A model generated the notes under the pieces. The model ran no database searches. It saw only the letters and a program-made list of their open reading frames with translations, and was not told the DNA's origin. A stretch of DNA of 62,940 nucleotides, filler included, from Hyphochytrium catenoides (lineage: Eukaryota > Protista > Hyphochytriomycota): NCBI GenBank assembly GCA_900088475.1. It is 8 parts of 8 records of this genome, joined end to end, with 100 filler letters (N's around TTAATTAATTAA, not from the genome) between each part and the next. Parts side by side here need not be neighbours in the genome. Positions count along the whole stretch, not along the records: positions 1 to 16,487 come from FLMG01000161.1; 7 more parts are not named here. One strand, given 5' to 3'. A program made the position numbers and the translations under genes. This document shows positions 1 through 62,940 of the stretch, piece by piece. The number at the start of each line of letters is the position of its first letter. Positions within the stretch are counted from its first letter, which is position 1.

Positions 1-305
1 TCTCTCTCTCTCTTTTTCCCGAAGAGCTCATCTACTCATTTATCAATGATGGCCTCACGTCGGCGCCTCTCTGCCGTGGAAGGGTCCCAAAAGCACGCTT
101 TGTTTGAGCTTTCACTTCTTGTCCTGTCTTTCCTCGCTGTTCGGTGAGGTTCTTTGGAGCTGGAGCCAAGCCGTTGACAGGAACTTGAACAGCTGTTTCT
201 GAAATAGAGGTTTCTGAAGAAGCATCATTCAACCAATTCCTGGCCCAGACGGAAGCTCTCTTCCATTTAGCGCCGTGCCGAGACACTCATCTATCGCAAG
301 GAATC

Positions 306-1111
306 ATGAGCCTTACCGCCGTGCAACTAGACAAACGAGCTCTTCAGGCCACAGCAGCTGCCTCGGCACTGTTGGTCCTGAAGATGTACATCACCCTCTC
401 CCTCCAGGTACTACTGCTCCTCCTCCTTTCTCAGTGTCCCTGCTGTCAGCTAAGCTACCCCACTTGGAGGTTGAGCTGTTCTTCGTTAAATCAAGCCTAC
501 GATAGATTATAATGCTGACTGAGTCCGTAGGGAGCTGCTCGGATCCAAGCTGGCTCCCGGCCTCCGGAAGACCAGAAGCTCTTCCCAAAAGCAGGCAACC
601 AGGTATATGTCTAAGCTACAACTCTACCTGACTCCAGGTACCTCGCCACTCGTATCCTATGTGCAAACTAACACATACCACGATACATGCAGAGTTTTGA
701 TGGCTCAAGAAAGTTTGCTGGCAAGGAAGATGATCCCAAGGCCAAGTACCTCAAAGAGAAGGAGTGCCGTTGGCTGCGTATCGTCCTTAACGACCTTGAG
801 AACATCCCAATGGGGTTGGCTGTCGCCTGGGGAGGCCTGCTAACACCTTACAATGCTGATGCCCATACGGCTATGGTTCTCGCTTTCGCCATTGGCAGGT
901 GTGTGGCAATTCGAGTGATGTGCCTCGCTTTTTAAGTTGTGGACTGACATGTTTGGCCAAACTGTCTTTGGCATCTCTTAACAGAGTTCTCCACACATTT
1001 TCCTACGCTTATGGCCTTCAGCCCCACAGAGGCATCTTTTGGTTCGTCGGAGTCGTGAGTGTCGTTGGCATTGCAGCTAATAGTCTGGCTGGTGCTCTTC
1101 TCCTGGCTTAA
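306..1111 (+). CDS. MAPEG family protein (microsomal glutathione S-transferase / PGES-like), 4 exons
   Basis: Exons 306-407, 531-602, 693-898 and 985-1111 join in frame at GT..AG. The product has MAPEG motifs 'GSRPPED', 'RWLRIVLNDLENIP', 'GRVLHTFSY..GLQPHR' and four hydrophobic helices. Confidence 0.9.
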
Positions 1112-1857
1112 CGCTGGCGATAACTGTGACATTTTTGGGCGGCCGCTTCTGAAGCCTATCCGTGAGTTCACGAACCCACTGGACATTGCTATTGCTATTC
1201 TATTATCTTGAGCTAGTGTCCGTCGCAAGGGGGATGTCTATTACATCCCGTAGTGTAGTTGAACCGTAGGCTGACTTTGTTACGTTGAGCGTATGAGCAT
1301 CCTACCGTCAATAACCTACCTTTTAGAATACAAGAGGCTTCTCAACCTAATTAGACTGCATGGCCCAGAGGGTTGGGTTTGTGGCGCTCATTTGTGGGTA
1401 GCAGTGCTTCCAAAGCATTTGACATTATTGTTGTGATGTAGCTCTATAAGTACTCTCTTGGCTCGTACCACTGCGCTTTCAGTTTGACATGGGCGGAGTT
1501 CGCTTGGCATGGCATGATGACGTTACCATGTCAGCGTTGTCCCGACTTAGAATTAGAACTTCGAAGCCGTTCTTTGCAAGAGAGAGGAAGTAAGTTTTGA
1601 TAACTCAGCCCTAGACATTGAATGCTTGCCCGTGCCTACGGCTTTAAGATGACAAACGATTGCATACTTCGGTGGAACAACTATTGGATCTTTTATTATA
1701 GACTCTCCAACATTATTATATGCATGCTGTTAACCTTCACATGTGGGTCTCAGGATGTGAGAGACGTACACATCGGTCAGCAGTGGCTCGATAGTAGGCA
1801 GGAAGGTAAAGTATATCATTGACTGCCGAAGGACAATCTGCAACTCTCGAAAAAGGA

Positions 1858-2586
1858 CTATAGCAGTCGATCCTCATATGTAATCAATATTGCTGATAGT
1901 CCGAACAGTAACAAGTTGTATGTCTGATTAATCAATAGCAGCTTGCCGGACTTGCCCTCCCAGAAGTAATGCAGAAGGTCGCTTGCCAGTGTTAAGCCCG
2001 TAACCATTGCCGCACAAGTCAAGGATGATTGAACCGAGCCATCAGCAGTGCGTTGGATAGACTGCCAGCAAAGCAAAGACGGGTACATAGCATGAGATGC
2101 AGGGTTAATGGAAATGTTCAAGGAAGAGAGAGAGATAAAGACACTACGCCAGCAGGATAATAAGGGGGAAACTGACCCAAGGAGTAAGGGAGAACATTGA
2201 GTGAGACGCAAGAATCACTGTGACGGAAAATGAGTAAGAACAACTGAAAGGGACAAAGAGTATCTGCAAGAACTCTTTAGAGATGTGAAACTCTATTCCT
2301 GCACAGGACTTACCCAATAGAGTAGAGCATTGCCAATCCATGAGCCCGCGATACTGCCCATCATAGCTTTCTGCATGTCTACCGTAGGCTTCGCAAGGCC
2401 TTGCTTCTCTACTTCAGCTGTTTCCAACACAAGGCAAGAGCAACTCAGAAAATTAGGTCATGATGGACATTCGTACGCGATCTCACCTTGCCAGGTATTG
2501 CCGAACAGCGGCCCGTAGTAAAAGTAACCCAGCGGCTGAGTTGCAAGGGTAGTGAGAGAGACAATAAGTCCTGAGCGGAGCGACAT
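1858..2586 (-). CDS. DUF1761-like small multi-pass membrane protein, spliced
   Basis: Exon 1 reads MSLRSGLIVSLTTLATQPLGYFYYGPLFGNTWQ (donor GTGAG) and exon 2 AEVEKQGLAKPTVDMQKAMMGSIAGSWIGNALLYW (donor GTAAGT). The last exon ends 'HYFWEGKSGKLLLINQTYNLL'. These match the DUF1761 pattern 'W/Y-Y-G-P-L-F-G-x-x-W ... F-E-x-x-x-x-x-L-x-x-I-N-x-x-Y'. Internal exon boundaries are uncertain. Confidence 0.7.
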
Positions 2587-3895
2587 TGTTCTGTTGAATT
2601 GTCCTTTAGAGCTTGACGAGGGTAATGTATCTGCCGGTGTAATGTCGTTGTAATCTGAAGCTTTGATGGGATGTTTGCGGTCGAAGGTAGATTGGATTAT
2701 GCCATGCAACGGAAGATCTTTTATTATGTTGAGCCGCTCAGAACTTTGAAGTGCTATTTCACTGTTTACCTACCTTCCTTCTCTCTCTCTCCTCTCACTC
2801 TCTCCCTTTTTCATCTCCCACTAGGCACGCTCTAGCTTTAGCACTCTTCTGGCCTGCCTCGTTCTTCTCTCGTCATTTCATCTCTCTTTCTCTCCCCGCT
2901 TCTTCAGGCACGGGTGTATTTGTACCACATCTGCCCTCAACAGCACCCCCACATCAACCTTTGTCTTTCTCTAGTGGGGCAACGAGGAAAGAAGGCTGTA
3001 CAAGGGCAAGGTGCCCGTAACAACAAACACCTCAAATCCCATCTCATCTTCTTGAACCTCGTCTCCCTTCCTCATTCTTTCCTTGCCTCTTCTCATCAAA
3101 GAACAGCTTCCCACCAAGCCGCATTCTTCTCAAAGATCTCTGTCCTCACAGATCGGGACATAAGATCCCTGCGTTCCCTCCCCCGCCCTTTGCTCACTTC
3201 GGCGAACACTGCTCCCTACACATAGTGGGTAACGGCTTTAGGACTGTCTGAATAACCATAATCTGATTCCTTTGTTGATTTCTATAATCGCTGTAGATGT
3301 GATCTGCCGATTGATTCTCAGAACTCCGATTCTCATGATCTGTTCTGTAGGGCTTTTTACCCACTTGGACATAACCCGAATTGGAGCTTCTTGGCAGGTA
3401 CTTGTAAGAGAGAGAAGAAGACAGGAAAGTAAAAAGGAGGGGGAACACTGTCAATTACGGCGTATTTATAAAAAGGACTATGGCCTATTCCGTCCAGCTC
3501 TACATTCGGGCTCTTGGCCACGTCTATTTCGGCCCTATCCATATAGTTTCGGGGTTTTCTTCAAGTAATCAAGCCTGTTGTGGACTATCAATCAATATAT
3601 TGCCAAAGAAGAAAAGTGCAGCTGAAGCTTCTTCAATGGCAAACCTGAGCTGGCTTGCTGAGGAGATTCGTCTGCAATCTGCAGATCTGAAGACATGAAG
3701 GGAAGATTAAGAGGCATTCCGTAGGTCGAGGCGTGTTCTTCACTTTCTTGGAGCCACCCTCTTTTAAGGTTCAACAACGCGATAGTGTCCTCCTGCGGTC
3801 CTGCAGTAGAGGTATCTTCATAACCTTGCGACGCACGATTGGGGAGAGTAAGGTCAAAAGGCTCACTGGAGAGATAGCCGAGACAGCAAAAAAAC

Positions 3896-5856
3896 ATGGC
3901 TTCTCCCGTCGCTCATACGATGCCCACGGCTCCCACCATCTCAGAGATTTTTGCGCTGAGGAAGAGAGACGTACTCTTTCTTCTTGGATCCACGTCTCTC
4001 CTGCCAGGCTCCTGGTGGCTCTGGCATGGAATGACCGAATTGCTGAAGGAATATGAGCAGCAAGCAGAATCCGCAAAACTAGACAAAGAAGGACGCCTTC
4101 CTCAGCTTGCGGATCTCTCCATTGCCTTTGCCGCTGCAGTGCTTATGTGCCTTGTTCGGAAGTTGGTTGCCAAACCGTTTCAGGTATTCAATGGTCAGGG
4201 CAGCTAAGAGAGCCGATCTTCCACTTCCAATCGCCATATTTGCTGTTATCCTCTTTGCGCCTTCTTGCCCATCGGTCTGGTGTCGAAGTCCTTTTGCGTT
4301 AGCTACCCTTAGTCATTTGATGTATGATCGCTTCTTAATGCATCGTCTTTGGATCCCCATTGCAGGCCTTGGGAAGCAGGGTGCTGTCAGAGAAGAAGAA
4401 AATGGACCAAGAGCGCTTGGAACGCTTCGGCTCTGTGGTCTTCAAACTTCTGTACGTCTCAGATCAAGCTCTGGATCTGTCTTTCTCAGAACAAATTCTG
4501 GATCACTCTTTTTGCTGCGGCACTTGGTTTCTTCTAGGCTCAATCCCTGTGTGGTGTTATTATGCTTATGTCCTTCTAGCCACCTCACACTCTTTCTGGG
4601 TCGAGGTACACATCCTTGACTCTCCCTTCTTTCTTACTCACTATGGCGCTTCTCTACCCTATTTCTCTCTCTGCTCGTCTCTCTTTTACACTCCTTCACA
4701 TGGCCTGCCCCTCAAGTCGCCACTATCAAGTGAGCCTACGAGCAGTGTCGTCTCCTCACCTTGGCTAACTCTGCGCTTTTCTCTATGCAGNNNNNNNNNN
4801 NNNNNNNNNNNNNNNNNNNNNNNNNNNNNNNNNNNNNNNNNNNNNNNNNNNNNNNNNNNNNNNNNNTATCTCATACAGCTAGGCTATCATCTTCACAGCA
4901 TTCTGTATATGGTCTTCGTCTCGCCGCACAGAAGTGACTTTGCAGAGATGAGCTTCCACCATCTCTGCACTGTGCTGCTGATCTCCTGCTCCTACCTAGC
5001 CAATTATCTGAGGGTCGGCACTCTCGTAGTGTTTGTCCATGACGCCAGTGACCTAGTTGGATGTAAGGCTACTGGTCGTCCTCGCTGCGGCTCTTGTCCT
5101 AGATCTTCGCTCATCACTCTTACCTGTCTTTCTTGGAAGCTCCGATCACAGGTCCTCTATGGCTTCATTAGTTCTCCTCAAACTGCAACTATACAGACTC
5201 TGTTATATCAGCTACTGATTTCTCTGGCAATGGAGATCTTAAGTGCTCCTTTCAGTCTCTCCAGTCCTTCCTTACTTGCTTTGCTTAAGCCTTCATACCT
5301 CTCGCCATTAGGGCTTCTGTTTCTGACGAAGTCTGATTTCTCTTTCCTACAGATGCAGTGAAGAGCGTGGTGGACACCCCACATACCTACCTCACTTTCT
5401 CTCTCTACCTTGTCCTCTTGGTCACCTGGGGCTATCTTCGACTGTTCGTGCTCCCTGTACACATTCTCTACTGCACGTGGGTGGAGGGAGAAGGTGTCGT
5501 GCCGGAGGTGATCAGGAAAGGGATGAACCCCCTTCTGGTCTTTCTCGTCGGACTCCACTTCTACTGGTAAGAGAGGAAGCGTACTCCTCTCTCCATCCTT
5601 TACACTCTCTTTCATGCCCTCTCACCTCCCGTGCAAAGTATTCTTCCATATCCCATCTCTTGTCTCTGGCACTCTTTCTGCCTAGGACAGTATCCTTATG
5701 CTAAGGGCTTTACCTCTCTATTCGGTATGTGTCAGGTTTGGTCTATTTCTAATGATGGGCTATAAGTTCTTGAATACGGGGAAGACCGAGGATATTCAAG
5801 ACAAGAAGAGAGCAGCGGCCATAGAGCTGAGAGACAAGGACAAGAAGGACAAGTAG
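3896..5856 (+). CDS. Ceramide synthase (Lag1/TLC domain), spliced, spans an N gap
   Basis: Lag1 motif 'RSDFAEMSFHHLCTVLLISCSY..NYLRVGTLVVFVHDASD', plus 'RFGSVVFK', 'WGYLRLFVLP', 'LVGLHFYW' and 'GKTEDIQ'. Lys-rich C-terminus (KDKKDK*) ends at TAG 5854-5856. Confidence 0.92.
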
Positions 5857-6978
5857 CAGCCCTGTACAGGGCTACCTGTTGAGTGTCCTATCATAATATC
5901 GTTAATGTGGGTTTCGTTATAACATTTGAGGAAGACGAGCGCGAGGGAGAAAGTGGACGAGGATCGATGGGCCCACGCTATCCTTATGTGCTCTTCCTTA
6001 ATGCGATCTTTCTATCAGCTCTGTTGACCTCTCTCTCTCTTCTCTCTCTCCTTGGTATTTATTCTGCCTCCAGTGACTATTGAGAGTCAGCCCTACGAAG
6101 CAACAGTCTAAACTATAATGTCAGATGTAACATTAGTCTGAACCTTTGCTCTTCTTGCTCATCTTGTCTGTTCCTTGCTTGCCCTAGAGCTATAGAGGCT
6201 CTGACGATACACTTTCCACTTCTCGTTCTCACCATTCTTCAGGGTTCTTATATAATGCGGCTGTGTATCAGCTCCCCTCTTCACTACTCTTTTCGTTGCC
6301 CTTCCCAAGTCCATCAGTCACACTTTATAATCCGCTTCCGTCTAGTACTTGCTCCCTTTATTTCTCTCCCTTTAGTCTTTCCCTGTTCCTTTCGACTCTT
6401 CCTCTGGAGAATGTCCTATCATGTCAATCTGTGCATTAAATGTTTGCTGGTTGATGGGTCATTAGACCGCAACTATTGAATGATAGTAAGACGTAGAATA
6501 AATAAGCAAACAGAGGGCTGAGCTGCTCTTAGGAGTGGGGCCACGAGGGTAATGTGGCTTGTCTTGTCGTCTTCTCTTTCTCTCTGCTGTCAACCTCCGT
6601 TTACAAAGGATTAGTGGTTGAGGATGTCTTCCTTGTTCCTCCTGACGTCTGGGGCCGTTGTCTAGCGACGGGCTTAGTGATGTCCACTCCCCTGCCAGGA
6701 CACGAAGGTCAGAAGAAAGCAAAGAGAACTCTGACAGGTGGGAACAGTAATAACAAAGCGATCAGCGAACGAAGTCACTGAGGAAAGGGGAAGACCATAG
6801 TCCCAGAGCCTTAGTATGAAACAATTGCTTCGACAGAGCTTCTGGCTTACGTCATCTTCGCTCTCCAGCCTCCTGACGCTTCGTCTATCTCCATGTACCG
6901 CAAGAGACCTTCTAACTGTGACTCCTGGATTGAAAAGAGAGCCACCTTAGTAAGGTACATGCTTCTTCTCCCGACTAA

Positions 6979-8694
6979 CTAAGACAAGGCGGTTTTCCAC
7001 TCTTCCCTATCCTCTTTCTTCGAACGAGAGATCCGCCCTCGCGAGCGGCCTCTTCTTCCCCGCTCTTCCCAGCTCTCTACCATGTAGAGGAGTACGTTTA
7101 CTTCTGCAACCCTCTCCTATTACGGATTGCCTGTCTTGTTCCTCCTCCTGCTCACTAGCCATTGTTGCTTCACTTTTTGCTCTCTCTTTACTTCCGATGA
7201 GTTACCTGCGTGCAGTACTTTCCCTCTAACCGGTGCTGCTCTTGTCCGAATGCCTCTTCCGCTACTCTAACCAGGAACTCTAAGAACATAGCGAAGCCTC
7301 TCTCTGCTCCTCGAAGAGCTGACCACTCAGGTAGAAAGGACGCAGTAGAGGACGGAGGAGAGGTAGGAAGAGGAGCGGAGGCAAGGGCAGGAGAAGAGGA
7401 AGCCGGAGAGGGGAAGGGTGATGCCGTAGAGAAAGCTGGGGAAACAGAACCGCGCCGAAGTGCGGACTGGTAGATTGACGATAGCTGAGAAGCGCAGGAA
7501 GGGGAGGGCCAGGGATCATATGGAGACAGAGGTGGAGAGAGATATGAATGTGGGAGACGGGATTGGAACAGGAAGTCAATGTCAGTGAGCCAACAACTCT
7601 GAGGGTTCTTCTGCGGCGAGAGAACAAGTGTGGAAACATGCTAAGAAAGAAGAAGTAAATTTAGATGTTCCTGCTCTCTCCAGTTCACATTCCATTCCAT
7701 TGACCTACCGTTTGCTTGGCAATGAGTTTAGGTGAAAGATCAAAGTCTGCAGCCATTTTAGCGGTCTCTGGAAGCCTCAATAGCTCTTGTCCACCCGCCA
7801 GCCCATCAAATGTGGGCGCGGCAGTCTGTGAGCTTTGCAGACGTCGGTAGAAGTTGAAGATCTGACGCCACGAGGAGGAAAGGCAATTAGAAAACCAGCG
7901 TCTAACGAGGACAGAGTCAAATAGGACGACCACAGTGAGACGATTGACATGCGCACTAGCAGACGTTATGAAGTGAGATAGAGGTCAGGGTCCTGATGCT
8001 CTTGACAACCACGATAGTATAATGCCAGCGAAGAGAAGTAGGCGATGGCCACAAAGAGACATCGAAAAGCTGATAGAGAGAGTTCAGACGGTATTGCAGG
8101 GCTCTTGGCGCCTGTCACCTGGTGCAATGGGCGCTTGTATTTCTTGTTAAGCAGCAGCGACTGGGTCTGCAGAGAAAGAGAGAACTCGCTAGACTTCTTC
8201 GTGGCTAATGAGGGCATATGCCATACAGGGAGCACAGAACACTTATCAGCAAAAGTTACGCCCGAGTCACTGCGCGAAGGAGGAGAGCGGGCTTCACTTC
8301 TCTCCTTCTTGGCTCTCTGCAGCTCCTCTCAGTTCTTCATCTTTCCTCTTTCAAAGCCCTCTCACTCACTTGCATGTCTCCCAACAGCGTCTGTCTCTAA
8401 CTCCCTGTCTCCTTACGAAACCTCTAGCATCATGTCAGTTGCGTGTACCTTGGAGGTCGTAGCCAAGTTTCTTGGGAGTCCTCTTGCTTGCCATGGCAGC
8501 CCTGCCCTCATCGTCTCCCAAGCCTTCAATCCCTGCTCTTGATATCTGGCGCCATGCTGCAAGCAACGGAGGAAAGAGAGTGCGTGTCTCAGTTAATTTA
8601 TTCCTCGTCAAGCTTTAGTCTAACCTACTTTGCCAACTTCCAAAACCTAGTTCGATGCTCTCTCTCTCATCTCCCTCTCTCTTCTTTCTCTCTA

Positions 8695-8759
<65 letters not shown>

Positions 8760-11700
8760 GTCTCGCTCGTTCTCTTCTTCTCTAACTCTCTCTGTCATAT
8801 TAACATTCGGAATACATCTTCTGTCGCCCAATCTCTCCCTTTCTCATCTCACTTTCTCTCCCTCCTCTCTCGTTTTTGACAGACAGGCATTTCAACTTCT
8901 TTCCCTCCGCTCTCTCCGTTCTTTATATCCAAGGGATTAGAGTCTCTGTACCTGCTGTGTCTGTCACCTTCATAACCTCAAGAAGAAAAGAAGCTATCTT
9001 GTCTACGGCTGTTTGGACCTTCTTGCCTCCTTCCGCTACTGCTTTTCCCTCTCTCGCTGCAGCTGCAGGACCAGAAGAGAGAGAGGCAGAGGTGCTTCCA
9101 CCTGATTCTCCTTTCGGTCTCTGCGGCAGACCTCCAGCGACGAGGGCAAAGCACCCCAGAAGGTCGACGAACCCTCGATAGGAGACTTGGACTGGCACAA
9201 GTTCAGGCGGAAGGGTAGAAGAGAGAGAAAGAGAAGGGATAGAAGAGGAAGAGGGGACTGGCTGGGCGATGTAGAACTTATCGTGCTCTGTGTGTCCCTT
9301 GGCAAAGAGAATAGTCCTGCTCTCTGCAGATCCTTCTCCATCCGCCTTAAGAGCAATGCGACAGATATCTAAAATCTCTTCCTCTTTCAGAAGCGCTGGG
9401 ATGACGGAGAGATCTCTGAGCAGCTGGACGAGAGAGGCCAAAGACATCTTTGGTGCGAGTGCGCCCTGACTCGCTGCAAGCAAACCAAGATTGGGGAAGA
9501 GGAAGAAAGGGAGCGGGAGGAAGCGAAGGCAATGAGGATGTCACTATAGCCAGGGAGAAAGAGGCAAGAAGCGGAGACAGTCCGAGTAGGTCGAGATAAG
9601 CACAGAAAAGTGAAGTAGGGCAGAAAGCCTTCAATATTGCAGAAACATCAAAAACAGAAGCCGCAGGTAAAAAAATTGCCCAGAAAGAGGGAGGAGAGAA
9701 AGAGGGGGAAGTAAGAGGGGTGGAGATGGGAGAGAGAGAGAGAGACAAAAGGAGAGTAGTGCTTCACCTGTCGAGAGGAAAGTGTCCATCTTGACAACCT
9801 CTTTTCCGACTGTCACCATTCCTCCCTTCATCTGAGAAACAAAGAGAGCCTTATGACTGATGTTTGGATTCTTTCGTCTCTTTGCCCTCCCGCTGTTCTT
9901 TGTAGTCACGGGTCGCATCTTGTACAGCTCTCTCGTTCTCCTCTCTCTTTCTCTCCCCCTCTTTCTCCCTTTCTCTTTCTCTCTTTCTTTACCTCTCTCT
10001 CTCTCTCTGTCTCTATCCCTCTGTCTGTCTGTCTCACTCTTCGCTTCCATAGTAATGACCCTACTGTTCTTGGTCGAGTTGAACAATCTCTGGCTCTCTT
10101 TTCTCTCGCTTTCTCATTTCCTCTTGCTCAATCACTCGCTTCTATCTCCTTCGTCTTCTTGAGACTGTCTCCCCTTACGCTCTCAAGCTTGTCTCTCTAG
10201 CCAACTGGCCAAAAGCTTATTATCCAGCACTCACCATCCGCGCCCCGAAGGCTTTGGTGTCAGCATAGTGAGAGAACAGTTCGTAGAGAGCAGGAGCAAG
10301 CTCCTCTGCTTGAGGGAGAGCGGAAAGTGGAACACCGCCTTCTTCGTATAGAGGATCCTGCACGCACATCAAGGACTGGAATACTGCCAGCTGTCCAGAG
10401 AAAAGGGGAAAAGAGCAAGGGAGCAAGGGAGAGAGGGAGACAGTGGTGAGAGAGAGAACAAAAAGCCGTCATGAGAGCTGCACCTTCAAATGAATGGCTT
10501 TGCAAACCAAACCTCAAAGTTTGAAGAAGCCCATCTTACCCGTGCCTTCTCCTTCTCCTTGACCTGCTTTCGAGCTTTGGAATTCGTGCGCTTACCATCA
10601 TTACTAGCTCTGTAGAGAAGGAAAGAGAGTAAGGTGACCTTTGTCCTGAAGGTAAAGACAGGTATTACGGACTGAGAATAAGACAGAGAAAGCAATGTCG
10701 TGACTATAACGCGGTCAGCGGAAGGAGAGGTCCCGAAGAGCATAACTTAAACTCATTGAACTGAACAAGTAAAGAGCTTGCAGGGTTATGGAGCTTACAT
10801 TGCGATGCCATTGCCGTTGTTGGCGGCTCCTGCTACTGCGAAGTGGGAATGTGAAGGTGGGGAAGAGAGGCGAAGGGTGTGAGAGAACAGTCATTTAGTG
10901 GTGAGACGGAGAGACAGGCAGAAGAATGAACAGCTGACAGTCTGAGCTAGCTGGACCTCGGCGTGAAATGAAGAAAAGTCACAGGAAATCTTGCATATGC
11001 CCTCAGCCAGGCAGAAGTGTAGACCGATAGTATGGAGATGCTGAGAGGGAGATACGGAGGTGGACAAGATACCGAGGCAACGACAGGTGCAGCGGCCAGA
11101 AACAAGGAACCACAGACGGAGATAGAGTGAAAGAAGGAGGGAATAGAGGAAACTTTGACCCTGAAGAGAGGCACAGAGAGGGACAGGAGTGGAACCGATC
11201 GCGAAAGAGGTTACGAGCACGGAGAGAGAGAGTTTGACTCTATGGATGACATGAGAAGAGCGAGAGCGAGAGCGAGAAAGAGAATGGGAAAGAGAGAGAG
11301 AGCGAGAGAGAAAGAGAGAGAGAGAGAATAAAGGAGAGGAAGGGAGACTCACCCACTGCTCCTTTCGACTCCAGTTCCTTGATAACCTCACGGAGCTGTT
11401 GCATCAACATTGCGATGCGATGTAACGAGTGAGGAGAGAGACTAGCTACCCTAAAATGCAGGGCAGACAGGATGTCAGAGATCTACAAGGAACTATTATT
11501 GGCCAGGTGCAGCACCTAGCTTAAGAGAGAAAAGACTAACAGGGACGGGGAGGAGAGACTGTGTAAGACAAGCTAGGAGACAAGGGCGAGACACATAGAG
11601 AAGGCCGATCCAGAGACATGAGAGGAAGAGCCGAACCATTAGGTATGAAGAGATGTACAGCTAAAAGAGTAGAAGCAAACAATAGACATGGCGTCAAGAA

Positions 11701-14100
11701 AGAGGAAGAAGAGTAGCAGAGATAGAAGTTGCGCTCTGAGGAAGATTGGCTAGACAGAATCTTAAATTAAACCCTGAGATCCCGGAGAGATAGAGAGCAG
11801 ATAATAGGGAGACAACAACGCAAGAGAATGAAGGAACACACAGATAGAGAATGAGTCTTCTAGGGAGAGGCGAGAGCGAGACGACTCACTTTTCGTACGC
11901 AGCTTCATATTCAGTGGTGGCCAGGGTCAAGGCTCTCGTCATGTCTCCCAAGAGATGGAAGAGCGCATGAGAGTAGAGAAAAGCAATCTGCAATCGAAGC
12001 TCTAGGTAGAAAGAAGTAGAGATATGAGAGAGAGATGCCACTAGAGCGCGCATAAGATAACAGAGATAGGGCCAGAAACAAAGGAGCTTTAGCTAGATAA
12101 AAGATTAATCGGAGAGAGAGAGAGAGAGAAGGAGAGGAGGAGAGTAAGAGGAAGCGGGACACGAAGCAAATCGGGAGAAAGACAAGCAAAATGATAACGT
12201 TTCCCTGCTAACCCCAAACCCGGTTGAAGAGAGGCAGTTATACGTCTCCTTGAATTAGAAGAAAGAAAGGGAAGAGACACGCCTACCGTTGGTGGGTTCA
12301 AGATGCTCTCTCGCCAGTATAACTGCCTGCTCAAAGACGGAAGCTATCTCCCGCTTCAATCTGGTGCTTCGCACAGCCTCTTCCTCTCCTTCCTTCTCTC
12401 TCTCCTCTGACTGCACTTCCTCTCCTCTAGGATTTGCCTGGACGTTGGCTGTCTCCTTATCTTGTCTTCCATTCAAAGAACGTCTTTCTCTCTCTTTCTT
12501 CAGCTTTAGAGCTTCTAGTTGGTTAACATACTGCTGGGCCAGCCTGATAAGGAAGAGAGCGGGAAAAGAAAAGAGAAGAAAAGAGAGAGACAATACAGTG
12601 AGAGGAAGAGAGAGATGGAGAAGAGAGAGATGTCATCGAGAAAAAGACAATGAGGGGGAGAGAAAGAGGTGGAGAGAGAGAGAGAGATCTTCACTTATGA
12701 TAATGATAAGCAATAAACGTGGTTGGGATAGAAGGATATGAGAGGGAGAGAGGATACAGAGAGAGAAGGAAGGCAAAAGACAGGTCTTGCCGAAGGAGTA
12801 CAGACTGGATGGACTGACATCATAAGGTAGAGACACCGCGCTTCCGGAGGGAAGGTAGAGAGAGAACCCTCTACGTCCTGCTCGTCTTTCTCTCTTCGAT
12901 TCAATGGATGAGAGAGGGAGACAGAGGTGGTCGTCCCAGAAGCGTCCAGGGACACAACTGCCGCTGGCTCCAAAGGAGGCAGAGAGGATGGAGAAGGAGT
13001 GTCGACTGGAGAGAGAGGAGAAGACGAGGAAGGGACAAAGCCTCGAGAGTTCTTTGCCAGTCTATGTCGCAGAACAGAAGCTATTTCATCGCAGATCTCC
13101 TCATAGTCCTGCCGAAGCTGCTGCAGCCTGGCGCTCCCGTCACTAAAGAGAAATGACAGAAAACGTCAAAGGGTATTTCTGAAGAATGAGAGGACCAAGA
13201 GAGAGAAAAGAGAGAGAGAGACATGCACACACACGCAGAGAGACAGGGGCAGAGAGCGAGATAACGTGACAGCGTGGGGTTAAAACGAAGAGGAAGAGGG
13301 AGAGATAGGACAAGGAAGAGGGAGAGACCCAGAGAAAGGCGAGTGGAGGCAGAAGATGTCAGAGAAAAGGATGTTGCAGAATTTGTCAGGGAGTGGAGAC
13401 GGAGAGGAGAAGCAGAGGACGACCTTAGAAGAGGGAAGAGTAGGAGAAGATGGGTAGAAGAACCCAAAGAGAGAGACGGAGAAGAGAGAAAGTGAGAGAC
13501 GGAGAGAGGAAGAGAGAGAGAGAGATGGAAGAAGTGAGAAAGAAGCGGAAGATCATTCGTCAGCTGACCTCATCCTGTTAGCTATTGCTGAGGACAATGG
13601 TGGTCTTCTTTCAATCTCCAGACCTGTGGGTTCCTCTCCTTCTCTCCACAGCCACTGCGCAGCATCGTCTTCATTCTCCCTTTGTCAGAGCATGGGCCAC
13701 GCGGTCTTTCGACGTCCGGAGAAGAGGAAGGATGTAGGCTGAGGAGGACGGGGAACGGAAGAGAGAGAGACAGAAAGAGAGAGAGAGAGAGGAACGAAGA
13801 GAGAGATGGAAGCAGCAGCAAAGAGAGAGGACAAGAACAAAAGCGAGAAGACAGAACCACGAATCCCCAGACCAGCAAAAGACAGAGAAGGGAAGAACGA
13901 GCGGGACGGACACAGACCACTTAGGACAATCAAACGCTAAGGGAGAGCAAACGAAAAAGACAGGGCGGATTCCGCTGAGCACAGGAGCTGGGACGAAGAG
14001 AGACCTTTGGAGACTAAAACAGACCGAGCGGGCCAGCCAGCTGAGAGATAAAGACGACAGGAAGAAAGAAAGAGAGGAATGAAGAGAGAGTGCGAGCGAG
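6979..14100 (-). CDS. Large multi-exon hypothetical protein with degenerate EF-hand-like helical repeats; 5' end uncertain
   Basis: Coding-like exons separated by microsatellite-rich introns: 'LYELFSHYAD', 'MSLASLVQLLRDLSVIPALLKEEEILDICR..VSYRGFVDLLGCFALVA', 'WRQIFNFY..KMAADFDLSPKLIAKQT', 'FAMFLEFLVRVAEEAF'. Probable last exon ends 'WKTALS*' at 6979. Exon structure is only partly resolved. Confidence 0.45.
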
Positions 14101-14681
14101 AGAGAGGAGGCGCGCAGAACAAGGAGAGCGAGACTTCAGCAGGAGGACTATTGACAGACGAACGCCTTAGAAAAGAACAGACATAGAAGATAGAAGACAT
14201 GAGCTCCAGAGAAGAGCGCCGGGAAGGAAACACAGCGAGAAAGCATGAGACGTCGAAAGGACGATAGAGCGAGACAGTGAGGGGAGAGAGAGTGACAGAG
14301 AGAAGAGAGAGAGAGAGGGAGAGAGAGAGAGAAGAGCGAGAGAGAGAGAGAGAAAGAGAGAGAGAGAAGAGCGAGCGAGCGAGAGAGTGAGCCGATGAGG
14401 AAGAGGAAGCATGAGAGTCTACCTGGGTGAGGCCAGTAACGGATGAACTCAAAGGAGACTCAAACTTGCTAACAACCTTTATTGAAAGGAACATGAAAGA
14501 TACATCATTCATCTTATATGGCTAGCTCTAATTGTATACTTTCAGGTTCAGAGGAATGAAAGATTCAAAAATAGTACAATAGTTTACAGCTAGTCACATC
14601 GAACAACAAACGATCACGGGTTGGCAGTATATGAAATCTCTCTCTCAACCAGTAGACTCTCTTTGTCAACGTGCATCACAC

Positions 14682-14718
14682 TCTCTCTTTCTCTCACTCT
14701 CTCTTTCTCTCTCTCTTT

Positions 14719-14764
<46 letters not shown>

Positions 14765-15005
14765 CTCTCTCTTCTCTCTCTCGCTCTCGCTCTTCTCTCT
14801 TTCTTTTCCTCTCTCTTTCTTTCTCTCTCTCTCTTTCTCTTTCTCTTTCTTCCTCTCTCTCTCTTTCTCTTTCTTTCTCTCTCTCTCTCTCTCTCCCTCT
14901 TTTCTTGGTCTCTCTCCCTCTCTGTTCTCTCTCAGGTCTCTCTCTGTCTCTCTCCCTCTTGGTCATCACTATTCTCCCTCTGGTTGGGTTCTCTCTCTCT
15001 CTCTA
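14682..15005. repeat. (CT)n/(AG)n microsatellite-like tract
   Basis: About 320 bp of almost pure C/T. It is representative of many such tracts in 8.6-17.7 kb, 43-48.5 kb, 51.4-53.4 kb and 61-62.9 kb. Confidence 0.95.
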
Positions 15006-15273
15006 GCATCGCGTCCCGCATTGCGTCTCTGCGGTCCATCTTCGTCTGTTCGCCATCATCGGCAGTGAAGCCTTCAGTCAGAGATCAAGACATACAGAGA
15101 CAGATTGTCTCGAGGTACACAGAAAGTTAGTCATTGCGCTCCAGATAGCAAGCCAGAGGAGGAAGAGAGAGAAGGGATCAGGGAAAGGAGGAATACATTT
15201 CAGCAGCGCCGCGCTCTTCCTTGGCACGTTGGCCACTTCCTGTCTGTCCTTCTCCTTTCTCTCCTAACAAAAG

Positions 15274-16430
15274 ATGCTACAGCTTCTCTCTTCCGCGCAC
15301 TCTTGCGCCCTGAGAGGGAAGAGAGCCCTCTCTCGCTCCCCGTCTGTCTCCCGTTTTCTCTCTATGAAGACGATCACTATCGATGAGAAGGCAATGCAGG
15401 TGCTGCTCAAAGATTTCAAGGCCTCTGAGAACTTTGACCTCGTCGTTATTGGATCTGGACCCGCGGCGCAAAAATGCGCGATAGACAGCGCGAAGAGAGG
15501 TGATTGTCTTCTTCCTCTTCTTGGTCTAGGCTCAGTCTCTGGCAGCAGCTTCTCTTAAATATTCCTCGTTGGGAGATGGACTGTTTGCTTTGGTCTCTGC
15601 CTTTGTCTTCCTTTTCATTCAATCCATTCCTTGCTCAGTAATGTTCCTTCCTTTCCTTCCTTTCTCTGTTTGTCTGGCTGTCTTCTTTCTCTGTATCGTC
15701 GCGTTAAGCCTGAGCACTGTCGTCCCGCGGTTTATCTATTACTTTTTTGCCGCGCATCTCATGCTCTACCTCGTGCTCCTAGCGGTCCCAGTCTTCTAGA
15801 CTTCCATCGCTTCTATGGCTGAAGAGCTCTCTCTCGCTCTTTATTGGCCTTCGCTCTTCTTTGACAGCATCTGCCGATATCTCCGCATCTTAGCACCTCC
15901 TTCGCTTTCTGCATATTAGTCTTTCCCTTGCGGGACTTCTTCACAAGTTTTGTCTCTTCCTTACCAGGACATGCCTCACATCCTCCCGCTTTCTTTTCTC
16001 TCTCTCTCTCTCTCTTTTGCTTCTTTCTCTCTTTCTTTCTCTTGCTTTGTTTAGGCAAAAAGGTTGCAGTGGTGGACAAGCGCGCTCTGCAGGGCGGCGT
16101 ATGTGTGCACACAGGCACGATACCAAGCAAGACCTTCAGAGAGGCGATCATCCATCTCACTGGCTATAGACACAAGGGATTCTATGGAAATTCTGCGCAG
16201 GTAAGAATCAAGAAAGAAAGAGAGAGAGACAGTGAGAGTTTGGGAGAAAGAGAGACGTCACGGGCGCCGTGCAGAGCTCTTACAGTCCACCCATCTCTCG
16301 CCTCTCCTCCTTTTCTCTGTTTCTCTCACATCTTTCAGCCCCTTCGCCGGATTGGTGTGTCTGACATCTTGGACAGAGTGAAGAAGGTCGAGCACGTGGA
16401 GACTGATATTGTGAGGGACCAGCTACTCAG
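15274..16430 (+). CDS. sthA: Soluble pyridine nucleotide transhydrogenase (SthA/UdhA type), 5' part with putative mitochondrial presequence; truncated by contig end
   Basis: Exons 15274-15499, 16055-16200 and 16339-16430 splice in frame. The product has the FAD Rossmann motif 'FDLVVIGSGPAAQKCA' and 'GGVCVHTGTIPSKTFREA' (CxxxxT instead of the CxxxxC of lipoamide dehydrogenase/glutathione reductase), followed by 'LTGYRHKGFYG'. Confidence 0.85.
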
Positions 16431-16531
16431 GTCAGTTTAGCATGCCGGAACTCTCGCTCCTCCCTGTTCTGCTCTCTCTCTCTCTCTNNNNNNNNNNNNN
16501 NNNNNNNNNNNNNNNNNNNNNNNNNNNNNNN

Positions 16532-16543
16532 TTAATTAATTAA
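16532..16543. other. Artificial contig-joining spacer TTAATTAATTAA within N runs (also at 41658, 48539, 51342, 53444, 57686, 58856)
   Basis: An identical 12-mer with stops in all six frames, flanked by N runs of similar length, occurs seven times. Confidence 0.95.
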
Positions 16544-16619
16544 NNNNNNNNNNNNNNNNNNNNNNNNNNNNNNNNNNNNNNNNNNNNAATCAATCGGAGC
16601 AGCTGACAGAATGTGAAGA

Positions 16620-17010
16620 AGGAGGAAAGAGACTGGGTAGCGTAGTGGTATATGATGGAGCTGAGTTTGCAAGGACATGAGCAAGCTACTAACTGCTATA
16701 TGCTGTACAGCGCGCAGCGAATCATTCATTGGCGCTCACCAGCTTGACAAGCAACATCGACAGGTTGTGGGTCATGCAGCAGGAACCTGCTCTAACCCAC
16801 CAAGCACGGATTTAGAAAGTTGCCTAATGGGAAGAAGGACAAAGGAAACTAGGCAATGAATTATGAAGGAGTTGAGGTTTGCAAGGACATGAGCAGGAGG
16901 CTAACACTACTACGTGCTGTACGTACAGCGCTTCACGGGCTGCTACCACCACTAGCTTGCCAAACAGCATCCATCGGTAAAAGCTGATGAGCTCGAGGAA
17001 CCTAGCTGCT
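16620..17010. repeat. Degenerate tandem duplication, period about 210 bp
   Basis: 'tatgatggagctgagtttgcaaggacatgagca..tgctgtacagcgc' at ~16651 recurs as 'tatgaaggagttgaggtttgcaaggacatgagca..tgctgtacgtacagcgc' at ~16862. Confidence 0.75.
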
Positions 17011-17470
17011 GTATGCTTCCAAGATGCTTATGTATCAATAATAACCTACAGGTCTGGGTTCACATACCTCAAGGTGCCTCAGCTCACTGGAAGATCACGA
17101 CAGGCCTTTGGACGCCGCAGTGTACTTCTTGAAGTGCTTTGAGGTGCAGGGATCGGAGTCATCCCAGAACGATTGCCGCTTATTCTTGCTCATCAATCTT
17201 AGCGCCATGGGACCGCAACCGGATTTAGAATTACATAATGATACTTGGGAATCTGAACGCATTTATTTAGGTACTGTATACATGGTTTCTTATTCCTGCT
17301 TATTCTGGTGGTGGTTATTACATAACCTTAGTTCTAGGTATTATTTTGGGATCATTATTATTGGTCCAGGTACAGTATCAGAAAAGGTTAGGATAGACGT
17401 GAAGCGTTTTAGTCATCGGTACGATGAATCCTAGGACTAACGCTTCACGTCTACAATACACAGCTTATTA

Positions 17471-17508
<38 letters not shown>

Positions 17509-18517
17509 CGCTCTCTCTCGCTCTCTCTCTCGCTCTCTCTCTCGCTCTCTGTCTCGCTCCCTCTCTCTCTCTCTCTCTCTCTCTGTTTTTCTTCTTCCTT
17601 TCTCTTGCTCCTCTCTCGTTCTTGCTTCTCTCTCTCTCTCTCTCTCTCTCCGCTCTCTCTCTCTCTCTCGCTCGCTCTCTCTCTCTCTCTCTCGCTCTCT
17701 CGCTGTGTGTGTGTGTGTGTGAAAGCGCTAGTCTTCTTCCCCAGCGTTTTTGGTCTTGACCTGTTCTCCCGCTCTTTCTCACACTTTCTTACTCGTACAG
17801 GTACACTCTCCATGTATTTCCATTTTCTATGGCAAATTGCTGGCTTGCAGTTGGGTCTCTTCAACATCTGTCAGCGGCCTTATTATTTATAGATGCATCC
17901 CGACGGTGCCACCATGATAGAGATGAAGGTCCTACCCGCAGCGTCACCAGCGCTCTCTCTCTTCTCTCTGTCCTCAGACCTCAGAGCAATTGAACCATCA
18001 GACTGGCTCTGTCGCTTGCCGTCAGCAGGGATCTGCCTAACCTCCATTGTCCGACTCCGCAGCTTAGCGGTGGTTCTGCGCTGCCTCCTATGCTGCCTAT
18101 TGTTCTTTGTTTTTTATAACTTTCTGCTCATTATTCGCGACCACCTCGGCTCATACCTCATCATCTCCTAAAACTCCTAATAACCCTTTGAAGTTATTTG
18201 ACTTGGCTCCTCCTAGGTCTATCGGCTTCATGTTGCTACGTGCCAGTACTTTTCCGGCTCACTCTCAATCTCTGGCTGGCATTTGCCATAAGTGTCCTTG
18301 CGCTCTTCTCTGCTATATACAAAGTGCATTGTCTGCATCACGGCTGCTGGAGAGGGAAGGGAAGTAAAAGTTAAAGACCCTGCCTTGATTTTCAGAGCCT
18401 CGGCGCACTGGCCCCGACTTCAGCTTCACGGTGGTTTTGTTCATTAGAGTCAGGATGACCCTTTGTGCTGCCTTCTACGGAACATAGCAGGTTGCAGGTC
18501 CGCCTAATAGAAGGAGG

Positions 18518-21110
18518 ATGGAGTCGATCAATAGTACTGCCATCAGGGGCTATGACCACGGTGGCTACGGCCACCAGGCAGACTTCACCGTCCATAACGT
18601 CATCATCCATCTCACGCAGCTCGATGTATGGAGCACACTGATCCTGGTGGGATTTGCTCTCTCGGCGGTGGCAGTGATGGCCGTCCTGATCTTCATAGTG
18701 AAGCGAAAGAGGTGGCGGCGCGTAGTGGATCGCATTATGATGATGATTTGCTTGTCAGACTTGACGTATGCCATCTTCGGCACACTGTTGATGAAGCACT
18801 GGTATCTAGTAAAGGATGGAAACTTTGCTTGGGCTACTTTTGCTCTAGCTGGCGGAGGCTTCATTGGAGCGCAGCTCTGGACTGTGGCTCTGATCGTCTA
18901 CGTGGGTCGGGCCGTCAAGATGAATAGCTACACAGCTCCCCTCACTGTACGGGGTGAGATACTCCAGTTTATAGCCATATTCCTATTATCCTTCACGGGA
19001 CCAATGATTGACGTCGCAGTCGGGCTCACGTCGACATCTTCCTGGAGCTCAATGATTGCTCTGCTTTGCCAGTTAGTTGGAGTCGCTCTGAGCCTTATGG
19101 TAACGCTGATCTGGGGTCTGTGCGTGGCTTACACGGTGAAGACTACCGCTGTCCGGACGGCAAGTAGACTCAAAAGGATCTGCGTATTAGGAGTCATCCT
19201 CTGGTCTGTCGCCACTATCGCTGCAGTGGGCGGGCTTGTAGGCATCTTAACGATGCGCACTACACCGGAGTCGTCCTGGTCAAGAAAGGAAAATTTTACC
19301 AGGCTCATCGAGGTTACCTTTATCAGTCTTCTCTTCACAGTCTCATACCATGGAGTGGTGAACGGAATGCTCTTCTTTGTCAACCGTCAGTGCATTCGGA
19401 ATGAGCTTAGTCGGCGAAAGACGCAAGATGCACTGAGGTCGCCAAATATGTCCAATCGACCCACTTCCCCGGGCAGTACACCCAGGTCTAACACCATGTA
19501 TCTTCGAAGGTTTCCGACCCTGCTAGAGGTAAGAGTATGCCCTATGAGAGATTGACAGTGGTGGTAAAAGATGGAAGAACTTACCTCGTTTGCCATGGAC
19601 CAGTACTGTGAAGTCGAGCTAGGGAAGAGCATTGGTGTTGGGGCTTTTGGCACGGTATACCAGGTGAGTTAGTTGCGACGGATGCATCACAATTGGCATG
19701 GGCTGACCTCCGCCATCTTCAGGGCAAGTGGAGAGGGATAGCGGTAGCAGTAAAGCAGTGTCATGGATTCTTAAGGGATGCCTATGGAAGTACTGAGGTT
19801 GACGAGCAAGTCCGGAAAGAGGCCAACGCCATGAATGCCTTACGTCATCCCAATATTGTTCTCTTCTTGGGGGCAGCTATTACGCAGGAAGAAGGCAATT
19901 TGGTCATTATTAGGTGTGTCTCAGTTTTCTGGATAACTACTATCACTGCGACTCATGCCGTACTTGCTCCTTCAGCGAATATTGCGCAAATGGCTCTCTT
20001 TTCGACATCCTCCATAGCAAAGATCAGCGGCGCACTCTGAGCTGGAAAGCCAAGCGAAGATTAGCACTGGGGGCTTGCCGAGGTCTTTTGTACTTGCATT
20101 CTGCACATCCTCCGCTGGTACATCGAGACCTGAAGAGCGCGAACATTTTGGTGGACGAAGGGCTAAATGGGAAGGTATTGACCCTTGTTCTGTCGGCACG
20201 ATCGTTTCTTTCTAGCGCTAACTGTAATGTGGTAGCTTACGGACTTTGGGACCCTTCGTGTGCTGAACGCGGCTACGACTGCGAGAAACAGTCAAAAGCA
20301 GCCTGGGAAGGCTGGTGGCAACCCAACTATGTCAACGGCTGTCGGTACTACACGATGGACTGCTCCGGAGATATTAAGGGGCCAGGTTGGAGCCGGTGAT
20401 AGCGCAGAATATTCAGAGTCCGTAGACATCTATAGCTTTGGAATGGTACTCTATGAACTGGCAGCGGAGGAGCTTCCCTTTGCAGAATTGGGATCAAATA
20501 TTGAGGTAACGTCCAAGTTCCCTTTTCCACCCTTTATTGGCCACTTTTGCTTACCATCACGTGGCGTGGGCATATCTAGGTTTGGGAAGCTGTGACCTCA
20601 GGCAAGAGGCCCGTGGTGCAGAAAGGAAAGTGCAATGAAGCATGGCATAGTCTCATCAAAAGCTGCTGGATGGAGGATCCCGGCTTGAGGCCCACAGCAT
20701 CTCAAGTGGTTAAGAAATTGGAAGAAATGGTCACAGAGGAGGATGAGCATAACTGGAGATTCTCGGAGATATCAATGTTCAACGTCCGACCAGATAGCTC
20801 CCAGCATACGATGGATGATGTCGAGCAGGGAACTTACTTTATATCAAACCGGAGTTCGAGCGGTTCAACGCCTCAATCTTCAGTCCGAGAGACAGCATAT
20901 TTCTCCTTTGTGGGGTCTGTCTGGAACTATCGCCGAAGTATGGCCAGCAAGAATGATGCAGGGACGATGCGCTTTTCCAAGTTCTCTTCTTCTGTCCTAA
21001 TGACCAGCACCCACAAGGAGGAAGAGCATCACGTCTACAGGTCTTCAGAGGACTTGGAGCCTACCTCAACGCTCTGGGCTCGCTGGAAGAAGCTATGGCG
21101 CCCTCACTAA
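18518..21110 (+). CDS. 7TM (cAMP-receptor-like GPCR) fused to a tyrosine-kinase-like (TKL) protein kinase, 6 exons
   Basis: Exons 18518-19528, 19571-19663, 19723-19913, 19976-20174, 20236-20506 and 20580-21110 are in phase. Exon 1 has seven hydrophobic segments (TM2 'CLSDL', TM7 'HGVVNGMLFF'). Kinase motifs: IGVGAFGTVY, VAVK, LRHPNIVLFLG, HRDLKSAN, DFG, GTTRWTAPE, DIYSFG, CW..DP..RP. Confidence 0.88.
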
Positions 21111-21410
21111 CAACCATAAAGTTGCACCCAGCTCCAGAGGCTATCGGGACTTCATCGTTCTAATTCAGCCTATTTATAAGTTAATATTTATTGATCTAGA
21201 CCGCGGCTGACAAAATGTCGACCGCCCACCTGATACCTTTGATCCTTGCTCTGCCCCCCTTCCCCCCGCTGGTCAATTATGGCGACTGCGCTGGGAATCC
21301 GTCACGGGCTAGTTCCGCTCATTGCTAAATAAAATACACCTGTCCATGCTGCCCTATCATACACCTGACACAACTAACAACCTATTAACCTAGCCTACCT
21401 CTCTCTCTCT

Positions 21411-21977
21411 TTAAGTCAAGCTAATCATTGTGCAAAGCAGTTCCTCGTCCTCTTTTCTGACAAACCGCCCCTTCACACGTAGCCTTGAATCCGCGAAGTT
21501 CTTCCTAACGTCATAATCAACCTTCTTGGCCCAAACGCGACGCTTTCTCTTTTCAAGAAACTTCTCAATCCGCTTCCGCCGGGCTTCAGGGCTGTATGCA
21601 CCAATGTATCGCCCAGAGTGGCTGGATGAGATGGTTGAAGCCTTCATTAAATCCAGACTAAGTGATCTAGAGTAACGTGAAGAGTGAGCAGTCCTGTGGG
21701 AAAAAGTTGGTCATCATCGTCTACTTACCCTTCGATGTCCATAAAGTCTGATCCATCTGATACAGTGGAAGCAACAGATAGAGCCCGAAGACGAGGATAT
21801 CTCCAGATATCGCCCACGCTTGTAGGACTGCAGTCTTGCCCANNNNNNNNNNNNNNNNNNNNNNNNNNNNNNNNNNNNNNNNNNNNNNNNNNNNNNNNNN
21901 NNNNNCTTCAAAGCTGAATGGGAGAGTGCTACAAGCGACTCTGCAACAGAGATTGACTCCAAATCAACTGCTTCCAT
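21411..21977 (-). CDS. CCT-motif protein (CONSTANS/CO-like/TOC1 motif), spliced, spans an N gap
   Basis: C-terminal 'IGAYSPEARRKRIEKFLEKRKRRVWAKKVDYDVRKNFADSRLRVKGRFV' is a CCT motif. There is a GTAAG..CAG intron at ~21728-21694, and a probable 5'UTR intron upstream of ATG 21977. Confidence 0.85.
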
Positions 21978-24965
21978 CTTGTCTTTCCTATAACTGGGTG
22001 GCGAGATAATAGTGAGTGAACCGACTGAATAACAGCTCCTTTGAGCAGATAGTACTTACTCTAAGCAGGAGTGTGTTTCTCAAAATCCAGATATCTTTAG
22101 ATAAAGAAGGCCCTCCAGAGATTATGTGCTTTGGTGCGCCAGTACAAGGTGCGGTGAACAAGTCTGAATCTCTCAATGACAGGAGCTCTTTGTTGTCGGT
22201 GACTGTGGTCTGAAAAGGTCCTACGAGTAATGAGAAAGGATGCAGCTGTGCGCTTCCCCTCTTTGCTGATGACTCAATGACTGTCCTTGTTTCTTCTTGA
22301 CTTTTACATCTATGAGGGGAGATGCGAGAGGCTTGGCGCCGTCCAAAAGCCCGCACAAAGATATAGACAGACCTACGGGCATAAGGACCTGGCGCGATCC
22401 CACAGAGAGAGAAATGAGGAACAGACCCTGGGCTTAGCACTGTCCTTGACGTGATGATGTCCCATTGTCAATACTTCTGACAGGAACAAAGGCAAGAGAC
22501 AGAGGCACAAGCGAGGTCCTCACCCAACCTCAACCTTGTGTTTCTCTCTCTCACCGCCTCTCTTCGTCAAACTCACCATGCCATTCAAAGTTAAAGAACA
22601 CTGTCAATTTACCTCTGATGGTAATCCAAACCCAGATTGTTGGTCTACCAGGAAAGAGCTGTGTGGTTGCGTGTGGTAGTGCTGTAGAAAGGGCTGCCTC
22701 CACAAGCACTCCTGGAAACATGAAGGTACATATTATTGTGGACATACAGAGTCCGAGATGTGCAGTCATTTTACTCTGCCAATAGAACCACGAGATCAGA
22801 GCCCTTAGCCTGGTTTTCTTATGGTACCTCAACTAAGCCCACAGGGTTCTAAATAGATCTTTTTTTATTCCTAATAAGCCAAGCAGACAGACTGACCTCA
22901 CAAGCTCTTCGAGGCGTCCTTACCAAAAGTGTGCGATAGGCAGTCAAACCCAAAGTGGACCCGGTCACAACCTTGGCCGCCTCACCTAACAGAACAAAGA
23001 ATCTTCCTCAAAATTGGAAGTTCCTAGTCCTGTCAGTAGAACCATGGAGGAGGATAAACGCTACAGGGTGTTGTAGGACTATGACTGTATTTCCTACATC
23101 CCTTTCTCTGACCCATTTCCGGCCCTTGTTCTTCTATTTTCCTTGTTCCTCTTGCTAGAACGACCACCTGCAGGAACTTGCCCAATCGTAAGCTCAATCA
23201 CTTTCTTCATCATTCTGGACTGCTTGGTTCACTGCTTGGTTCACACGATAGGTTTGCTTCGTACACAAACACCTGGTAGAAGAGGAGGACGTAATGCTTT
23301 TCAAGTCCCACCTCCCACCCTCTTTCTTCTCTCGCATGACCAACTTCAACCTTAACTTTTACAAAAAGCTCTCGGGAACTTTGGGCAGTTCTTTTCGTTA
23401 GTGGTCAAGTAGCTGATAAGGTCAAATCGGAAAGAAACATTCCATCATTGGATAAATTCGGTCGACCCTGCTGATTCCAGGTCTCTGCTGGACAAAAAGT
23501 GCTTTTCGCCTTTGTTCCAGTAAGACCGCAACAGTGACACCACTCTGTCCAACTTCCCTTCTTTTCTACACATCGTGACTTGGCACTACTACTACACTAG
23601 GAACTAGTTCTTCTTACTGTACAGCTTTGCTGCGGTGTTGTCCAGAACCAACGGTTTTTCTTCATGCCCTTGAGTAACAGCCTACGAGGGAGTTCACAAA
23701 GACGCAATACTCTTACTATAGCTCTATGGTAACAAAAACTGAAATGCTTCCTACTACCCTTCAGGCAATATTCATAGATAGATCTTCTTCATCATGATGA
23801 TGAAGCCAATCAGCAGTAGAGAACTATTTTATTGCGCATTCCTCTTCAGTAGTTGGACCGCTCTCTTGTTGCGTTGTCGAAAGTGATGATGGTCTTGGTG
23901 CCCTTTCTTCCTCTCCTCCTTCTCCCATCGCTATTGCTGAGGAAATTGTTTATGATACTTCCTCTTCTGATGGTAGTGGTGATTGGGAAGGCGGGGNNNN
24001 NNNNNNNNNNNNNNNNNNAGAAGGAAGAGTTGAAGAGACCAAGATCGTAGAAGTAGCTCCCCTTTTTTCTTCCTCCTATTCTTCTCTTTACTTCTTTTCT
24101 CCTTCTTCGTGGTTCCTCGTAAGTAGTAGAACTAGTAGCTGATAGAAGGATAAGGTTCTCTTATGATGAAGGAGAAGAATGAAATTGATAATAGTTGATA
24201 AAGAAGAGTAACGACAAATGATTGGAACATCTTATCTCTTCATTATCTTCTCTCCTTCACCATCCTATCCTTCTTTCCCCTTCCTCTTGCACAGGGAGGT
24301 AAAAGACAAAAAAAGATATTGCTTAGCCTCTCTTTGACAGATATGGAACGGACAGGCTTACACGATTTTTCAATCTCTTCTGGTCTGTAGATGTTGAGGC
24401 ATGGAAGAGATGATGAGGCAAGTCACTATAGATAGATTTTCGTCGTGTCGTGATATACCCATATAATTTTGTCGGCAACTCAGGCGATTACCTTAGATTT
24501 CTTGATTCTCAACTCCATGCTGATAAATTTTAGCGATCTTTATCACTTCCATCACTTAGCTGTTTCACCAGAGATGGCGATCATACTTCGTCGATCCGAT
24601 AGTTCTTATCTTACTGCCTTTGCGTACTCCCAAGTCGCGCAGTTTCCACTAGCCATCCATTGACATTACGTTGTCCACGTCGTTTTTTATTCCTCACAGT
24701 CAACATGTAGACACTCTATTTCATGGGATCAATAAACTACCTTCACTAGCGAGGCCAAAAATTCTGGCACAATGAGCAGGGACAAGAATGGGAGAGATAG
24801 AAGCTTGTCATGTCGGAGATACTTGACACTTTGCCTTATGTAACATGTTAAATGGGTTGAAGGTTGCTAAGACCATGCAGCAATGTTGCTACAGAATGGA
24901 TTAGACTATGTACAGGAATGCTAATAAGTGCGCACTGGCAACAGGACAGCGAGGGTGCAGTGCCT

Positions 24966-25569
24966 TCAGCAAAAGAGCTCACGGTACTTGCCCGCTGCCA
25001 GATTTACCAGTCTGTCATAGTTTGCGAGATCTGTTTGAAACGGCCTACATTTAGCTCCAGAGAACAGAAGTTGTCAGGCTCAACAGAAGCTCACCAAATT
25101 CTCCTGGAAATTCGCAGCACTTCATCTCTTCAATGGATAAGTCAGGGTTAACTCTTCCTATGACCTCAACATATTGACTAAGGAAGCGTCGTTAGATTGT
25201 AGTTCAAGCATAGGTTGAGGCTTGAGCCGCTCAAATAACGCAAATACCTCATATATGAGCTCCCTGGGCCAGCCATAACATGGACATTATTTCCATCCTA
25301 TCCGGTCGGTTAGTGCCATAATGCAGCTTGTACAGGGCACCTCCAACTTACCGATGCTCTTACAACCACCTTCTGACCCTCCACGGCCACCACCTGTCCG
25401 ATGAGTCTTACGATGGCACCCACATGACGATGCAGACTTGCTTGATTCACCCGAGGGGTGATGAATTGCTGGATTTTTGGAAAACAGCCAACCGTCTGTT
25501 AGAGATGCTAGAATCGCAGGCGGTCATGCCCACATAGGGACTTCATAAGGGCTCATATACCTCGGCCAT
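24966..25569 (-). CDS. RPA3: Replication protein A 14 kDa subunit, 5 short exons (absent from ORF track)
   Basis: Spliced product: MAE|QFITPRVNQASLHRHVGAIVRLIGQVVAVEGQKVVVRAS|DGNNVHVMAGPGSSYMS|QYVEVIGRVNPDLSIEEMKCCEFPGEFD|LANYDRLVNLAAGKYRELFC*. All introns are GT..AG. RPA3 OB-fold motifs PRVN, VEVIGRV and FDL..Y are present. Confidence 0.88.
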
Positions 25570-26057
25570 TGTCTGTTACGCTTCAGCTCTTCCGCTAGTC
25601 AGCGAGTGTATCCTGTTCTTGTGGCTCAAGCCTCTATGATAGTCTCTGAACCTGGCCAGAACTGAGCTTTGAAAGAACAGCTTCCTAGACAAACTGCTGT
25701 AAGCATTTGCAGGAATTTGGCGGCTGCCGCCCCACAGGTTTTTGGCGGGAAGAGGAAAGCTTCAGGGCATATATTCCCGGAGAGTCCGATTGCTTTCGCT
25801 TATTAAATCTTGTATCAGTCTGAAACGTTGCATAAATGTTGCAGTAAACTTGCATTGAAACCTTTCCATCGTACTGCGTTTGAGCTTTCAGAGATTTCAT
25901 TGCCAGCAACTGGCGTGATCCTTCTAATGCCACTGCTGCAACGGAGCTGCAATAAGCAGGCGAAGACAGCGACACGGCGTTATAGTGCCATTATGATACA
26001 TTATCGCTGCGAATCTTCCAGCTCTCGAAATGAAGAGCAGTTATACTCGCATTTTCC

Positions 26058-28196
26058 TTAGTTCTTCTTCTCCTCTTGGACAGTAGTTGATGGTGGTGTC
26101 TCTTCTAATGGCTCTATTGACGCGGCATTTTCCTGGCCGAGCACCTCGCCCTGCTGCTCAACTTCAAAGGTGGCAAAGTCTAGTTCTTCTTCCGCCACAG
26201 ACAGGCCTGCTTCTTTAGACCTGTCTAGGATGCTTGGTTCTCCTGACCCCACACAGCTATCTGAGCTGACCACCGCAGTGCACTCTCGGTCTTCTTCTTT
26301 AGCTTCATCTGATCTCGGAGAGACAATTTGCAGTGGTGTCAAGCTGGGTATGGCTAATCTTCCCTCCCCGTTATCCAGTGACGTGGCACTAGAAGCTGAG
26401 CGTCTCGGATTGTCCAGGTTTCCAACCAGAAATGTTCTAGCTCGATACTGAAAATGGTCGGGGGAGGGAGGGACCGAGTATGAAAAGTATATCAATTATC
26501 TTAGGTCAAGCGAATCCTTCTTTATGCGCTTACCTTTTCTTGAAACTCGTCCTCCCCTCTAGACAAAACGTAGTCCTGATAGCTGGGTTTGAAGTTATGA
26601 TACGCATCCATCACGATATCGTTAACACTCATCACCTATGGGGAGAACGTTAGTAACGTTGATAGGGGAAGCTTCACCAGTGTCGAGGCGCCAAGGTGTC
26701 CTGGACCTACCTCCTTCGCGTTTTCGAGCACGGTTGCTGACGGAATGTGCTCGAACGAGGTCTTGAAGTAAGTTGCGGAGAACGCCACCAAGTGTAGAAC
26801 AGAAAAGATGACCATCTCCAAACAAATAATGAAATCTTCCCATTTTGAGGCCTGTATCATGAAAGTGGTTTGAACATTTTAACCATGCACAAGGGAAGAG
26901 GTCAGTGCTTTTGAGGGAACTTAATACGGAGTATCCGGTTAGACTCTTCCTCAACGTCAACGCTATATCCACGTACCAGCCCGTCTCTGGCCTTCATTCC
27001 TGGGATAACGGAGACCAGTAAGGCTTGCCAATAAGTCATAAACACCACAAGCTTCACTGCGAGAAACTTGCTGACAGGAGAGAAGCCAACTAAATGCTTT
27101 TTGGTTGCTGCATAGATCAGGAAGAGACAGTACAATGCCCAGGTATAAGAGACATTGTAAACGACCAGCAGTAGCAGCTGATATGACAAGGACTCGTAAC
27201 GGTTAACAGCAAGCATTATCAGCGACACGAGCGCAAATAGAGGCTTCACGATGACCTACATGCCAAGATAGACTTAGTGATGTAAAGTAATGTAGAGACA
27301 AAAGAATAGTTATAGACCGGAGGAGGTTGAGAGTAGAACAGGCGAGGTATAAGAGGCTTAATGACCGGAAAACAATGAGTCAATTGCCGTTAAATATGAG
27401 AGACGGTTGGTACACAGAATATATGGCTTGAGGCAGCATGTCAGAAACCGCATGGCAGGCGAAAGCGGCAAGCGGACGAAGCATAGGATCTTAAGCTAGC
27501 ACAAACGCAGAAGAGATGAAAGAAGAGGTGAAGAAGTGGAGGCAGGTCCAGGAATGAGAGATGCGAAGGAAGAGAGAGACGCGGACAGAACTTCCGTAAA
27601 GCACTCACGAATTGAATGACCCCTTTCTTGCAGTTCCGCAGGAAGCGGCCATCTTTGTCCATCGGCTCTAGCCAGCAAAGGGGCCAGGGGTGGTGAAGCG
27701 GGGAGTCATGGATCATCTTATTGACGCATGAGCCCTCTCCGCCCAAGTAAGTGAGGATCAGACTGCGGATAGCCAAAAATTGGAAGAGGAAGACAGAATG
27801 AAGAATGAGCATGCCAATAAGCAATAAGGACGGACGGGCTGAACAGTAAACAACAGCTTACCCCAGGAATAAATAGACCACGAACGCTTCATAACAATCT
27901 CGTATTGTTTCGATGATGGGTCCTATGCTAGGCCAGGCCAAGGATAGCCAGGAGCACACCGCATAAAGTGGAACGACGAAAAGGATGCGGACAATGTACC
28001 GCTGAAGCCCTGGACGCGTGTAGTACTTCAGATGAGTATAGATATTGTAGAAACTAATGGCTGTTGCCGCGCAGGCGGCAATCAGTGCATAGAAGGCAGC
28101 TGAGAAGGAGTCGATCCATAGAAGATTGACCCCTGCGAACTCCGTTAGAGTGGAATTATGACGCTCGTCTCCAAAGGTCGGGATCTGCGGAGCCAT
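26058..28196 (-). CDS. TMEM184 / organic solute transporter alpha-like protein, spliced
   Basis: Motifs 'HLKYYTRPGLQRYIVRILFVVPLYAVCSWLSL', 'IRDCYEAFVVY', 'FLRNCKKGVIQF', 'SKFLAVKLVVFMTYWQ' and 'DFIICLEMVIFSVLHLVAFS'. Confidence 0.92.
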
Positions 28197-29241
28197 CCCA
28201 AAGAAAAAAGGCTACTCCTCGAAGGAGAAAACCTCAATAACTCTGACTCTGAGATGGAATCAGCGTTTCAAAATTGCATAAGCCGCTCAACTTGAGCGTG
28301 ACTTCTCCTTGCGCTCAGCCTCATCATCCGAATAGATGGACTATCCTTTACTTTAGCGCATCAAAGCACGGCTAGGACAGCCAAGTCATCAAACACTTCC
28401 TCCTAGTATGGCTCAATCGTTGATGCCCGTCTATCAGGCCAATCTTTGAAGCTCTGTCCACGGACAATCTCGGAGCTTTCTCTCAATGTGCTCTCTTCAT
28501 CGTCGTCGATAATGTTTTGGGGCTTACTGAACACATACTTCTGGCCTCAACATCGAGACAGAGTACAACTCCCCTAAGTTATCATCCCAGAAGAACTTGT
28601 AGAGCCAACCTTCGCTTCTCAGCTGTGCATTAAACTCGACGCGGGTTCGGTAGCTGAGTCTCTCACACGTTTTGAGCCATTCACACATCTCCCCCCGGAG
28701 TACCGGCTCCAGGGGGTGGTCTATGGCGGACGAAGAGGCGCAACCTTGATGCGTGACTAGAATGACCGATGACAAGGTCTCATCTCATCAACAAGCAGAG
28801 GAAGGCCCATGGTTCATGGTTCATGGTTCATGGTTGTTCAGGGCTTGACTGGGCTATCTACTATGGCGCGGACTTGATGGACACAGTTCCCGGCTTTGAT
28901 AAGTGATGACAAGAGGAGACAAGGGACACAGCATGTGTGAGGTAAGGAACAAGAAGAGCCCAAAACAAAAGACAAGCAACAAGGCTCTTCTTAGAACTAC
29001 GATACAGCCGTCATAGGAACCATCTCCCTACCGGTCCATAACTAATGCTACTTGGCTCGATCAGGCTTTCTAAGGAAGCTAGAAGGTAAATAGGTCGAGA
29101 TCCGGAAAAGGAGGATTGTGGCATCCTGGTAGGTAACTTTAGCCTTTAGTCGCCTCAAGCAAGGCACTTAGTTTGCTAAGACCGTGTCCACAGTCGTAGA
29201 GCTTACAGCAGATTTGCCCTGCGCGCAAAAGCTGTAGCAGC

Positions 29242-30064
29242 ATGGACATTCTCGCCCTTCAAGACCTGCTTAGTCAGCAGCAAGAAGCAGAAGTCGATGA
29301 TGACATCGATAGGGGCCAGGTTTGACATCTAGTCCCTTCAAGGTATACACTAGCTCTGAGTAGAGTACCTAAGAATCATGCTTTATATTATGGTAGTATT
29401 CGCATATGGTCCCTGCGGCCATTCTTCCCTCCAGATCTTCACAAGGTAGGTCCTTTCTGGTTTGCAGGCCCTCAGGCTTCCCCTAGACTGACCTCCTATA
29501 GAGTTTAATAGGCCCATTGGAGCAATTGAAATTGATCCGAAAGCCATATGGCAAGACGACGAAGTCATGCCGGAGGAAGAGGCTTACGATGTTGGGCCAG
29601 ATGGAAGACAACGACCTAGGTGCCGCCTGCCGGGTAGACTATCCTAATACTCTTGACGACTAACTTCATGTGTCCCTTTGCCTGCCCTGCAGCTACGAAA
29701 TATTGTATAAGCAGCAAGTGATGACCGAGGACTTGTTCTTTGGCACTGAGAAGGATCCATCTTCAAATCACTGTGACACATTGGTCGTTAAGATTATCCT
29801 TCCAGGCCACAGATTGAAGGATGTGGACCTTGATGTCAGCAAGCAAAAGCTCGTGGTGCAGTCGGCATCCCAGTAAGTACTCTCACTAAGCAAGCCCACG
29901 GTCCTCATAGAGGTCTTCTAATATTCCTTTGTCATCTCCTCTGCAGCTATTTATCAATTTATTTACCCTATCCCGTTTTTCATGAGGAAGGCAAGGCCAA
30001 GTGGGACCAAGCACTGGAGACGCTATCTGTTGAACTTCGAACAGTCAAAGAAAATTTCCTTTGA
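29242..30064 (+). CDS. DNAAF6: Dynein axonemal assembly factor 6 (PIH1D3-like), 5 exons
   Basis: Spliced product includes 'DPKAIWQDDEV', 'DGRQRP', 'YEILYKQQVMTEDLFFGTEKDPSSNHCDTLVVKIILPG', 'DVDLDV' and 'LPYPVFHEEGKAKWD...LSVEL'. TGA at 30062-30064. Confidence 0.85.
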
Positions 30065-31533
30065 GCTTGCTCATCTTCTGTTAGATGCGGAAGTCTTTGG
30101 CTTACGCTTGCACATTGAGAGCACTTGACTCAGCAACTGGCGGATAAGGATTCAGAGGAGAATATGGAACGAATGACTATAGAGTAGGCGGTCTCGGGGC
30201 TATGGCGGAAATCCCAATACAAAATGGACCTAAGTGAGAGATGAACAACGCCTACTATTACACTGCAGACTGTTGATCAAGCTGTTGCCCTTCGCTGTGT
30301 AGATGAAGGTGGCAGGCGAACACTCCAATAGCTCGAACTTCTTCAATCTATGTATACCAAGCCACTCCTCTTTTTCATAGCTGTAGTTCTCCTTGCTGCT
30401 TTCACCAGCAGACCGGATCTGCGTGTGGTTAGTCTTCCGGCCCTCCCACCCTGTTTCCCCTTATGCATCTTGGCATATAGCAGCGGTATATCATATAAAA
30501 ATTCTCTGTTGAGATGCAATTGCCCTTTTAACCTGTCGACGTTACGATTGCTTTGCACTTTTGTCCCCGTCTTATGGCACCACAAGGATTGGAAAAGTCA
30601 CTTATGCTCAACGTTCAATCCATAAGGGAGTGACTAAAGTGAAAAGCACATTGTAACGCCAGCCAACGTTGCCAAGTACCTGAAGGAGGTTCTACCCAGA
30701 CTATCAAGGCAGAGGCGCACCCCGCCAAACCCCTTCGGCTTTCCTTCATGCAGATTGTCCTGAGGGTCAACGCTAAGTTGTCAGTGGCTATGCTGCTTGA
30801 GTCTATTTGCACTAGATTACGGGGTTGAGAGATGCCTTCATAGCCCTCTTCTCATCTCCGGCCAGGACTGCTTTTTGCGATGATATCCCCTTTGACCTGG
30901 AAAGTCTTCTTCCACAAAGGTCTAGGGTCCAAGGCTTCGGCTTCTCGAATCTGGTCATGGAGAAGGACACATGCTCGTAAGAAGTGGACGTAGACGTATG
31001 GTCCTTCAGAGACTTCATGAAGAATCGAATCCTCTGGAGCTACTACGAGGAAGAAAGAAGTCTCCAGTAACGGATGAGAAGCCACAGGGAGAAAGCACAC
31101 CGTACACGACAAGACTAAGCGAATATGTAAGGATAAGTTGGTTCACAGGGATACGAGGAAAAGCACATGACCAATAGGCATGGGTTACTTTTTAACAACG
31201 GGTCATGGTACTATTCCTTAATGCGACAGAAGGAGGATGCTTCGATGTTGGGGCGACTGTAGGACACGAAGTTACGGTTTGTCAGCAGTTTTCCGGAAGC
31301 TGCAAGAAGAGCTGTCCGAGCTGTTGATGTGGTGCCTGTTATTGCCATCTTCACGGTCTCTGAGGCCCTCCAAGGAAGAGAGAAGAGCAGTCTATCTATG
31401 TCAAGACTTCCAGCGATCATCTATAGAAGGCAGATGCTGCTCTCAAGGAGTGGAAGTGGTGCTGGATGTGCGTGACCTTGTCTAGGGGAGCTTCATCTCG
31501 CTGAACGTTCCGTGAGTCTCTCGTATCTCGGAG

Positions 31534-32883
31534 ATGCAGAGAGTGGTGCATTACATCCATAAGAGGCCCGTCAGGGCTCGGAATGGCCTTGGCGACCTTC
31601 AACACGGATATCCTACCAGAGGTGACAAAGTCGGTTGTGTCCGAAAAAGGCGGCATCCTACGGCAAGCGCAAGGAATTTCGGACATGTGAAGTTCAATAG
31701 AAGCGGGTGCAACGCCTTCAGATCACATGCGGCTCCGCACGGCCCCTTGGCCCTTTCAGCTGGTCATGTCTGCTATAACAGCAACCGAAGACGCTGGGTA
31801 CTGGCAACACTCTCCCTCATGGTTGCATCGACAGGCATAGGCGTCCTAGTACCCCAGGACGACGATGCAGTAGCAGTTTGCTTCTCCGAGGTAGCTGCCC
31901 GGCAAGAAAACGAGCATGATTCTTCGTCCAATGGTGCGCTTAGGGACACTCGACCACTATCGGCAGAACCTGGGCAGACTCAGCCTCAAGGAAGCAACTC
32001 TTGGACTATCAGTTCTAAGCCGCCTCTTGGGGTTGGCGCGTACGGCGAAGTCCGTGAGGGGACCTTATCGCATAATGGAGAACGTGTTGCCATTAAACAG
32101 TCGGAGTTGCACACAGGACAGGCTAAGCACTCAGCAAGGAGAGAGATAGACGCCTTGGGGCTTCTCAAGTCGTATGGGGGCTGTCCACAAATCATAGAGC
32201 TGAAGGACTATCACGAGAATGAGTCCACCGCCTACTTAGTGACAGAGCTTGTGGAGGGATATGACCTGTTAACTTATCTAGAGACGGAGGGAGATTTAAG
32301 TGAGAGAACGGCTGCGCACATTGTCATGGAGGTGGCTCTGGCTTTGGAGTTCATGCACGCACATGGAGTCATACATATGGATATCAAACCCGAGAACATT
32401 ATGCTTAGCAAGCCATCCTCATCGTCGCTCGATGTACTTCCCCATGTCAAGGTTGTCGACTTTGGAAGTGCTCTTCTCTTACAACCGGAGAGCACCGCGA
32501 GTAATGCCGATAGCGATGATAACCCCACCGTACGCCCTCGCGGAACTCTGTCTTATCTACCACCAGAAGCTTTTATAGAAAAAAATTATAGTGCTGCGAT
32601 GGACATCTGGGCGTTAGGTCTAATAATGTGGATGATGTTGGTCATGAGCCATCCCTTTGACAATGCAGAGGAGCTGAGTGAAGAAGAGCTGATAGGAAGG
32701 ATATGTAACGGCCCATTGACAATGAAAGGTAGACGATGGCGGAGAGTTTCGGCAGATGCCAAGGACCTCCTTAGGAAAATGTTAGAACAAGACCCTCAAA
32801 GTAGAGCATCGATAGAGGATGTCCTCACGCATCCTTGGATTCTCCGAAACATAGGGCCAGGAATGCATCCAGCGAAAGGATAG
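31534..32883 (+). CDS. CAMK-group-like Ser/Thr protein kinase, intronless
   Basis: LGVGAYGEV, VAIK, HMDIKPEN, DFG, GTLSYLPPE, DIWALG, and 'W..VSADAKDLLRKMLEQDP..R....VL.HPW'. The N-terminus is basic and followed by a hydrophobic segment. Confidence 0.93.
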   Translation: MQRVVHYIHKRPVRARNGLGDLQHGYPTRGDKVGCVRKRRHPTASARNFGHVKFNRSGCNAFRSHAAPHGPLALSAGHVCYNSNRRRWVLATLSLMVASTGIGVLVPQDDDAVAVCFSEVAARQENEHDSSSNGALRDTRPLSAEPGQTQPQGSNSWTISSKPPLGVGAYGEVREGTLSHNGERVAIKQSELHTGQAKHSARREIDALGLLKSYGGCPQIIELKDYHENESTAYLVTELVEGYDLLTYLETEGDLSERTAAHIVMEVALALEFMHAHGVIHMDIKPENIMLSKPSSSSLDVLPHVKVVDFGSALLLQPESTASNADSDDNPTVRPRGTLSYLPPEAFIEKNYSAAMDIWALGLIMWMMLVMSHPFDNAEELSEEELIGRICNGPLTMKGRRWRRVSADAKDLLRKMLEQDPQSRASIEDVLTHPWILRNIGPGMHPAKG

Positions 32884-33050
32884 AAGCCAAATAGCCATGG
32901 ACCGTGCTGAAAGACGACCATTTCCATCAACCTACTCTCGAGGTCAAAGCAAGATCACAACGGTTTGCCATATGGCGGCACATGCCGTCCAAGCAAAGGC
33001 ACAACATAGATGTAAACTGTGACGGGCAAACATGTCTATGTCTTAATAAG

Positions 33051-33878
33051 CTACTTTGATCGTTCCGAAGCGACGTCCTTGTTGTCTTTACGTTCGCTGA
33101 ACCGGCTAGTGTTATTATTGCGCCCTGTCTGTCGGCCGGTGATGTTTGAGGCTGCGCCATCATTTCGCGAGGAATCCGCGCCAAGGCGCCCAGATTGTCG
33201 TTGTGTACCGGCTTGACTGGCTCCCATCAAACTGGTTCCACCTTCACCATGACGAGAATGGTTCTCTGCAAACTTCTCTGCTTCTGCCAAGTTAATGCCA
33301 TCTGCAAATGACATCTGTGTGCTCTCCGTTGGCACAATGCGACCTACAACGGCATGGGGAACCATTCTTCTAAGAGCATAAGAAAAGAGATTTGTCCACT
33401 CCTGCATCACTTGGTATGTGGCGTTTGTTCCCAAGGAGTGGGATATGGTAGTGAGAGCAGTCTCAGCGTAGACGCTGTACATCCATGGTCTGACGCCTGG
33501 CTTAAGATTATGTGTCTCTCCTAAGCCTCGTAGTCGCATGTCCACTACGGTCAGATTTGATGTGTCAACTGATGTCAGAAAGTCCAAAGCCATGATAAGA
33601 ACATTTCCTTTCTTTGCCATGTCGTCCCCAAAAACGCTCTTAAAAGCATCAGTTCGCTCGTCTAGCCGCTCATAGAAATCGAAGTAAAACGCTATGGCTC
33701 CAGATGTGCCGTTTCGGTCAGTTTTGAGGATGTGTTCCCAGCTCTCTCTGCAGACTCCGACCGTCTCCTCGGTGACAATGGGGTCCATTGGGAATGTTGG
33801 GGGCATATAGTGCTCAACAATCTCATCGTATGTGAGCCCTTCATCCAGGATAATTTGTTGCATTCCATTGGTGGCCAT
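33051..33878 (-). CDS. Single-domain globin (3/3 fold) with low-complexity C-terminal tail, intronless
   Basis: A-helix 'CRESWEHI', B-helix 'FYFDFYERL', CD-region 'FKSVF', F-helix 'LRGLGETHN' (proximal His), 'GVRPWMY', H-helix 'VMQEWTNLFSY'. Confidence 0.8.
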   Translation of the reverse strand: MATNGMQQIILDEGLTYDEIVEHYMPPTFPMDPIVTEETVGVCRESWEHILKTDRNGTSGAIAFYFDFYERLDERTDAFKSVFGDDMAKKGNVLIMALDFLTSVDTSNLTVVDMRLRGLGETHNLKPGVRPWMYSVYAETALTTISHSLGTNATYQVMQEWTNLFSYALRRMVPHAVVGRIVPTESTQMSFADGINLAEAEKFAENHSRHGEGGTSLMGASQAGTQRQSGRLGADSSRNDGAASNITGRQTGRNNNTSRFSERKDNKDVASERSK

Positions 33879-34082
33879 CGCTTCCTTGGAGACTGACTTT
33901 GGATGACCAGAAGCATCCTTTTCCTACAATATTCACCGGTGACGGGGATCATAAGCCATAATGCCAGTAAAAATAACAAGGGAAGTCTTCAAATACCTTC
34001 TGCGCTTTCCCCTCGCTAGACTGGATAGCTCCCATGGTGCTTAGATGGTATCGAGGTTCAAGAGCTACAGACGGGAGGGGTA

Positions 34083-34513
34083 ATGTATGGAACGGGAGAG
34101 TCCTGCCGTAGTAGGAAGAAAATCTTGTACAAAGCTCTTCCTCGTCCTCTTCACAAGATGACGAGGTAAGGAGAGAGGTGGCGTGGTGCCTTAACCTAGA
34201 CTCTCAGGTTTTCCCTGGGTGAAGTATTGATAAGGCTGACACCTGCAGAAGCGGCGCAAGTAGAGCAAGCAATTGACGCGCAGGGGCTAATTCCGCGGTA
34301 AGGAATGCGAGAAATGAGAGTGGGTTGGACCACTAGAAAAGACGAATCGCTACCTGGCCCGGCTTCGAAGCCTTTCTTCTTGCTGCCTAGGTGAGGTTTA
34401 AAAGTAGTATCGCCTTGCACTTTCCATCGAGCACTGTGCAGCCTGACACAGGGAATTAGAGGCATCTGGGAAGACACACTATTCACTCAACAACGCTATC
34501 TGACACTGGCTTA
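34083..34513 (+). CDS. Possible small 3-exon hypothetical protein
   Basis: Two GTAAGG donors (~34166, ~34298) with CAG acceptors give an open product ..KMTRFSLGEVLIRLTPAEAAQVEQAIDAQGLIPRLTQGIRGIWEDTLF... No family recognised. Confidence 0.25.
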
Positions 34514-36234
34514 AGAGGGAAACATTGATACTTGCTTGAGGAAGGGAGGAGGTCGTAGTAGTGACCCTTTGGCCTAATGTTTAGACAGGATCTAGGAAGT
34601 TATAATGGCACTTGTAACTTTCCATATCTCACTGGTAGATGAAGACGATCGCTGTCTCAAGGCCTTAGGCGGCCCTTCAATCAATGAGCGGTGAGTGCTG
34701 ATTCTCCAGCATGAATGGGTCAGTAGTCGCCGGGCAATCTACCGGGAGCAAATGTGTAACATGGTGCTCACCTCATCTCCTCCATTATGAAACCACTGCT
34801 TCTAACAAGATTGCTATTGACTGAATGGCTGGGTCAATAAGGGTAACCGCTTCATTCGTCCTATTAGACTTGGACCTGGTCTTCTGCTAGGCCGTCAAAG
34901 GAACCAAACCACCGAGCACCAACATTGTTGGGCCTTGGAAAATCACCTCCCCCGAGTGTCGCTTCAACAACTGGATGGTACATAGATGCTGCGTCACCAG
35001 AGCAAAAGTACAAGTAGTATAACCCAGATACCTAGGAGATGTTACTGCCGCCTGTCTCGTTCGGGCTCCTAACCCGTGAACCTCACAGCAGGGAGAAAGT
35101 GGTGGTGACAATCCTGTTTCTTCTCGTCCTCCTCCTCATGATGAAGACCTTCTGTATAAGTATGAAAGCACTAACATAATCAGTCAATGTCTTGCACTAC
35201 TGTTGGGACAGGGTTGGTGGGCGGTTACTACTTCTTTGTAATGCATGTGTTTCCTTGGTTAGCGTTACCGTTTCGACAGCTCTTCTACTACAAGTCCTTG
35301 GAGTGAAAGGTTCTTTTCCTTCTATTATACAGGAGGGTGTGCTATAACAGAAATGTTCCCAAATGTTCATCATGTAAACTTTAACCTACTAACGACGCCA
35401 GTACCCTCACATCCGACTGAACTGGAAACGACCCTTTGTCCAAGTAGCTTGGAAGACTCAGTCTGGGAGGAGGCAGGGAAGGCTGGAGAACAACAGGAGA
35501 AGAGGAGAAATACATAGTAGGTATTGACTCTTGACCGAACTGCCTAAATCTATACTACCATCCTCTTTCACACTACTGCCTCCGCCATGAAGAGAAGACC
35601 ACCTGTAAGAAACGGATCCTATTTCTGAAGACTCCTGTTTCCTCTTCACAAGCGCTTCTAGTACTGCTGGTCCCACTCCGTAACACTAAAATTCGTCGTG
35701 TAACAACCTCCTTCTTCCTTCTTCGTTATCATTATTCGAAGCGGCTGTAATGCATTACTCATCCCTGCGACACTCATCAGAGGATTACGGTGGAGTACTA
35801 CTGCCTTTTACTATGCGTATTATCACTACCTCTCTATGGGTCTTTTCCGGTCTTGACTTGCGAGGTAGTTACCATCAGATTTGTCCTCGTTTAGCTCTCC
35901 TTTGAACGTTCCAGTGATGATATCTCATAGACCTCTAGATCAAAGGCTAGTTCTTCAAGCGGCGATGATAGAACAATAGTCGCCAGAACGGAGCAGGATC
36001 CTACTTGCTGCTGATGACTTAGCTCATCATGGTGGTTTGCCTGTTGGAAGAGAAGTTGACGTCTGTCTGCAAGGAGGCCAACCCTTTGAGCAAGGCAGCA
36101 AGAACGAACCGCTTTCGTATGACAAGGTCTTCGTTCTCGACATATGGTTCACCAGAAGGACGGATCGCATGAACTTGTATGATAGCACCGCAGCAACAAA
36201 AGCTGCAGCTTCAGCGTATCTTTGAATTATGTAG

Positions 36235-36602
36235 TGAAGATTGAAGAGCTCTACGGCTACTCTTCTCTTTATGTTTCTCCTTCTTCCGTTTCTGTTTCCC
36301 GCTTCCATCTCCTCCCAAATCGCCTGAACTTTATCTTCGTTATTATTCTTTCTCATCATTGTCTTTTTCCTCCTTTAAGCTAGGACAACTCTCATGAAGA
36401 AGATGAGGAATGTGGTGAAGAATGAGGAGGTCTACGGCTACCCTTCACTTTATGTTCCACATTTTTCCGCTTCTGTTCCCGCTTCCGTCTCCTCATCCCA
36501 AATTGCCTCAACCTTATCTTCCTTATTCTTTCTCATCATCATCGTCTTTCTCCTCCTTTAAGCTAGAACAACTCTCAATGAAGAAGATGAAGAATGTTGT
36601 GG
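36235..36602. repeat. Degenerate tandem duplication, period about 180 bp
   Basis: 'tctacggctac..tttatgtt..cccgcttcc..ttctttctcatcat..ctcctttaagctag.acaactctc.atgaagaagatga.gaatgt' occurs twice head to tail. Confidence 0.85.
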
Positions 36603-38772
36603 TCATAGGGCCAGTAAGTAAAATCAGAATCAGAGGAGGAGAAGCGAAGGCAGGAGCTACTACAAAGTCTTGGTGTCTTCTTTCCTTCCCTGTAGTCTCC
36701 TTAACGAAGGACTTTCGGGATATGCACTCGGGTCTGAGTTTCCATCCATGTTAGTTCTTGGTGCAGATTTTCATCTTTCATTCCTCCTTCTGGTGGTACA
36801 AGTACCGGTTCTATCTACCTTCCCTAATAATCCAGCTGGGCTGGATTACGCCTTACCATGGGCGAGCCAGCGGCGAGCCGCCCGTATCTTATGAGTCCTA
36901 CCTCTTGGGCTTTGGTGATGGAGTGATGTCTCTCCCGGCCATGCTTTGCCATACAGTCTCCACACAAAGGTTGTGACGTGTTACCGCCAAGACGTTTAGT
37001 GTGACAGAATGACAAGCTGTTGACACTCATAAGCAGAAGGTTTGGACCGAATTGCCTGGAAGGAGACTCGAGTATCACCAAATCGACCCAGCCATTGTAT
37101 GACAGAATGACAAACATTGGACAAGACGCAGACAGACACTGAGCTCATAAGCCTCAAACCTTTGGCCACTCCCTTTCCACACGCATCAGCCTGTTGCCTA
37201 AACTGGGCTCGCCCACCTCAGGTGGGCTCGCAATTAAATATTATTATAAGGGTTCTGATTCCTACTAGTAGTAGGAAAAAGGATCGGACCGCTGCTATAG
37301 ACCACCAGTAGTACTTGTACTACGAAGAACTGCAACAACTGGTGGTTATCACTCAGTAGTAGTAAATTTATAAAAGAAGAGATAGAAATGAGCATTCACG
37401 ACTCTTCGAAAGGCGGGCTGCTCCGAGGAAGTGAACTTGTGTCCAAAGACTGTGCCCGGCAGCAGGTGGTGCTGGGCAGCAGCCCACAACCTTGGGAATG
37501 AACGTGCCATTCTTCTTGGGGGGATTACTGAAGACGTCCGTTATAGTGAAGGTTTGTAGTTGTGGTGTTGTCCCAGTAAAGTCGACTGTATGCGCACTCC
37601 AAGTACCCCACAAGTCAGTGCTTTGGGAAATGCCGTCAAGGGTGCGCACCTTTGTGGTAACTGTTTCTCCCCTTCTCTATAGCGTTGTGCCAGCAGTGAG
37701 TTTATCAGGGTTATAGCTTCTCTTCATTGCCCAAAGGCCCTTTACGTGCGGACAAGGGCGCAACAACTGTCTGACTGTTGTTACGAAATTTCGGAAGCCC
37801 AAGTCTCCTCCAATGAGACGCCAGCACGTCAAGTCTTGTCACACACACCACACACCACTACTCATCCCAGTCATTGATGGTATGGCCACCACCCCGTTTC
37901 CATCATCAGACCAGCAGGTAGTAGCCAGCAGTCAGAGCGACAGCGATCCGCAGCATCTGGGAAGGAACCTTTTGTCTCTTTCGATCTCGTTGTCCTTGCA
38001 GGCGACGAAGAGAAGATTGGGAGGAGAGGTGTATTACTCTCTTGATGTTGGTCATCATCGGTGGTGCCTTGTGTAGGATGAAAACCCCACAGCAGACAAA
38101 GACACTCTCCTCCTGCATCCGGGTCGGTAAGTCCCACTATGATGCCAGCAGGATCCTTTTTTCACGTTTGAGATCCAAAGCTCTGGACATGAGATTGAAA
38201 AGGAACAGAACACTCACTTCAAAAATAGACAACACCGAACCAGCAGCCCACGCTCTCATGAAACCCACTGAGTTCGAAAAGGTTACCAATCACCACTTCC
38301 CGTAGGCGATGAAAGGACGATTGGAGTACAATCTTTCCCTGACTAGCCCATTGTACGTCTGTGCCTACATATATCGCCGTCCAAGTTTTCTGACGGTGCT
38401 CAAGCTGAGAGGAGCCACTGGCGAAATATTCAGGGAGTCACTGGCGGGATATTCGGACTGTTGCTCTTAGTGACAGTAGCGCTCCTCGTAAAGCCGACGA
38501 AGGTAGAAGTAGCCGATGATGTTGCGGACTCGTTACCTTTCTGAAGGATAACCTGACGGAAGCTCTCTTTACTACTAAGGAGAATTGGTGATGAGTATAG
38601 AAGCTCTTCTGCAGGAGCTAACTAAGTCTGTGAGAAGGAAGGAAAGAATCACGAGAGGCAGAGGAAGGAGAGTGGGTGAGGGTGCGTCTCTGAGTCATAG
38701 TAAAGTATTCAAGGTCATACCAGAGTACGGCGTGAAGAGGTCTTTTTTCTTGCCTGCTTAGGTCACAGGACC

Positions 38773-39657
38773 ATGCTCTCCTTCCTTGCCTATTTGAACA
38801 AGTATAGGCTGCCCAACCCACCCAGTTCCTCTTCACAACCCAGAGTTCACTGCCGTGGAAACACGTCCTATCCAGCTTCTGAAGGCGGTGGCAGCACACT
38901 AGAGCGTATGCCAACTGACCACGAAGTCTCCGTTCTTAGGCGGGTCCAAACTGAGCTACTTACCCCATACTCTGACGACGTACATCTAGACCTTCTAAAC
39001 GCTCTCTGGGCCAGCGCCTACTCCGATCGACCGTTCAAACGGGTAGGCGTCGAGTGGAAGGCGCTGGGCTTCCAACGAGAGGATCCCGCATCAGACATCC
39101 GTGGGGGTGGAATCCGTGCGCTGAAGAACCTGATATATTACCTGGAGCATCATGGGCCCTCAGCTAGAGCTATTCTTGAACGTCGTCGGAATAGAGCTCA
39201 GGGGTCTGCAGAGAACTATCCCTGGGCGACTGCTGGCATCATCATCAGCCGGACGGTGGCAGAGCAACTGATGATTGTCTCCGTCGCGGGGAGCAAGAGC
39301 TCAGACTTCCAGTCTTCCTTGCAGCCTTTTTGGCACATATGCGGCAGTGATCACTTTTTGTACGAGCTTTTCTGCTACACGTTTGAACTGTTGGATAAAC
39401 TTTGGAATGAGGCCAATGCGACCTACATGGACTTCCCTAAGGTCCTACGGTCAACCAGAGACCGTCTTGCAGAGCTTATGAAACAGCCTCGGTTTTTAGA
39501 AGATCACCTACGCCACTTTGCTTCATCATCTAATCATAGCACTTCTGACGACGAGCGCGACCTGGATGAGGGCAAGTCGGCAGAAGATCCGCCGTCACTA
39601 AGTCCGAGCAAGGTACCAGAAGACAACAGAGCATATTCTGCCACTTCAACTTGGTGA
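38773..39657 (+). CDS. ELMO/CED-12 domain protein (ELMOD-like Arf/Arl GAP), intronless
   Basis: 'WKALGFQREDPASDIRGGG..ALKNLIYY', 'YPWATAGI', 'YELFCY.F..LDKLW....ATYMDFPKVL'. Confidence 0.92.
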   Translation: MLSFLAYLNKYRLPNPPSSSSQPRVHCRGNTSYPASEGGGSTLERMPTDHEVSVLRRVQTELLTPYSDDVHLDLLNALWASAYSDRPFKRVGVEWKALGFQREDPASDIRGGGIRALKNLIYYLEHHGPSARAILERRRNRAQGSAENYPWATAGIIISRTVAEQLMIVSVAGSKSSDFQSSLQPFWHICGSDHFLYELFCYTFELLDKLWNEANATYMDFPKVLRSTRDRLAELMKQPRFLEDHLRHFASSSNHSTSDDERDLDEGKSAEDPPSLSPSKVPEDNRAYSATSTW

Positions 39658-42600
39658 ATCCTATGGCGCCGTGACCATTCGATGGACTGCAACAGCACCC
39701 CGATGGGACATTTCAAGAAGCAGACAATTATAATTATGTGCTTCAACAGACCATCAGCTAAGAGACAGTCCCAACGCAACAAGAAGGAGGAGAAGATAAG
39801 TGAGACACAATAATATCTGTCCACATCATGATGCTAGTAGCAGTAGTCCCGTCAACGAGCACTATGACAATAAACACATCATCACCACCATCATACTAAC
39901 AAAGGAGGAGCAGAACTAATTAATAATCAGCAGTTCTCCTAATAACAAGCGCGGATAATGACGAGGACGATGGACAACCATTGGAAGAAACAGGAGGGAT
40001 CAAGATGCTCCTCGGAAGGCCGCCGGCTGTGAGGAGTTTCAAAATAATAAAACGGATCATCATCGTACCTCCCTTTATTATCATCACTACCGACTAGTCG
40101 TAGTGAGGAGGCCAACAACAATAACATGCAACCAAGCATCAGGAGGCTTCTGTTCCTACCGTAGCAGCTTATAGTCAATAGTGAGAATAATCCATGAGGA
40201 CAGGTTTTATTGATGAAATATCTATCACAAGCATAGGCGAATGCTACCATTTTTTGGAAAGGTATGATGATGATGAGCTCGCTCACAACAATATTTTTTA
40301 ATAGGATAATACTACTGTTACTTAGCAGTAAGTTTGGAAGATGACGTGTTTGTGTTCCTCCAGATCGCCTTCCTACTAGTGGGGAGCAATACCAATAACA
40401 CGAATGTGAAGTAGAACTGTACCAACCAGCAGTCTTGGCTCAGAGAGGCGGCTACTACAAAGAATATAGATATAATTCATTCAGCCGAGGGCTGAATTAT
40501 GTACTACTGTTCGTTGGGCGGGCGAGCCCTACTCGGGCGAAGAAGCCTGTGAAAGCTATGGGACAATAAAATGAGCAGGAGGCGAGGGGAGGTCCGTCGT
40601 CATAGCGGCATCATAGAAAGAGCTCTATCAATGAAGAAGGTTGTTACTAACTATAGTTGGAAAAAACATCGAATAATCATCATCAGTCCTCCGTTGAGAA
40701 TGTAGTTCTACGTGATACAACGGTCACGACAAAGCTTCAAGTCTCCAAATACGCCGTACTGAGAACCGCTACCAAGAGGTGGTGCCTTTGGGTAATAATG
40801 ATAAGACAAAGTTAGGGGGCCGAATTTAATAAATTGATCTGCCATAGATCGATAATCCACCGTCGGGCTAATAAGGGAAGTCCTTATTTTTTATAATTGA
40901 GCCCCACACTCTCCTCCCTTGTAGTAATGTGCATTGTGAGAAAAGTGTCTGACCACAACAAAAAAGGTAAGGCTTATCGAGAAGGAGAGATCTCATAGAT
41001 TTCATTCATTCAGACTGCGACAGGTGTGTAGTCGTTGTACACGTCGTTCTCTCTGTTCTAGTCTCTCCCTCTTTTCGTCCCCCCAATACATTTGAAGCGC
41101 TCTCTCATTGAAACGGCCAGCTCGTGATGTCTCTCTACTCCTCTATCTTGCTCTTTATGAGTCACATACTGCCGCTGACCTCTATCTTGCTCTTTATGTT
41201 GCAGTGCATTGTATTTGAATGGCCTTATCGCGGACTTAGTGAGGGAAATCTCGATTCCCTGCTGGCAGCGAACATCACGACGAAGCGCCGTTCTGTCCCT
41301 CTCCCTCCTCCTCTATCTCTTCCTCCCTTCCGTCACCTCCCTTCCCGACCTTCCCGATGTGTTTCCTGGAGCCAACGCTCGCGCTTGTCTCCTGTCAGGC
41401 ATTTGATCATTCAAACCTTCAGTGCGGCGGCTGCCTAGTGCTTTTCTTCCTGAGATTTGCACGCAGCTTCAGTTGTTACTTCTCCGACAGACACGGAGCA
41501 AGCAGGCAGACCGACGGACTGCTGCTGTATTACGCAAAGAGGGGGCCTGGAACCACGTCTTTCTACTGTTTCTTATCAGTGAGAGTCACGATGTTGGCAA
41601 AGCTATCCTTGCTNNNNNNNNNNNNNNNNNNNNNNNNNNNNNNNNNNNNNNNNNNNNTTAATTAATTAANNNNNNNNNNNNNNNNNNNNNNNNNNNNNNN
41701 NNNNNNNNNNNNNGTCTCTTTGTGGCAGCAATCTTCGCGCAAACAAGTGAACTCAAAAGGTCGTGGGCCTGGCTGTCGCTTACGGAAGTGAACTTATCGG
41801 CAAGAGATCACAAGCAGAAAGCAGAAGTCTGCGGAAAGAGTGGAAGGATAGAAGAGAGAAAGAGAGGAAAGAGAGAGAGAGAGAGAAAGAAGAGCACTTT
41901 CAGCGCGCTGCCCGCCTGCTGGTCATCATTTTGCCCGAGGGCGGGAACAGTAGAATAGTATCAGAAAACTTTGGAAAGACAGAGCGTTGACGTAGAGGGC
42001 CAAAGTCATATATCTTACATAGAGAAAGGGAAAAGACAGAGTCAAGGGAGACATACGGACGAGGCATGAGGAGGAAACATTGAAGTCGTGTAGGCGGTTA
42101 GAGATTACTATTGGGAGACAATGGGATGGGTGGGCCATGTCAGGACGCTACTTTTTGAAAATCCCCGCGGGAGGTGAAGTGACCTTTCGTGAGACAAGCC
42201 TCCTGCCTCAAAAGTGGCAATGTTAGGGATATGATCAGTTAATATTCTTGACGCTTCTGACGGAGTCATAACAATCTAATCCACGATCATCACACATCAA
42301 GAATCCGGCTACCACTCTACCCTCTCCAAACAGTATCGGCGATCGAACAGCTGTCGGAAGCCTGGAAGGCGTAGTACTGCAGAAAGAAGAAAGGGAGGAT
42401 ATGGAACACTTCCTCTATTTATTCTGCATACCGCGACGCTGGGGCGTGGACTCAAGAATCTACATCGAGTGGGTAGGTCGTCTTACACTTTGGTCGTGGC
42501 CAAGAAGGGGACATTTTGTTAGGTCTCTAGGGGGTGGGTGGGCCACAGGAGGCTCTCGACGCGGTTTGGCTCCGAAGCTACTGTAAAACTGTAGTGTTGA

Positions 42601-43436
42601 GGGCCTGTTGTCGTTGTTAGTCTCTGTACACTGTTGAGAGGTGTCAGGAGTACTGCAGCATTAGACAGGATACAACTTCTCCACACACTACGAAAATCAC
42701 TGCAAAAATACTCCTTCTAGTAGAGGGTGGGTATGTCCCGTTAAGCGTCTATGTCTTAGGTTTGTCAGCATCCCCCTACCCACCCCCTCGGTAGCCACCC
42801 CCACCCCCCTCCTAGGCTTAAGAAAATGGGTAAGTTTGATCTTATCCCAATAGGCTGCCCACCCATCTCATAGGACCAGTGCCAAGAAGAACAGACTAGA
42901 TTTACAGGGTTGAGAAAGACAGTAACTCTTATAAGGGGAATATCAAAGAAGGGTGAGACAGAGTGGATAGAGACGATGCTGCAATGAGAGACAGAAGTTG
43001 TCCAGATCTGCCGCAAATATACTCAGCTAGATCCTTCTTTCACGAAAATAGCTTATTTCTTCTCTCTGAGCGTTGGATATTGGATAGGAATGGACGGAAG
43101 TAAAGACCTAACTGAGCGTCAAGTTGCCGATTTCAGAGCACAGATCGTCTTTATTATCTAAACCAAAGTCGAAGCGTCAGGATTCACGAATCTAAGGTGT
43201 CTCCCTAATTAAAGGCTAAGTGAACGTTCAATAGAGGACAGACTCGTCCGAAACAGTGCGGGAGTACCAGGATAACAGGGATTAAGGGGATGGAGAAAGA
43301 GAGAGAGAGAGAGGACAAGAAGCGCGGGAGAGAGAGTGAGAGAAAGAGAGAGAGAGAGAAGAGGAGAAAGAGAGAGAGGGAAAGAGAGAGAGAGAGGAAG
43401 TGAGGAAAAGAAGCATGCGCCCCAGAGAGGGAGAGA

Positions 43437-43481
<45 letters not shown>

Positions 43482-44291
43482 TGAGGAAAAGAAGCAGCGC
43501 CCCAGAGAGAGAGAGTGAGGGAAAGAGGAGAAAAAGAAAGAAAAGAGAGAAAAAGCGAGGGAGAGGGAAGAATTTGTAAGGAGTGAGTAGTAAGTGGATC
43601 CTCAGCAGTAACGGGACCGTGATCTTCTACTACTATTAGTACTAGAACTACAGCGCTCATCTCTAGACTTTATATATTACGGCCCATACAAGGGAGAGAA
43701 GAAGCCCTTGGGCAATGAGGAGAAAGCTGCTAATCTACAAGCAAAGGCGGCAAGGAGAGAAGAGAAGAGAGGAAGATACAGATCGAAGAGGAAGGAGAGA
43801 AGAAAGAGAGAGAAAATACGAGTGAAAGGGCCAGATAGCAGCCGGAATGGGTTGCGGAGAAGGAAGAGTAGGAGGCGACAGGGGTGATAGCTGCGCGGCA
43901 GGGTGATCAATAAAAGGAAGAGAGACGGAGAGAAAGAGAGAGAGAAAGAGACTTTGCTTCTCTCCATGCATGGACCCACAGAGCTCAGAAGATCAAACAG
44001 ATCGAAGAGACAAAGGACAGAACCCAGAGAATGGAGAATTAGACACAGCAGCAATGAAGAGAGAGAGAGAGCGCGCACAAGAGAAAGAGAATGTCTTGAG
44101 GAGAAGCGAAAGAAAAAGAGGAGAAGAGAGGAGGAGGAGGAACTCATCCAGGAAGAAACCAAGGGGATATTCTTTAGGCCAGATTGGCCTGAGGCAGAAT
44201 AACCTCCCAGTGCAGTGCTTCTCCCTCCGGGATTGAGACAAAAGGAGGAATGTTATGGCTGAGCTGNNNNNNNNNNNNNNNNNNNNNNNNN

Positions 44292-44325
<34 letters not shown>

Positions 44326-45147
44326 CCTATAGCATCGCTCAGCCGTCATCAAGCTCCCACGGTAGGATAACTATGAGAAAGAATGAGTCACTCTCACGAG
44401 GCTTCTCGTCTCTCACTTTCCCTTTTTACTCCCTAAGAAAGGGCAGAGAGAGAAGCGACCGAGCGAAAGAGAGACAGGATGAGAGAGAACAAGATAGAAG
44501 AGATAGTAAAGAAAAAATTGGAGAGAGAGAAAGAGAGAGAAGAGAGAGGGAGAGACGCGCGCGAGTGATAAGAAAGGAGAAGGGAAAGAAACAGAGAAGG
44601 GTCAAGGAGAGTGGGCGCCGCAGAAGAAGAGATCACTCTCTCAGTATCACCGTTTCCCGATGTAGTCTTTCTTTCTCTTTCTTTCTCTCTCTTTTCTCCC
44701 TCCCTCTCTTTTAGTCAATTCAATCAGCGCGCTCTAATCGCCGTTCAGGGACGGGCCGCTCAATAGAGAACATAGTGGCAGCTCTTTTTCTCTCTCTCTC
44801 TCTCTCTCTGTCTGCCTGGCTGTCCCCACCTCTCTCTCCCCGGTCCCGCTCGCATGTCTGCCTCAGCTCTTCCTATTCTTGCTTGCTCTCCTTGATAACT
44901 CCCCTCTCTCTCTCTCTTCTCTCTCTCTCTTTCTTCTTTTCTCATTTTCTCTTTCTCTCTCTCTCTCTTTCGCCCTCTCTCTCCTTCTCTCTCAGTGTTG
45001 GCCGGACATCTGTTAGCTCTATTTCTTCTATTTACATTGTTACTCTAATACTATGTACACTACTAATCTGTCTCTATACTACATGTCGATATACAGGAAA
45101 ATTATCCTTCCAGCAGTCAAAGGGTTCTCTCTCTCTCTTTCTCTTTT

Positions 45148-45180
<33 letters not shown>

Positions 45181-45667
45181 TTCTCTTTCCCTCCGTCCCC
45201 GGGCATTGTCACTCTTGGAAGGGGACGGGAGGGAAGGAGAGGGCCGCTCTCTCTTCTGTCGTCTCACTCGCACGTTCTCCTTCTCTCTCTTTGAGTGCCA
45301 GCTTCTGTCTTTCTCTCCCTTTGCTCTCTCCTCCTCTCCTTCTTCTTACCTTGAGGTGTCTCTCCTGGCAGAGAGAGGGAGAGACTCTACTACGGTGCTC
45401 CGCCTTAAGGGACTGGTCCTTTCGGGGTTCCGAGGGAGAGAGAGATAGAGAGACTATGGCCCGCGGCCGCCAACGCAACTCCCAGCAGGACAATGAGAGA
45501 GAACATAATAAAAGAGATAAAAAGAGATAACACGCCAGAGAGAGAGAGACAAGAGAAGAAAAGAACAAAAAAGAGAGAGAATGAAGGCAAAGGAAGAGAG
45601 AAGAGAAAGAGAGAGAACGCAAAAAATGCGATACAGGTCATAACAAAAACCACAAGTAGAACTAAGG

Positions 45668-45700
<33 letters not shown>

Positions 45701-46258
45701 AAACGGCGGTAACGAATGAAAGAGGAGAAATTGAGGGAAGAGAAGAGGAGAGAAAGACAGGTAATGACCAAGAAAACCAGCACTCAATTGATAAAACAGG
45801 AGGCCAACCCAAAAAGCAAAGATCAAAAGGCAAAACAAAGAAGGCACAAGAACAGAGAGAGAGAAAGAGAGAAAAAAAAAAGAGGAAGAGAGAGAGAGAG
45901 AGAGAAGCGTTTTTGAACATCGCTAGCTCCCGTCGAGCGTCTGTGGGTTCTGTACGTGGGCGAGGCTCTGTGTCTCTCTCTTTTCTCTCGTCATCCCGTG
46001 TGGAAGCGCCCGTGACCGTCCCTCGGGAGCTTTGAGTCTCTCCTTCATCCGCCAAGCATGAGACACCCAAGAAAAAGAGAAAGAGAGAGAGAGAGAGAAC
46101 TTGGAGAAGCTGGAGAGAGAGGTGTGCGGGAGAGAGAGCGGCATCTCTCGGGACACTGAGCCGCCTGCTGCTGTGCTGGAGAGAGAAGACAGTGTCAGAA
46201 AAAAAGTGGGGGGAATGCAGAGTAAATAAGCAGCTTTGTAGATATAGAGAGACTGAGA

Positions 46259-46294
<36 letters not shown>

Positions 46295-46830
46295 AGGGAG
46301 TGAGAGAGAAAAGAAAGGAAAAAGAGAGAGAGAGAGAGACAGAGAGATAGAGAAAGAAAGTAAAAGAAGAGAAAGAGAGAGAAATCCTAGGAGAAGTAGT
46401 AGCAGGGAAGAGGAGAGAAAGGATTGACTTACATCGGCGCGAGCCAGTGTCCCGCCCTAAGACAGAGGATCCTGCGCGTAGGTACTCTTGACTATGGCAG
46501 GATCCACTTCCGGGGGAGAGAGAGGAGAGAGATGGGAGAAGAAAGACCAAGAAGAAGAGAGAGAGAGAGAGAGTGGGTCTCGCCCACCAATCCAGAGAGA
46601 GAGAGAGAGAGGTTGAGACTGGAGGACTGCAGAGCACGGAGCCTGCAAAACAGTCGTCAGCCAAAGCGTGAGGTCCAGTCAGCCTGATAAAAAGAAAGCC
46701 AAACAGAACGAAGACCCTGGAAAGAGTTCGAGAAAGAGAGAGAAAAGAGACTAGAAGCAGAAAGAGAGGAGAGACAGAGCTCAGGAGAGAGAGAGAGAGA
46801 GAGAGAGTCAGGAGCGTCACTCACTTTATG

Positions 46831-46960
46831 TTAAGCCGCCGAGGGCACAGAGCTCCTGGCGCTGAGGCGGCTGGAGCGGCGGACAGTCAGGCTGGCGACT
46901 CCTTGGCTGGCTCTCTGGCCATGACAGAGGAAACAGGAAAAGCAACCAAATGAGAAAGAG

Positions 46961-47004
<44 letters not shown>

Positions 47005-47808
47005 AGAGGGGTTAAAGAGGAGCTAAAAGTTACCCTGAGTTGGCGGAGAAAATTGTCCAGATAGGGAACTTATGCCAACTTGAAAGAGAGAACAAAACGG
47101 AGAACGGACATACCAAGCCGCAGAGAGAAAGAGATCAGAAGAAAGAGAGCAATAGAGAGAAAGAGCAAGAGAGAGAAAGAAAAAGAGAGAAAAGGAGGGT
47201 GTACCTTCTTGCTTGGAACAGAAGCGAAATAGGTTCCCAGATCTGCAGCGGAGGACGAAGAGGAAGAGAGAGAGAGAGACGGCTCCGCTGAGGGGAGGAG
47301 AGAGGGAGCTCCTGCTGTCCTGGAAGCACGAGACGATGGCCTGCGCGAGGGCTGACAAGAGAAAGAGAAGACAAATGAGGAGATAGATAAAAGACAGAGT
47401 GAACAAATAGAGAATGTTAACAGTGGATGCCGCCAGACGAGAGAGAAAGAGAGAGAGAAAGAAAGCGATGCAGAGCAAACAAGAATAGGCGAGTCAAAAA
47501 GAAAAATAGTCGAAAGGAGGAATGGAAGGGGCCAGAGCAGAAAGAGAGAGAGAGAGTGACACAGAGAGAGAAAGAGAGAGAGAGAAGAAAGGGAGAGAGA
47601 GAGAAGAAAGAGAGAGAGAGGGGGACATACCGCTGTGGGGACAGTGGCCTGTGGTACTGTCGTGGCTCTCTTGCTGTCTCTATGGGAGAGATCGGCACTC
47701 TGTCTCGGTGGTAGTTCCAGATGCTGAGGCTTCACAGAGGAAGAGAGAGAAGGAAGGGAGACGCTGCTGCCTCTGGAGGATTGCTGACGAACGCGTGGAC
47801 CTAGGACC

Positions 47809-47850
<42 letters not shown>

Positions 47851-47973
47851 TCAGCAGATCAATTCTCTCGGAGCTGAAGAGTTCCAAAAGAAGCAAGGTT
47901 TGGGATAGATTTTTATAAGATTGTAAGAATGCGGTGAGATGAACAGAGAGAGAGAGAGAACGAAAGGCAGGGC

Positions 47974-48014
<41 letters not shown>

Positions 48015-48355
48015 TCTTACGTTCTCTCTCCTCAAGCTCTGGTTCCTGAGGGCGAAGGCCTTGGAGACTAACAGCACGAGAATGGCGGCGACGGCCAGGA
48101 AGCCAAGCAGAGGGAGACAGTCCGGGATGTCAACAGAGATTTCTAGGGCGTATCCTTCTTCTTCATCTTCATTTACCTAAGGGTAACAGGCGCGGTGAGA
48201 GAGGAGAGAGAGAGGGAGAGGAAAAAAGAAAAGAGAGAGAAAAAAGAAGAGATAGGTAGGTAGAGGACAGTTAGTATGTGAGGAGGAGGTAAGCCAAAGT
48301 AAGAATTGAGAGATATTGTGACAGGCGACTCAATGGCAAGAGGCAAGAGAAGAAC

Positions 48356-48389
<34 letters not shown>

Positions 48390-48494
48390 ATGGAGACTGA
48401 GAGAGAGAAAGAGTGTATGAGAAAGACTTACTTCCGTTTCTTGTGTCGTCTCCTCCTCTCTCTCTTCGTTTATTTCAGAGAGATCATCCTTAGG
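46831..48494 (-). CDS. Partial multi-exon hypothetical protein with one TM segment and Ser-rich tail
   Basis: Exons bounded by GTAAG/GTATG donors and pyrimidine tracts: 'PKDDLSEINEEREERRHKKR', 'EISVDIPDCLPLLGFLAVAAILVLLVSKAFALRNQ', 'VLGPRVRQQSS..VPTA', 'PSRRPSSRAS..PSKK'. The last exon probably ends at TAA 46831. Confidence 0.4.
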
Positions 48495-51400
48495 NNNNNN
48501 NNNNNNNNNNNNNNNNNNNNNNNNNNNNNNNNNNNNNNTTAATTAATTAANNNNNNNNNNNNNNNNNNNNNNNNNNNNNNNNNNNNNNNNNNNNGATGAA
48601 CGAGGGAGAACCTAATAATGCAACAAAAGCGAGGACTAGGAGTGCTGCAGAGCGGCGATCAGCTAAAATGCAGGAGATGCCGCCAGGAGGGGTCAGCAGC
48701 AAAAAGAAACAAGAACTTAGCTGTCCAACGCCGTACCTCCCCTCCTTTTGCTCTCTTCGGTGGAGAAGGTCGTCCACCCAAGCCGACTCCATTATTTTTG
48801 CTTTTCGGCGCCTCCGTCCTCCGCTTAAGCCGATTTTACTCTTTCATGTCCCAAAACCCAGCTCATATTTATCTTAACGTCAAGAAACGGATTTGAAGAG
48901 TCTCCTTCTTCCTCTCTGTTATCACCACTCCTATTCTTCCATCTCATCCGCCGCAATTGAGAGAAAAGCATCGTTGCCCCTTCTGTGGATCTCCGTTCCA
49001 ACAGCTTTATGAAGGCTAAATAAGTAGATGAGATGAAGGCGTTGTCTTTATTAAATATCTTTTACCTCTTGACTTCCATTCCTTATGATAAGTAGTAGTC
49101 GCGAGGAAACGAGAAGCTGCTGGCCACCCAACAAGAAGATCTATGTATACCAAAGAGTCCTATTACGGTGGGGCAATAATTATCGTTGGCGCCGTATATT
49201 TAACTTCCGTTCATTGTCTACCCATGAGATGGAATAAGCTCAATGCAGCTTCGTTTATAGGTCTGGGTCCTCTATTAGAAGGTTCGATGGCTGTTGTAGC
49301 AATAACGACAATGCATAATTTTTCTCTAGCGCATAGGTTGCAAGAAGGGAAGCGAAGCCAGTCGTCCTCAGATCGAAGTAGTACTGTAGGAGGAAGAAGG
49401 AAGTATCAAGGCAGGCAGCACCAGCAATCTTTGGAGAAGAGTACTAAACAAAAAAGGGCTGCAGGTAGCTTGGCTTGTAATGTTTGCTGCTGCCGGGCTA
49501 AGGTGCTGGCTATCCGCAATGGGCTTCAGATTCCTGCGGTTACGTCGCCTGTTCTCTTTTTTGCGAGGAGGCTGGAAGTGTACTGGGACGGTTCATTCCC
49601 TTGCACAAGAAGAAGTGTTGTCAGCTTCAGTGCTCCCTCACATCCTTCACTAGAAGTCGATGGAACCCGACCCCACATTCTTCGGTTTGGTCCTCGTCGG
49701 GACCTCGCCGAGCATCTTTATCACATTCTTCTCTGGCCGCCCAGACTGTGAAAGATCGGTACGTGCCAGTCATTTATCCATGTGGCGTTACACTTACCCT
49801 TTTCTTTCTCCTTCGTGGGGTCCAAAACTCAGTCTGCCAAAGTGTACCATGATACTAAATCCTAGACCCCTAATTATAGCATAGACCTAGATCTGCACTC
49901 TTGAAGACGTACTCTTTTTGGCTGGGGGTGATGGGGTAATTTGCCGCCGTTATCTATGGTCGCTAGTGGATTCTCAATATGCACAGCTGGTTGCATTCAA
50001 TCTTCACGGGCACTACCATTTCGTCACCTGCAAAAGAATTCAGCACAAGCTCTTACACAGAGGTTTGGGCTTCTCTCGTTCGCCCGCCGTCTTTATTAGT
50101 TCTCTATCTGCTGCTTTATTTTCTTCTCTGGTGTCACCTGCTGTGTCGTCTAACTAGAGAAAGTAACAGAGCAAACATAGACATGTGCTGCCTTTTTGCC
50201 TAGAGTTGCTCTTACAAGTAGCCAGTACCCATGAACGGGTAGAGTGGCAAAAATTGCAGCTGTGATATTAGTTCCCCTGCCTTCCAGCTTGGTTATTAGT
50301 TATTCGAGGTTCATTGAGAGCACCCTGACTGAGTACAATATCTCTTTAGGCTTTTTATAGTGAGATTGCCCACTGTCAGTACAAGCGCCGCTCGCCACCC
50401 CTACTTCCTCAGGAGGAGGGGAACAGTTACAGCTTAGTTATTGAGACCAAAGGTAAGCTTCTTCGTTCCTTCCTCCTTCATTGTTCGTGTTTGTTCTCTA
50501 TTATTCTATTTATCAGTGCCATAATGATTCCTCCTTCCATGGCTTACGCTGTGTGTAGTCAGTACGTCTTCATCAACTCTAGCGCCCCTTATCTAATCAA
50601 AAGTAATCTGCCCCGCCTGCTGCATCTTCTTGTACGCTCAGATGCAGGCTACAACTGGTTCTAGGGGAGGACTTTTGGAAACTAACATCTAGTTCTATTG
50701 TGCTTGAATGACATCTTTCCAAGCGGTGACGCTTCTCCTGCTGCTCTGTTTGTGATGCCTTTATCTACTTGGCTGACTCGAACCGTATCCGTGTTGTTCG
50801 TTGCGGTCAGTCTTTTCTGGCTAGTCCATTGGAGATAGGTCTATGCTGGCTCCTACAATAGTTGTGCTGGGGGCTAAGAAAGGTGGGTTGACTTAAAGGA
50901 GCGACTGTGCCTATCTCTTTTGTTGGGGTTATGGTGTCTGCATCATGAGTAGAACTAAGACGAGCAAAGAGAGAATTCTAGTAAAGTACTCGTACATACA
51001 ATGATTGCCAGTGCTCAAGTTGCCAAATAGTCAAGACGATTGGCGTCTTCGGCTCAGGCCTTAATTATTGAACAGTCACTTCTGTAGGTAGCTGGTAGTA
51101 TCCTAGTTCTCTCAGAAATAATGACGGCTAAAGAAAAATAAAAGAATGGCAATTGACAACATCATCAGATGAAGCCTTTGTAGGAAGTGCCTTATTATCC
51201 GTATTTAGATAAACAACGCTAAAAATGGAACTTTTTCATAGGAATTGACTAATAATAAGCTATTATCCCTGTACCGGCACCAGGACCAAATGTAACCNNN
51301 NNNNNNNNNNNNNNNNNNNNNNNNNNNNNNNNNNNNNNNNNTTAATTAATTAANNNNNNNNNNNNNNNNNNNNNNNNNNNNNNNNNNNNNNNNNNNNGAG

Positions 51401-52361
51401 TCTCTCTACTAACATTTACCCCGACGGCCCATGTCCATGCTTCTGTCACAGGCGAAAGGAGGCAGAAGACCCTCTCGAGCACATCCGGAAGCACTCTAAG
51501 AAACAGCAGTTCCGAGAAGAAGTGAGAGAGACATTTGAAAGGAGAGCGATTAAGGGAAAGCGAAGAAGAGAAGAGAGACAGAGCGGGGAGTCGCGCCATA
51601 CGCACAAAAGAGAGTCGCAGACTATCAACGAAGCTACGGCAGGCAAGTCTGCAGACTGGGTAGGTGCTGAATGATCCTCTCTCTCCTTCCCCCATCTCGA
51701 CGTTTCTCTCTCTTTCTCTCTCGTTCATAATTGCTTTCCTCTTCATTTTCCAGGGTATGTGGCCTTCTTGTGAGCTAATTGCTTATGTGTCCTTCCTTAG
51801 GAGAAAATGCGTCGAGCCCGAATGGAGAGAGAAAAGCGCGAACGAGAGCGAGCGGCACAACTTATTATTCAGCGAAGAGAGAGAGAAGGAGGAAGGAGGG
51901 AAAGTGCCTCAAAGAGCCGTCTGGCAGACTTAATGAGCCGAGTAGTTGGCCGAGAGAGAGAAATCTTCCCTGCCAAGCAGTCCAAACGCTCGCGGTTCAG
52001 TTGACGAAGAATCTCCAGAGACTTGTACAGTTTATATGTACCATAAATAACCTATCATTCACCCCCTCTCTCCTGTCTCTCTCCCCTGTCCTCTCTCCTG
52101 TCTCTCCCGGCTCGTCTCTTCCTAGTTGCTCCGTCTGCATGCAGACAATGCCTCTTTCGTCTTAGGGTCTGTCATTTATCTTTCTCTCTCTCTCTCTCGC
52201 TGTGTCCCTCTCTCCCATCAGCTTCTGGTAACAAGCAGCCGGGCCGCACAGCAGCGTTCTGTGCCACTTTCCACCGTCCTTCCACATGCTCACTCACGCT
52301 ATCGAAGTGTCAACTCCACCCTAAAGCTCTTCATTTCCTGTCTCTATTTCCTGGGCAGGAG

Positions 52362-52396
<35 letters not shown>

Positions 52397-52423
52397 CTCC
52401 GTCCATCCGACCGTCCATGTTCG

Positions 52424-52611
52424 CTAATGTCGCTGAACGTGCAAGAGCTTTCTGACGTCTATCTCCGTCTCAGCGCCTAAGTCTCTCAACTTCCCTTCTA
52501 CTTCCTTCAAATCTCTGCTGGTGACTTGCACCAGGGTGAACGTCGTGGGGTCACGAACTCTATCGAGGAAGAGAACGCCCTCTAAGTGATCGTACTCGTG
52601 CTGTGGAAGTT

Positions 52612-52648
<37 letters not shown>

Positions 52649-53100
52649 GCAGTGGGAGAGAGGAAGAGAAGAGACGGAGGGGAGACAGGGAGTGAGACTT
52701 AAAAGAGACGAGGAAGAAAGGAGAGGGAGAGGAGAGAGAATACAGAGAGACGGAGAGAAATAGACAAGAACGTTGGGAAAGTTGGAAAAGAAAGGAAGAA
52801 AAGATCGGAAGGTAAGAGAATCAACGTGAAGGCAGATCGAGCAAGAAAGAAAGGCCTCAACAGCAGTTCTAGCGATGGAGAGAGGGACAGAGGAGAAAAG
52901 AGCAGATCAAAGAGGGAGAGAAAGACATAGAGAGAAAGAGAGAGAGAGAGAGAGCAAAACGCGAGTGGGAGCAAATGGATAGGGAAATGCGGTTAAGACC
53001 TGGAAGACCCTGCCCATGCGTCCTGAGAGTATTGTCTCAACTTTCTCTCCCTCTAACGTGTAATAAGATACACGCACTGCTGATGGACGTGGGACTTCGG
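52424..53100 (-). CDS. def: Peptide deformylase, last two exons (5' part lost in gap)
   Basis: Exon 53100-53000 'AEVPRPSAVRVSYYTLEGEKVETILSGRMGRVFQ' joins exon 52600-52424 'HEYDHLEGVLFLDR..', giving the QHExDHLxG metal-binding motif across the splice. Confidence 0.9.
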
Positions 53101-53108
53101 CTGTTAAT

Positions 53109-53110
<2 letters not shown>

Positions 53111-53143
<33 letters not shown>

Positions 53144-53180
53144 GAGTGTGTGTTTTGGATTTACGGCAGGGCTCAAGAGA

Positions 53181-53211
<31 letters not shown>

Positions 53212-53247
53212 AGTGAGTGTGAGTTTTGGATTTACGGCAGGGCTCAA
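53111..53247. repeat. Intronic tandem duplication, about 70 bp unit
   Basis: '(ga)n-agtgagtgtg.gttttggatttacggcagggctcaa' occurs twice. Confidence 0.85.
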
Positions 53248-53499
53248 ACGAGAAAAAGACTCTACTTCAAGCAGTAGGTGGAGCTCGTCACATCTGAGTT
53301 AGACAAAGAGTAAAGAAGAGGCAGACAGAGAGACAGACACAGAGAGAGGGAGTGTTACGTAGAGAGAGAGCAGAGAGAGAGAGAGAGAGAGGGAGGGGGN
53401 NNNNNNNNNNNNNNNNNNNNNNNNNNNNNNNNNNNNNNNNNNNTTAATTAATTAANNNNNNNNNNNNNNNNNNNNNNNNNNNNNNNNNNNNNNNNNNNN

Positions 53500-53525
53500 C
53501 CTGGGTTCGAATCCCGGAGGGTACA
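53500..53525 (+). tRNA. 3' end of a tRNA gene (T-arm and acceptor 3' strand); isotype unknown
   Basis: CTGGG-TTCGAAT-CCCGG T stem-loop (B box), a 7-nt acceptor strand plus discriminator, then TTTT a few nt downstream. The 5' part lies in the N gap. Confidence 0.7.
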
Positions 53526-53575
53526 AAACTTTTCTCCGGTATATCCAGACACCTCCCAATATTAATTCAAAGTGC

Positions 53576-54478
53576 TCACCATCCAATGATAAAATCTGAC
53601 AAATCCCGGGGGTTGGCGCATGTATATGGTCTCGTCAAGTCTCCATGGAGAAAGGCAGTTCGAATATCCAGATGATGAATCTCAGAGTCATACATCGCTG
53701 CTAAAGAGAGGATACATCGGACGGACTCATAGCTGACCACTGGAGCGAAGACCTCGTTGTAATCGATCCCCTGTTTCTGATTGTAGCCTTGAGCAACGAG
53801 TCGTGCCTTATAGCGATCGATGGTGCCATCACTTCCATATTTTACGCGAAAGACCCATTTACACCCAATGACGTTTGCTCCTGGAGGACGTTCATCGAGT
53901 TCCCAAACGTCGTGCTGTTCCATAGATGCCATTTCACTGAGGATAGCGGCGTTCCACTCCGACGCATCCGGTCCAGAAAGAGCCTCCTCTATCGTTCGGG
54001 GTTCATTGGGTGATAAGGAGTTGCCAAGGTGATTAGCCATGGAGAAAATAGAGTCTTCTTGTTGAAATCGGCGTTTGAAAAGCGGAATGCGGGAGGGAGG
54101 TACTTGTTGTGGGGAATCAGATGCTCGTACTGGGGTTTGGACAAGGGGTTGTTGTAGACCGTCTGGGCAAACGCGCAGGGTTTCCCAACGGTCATCGGGA
54201 GGTGAACACGGATCTATCGAAGCTGAATTGTCGGTATCGCATACGGTGTCTGCTGGTTCAGGGTCTGTCAAGGGGCGGGCAGCAGTATCGGGTTGTTTGG
54301 CGAGGTATTCGTTGGGGGGAGGCACTTGGATGGACAGATGTTGATCAGAATCCCCTTTACGAGTCGGATTGTTAGGGAGGGAGCTGTCTTCCTCGCTAAG
54401 GACATCAAAGAGATGGAGTACGGAGTCACGCAGCTGAGGCGAGGTTTGAAGTAGCGAACCAAATTCCTCTTCAGCAAA
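53576..54478 (-). mobile_element. Ty1/copia reverse transcriptase fragment (degenerate, 3'-truncated)
   Basis: 'EPRTIEEAL..W..A...EM.S....VWEL..RP.GANVIGCKWVFRVK...DG.IDRYKARLVAQGYNQ..GIDY.EVFAPVV', 'LDIRTAFLHGDL', followed by a frameshift. Confidence 0.95.
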
Positions 54479-54801
54479 TGTTGGAGTCTGAGGGCACAGC
54501 TATGTGACCCACAAGGTGGCAAGCTTAACTACCCAAGTTTCAGCTCCAAACTCCCAGTAGAAGCCGAGATATGAAGTAAAGGAAATATCCCTGTTTATAT
54601 CTATGGCTTATGGTCAGTACCCCAGGATACCTCCAGGACTGACTATTCTAGACAGGGATATCTCTATAACTCCATATCTTAGACTATATTAGGAATAGTG
54701 GGCATAGTCAGAATAGCTCTAGATTATGGGACCCCAGTTGGGCTTATAAGTAGTGCACTCTCATCTAATGACATTGTCCAATCATCCCATATAATCCAAC
54801 A
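54479..54801 (+). mobile_element. LTR (about 323 bp, TGTTGG...CCAACA), solo-like
   Basis: TG..CA termini with a 6-bp inverted repeat and a TATA-like 'tataag'. Its first ~154 bp recur inverted at 54801-54954. Confidence 0.7.
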
Positions 54802-56363
54802 GGTATCCTGGGGTACTGACCATAAGCCATAGATATAAACAGGGACATTTCCTTTACTTCAAATCTCGGCTTCTACTGGGAGTTTGGAGCGGAAACTTGG
54901 GTAGTTGAGCTTGCCACCTTGTAGGCCACATAGCTGTGCCCTCAGACTCCAACACCTCCCCGCAGCTCAAACTCCCTATTATGAAGGGTCGAAGCTGAAC
55001 ATTCAACAGCAAACACAACATCCCTACGCTCAATGATGGTACCACTCTCTCTGTCATAAAGTCGATAGGCCTTTGAGTTGTCTGGGTACCCAACGAATAT
55101 GTAAGAAGGCTTTGACTTGGGGTCCATTTTCTGCCTCTTCGAGTCCGGTACGAGTGCATAGGCAAGACAACCAAAGACACGGATATGACTAACGTCCGGT
55201 TTGGCATTAAACCATTTCATAGGGAGTTGCTCCATGTAAGGCGCTTGTTGGGGAGAGATTCCCTACATATGCAGCCGTTAACAAAGCTTCACTCCAAAAG
55301 GAGGGCGGTATCCGGCGGCATGTAGCATGCACTGGGGAGACTCCACAAGAGTCCTCTGGCGTCGCTCGGCAACTCCGTTCTGCGCTGGACTGTATGGAGC
55401 TGTAAGCTCATGTAGAATGCCACGTGTCTTGCAATACTCCTTCATCGCTTCCGAGCAGTATTCCCCACCTCGGTCGCTCCGATACGTTGAACTTAAGTCC
55501 TGTTTGGCGCTCAGCCATCTTGATGAAGGTGTCGAGGTGAGTGATGACTTCACTCTTATTCTTCATGAGGTACAGAAAAACTCGACGAGTATAGTCATCA
55601 ACGAAAACCACATAGTAACGATGTAACGATGACCGCCAAGGCTAAGTGTATTGACAATGCCAACATAGGTGGACTAGTTGAAGGGGGCGCTGTGTTTTAC
55701 GGTGTGATTGTTTAGGAAACTTACGTCGGGTCAGTTTTCCCAAGACACAACCCGAACAGAGAGACGTTGTGTCGTTGGTGATCTTCATGCCTGAAGAGAC
55801 CGTTGCCAATTTCCGTACATCTGGAATGTTTAGATGTCCCAATCTGCGATGCCAGATGGTGACTGATTGGGGGCTGATAGCGGAAGCAGAAGGGTCGTCT
55901 ATGGCCTCAGTACCGGATAAGGTGGTGTAGGCACTGGGAGAACTGCTTGCTGGAGTACAGTCAGTTAAGGTCGAGCCCGTCACGTAAAGAGATTCCCAAT
56001 GCGTTCGCCAAGGGTACTGGTTGGTGGAACAGAAAGCAGCTGAGATAGAGGTTTTGGCGGTAGATAATAATAGACCTGTCCATCTTGGTTAAAAAGTACG
56101 TGGTAACCTTTATCAAGCTCCTTGCTGATTGAGAGTAGATCTTTGGTGAATCCAGGAGCATGTAGGACGTTTTGAAGGGTTACAGTGGCTGTCCGGTTGG
56201 TCGGTGATGTGAGAGAGAGCTTGACTGATCCTTGTCCGATGGCCTTGACGCTTCTGTTGTCGGCTGTGAGTAGATGTATTGGATCTATGACTTTGTAGTC
56301 CTGGAAATGCTGCCGTTTGCCGGTGATATGATCTGTGGCACCGCTATCAATGATCCACCGTGC
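54802..56363 (-). mobile_element. Degenerate internally deleted copia element: protease, GAG-pre-integrase, integrase, PPT and partial 3' LTR
   Basis: 'WIIDSGATDHIT', 'WHRRLGHLN..CSGCVLGK', 'FVDDYTR', 'RSDRGGEY', 'TAPYSPAQNGVAER', 'RVFGCLAY', 'FVGY..SKAYRLYD', 'RDVVF'. Then the PPT-like GCGGGGAGG abuts TGTTGGAGTC at 54954. Multiple frameshifts. Confidence 0.92.
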
Positions 56364-57641
56364 TGTTGAGAGCAGAAGCTGACAAGAGCTCTAAAAGGCT
56401 CACAGTTCCAGAGTCTATCTGACAAGAGGAAGAAGGCACAAAACAAAGTGTTTCAGAGTTATGATAACTAGGTTATTATCATCAGGTAAGTCATCATATG
56501 ACGTCAAGAAGTAGTAACCGGGTCTAGTAGTTTATACGAGACACAGTTACTCTCCAGAACAACTAGACAACGTGATAACTAGGAAACAGGGTCCCATAAG
56601 CTCTTCATACTCACTTCGAGTATATCAGTAGACCACATAACCTAAATAAGAGTGTCTTCAAATCCCATACATTATAACAGGTTATGGTCCCACGCTTATT
56701 CCAGGACTTCAGCGAGCTCTCTGGACCAACCAAACCAAGAACAAGACTATCCCCTGGAGTCATCAATTCTCCTCCAGGATCAAGACCGAGACCACCCCTG
56801 GAGTATCCAACTCTCCTCCAGGATCGGAACCAGAGGACGATTGCCGTTACCATCCCCAGTTGTGAACTCACACTCAACGAGTGAATTTACCAGCTTTGTG
56901 TCAATTATCGCCAACTTTCTGTCAATTATCCCGATATTTGATAGGATATTTGTTGGACCATATTTGACACTGTTGTGAATTGACAACCAAAGCTCGTATT
57001 CACAAAATCTTGTCAATCATACCAGTGTGAGGTGTGAAATAAACCTAATTTGACACCATTTGGAGCAAAATCTTTGACATTTTGTCAATTATACTGTCAA
57101 AAATTACCGGAATACCCAGTTTTTTACGGAGATTACGATTCTGCAGTCAAAACTCGCGTATCCCCTCTACTTTTGGAGAAAAATGGACTCTCAGCCCTCA
57201 GGCGCTCTATCCATCAACAAGCTTCAAGGACGAGATGACTACCCTATCTGGAGTGTCAAAATGGAAGCCTATCTGGACGAGCTAGGTCTACTGGACCACA
57301 TTACGGATCCCAACCCTCTGGAGCCTCTACAGCGGACACTAAAAAGGAGGACAAGAAAACCACAGGACGTGAACAGGACTCGAAATGGCTCAGGGATGAC
57401 AAGAAGGCCTACAACAAGATTGTCCTTGCCGTGTCCGACAACCTCGTGCGCTTCTTACAAGGAAGGGAACTGCCAGGGAGGCATGGTTGAAACTGCAAGA
57501 GGAGTTCGAGAGCCGCAATGTCAACATTATTGTGACAACCCTCATCTCTTTCCTTATTACCAACAAACATAGGGATGGAGATGATCTTGTTGAGAGTGTT
57601 GAGAGCAGAAGCTGACAAGAGCTCTAAAAGGCTCACAGTTC
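56364..57641 (+). mobile_element. Short copia-type LTR element: 5' LTR 56364-56679, PBS, frameshifted gag, 3' LTR starting 57597 (cut by gap)
   Basis: Identical 45-nt LTR starts TGTTGAGAGCAGAAGCTGAC.. at 56364 and 57597. The LTR ends ..AACA and is followed by GGTTATGGTCCCA. Gag motifs 'KLQGRDDYPIWSVKMEAYL...GL' and 'AREAWLKLQEEF'. Confidence 0.88.
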
Positions 57642-57834
57642 NNNNNNNNNNNNNNNNNNNNNNNNNNNNNNNNNNNNNNNNNNNNTTAATTAATTAANNN
57701 NNNNNNNNNNNNNNNNNNNNNNNNNNNNNNNNNNNNNNNNNCCGAAGACATCTGAGGTTAGTGCGGCTTTACCTTAATCACGTTGGGCTCCATGGACTTT
57801 TGGCCTGCTTCTGCTCAATACTAATCAATCGTAC

Positions 57835-58811
57835 GTGCATATTGACGTGCAGCCTGGGACCACTACCTTTAGACAGTTTGGCTGCCGACGTATACCGTGG
57901 CGAGACTCCAAATTGGAAGAGCTTATCTTACGAGCAACCGAGCTCTTATCCCAGGGCAGCAGCCTTTCGCAAGTGGAGGTAGCAACTGTCTCTTCCTCAG
58001 AGTTGTATCATCGATGTGTCTGCAAAGAAGGAATTGCCTGTGTTTGTGGAGCACGCTGCTGGGTTTGTCAGGCACCTTGGCTGTCGGAGAGCAGTGTTAC
58101 ATATGACAATTGTATCCTTTGGGGTAGGAGTCACCGTATGAATCTCCAAGTTCCAAAGGTACAGTGTAGCCAGTGTGCTACCATATTGCATTGGGATGGA
58201 CATGACTCGGGTATTTTTAGATATTCCGCTGATAACGCGTTTACCTATGACCTTTGCATCAACGCCCTGAACCAAGCGATCATAGGGCAGAGTCCATTCG
58301 CTGCCATCTATAAGGTCATTGAGAGCGACTACGCACTTTTCGGCAGGAGGCTGACACTATCGGAAGCAACGTTCTATGGATTGATGTGGAGCTTTATGGA
58401 GTCACTAGAGGATGACTGGAGTAATCTATCAAGTTGTCCGCACTGCGGTTCATTACAGACATGCAAGGAGTTGATCATTGATGGAACAGCAGTAGCACCT
58501 AGACGGGAGTTTTTGCGGCCAGAACATAATAGGGTGAGGCCCACAGTAGATGGAGAAAGAATTATGAAAGGCACGTCAAGCGCCGAACGGATGTTCATTC
58601 CAGAGAAGCGAGTGCGAAAGGTGCTTCGTGACTTCACCGAAAGCAGTTACGACCGGCCAATTGACGCCGATGTAAGTACCTTTTAAACCGGAGCTCCAAT
58701 TGCCTCATCGTGAGGTGTTTGATAGCCTCTTTCCCCAGCTCTTAATGGAAGTCCTCAGCTCGGCGCCATATATGGAATACCTTGTTGGATTATGTGCCCA
58801 GCGGGAAACTG
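57835..58811 (+). mobile_element. KDZ (Kyakuja-Dileera-Zisupton) transposase-associated CxC cysteine-cluster region, partial
   Basis: 'CSQC...LHWDGHDSGIFRYS...FTYDL', 'TFYGLMWSF', 'CPHCG......LIIDGTAV' resemble the CxC4-type cluster and following motif of KDZ/HMGXB3-like proteins. Probable GTAAGT intron at 58672. The contig is only ~1.1 kb. Confidence 0.6.
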
Positions 58812-59184
58812 NNNNNNNNNNNNNNNNNNNNNNNNNNNNNNNNNNNNNNNNNNNNTTAATTAATTAANNNNNNNNNNNNNNNNNNNNNNNNNNNNNNNNN
58901 NNNNNNNNNNNAGGAGACTCCTGTCGCTCCGCCTCTCCTAGCTACAAGACGATCTTTCCTCCCTTTCCTCACTCTTCCATCAGCGGCACCAGCTCACTCA
59001 CAAATTTTCCTCTTTGGTTTGGCAGCCAAACCCAGTGCCATAGGACACGCAGAAGGGCTACTAGTTGCTTGTCGGACATCCACTTCCGTCTCCCTCGCTT
59101 TCCACAACGACGGCGAGAGAAGAAGAAAGAGGAAAAGAAGTAATCAGCAGTTGAAAGCCCGAACCTTTCACCTTTTCCAGCGAC

Positions 59185-60101
59185 ATGAGGTTTTCAGCAT
59201 TCCTCCTTGGTGTCGCGGCCACCGCGGCCTTCCAGTCTTCTTCGCTATTCTCTCTGGCCCAAGAACAACAACCAAACAAGCTGGAACAGAGCGCTTTGCG
59301 AAGAAGAATGGAGGTCGTAGCTAGCGGGGACGCACCGGGCAAAGAAGGCATTTAACTGAAGAAGAAGAAGAAGAAGCCCAAGTACTGGCGGCGGTAGAAG
59401 ACGGTGTTCCTTCGGCCCACCGTCTCCGAACAAACCGAACGACCAGCAAAAGACACCTCTTCGGTCTTGATAACGAAAGTTGTGAGATGTCACCACACTC
59501 TCCATACCCCGATGGTGGAGTGATAGGTGAATGTCATAAAGATGATTCTCTTGACCCAAGGAAGAAGAAAGGCCCCTCCGGAACCGTGTGGCTCTCTGAA
59601 CATACTTGCTGGGGCAATCACAGGTACTGGCAGAAGAACTTGCGGGATTATCAAGATTTCACGTTAACCGGGAGGCATGTCGTCATTGACCTCAAGGATG
59701 CCAGATCGAAATGCATCAGCTTCCGGTCCGGGTGTAAGGACGACAGGCTACGCAGATTCTTTGATAAGCGTGCTTCCTCCGCGGCGTGGCGGTTCAAAGA
59801 CGTTCACTGTGATGACTATATTAGGTTCTATCCTGGAGATAACTGCCAAGGATTTTATAAGGAGTGGCCTCTTAAGGTAGAGCACTTCCCGATCAACTTC
59901 ATCGAAGACGACATCAACGTTGTGGTTTCCTCCTTTATGATCGTGAACACTGGCAAGGACGGGAGTATGATTCCAGACAAGCCACAGAAGACGAGTTGTC
60001 CCAAACCTACCCGCAATTCCTATGCATACACCAGTGAGCCGTATTCAGACTGGGATGGATACATATTCACACAAACGATCGGCTATTATTCTGCCTACTA
60101 A
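59185..60101 (+). CDS. Putative secreted protein with a beta/gamma-crystallin-like region resembling an oomycete hypothetical family; frame break near 59325-59350
   Basis: Signal-peptide-like 'MRFSAFLLGVAATAAFQSSSLFSLA' at 59185 is in a different frame from the open frame 59325-60101. The latter has 'FDKRASSAAW..IRFYPGDNCQG..W....FPINF..DDIN..VSSFMI'. Confidence 0.55.
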
Positions 60102-62843
60102 TATAAACAATAATAGGGGCAGGGAATCGGCTCTAGTTGGTGCTTAATGGGGCGTCGAAGCCCTGTGACTGGCTGCATAATTCTGCTGGGCGGGGGTACA
60201 AATGTATGAGAGTGAAGCAGTGTCTCGACGTTCCTCATTGGGAGGTCTTGGTCTTGATCTTCCTTGCATCTCCTCCTCCCAACAACTTCTTTCCACTGTT
60301 CGTTCAGTTAGAGTGTCATAACAATAGTAATAACTACTACGGACTGAGAAACCCAGATCACTAAATGAATAGCCCTGCTGCCTGCCTTACCTGCCTGCCT
60401 GTCGAGCTCCTTCTTCGTGATGCGAGCTGAAAGGCTTCTCATTCAATCATCTTCTTGCAAGATCCTTACGAAAGAGACTTGAAATCTCTTGAAGGGCTGG
60501 GAATGTTTCCATCAAGCCAAAGGTCACGTCCGTTATCCGAAGTGGTAGTCCACACTTGGTACACTTCCTTGATAACTTTTTTTTGCATGTTTAGCTGGTA
60601 GTAGTAGTCTAGATCTTGTGTGTTCTCCACAGCGATGGGATGTGCGACTGCCCGCGCTCAGCGCGCGCTAAAGCCTAATCTCACTTCACATTTTCCAGAC
60701 GATCTACACTTCAGTTTATTGCGCTAGAGTGTTCTTTCCAAGGCTTCCTCTGTGCCTACCAGTAGCGTACGAGAGAGACGAGTCTCGGGAAGCGATCCGA
60801 GAGGCTCTAAACGCTACATTGCGGCTGCGTCTTGAATAAGCGTATCTTCTGCTAACTACTGTTTTGTCTAGTGGCAGTAGAACAAGTCTCTTCCGCCATT
60901 TCCCTCTCTTGTTCTCTTCTTCCTCCTCTCTCTCTTTTTGTCTGGTCTCTTTTTACTTTTCTCTCTCTAGATATCACGCATCTTTAACCTGCTATCGTAA
61001 AAGAACAAGGGAGAGAAGCGTCGATGATAGTATTTTTATACATTGAGACCGCCGGGTTGATTCCTTCCTCTCTTTCTTGCTCTGGCTTCCAACATTTCTC
61101 CCCCATCTTATTCTTGTCTCTCTTTCTCTCTCTTTTCCCCTTCTACTCTTGCTGGTCATGAAGGCCGGGGCACCGAGAGACAGACGGAGAAAGAGACATC
61201 ATAGAATATTTTGACAGCTTGGCTGACACCGGCCAACAAAGGACATGGTGGCAGTAGCGAGGAGAAGATAAAGTTGACGAGGAGATCAAGGCTTTTTAGC
61301 TGTGGTGGTCTCTTCTTCTCTTTTTTCTTCTTTTACACTTTCTTCCTTCTCTTCCTCCCATTTCCCCTTCTTCTATCTTCTTCTTCTTCTCCTACTTTTT
61401 CCTTTTCTCTTTCTTCTCGTTCTTTTCCCTCCTTCTCTCTCTTCTTCGTCACTTTCTTCTCCTCCTCCTTCTTCTTCTTCTTCTTCTCTTTCTCCTTCTC
61501 CTCTTATTTCTTCTTCTTGTATCTCTTGCTCCTCCTTGTCCTGCTTCTTCTCCTACTTCCTCCTTTTCTCTTTCTTCTTCTTCTTCCCCTTTCTTCTTCT
61601 CTCTCTTTTCCTTCCGTTTCTTCTTCTTCTTCTCTTTCTTCTTCTCCTCCTCCTCCTCCTTCTTCTACTTCTTCTTCGTTTACTATTAGAATTATGAGTA
61701 TCTTCACAGCAGCAGTTAAGTCTTCAAAACAATAATTAGCAGAAGAGAAAGGGAATAACAAATACAAGAACTCTGATCCGTCTCGCGATCTCCTTCTTCC
61801 TTGACTCTCTCTCTCTCTCTCTCTCTTCTCTTTCTCTCTCTCGCTCTCTCTTTCTCTCCCTCTCCCACCCGCTCTCTCGTCGCTCTCTTGCTCTCTCTCT
61901 TCCCTTCCGTATGTTTGATGGCGTGACCTTTCGTTTAGCACCCAAACCTGAAAATTACAGCTTCGAATCTGATATTTTACTGTATGAGGACTATTTTTGA
62001 AAGAAATTTCCCACATGCCCATAGTTCTATCTTTTCCGTGCTTGCTTTCAATCCGTTATTGGACACTCTCAAGAAGATCACACTAGAAAAACCGCATTGA
62101 ATAGCGTTCTTGATTAATCTACCCCTTTGGTTTATTGACCAATTTCTAAAGCACAAGTACCGTACGAAATTCCAAGTACGGCTGTACAGGTACAAGTACC
62201 AAAAGAAAACAGGAGTGATTGTGGAGGCATTGAAATTGATCCTCACTCTCTCTCTCTCTCTCTCTCTGCCTTTCTATCTCTCTCTCGCTCTCTGTCCCTT
62301 TCTTTTTCTCTCTCTCTCTCTCTCTCACTCTCTCTCACTCTCTCTCTCTCCTCCTCTCCTCTCTCTCGCTCTTTTTCTCTCTAGAACTAGGATCTCTCTC
62401 TTTTCTCTCTCTCCTCTCCCTTTTTCTCTCCTCTACGTCGTAGAACTATCAGCGAGACGGATGTAGTTTTGTCCGCTCTCCACAATCCAGCCTCTTCTCT
62501 CTGTTTTCTGATCCTCCCTCATGCTCTCTCTCTCTCTCTTTTGCCTTGTGTCAACCAGTCTCTCCTTGTGCCAGTACTGTTTTTGCCATCGCTTGACAGT
62601 CCTCAGAACGAAAGCATTCACGACGAAGAGAGAGGGACCACAATTTACAGAGAGAGGGAGAGACACAGTTGAGCTTCCGAGTAGCACTAACAGATCACCT
62701 TTTCAAACCTAAAAGTGAGAGAGAAAGAGAGCTCTACCAGAGCTCCGGACAAACCCTCCTGCTATTAGGTATCATCCATCAGACAGGAAACAGGAGAGAG
62801 AGAGAAAAAGAGAGAGAGAGAGAAAGAAACGAGAGAGAGAGAG

Positions 62844-62940
62844 ATGTACTATCAGCAGCAGCCCCTTCAGGTGAACTGCCCGGGTTGTCGGCGGACTCTC
62901 CAGCTTCCTCCTGGAAACGTTCCTCAGCTCCGCTGCGGCG
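62844..62940 (+). CDS. 5' end of LSD1-type zinc-finger protein (type I metacaspase prodomain-like), truncated by window end
   Basis: MYYQQQPLQVNCPGCRRTLQLPPGNVPQLRCG.. matches CxxCRxxLxxPxGxxxxRCxxC. Confidence 0.6.
   Translation, partial: MYYQQQPLQVNCPGCRRTLQLPPGNVPQLRCG

Follow-up and report, generated by a model that had tools for sequence, protein, structure and literature searches.

The soluble, FAD-dependent transhydrogenases of the SthA/UdhA type are usually regarded as bacterial enzymes, and in E. coli SthA balances the NADPH and NADH pools. Exchange between NADPH and NADH in mitochondria is usually credited to NNT, the usual mitochondrial transhydrogenase. NNT/PntAB carries out the same net hydride exchange between NAD(H) and NADP(H) as the function predicted here, presumably in the same compartment, but it belongs to an unrelated family, is membrane-bound and is coupled to the proton gradient. 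We analysed a window of 62,940 nucleotides of Hyphochytrium catenoides DNA (the whole stretch, made up of eight parts), of which positions 1 to 16,487 come from record FLMG01000161.1. This 16-kb piece carries the start of what is almost certainly a spliced gene of the SthA family, and its product is likely to be an active transhydrogenase. With rather more reserve, we favour reading the locus as the 5′ end of a nuclear spliced gene for an SthA/UdhA-type soluble FAD-dependent transhydrogenase (EC 1.6.1.1) that would act in the mitochondrial matrix. The gene resembles E. coli SthA/UdhA (NF003585; EC 1.6.1.1) in its FAD Rossmann motif and in the single-Cys C-x4-T that stands in the place of the disulfide; unlike the H. 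catenoides gene, the bacterial enzyme has no leader, linker or introns.

Sequence reading combined with separate translation of the exons gave a model of three forward-strand exons bounded by GT-AG introns within 15274-16430 (Table 1). The coding part present is the 5′ end, about 150 codons; the piece stops at 16487, inside intron 3, and approximately nine-tenths of the coding sequence lies beyond. In the preliminary description the CVHTGT signature and the following 'TFREA..FYG' were said to be split by GT-AG introns. Both the motifs and the canonical introns are present, but the signature lies whole inside exon 2, with the introns flanking that exon, and IPSKTFREAIIHLTGYRHKGFYG comes after CVHTGT in the reading of the gene. 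The predicted splice model is confirmed at both exon junctions, because colinear eukaryotic homologues run continuously across them. The join of exons 1 and 2 (AKRG/KKVAVVDK) corresponds to KHGKKVAIVDK in homologues, which is continuous across the junction, and the join of exons 2 and 3 (GFYGNSAQ/PLRRIGVSDILDRVKKVE) corresponds to GFYGNSYSFASGKSVSLEDILDRVKKVE in the homologue P0001, where it is uninterrupted. Both joins are also upheld by Pythium, Phytophthora and other proteins, and where homologues are colinear with exon 3 they are 57-75% identical to it. The queries used throughout were single exons and the natural stop-free stretch 16057-16431 (125 aa); the better-scoring homologues, full-length ones included, match this stretch as two segments that correspond to exon 2 and exon 3. 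Translation of intron 2 as a coding insert was ruled out, as homologues have no counterpart to it and it has GT-AG boundaries and a pyrimidine tract.

Table 1. Features of the SthA-type gene of H. catenoides and of the DNA immediately upstream, in window positions.
Feature	Position	Strand	Description
CT-rich low-complexity tract	14681-14982	.	Tandem Repeats Finder: period 2, 142 copies; upstream of gene
Pyrimidine tract, then CTAAC, then AAAAG	15240-15273	+	Immediately 5′ of ATG 15274
Exon 1	15274-15499	+	ATG start at 15274; donor AGAG/gtgatt, phase 1
Exon 1, residues 1-30	15274-15363		N-terminal leader
Exon 1, second Met	15364		
Exon 1, conserved linker			Between second Met and Rossmann motif
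Exon 1, FAD Rossmann motif	15451-15468		GSGPAA
Intron 1	15500-16054	+	555 nt, gtgatt...tttag; CT tract 15992-16047
Exon 2	16055-16200	+	Acceptor tttag/GC, donor CAG/gtaaga; carries GGVCVHTGTIPSKTFREA and CVHTGT (16102-16119)
Intron 2	16201-16338	+	138 nt, gtaaga...ttcag; in frame, stop-free
Exon 3	16339-16430	+	Acceptor ttcag/CCC, donor CAG/gtcagt, phase 2; encodes PLRRIGVSDILDRVKKVEHVETDIVRDQLL-R
Intron 3, start only	16431-16487	+	gtcagt...; end of piece at 16487

An earlier argument that this is a spliced nuclear gene with the CT/AG tracts of its host, and not contamination, was borne out. CT/AG dinucleotide-like tracts occur in intron 1 and at seven other places on the 16-kb piece, which also carries a spliced TLC-domain gene (PF03798, E 2.6e-16) with exon-like ORFs; the SthA-type gene thus sits on a eukaryotic chromosome. 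Bacterial contamination was ruled out by the introns, by the CT tracts common to the piece and by the neighbouring spliced TLC gene. The view of the locus ends at 16487, so that both the NAD(P)H domain and the interface domain at the C-terminus would lie beyond it, and the full-length protein of the gene was found in neither of two protein collections, in which the closest entries have 57-83% identity per exon. Both observations would fit a pseudogene or gene fragment that has 5′ exons only or a broken downstream part. We consider this quite improbable, given that all three exons are open with canonical splice sites and that residues invariant in homologues are intact (D55, G60, G62 and P63 in exon 1; GG, HTGT and PSKTFRE in exon 2), while the lack of an entry in the protein collections would follow if the genome is a draft without annotation (the piece contains a run of Ns). 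An exact-product look-up with the exon 1 ORF returned no match, and a metagenome scan with exon 2 for the 3′ exons returned distant loci only, mostly of soil-bacterial type (best 75%).

The assignment of this spliced gene to the SthA family came from several independent comparisons. Exon 2 alone scored 50 bits (E 1.8e-13) against NCBIfam NF003585, the SthA equivalog (Si-specific NAD(P)+ transhydrogenase), which put this model 27 bits ahead of the next family, lipoamide dehydrogenase (22.8 bits), over 45 residues; the curated cut-off of 465 bits for NF003585 refers to the whole protein and is out of reach with one tenth of it. Exon 1 matched positions 3-27 of the same model. The best solved structure was SthA 9n4y, a soluble pyridine nucleotide transhydrogenase from a bacterium other than E. 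coli. With the stretch 16057-16431 we recovered 1054 proteins at E<=0.001 among 1.84 billion (best E 1.7e-21), so the family match is far beyond chance.

The motifs agree with the family scores. The FAD-binding Rossmann motif GxGxxG is present as GSGPAA (residues 60-65, exon 1), and the active-site motif C-x4-T (CVHTGT) has a single Cys, the second being replaced by Thr. In a column-by-column comparison with the Lpd, Gor and SthA sequences of the annotated E. coli K-12 record, CVHTGT corresponded to CTHWGT of SthA, compared with CLNVGC in Lpd and CVNVGC in Gor. The pattern of the gene, GGxC.H.GT.PSK, is thus that of SthA, and Lpd and Gor carry C-x4-C at this place. No redox-active disulfide is possible in the H. 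catenoides protein, because Thr replaces the second redox Cys. The C-terminus of the gene itself lies beyond the end of the piece, but in its closest full-length orthologues the C-terminal motif reads FNYPTLAE, as against FNYPTMAE in E. coli SthA and HAHPTLHE in Lpd, so that the orthologues share the FNYPT.AE motif of E. coli SthA, with Tyr in place of the catalytic His.

One competitor to an SthA-type identity is that the gene encodes dihydrolipoamide dehydrogenase (E3) or some other paralogue among the disulfide reductases, since these enzymes have the same superfamily fold and there were weak matches to the lipoamide dehydrogenase model and to PDB E3 chains. It is scarcely conceivable in view of the Thr in place of the second redox Cys, the 27-bit lead of the SthA model on 45 residues and the missing catalytic His in the orthologues, and the tree described below sets the gene apart from Lpd and Gor. 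LpdA/E3 identity as such was ruled out by the C-x4-T motif, the SthA score and the tree. The soluble transhydrogenase type named in the preliminary description was therefore retained on the basis of the bit scores, the 9n4y structure and the CVHTGT columns.

A phylogeny with SthA, Lpd and Gor, which had been proposed as a check of the identification, placed the gene on the SthA side. The careful tree was built with IQ-TREE (LG+C20+F+G4 by PMSF) from 44 rows. Eukaryotes contributed 23 named sequences and an unnamed MMETSP transcript; bacteria contributed 14 named SthA found in a genome scan, E. coli SthA and two more sequences; E. coli Lpd and Gor served as the outgroup, and the stretch 16057-16431 made up the last row. 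At 91/98 the SthA sequences split from Lpd and Gor of E. coli, and the gene showed no grouping with dihydrolipoamide dehydrogenase. The named eukaryote rows formed one clade (93/90), within which the H. catenoides row was sister to the long paralogue of oomycetes (paralogue A) at 95/91, a placement that rests on 79 aligned columns. The sister of the eukaryote clade was a bacterial group of Acidobacteriota (Terriglobia, Thermoanaerobaculia), Gemmatimonadota, Deferrimicrobia and the Binatus type (97/93). The pair formed by the eukaryotes and the Acidobacteriota/Gemmatimonadota-type sequences was supported at 94/96, and E. coli SthA, unlike the H. catenoides gene, fell outside it.

The nearest relatives found were the oomycete long paralogues, represented by Pythium insidiosum (P0257), Phytophthora rubi (P0271) and Saprolegnia parasitica (P0278), to which the gene is 56-80% identical in exon 1 from Met31, 53-79% in exon 2 and 57-74% in exon 3. 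Gene and paralogue have a common layout of basic leader, '..L..LKASEHFDL' linker and Rossmann fold. They differ in that the H. catenoides gene has introns where the oomycete ORFs run on, and in the richness of the host DNA in CT/AG tracts. On the bacterial side, a genome scan found at least 590 genomes with both motif patterns, and the best 80 of these were almost all Acidobacteriota and Gemmatimonadota, with SthA proteins about 50-53% identical to the eukaryotic ones along their full length. SthA of this type (for example from a member of the Thermoanaerobaculia, L007, and from Gemmatirosa, L015) shares the GGVC[VI]HTGTIPSKT motif with the eukaryotic proteins and has no leader, its GxGP lying near residue 13.

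These results bear on the horizontal acquisition that was proposed when the gene was first noticed. A recent, host-specific transfer from bacteria, with introns and leader gained later, would agree with the bacterial type of the family and with the Acidobacteriota/Gemmatimonadota SthA as its nearest non-eukaryotic kin. Such a transfer should leave the gene with bacterial nearest kin, nested in a bacterial clade, yet the closest relatives of the exons are eukaryotic (57-83% identity per exon), the gene groups with oomycete paralogue A inside the eukaryote clade, and the leader-linker layout is common to those eukaryotes; we regard it as highly improbable. Since the gene is closest to eukaryotic sequences (the long paralogue of oomycetes, 95/91), a bacterial origin, if any, would be old and shared. 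The part of the proposal that survives is the bacterial-type ancestry, which on the evidence of the trees appears to be genuine but ancient and common to other protists, and not a recent acquisition by H. catenoides. An Acidobacteriota/Gemmatimonadota-type lineage is a plausible donor; in a quick 73-row tree that included unnamed environmental rows, the bacterial group nests among eukaryote-like rows, an arrangement compatible with one or several transfers and with either direction of transfer.

The N-terminal 30 residues (MLQLLSSAHSCALRGKRALSRSPSVSRFLS) are, as first described, Arg/Ser-rich and free of acidic residues, with 4 R, 1 K (5 basic), 8 S and no D or E. The presequence-like extension postulated with them also held up in comparison with homologues. 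GxGP starts at residue 60 in the H. catenoides gene and at a median of residue 52 (range 32-108) in the 23 named eukaryotic homologues, as opposed to a median of 13 in the bacterial rows. Bacterial SthA begins about 5-10 residues before the Rossmann motif and has no counterpart to an extension of about 50 residues at the N-terminus of the H. catenoides protein. From Met31 on it aligns with the oomycete proteins through the conserved linker (..LLKDFKASENFDL vs ..LRELKASEHFDL) into the Rossmann motif. The oomycete proteins have basic leaders of their own, of 25-45 residues, most of which begin 'ML', and first-exon ORFs in further eukaryote genomes also encode Arg-rich leaders. The maximum 11-residue hydrophobic moment of the leader, 0.68, is unexceptional, as 15% of shuffles reach that value. 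Residues 26-30 (SRFLS) fit the pattern R-x-[FL]-[FL]-S by eye.

An in-frame TAA lies at 15265-15267, two codons before ATG 15274, and the 284 nt that precede this ATG (14990-15273) contain no other. At position -3 there is an A for ATG 15274 and a C for the ATG of the second Met (15364). Provided that it is transcribed, ATG 15274 should be the codon taken by scanning ribosomes, being the first in a stretch of at least 284 nt and the one in the better context, and translation would begin there. The transcript start, the start codon used and the splicing are all predicted from the sequence and from homology. The segment directly 5′ of the ATG (Table 1) resembles a 3′ splice acceptor, and a 5′-UTR intron is possible there; the CT-rich tract further upstream would lie in the promoter or 5′-UTR region.

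If the same SthA-type gene were translated from the second Met, the enzyme would be cytosolic, or dual-localised if both starts were used. Met31 sits precisely where the similarity to the oomycete proteins starts, and some database homologues have short N-termini (P0125, P0277 and P0286, with GxGP at residue 16-17). These short entries may be truncated models, however, and nearly all named eukaryotic homologues have a basic leader of similar length starting 'ML', which, together with the position and context of ATG 15274, makes a start at the second Met unlikely. Delivery of an SthA-type enzyme to a plastid or another compartment instead of the mitochondrion is more doubtful still. Ser-rich basic leaders resemble transit peptides too, but targeting to a complex plastid would need a signal-peptide-like hydrophobic core, none of which was found in the N-terminus (best 8-residue Kyte-Doolittle mean 1.25), and the same kind of leader occurs in oomycetes and holozoans, which have no plastid; we rate this alternative as improbable. 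A mitochondrial location of the H. catenoides protein is the reading to which the leader points, with moderate confidence, and there is good reason to expect that the predicted presequence would direct mitochondrial import.

SthA had been described at the outset as a prokaryotic enzyme, a statement contradicted by the wide occurrence of eukaryotic homologues of the same layout. A word search and an exhaustive search found two SthA paralogues each in oomycetes (Pythium, Phytophthora, Saprolegnia, Aphanomyces, Bremia, Peronospora and others). Further relatives occur in brown algae (Ectocarpus, Ascophyllum, Undaria and Hapterophycus), in Spongospora (Rhizaria), in the red alga Porphyridium, in Rhodelphis and in the holozoan protists Corallochytrium, Chromosphaera (Nk52), Amoebidium and Syssomonas (P0007, 'Colp12'), and among many unnamed transcript-like contigs. 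Basic N-terminal extensions were seen on the SthA-like genes of oomycetes, brown algae, Nannochloropsis, Spongospora, Porphyridium, Rhodelphis and unicellular holozoans. The named matches included no animal, plant or fungal relative. The codon usage and CT tracts of the piece may be reminiscent of coccidian genomes; no apicomplexan homologue was among the named matches. From these sequences the family appears to be a eukaryote-wide but patchily distributed clade.

Many of these proteins, some of the oomycete long paralogues among them, bear the automatic UniProt/NCBI names 'NAD(P)(+) transhydrogenase (Si-specific)' or 'soluble pyridine nucleotide transhydrogenase', and a Nannochloropsis protein under the transhydrogenase name is listed in a published proteome table (PMC7554720). 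Apart from that table entry, a search of the full-text literature found no study of eukaryotic SthA, and it returned no biochemically characterised member of the eukaryotic clade. The H. catenoides gene is an unannotated addition to a family that databases already name but experiments neglect. What this locus contributes is modest, namely one unannotated family member and a correction of the idea of a private horizontal transfer.

Taken with the biochemistry of SthA/UdhA, these features suggest how the H. catenoides protein might work. Residues 1-30 would serve as a cleavable mitochondrial presequence, cut near residue 30 after import. The mature FAD enzyme would then reside in the matrix and transfer hydride between NADPH and NAD+ via FAD, without coupling to the proton gradient. 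By this means matrix NADPH could be drained or balanced against NADH, as E. coli SthA does. The basic leaders on the gene and on its protist relatives suggest that some eukaryotes have an uncoupled organellar flavoprotein transhydrogenase, which, if true, alters models of redox balance in the matrix. A broader proposal, which we put forward tentatively and rate at somewhat less than an even chance, is that these proteins represent an overlooked mitochondrial family of soluble, energy-independent SthA-type transhydrogenases, widespread in protists (oomycetes, brown algae, eustigmatophytes, Rhizaria, red algae, Rhodelphis and unicellular holozoans) and missing in animals, fungi and plants. The family would descend from one ancient transfer out of an Acidobacteriota/Gemmatimonadota-like lineage and act as a second, uncoupled NADPH/NADH valve of the matrix, beside or instead of NNT. 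Should the host be parasitic and animals lack the enzyme, it could merit attention as a selective target.

Elsewhere on the 16-kb piece, a search for tRNA genes found none. The ORF 8923-9483(-) had one weak homologue only, and its Atlas matches were vague ones to eukaryote clusters, a few of them p25-alpha-like.

The bacterial SthA sequences nearest to all eukaryotic SthA-like proteins came almost entirely from MAGs of Gemmatimonadota and Acidobacteriota (Terriglobia and Thermoanaerobaculia), and not from Proteobacteria, both among the best 80 of at least 590 GTDB genomes carrying both motif patterns and in the tree, in which eukaryotic and Acidobacteriota/Gemmatimonadota sequences formed a joint clade and E. 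coli SthA was an outlier. We found two distinct SthA-like paralogues in oomycetes (P0271–P0284 versus P0292–P0313 in the protein search), one “long” (approximately 545–580 aa) and one “short” (approximately 503–531 aa). Both exhibited a basic N-terminal leader, and they were placed separately in trees with no common group.

Immediately abutting the start codon of the H. catenoides SthA gene, positions 15240–15273 (+) run from a pyrimidine tract through CTAAC to AAAAG. This arrangement resembles a branch point and 3′ splice acceptor, and position 15273 may accordingly be the last nucleotide of an intron in the 5′ UTR. Intron 2 (16201–16338, +) is 138 nt long, a multiple of three, and contains no stops; judged from its sequence, retention would add 46 low-complexity residues rather than yield a truncated protein.

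The entire first piece of the window is dotted with long, imperfect tracts resembling CT or AG dinucleotide repeats, with 280 nt of such sequence shortly 5′ of the SthA gene and a further tract closing intron 1 of that gene at its 3′ end. These tracts mark the base composition characteristic of the host genome. The same piece carries a predicted spliced TLC-domain (LAG1/ceramide-synthase-like) gene at 3896–5570 (+), within which lies an N-run (assembly gap) at about 4790–4870.

Exon-like ORFs of the TLC-domain gene and CT/AG tracts in FLMG01000161.1
Feature	Position	Strand	Domain match
TLC exon-like ORF	3896–~4190	+	
TLC exon-like ORF	~4400–4470	+	
TLC exon-like ORF	4870–5060	+	PF03798, E 2.6e-16
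TLC exon-like ORF	5358–5570	+	
CT/AG tract	8658–8793		
CT/AG tract	9928–10040		
CT/AG tract	11253–11327		
CT/AG tract	13467–13552		
CT/AG tract	13760–13806		
CT/AG tract	14266–14391		
CT/AG tract	14681–14959		
CT/AG tract	15992–16047		

We also noted a 186-aa ORF at 8923–9483 (−) that is coding in appearance and may represent a lineage-specific gene. A single, weak homologue was present among 5.8 billion proteins, and an Atlas feature search gave only a vague indication of eukaryote clusters, of which a few were p25-alpha-like.

Follow-up and report, generated by a model that had tools for sequence, protein, structure and literature searches.

The closest described systems are proteins in which a seven-helix (7TM) domain of the GPCR type and a kinase domain share one polypeptide. 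In Phytophthora infestans, GPCR-TKL proteins form the largest class of GPCR bigrams, with 17 genes of which about half also encode a DEP domain, and fusions of this kind were initially reported from oomycetes and amoebozoans only (PMC5784254, PMC6033456), two GPCR-type kinases of Dictyostelium being mentioned in the former study (PMC5784254). Later surveys described GPCR-type kinases with TKL-related kinase domains in ciliates and amoebae (PMC10463195), a large GPCR-TKL/K family in acanthoecid choanoflagellates whose 7TM domains group apart from all other GPCRs, and GPCR-TKs of sponges and choanoflagellates; the authors of the last study concluded that the 7TM-kinase fusion has arisen repeatedly and independently (PMC12716839). 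No member of the oomycete GPCR-TKL class has been characterized functionally (PMC5784254, PMC6033456), and the same holds for 7TM-kinase fusions at large, abundant as they are in several protist groups.

Here we analyze a locus of Hyphochytrium catenoides lying at positions 18,518 to 21,110 of the window, that is, of the whole stretch of DNA under study (62,940 nucleotides, filler included), along which all positions are counted. The locus is very probably a single six-exon gene encoding a seven-helix membrane protein joined to an intact TKL-type kinase, and its product very probably a 7TM-TKL receptor kinase belonging to the known GPCR-TKL architectural class. The more demanding joint statement that one polypeptide combines the fusion, a GPCR-like sensor and an active kinase is, in our estimation, reasonably probable. 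As in the oomycete GPCR-TKLs, one chain combines a seven-helix domain on its N-terminal side with a TKL-type kinase on its C-terminal side, for which a cytoplasmic location is predicted. Unlike about half of them, it carries no DEP domain after the kinase; in further contrast to the oomycete proteins, its gene is interrupted by five introns and its 7TM domain shows no detectable similarity to any protein of a collection in which oomycete proteomes should be represented. Neither phmmer nor a word-seeded search detected homology of this domain to oomycete GPCR-TKLs, and any such homology may be very remote. The amoebozoan and ciliate GPCR-type kinases (PMC10463195) share with the present protein a 7TM domain, a C-terminal TKL-related kinase and the absence of a DEP domain, but no sequence link between their 7TM domains and ours was found. 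Compared by layout and not by sequence, the acanthoecid GPCR-TKL/K proteins and the GPCR-TKs of sponges and choanoflagellates are likewise built of a 7TM domain and a C-terminal kinase; they differ in belonging to other lineages, the present organism being one that was also detected in soil metagenomes. An orphan 7TM domain fits the pattern of unclustered 7TMs seen in the acanthoecid family (PMC12716839). The receptors grouped in Dicty_CAR (PF05462), Git3 (PF11710) and 7tm_2 (PF00002) are the nearest neighbors of the seven-helix half in feature space and resemble it in length (about 300 residues), short loops and short N-terminus, but they signal through heterotrimeric G proteins and, unlike the present protein, have no kinase.

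The original prediction held that fusions of GPCRs with catalytic domains are described mainly from oomycetes, a view that proved too narrow given their occurrence in amoebozoans, ciliates, acanthoecid choanoflagellates and sponges (PMC5784254, PMC10463195, PMC12716839). The layout is thus already known from several protist groups, and the present gene does not amount to a novel type of system; what is particular here is a membrane half without a detectable relative. The gene is probably a further, independently assembled example of the 7TM-TKL fusion, and as such strengthens the view of repeated origin argued earlier (PMC12716839).

Gene model, kinase domain and selective constraint

An open reading frame (ORF) of 345 codons runs from an ATG at 18518 to a TGA ending at 19555, and kinase-like fragments follow 3' of it in shifting frames. 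The six-exon model on the + strand [Table 1] yields a coding sequence (CDS) of 2,295 nt without frame breaks and a protein of 764 residues. Its 37-residue N-terminus precedes the seven hydrophobic helices; a tether that is basic and rich in Ser and Pro connects these to a complete kinase domain, and the chain ends in a Ser-rich tail. All five introns are bounded by GT..AG, and their removal leaves the exons in frame. The initiator ATG lies in the context AGGATGG.

Table 1. Exons, introns and putative polyadenylation signal of the probable receptor-kinase gene (positions along the window).
Feature	Start	End	Strand	Description
Exon 1	18518	19528	+	337 codons, aa 1-337; N-terminus, seven helices, predicted helix 8, Ser/Pro/Arg-rich tether
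Intron 1 (putative)	19529	19570	+	42 nt, phase 0; GTAAGA donor, TTGAC branch-like motif, AG acceptor
Exon 2	19571	19663	+	31 codons; end of tether and kinase glycine loop GVGAFG
Intron 2	19664	19722	+	59 nt; GTGAGT donor, CTGAC at -16, CAG acceptor
Exon 3	19723	19913	+	VAVK lysine K379, alpha-C glutamate region; Pfam PK_Tyr_Ser-Thr profile 28-78
Intron 3	19914	19975	+	62 nt, phase 2; GTGTGT donor, CAG acceptor
Exon 4	19976	20174	+	Hinge and catalytic loop HRDLKSAN
Intron 4	20175	20235	+	61 nt; GTATTG donor, CTAAC at -14, TAG acceptor
Exon 5	20236	20505	+	DFG, 37-residue activation loop, APE, subdomain IX
Intron 5	20506	20579	+	74 nt; GTAACG donor, CTTAC at -26, TAG acceptor
Exon 6	20580	21110	+	End of kinase C-lobe (CWMEDPGLRP), Ser-rich tail of ~125 aa; stop TAA 21108-21110
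AATAAA hexamer	21328	21333	+	218 nt past final stop; possible poly(A) signal of the whole six-exon transcript

The kinase half retains the expected motifs in order: GxGxxG (residues 359-364), the VAVK lysine K379, HRDLKSAN (481-488), DFG (501-503), APE (541-543) and CW..DP..RP, with a long activation segment of 37 residues between DFG and APE. Translations of exons 3 to 6 match the Pfam PK_Tyr_Ser-Thr/Pkinase profiles at profile positions 28-78, 81-138, 139/164-205 and 216-258, and the co-linear, non-overlapping order of these pieces supports the exon borders. The best relatives of exon 4 in the PDB are BRI1, BAK1, CTR1, SymRK, RIPK2, IRAK4 and TNNI3K, all members of the TKL group. Judged by these motifs, the domain is predicted to be a complete, catalytically competent Ser/Thr(/Tyr) kinase of TKL type. 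The last ~125 residues contain no recognized domain, and a DEP domain was not found after the kinase, the Pfam matches of exon 6 being limited to the end of the kinase and to FEZ, the latter below threshold. The succession of a linker, five further exons, an intact TKL kinase and a Ser-rich tail that had been proposed for this part of the locus is borne out by the motifs, the Pfam pieces and the PDB relatives alike.

Three genomic DNA runs contain the locus, and their contigs cover most of the stretch without indels or joints (the absence of joints being expected for DNA). The 42-nt segment 19529-19570 is spanned whole by none of these contigs; its donor junction (19528/19529) is crossed by one contig each in runs X2 and X3, and its acceptor junction (19570/19571) by one contig of run X1. 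Two soil metagenomes carry a smaller share of the words of the locus, with contigs in one of them (X4) that are 96-99% identical. Forty allelic or strain differences could be mapped to the gene model, 27 synonymous, 5 non-synonymous and 8 outside the CDS, and the ratio of synonymous to non-synonymous changes is similar in exon 1 (16:3) and in the kinase and tail (11:2). The 27:5 ratio indicates that both halves are under strong purifying selection in precisely the frames of the model. A pseudogene, a chimera or a decaying or mis-assembled locus devoid of a functional protein product might be suspected from the absence of the gene from every protein collection searched; against it stand 2,295 nt of spliced CDS free of frame breaks, kinase motifs that are all intact, and three independent DNA runs free of indels and joints over most of the stretch. 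We regard this explanation as extremely improbable, and the excess of synonymous differences led us to reject a pseudogene or chance ORF. The locus is a real, constrained gene.

The seven-helix half

Hydropathy analysis delineates seven hydrophobic segments in exon 1, at about residues 38-60, 73-93, 105-130, 146-170, 177-205, 220-245 and 263-288, and the secondary structure of single-sequence AlphaFold models, computed for the whole exon and for its core, likewise consists of seven long helices. The original prediction of a single ~1 kb exon with seven hydrophobic helices, and not fewer, agrees with both analyses. In the AlphaFold models helix 7 continues unbroken to about residue 307, and the end of this extension may be read as a short amphipathic helix 8; residues 289-348, past the seventh hydrophobic segment, form the tether, which is basic and rich in Ser, Pro and Thr. 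The loops and tail predicted to be cytoplasmic together contain 24 lysine and arginine residues, the outer side 6, and the two N-x-S/T sequons close to the bundle (N5, within the 37-residue N-terminus, and N259) fall on the outer side. This distribution points to an N-out/C-in topology that would place the kinase in the cytoplasm. Helix 7 (residues 263-288, LIEVTFISLLFTVSYHGVVNGMLFFV) contains no lysine, for which reason a microbial (type I) retinal-binding rhodopsin was considered and rejected. The sequence lacks the pair of cysteines through which helix 3 and the second outer loop are usually joined by a disulfide.

Assignment of the bundle to a family was less straightforward. Searches with exon 1 returned no Pfam match at E<=1, the Dicty_CAR, Git3 and 7tm families all being missing, and no match at E<=10 in NCBIfam or among PDB sequences. 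A phmmer search of 1.84 billion representative proteins gave no match at E<=0.001 and a word-seeded search of 5.8 billion clusters none at E<=10; metagenome and metatranscriptome contigs from JGI were matched neither by the exon 1 protein nor by an exact 24-mer from the end of the exon. The single-sequence AlphaFold models were poor (pLDDT 50.6 for the whole of exon 1 and 52.7 for the core, residues 28-305), and with these low-confidence models Foldseek (against PDB, AFDB Swiss-Prot and ESM Atlas) and VIA-align yielded generic helical matches only, none of them significant. An ESM-Atlas feature search, in contrast to the profile searches, returned named neighbors that all belong to the GPCR clan (Dicty_CAR, 7tm_2, Git3, Ocular_alb and 7tm_1), with the same result for the whole exon and for the core. 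These neighbors score 0.94-0.96 and share 174-191 of 256 features, figures that express language-model similarity and come with no alignment or E-value, and roughly one shuffled protein in 100 attains scores as high as the top ones (0.95-0.96).

We conclude with moderate confidence that the 7TM domain is GPCR-like and leans toward the cAMP-receptor/class-B side, the one source of this placement being the ESM-Atlas features; a specific affinity to GPCRs or cAMP receptors is weakly suggested by the same feature similarity, and the bundle may accordingly be of GPCR ancestry. We do not file the domain in Dicty_CAR, as it has a language-model neighborhood and no profile match. The motifs noted earlier as cAMP-receptor-like are present, LSDL in helix 2 (residues 79-82) and HGVVNG in helix 7 (residues 278-283), while the family match that they might have announced did not materialize, an HMM search against Dicty_CAR, Git3 and the 7tm families being negative at the Pfam threshold given above.

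The failure of GPCR profiles, solved structures and database proteins to match the bundle, the generic outcome of the fold searches and the missing outer-disulfide cysteines would all suit a different view, in which the fusion is real and the seven-helix part is a membrane anchor, or belongs to some other seven-helix family, instead of being a ligand-sensing GPCR; the bundle would then simply bring to the membrane a TKL kinase that is constitutive or regulated in some other way. Arguing against this, the nearest named feature clusters are uniformly of the GPCR clan and include no transporters, PAQR proteins or rhodopsins, and the absence of a lysine from helix 7 speaks against a retinal-binding rhodopsin. 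The N-out/C-in orientation, short loops and helix-8-like segment follow the GPCR pattern, and the bundle is itself under strong purifying selection. On balance an anchor of this kind appears unlikely, and we prefer to see in the seven-helix half a GPCR-like domain.

The first intron: one polypeptide or two

Whether the two halves reach the same polypeptide depends on intron 1, whose length of 42 nt is a multiple of 3 and which contains two in-frame stops (TGA 19553-19555 and TAA 19565-19567). The phase-compatible intron GTAAG..AAG proposed at this position holds up at the level of the sequence: besides its donor and acceptor it has a TTGAC motif, its A at -15 from the 3' end, comparable to the YTRAC motifs of introns 2 (-16) and 4 (-14). 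In block-shuffled sequence, signatures made of a GTAAG donor, a branch motif and AG have a frequency of about 4.8 per 25 kb, and the chance expectation for an in-frame splice signature is ~0.0016 in the 25-nt stretch where the donor must fall, defined as the positions that allow both in-frame stops to be removed. We infer from these signals that intron 1 would be removed and that the 7TM and kinase halves are very probably fused in one product. Use of an alternative in-frame acceptor at 19603, which with the donor at 19529 would define a 75-nt intron with CTTAC at -20, would also fuse both halves and alter the product by 11 residues only.

Several features of the junction would also accommodate two separate products. 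The first codon of exon 2 is an ATG (19571), which coincides with the proposed acceptor boundary and has favorable surroundings for initiation (A at -3, G at +4). Intron 1 is the shortest of those defined in the piece, the others measuring 59-74 nt in the same gene and 99 nt in a neighboring OSTalpha-like gene, with a purine-rich acceptor that has no pyrimidine tract. If the 42 nt were usually retained, the locus would give rise to a stand-alone receptor of 345 residues and, from ATG 19571, to a kinase produced separately by way of an internal promoter or as a downstream cistron, with the fused protein as a minor splice form at most. The arrangement of the locus does not favor this scenario. 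The TGA ending at 19555 and the ATG at 19571 are 15 nt apart, a same-strand gap unlike the gene spacers elsewhere in the piece, which are measured in kilobases; AATAAA is missing between 19555 and 21110, the hexamer at 21328 being the only one near the gene; and donor, branch and acceptor signals are all present in the 42 nt, a combination that chance seldom produces. Translation as a second cistron is unlikely because of the long upstream ORF with its many AUGs. A kinase starting at 19571 would moreover have just ~8 residues ahead of its domain, which is unusual among TKL kinases. Production of two separate proteins is therefore, to our mind, distinctly improbable, and a single fused receptor-kinase is the reading that we retain.

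A bolder possibility, to which we likewise give little credence, is that the 42-nt intron acts as a switch, splicing giving the receptor-kinase and retention the stand-alone 345-residue receptor, in an independently assembled fusion from a lineage outside the four known groups and with a seven-helix family that has no detectable relatives. If true, one gene would provide both a G-protein-type receptor and a self-signaling one.

Possible signaling route and neighboring genes

With the fused receptor-kinase as a starting point, a signaling route can be proposed, each step of which is conjectural. The helical bundle would sense a ligand or a membrane stimulus from outside, and the stimulus would shift the cytoplasmic ends of helices 5-7 together with helix 8, and hence the position or pairing of the tethered kinase. 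About 40 residues with several Ser-Pro and Thr-Pro sites would link helix 8 to the N-lobe of the kinase, which may be activated by release or by the pairing of two receptors. Once active, the kinase could autophosphorylate, both in its long activation loop and in the Ser-rich tail or tether, and phosphorylate substrates, the phosphorylated tail providing docking sites; a separate G-protein step would not be required. Alternatively, the kinase may act like a GRK and phosphorylate its own or neighboring receptors, a possibility raised for the oomycete proteins (PMC6033456). With its orphan receptor domain, compact tether and intact kinase, the protein would offer one more construct in which direct, G-protein-free drive of a kinase by a seven-helix domain can be tested.

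Two other ORFs near the locus deserve mention. One encodes a kinase of 449 residues and is intron-free, from which it appears that intron density varies among the kinases of this piece; the earlier suggestion that an intron-free 7TM beside an intron-rich kinase may mark two modules of separate origin has to be read against this variation. The other encodes an ELMO-domain protein for which only two relatives were retrieved, at 36-37% identity, suggesting that protein collections contain no close relative of the organism.

Soil occurrence and sampling of the source lineage

Contigs from X4, a soil metagenome run of 2025, matched exons 1 and 4 of the receptor-kinase gene (the predicted 7TM-TKL fusion) at 96-99% identity and diverged from the window within intron 4, past position 20199. 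Soil is thus home to a close relative or strain of H. catenoides. Genomic DNA from organism A (three runs) showed two haplotypes over parts of the same gene. The ORF with an ELMO/CED-12 domain had only two protein matches (36-37% identity) among 5.8 billion clusters at E<=1e-10, which indicates that the source lineage is poorly sampled in protein collections.

Features surrounding the receptor-kinase gene

Upstream, about 650-1,100 nt from the start codon, lies a microsatellite that may represent promoter-proximal low-complexity DNA. On the 3' side, the CCT-motif ORF is probably the final exon of a larger gene extending into an assembly gap (N's from about 21840 to 21905); this ORF and the receptor-kinase gene are arranged tail-to-tail.

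Features of the window
Feature	Position	Strand	Basis
Long CT/GA-rich microsatellite tract	17424-17867	both	overlapping 'SLSLSL' and 'RERERE' ORFs
X4 contig matches, exons 1 and 4	19253-19401 and 19958-20199		96-99% identity
78-aa ORF, CCT motif	21411-21647	-	Pfam PF06203, E=9e-17
OSTalpha/TMEM184-like gene, multi-exon	26900-28196	-	Pfam Solute_trans_a
449-aa Pkinase ORF, intronless	31534-32883	+	full Pkinase domain, E=4e-59
275-aa ORF	33051-33878	-	no Pfam hit
294-aa ORF, ELMO/CED-12 domain	38773-39657	+	E=1.5e-37

Second kinase and OSTalpha/TMEM184-like gene

The 449-aa ORF encodes a kinase different in type from the TKL of the receptor-kinase gene; it carries a hydrophobic stretch, WVLATLSLMVASTGIGVLV, N-terminal to the Pkinase domain and is possibly a single-pass membrane kinase. 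The 275-aa ORF yielded no match in a Pfam search; visual inspection suggests a possible globin-like sensor domain in its N-terminal region. Three ORF pieces of the OSTalpha/TMEM184-like gene matched Pfam profile positions 3-79, 73-133 and 135-225, its first intron being 99 nt long with a GTAAG donor and its second roughly 300 nt.
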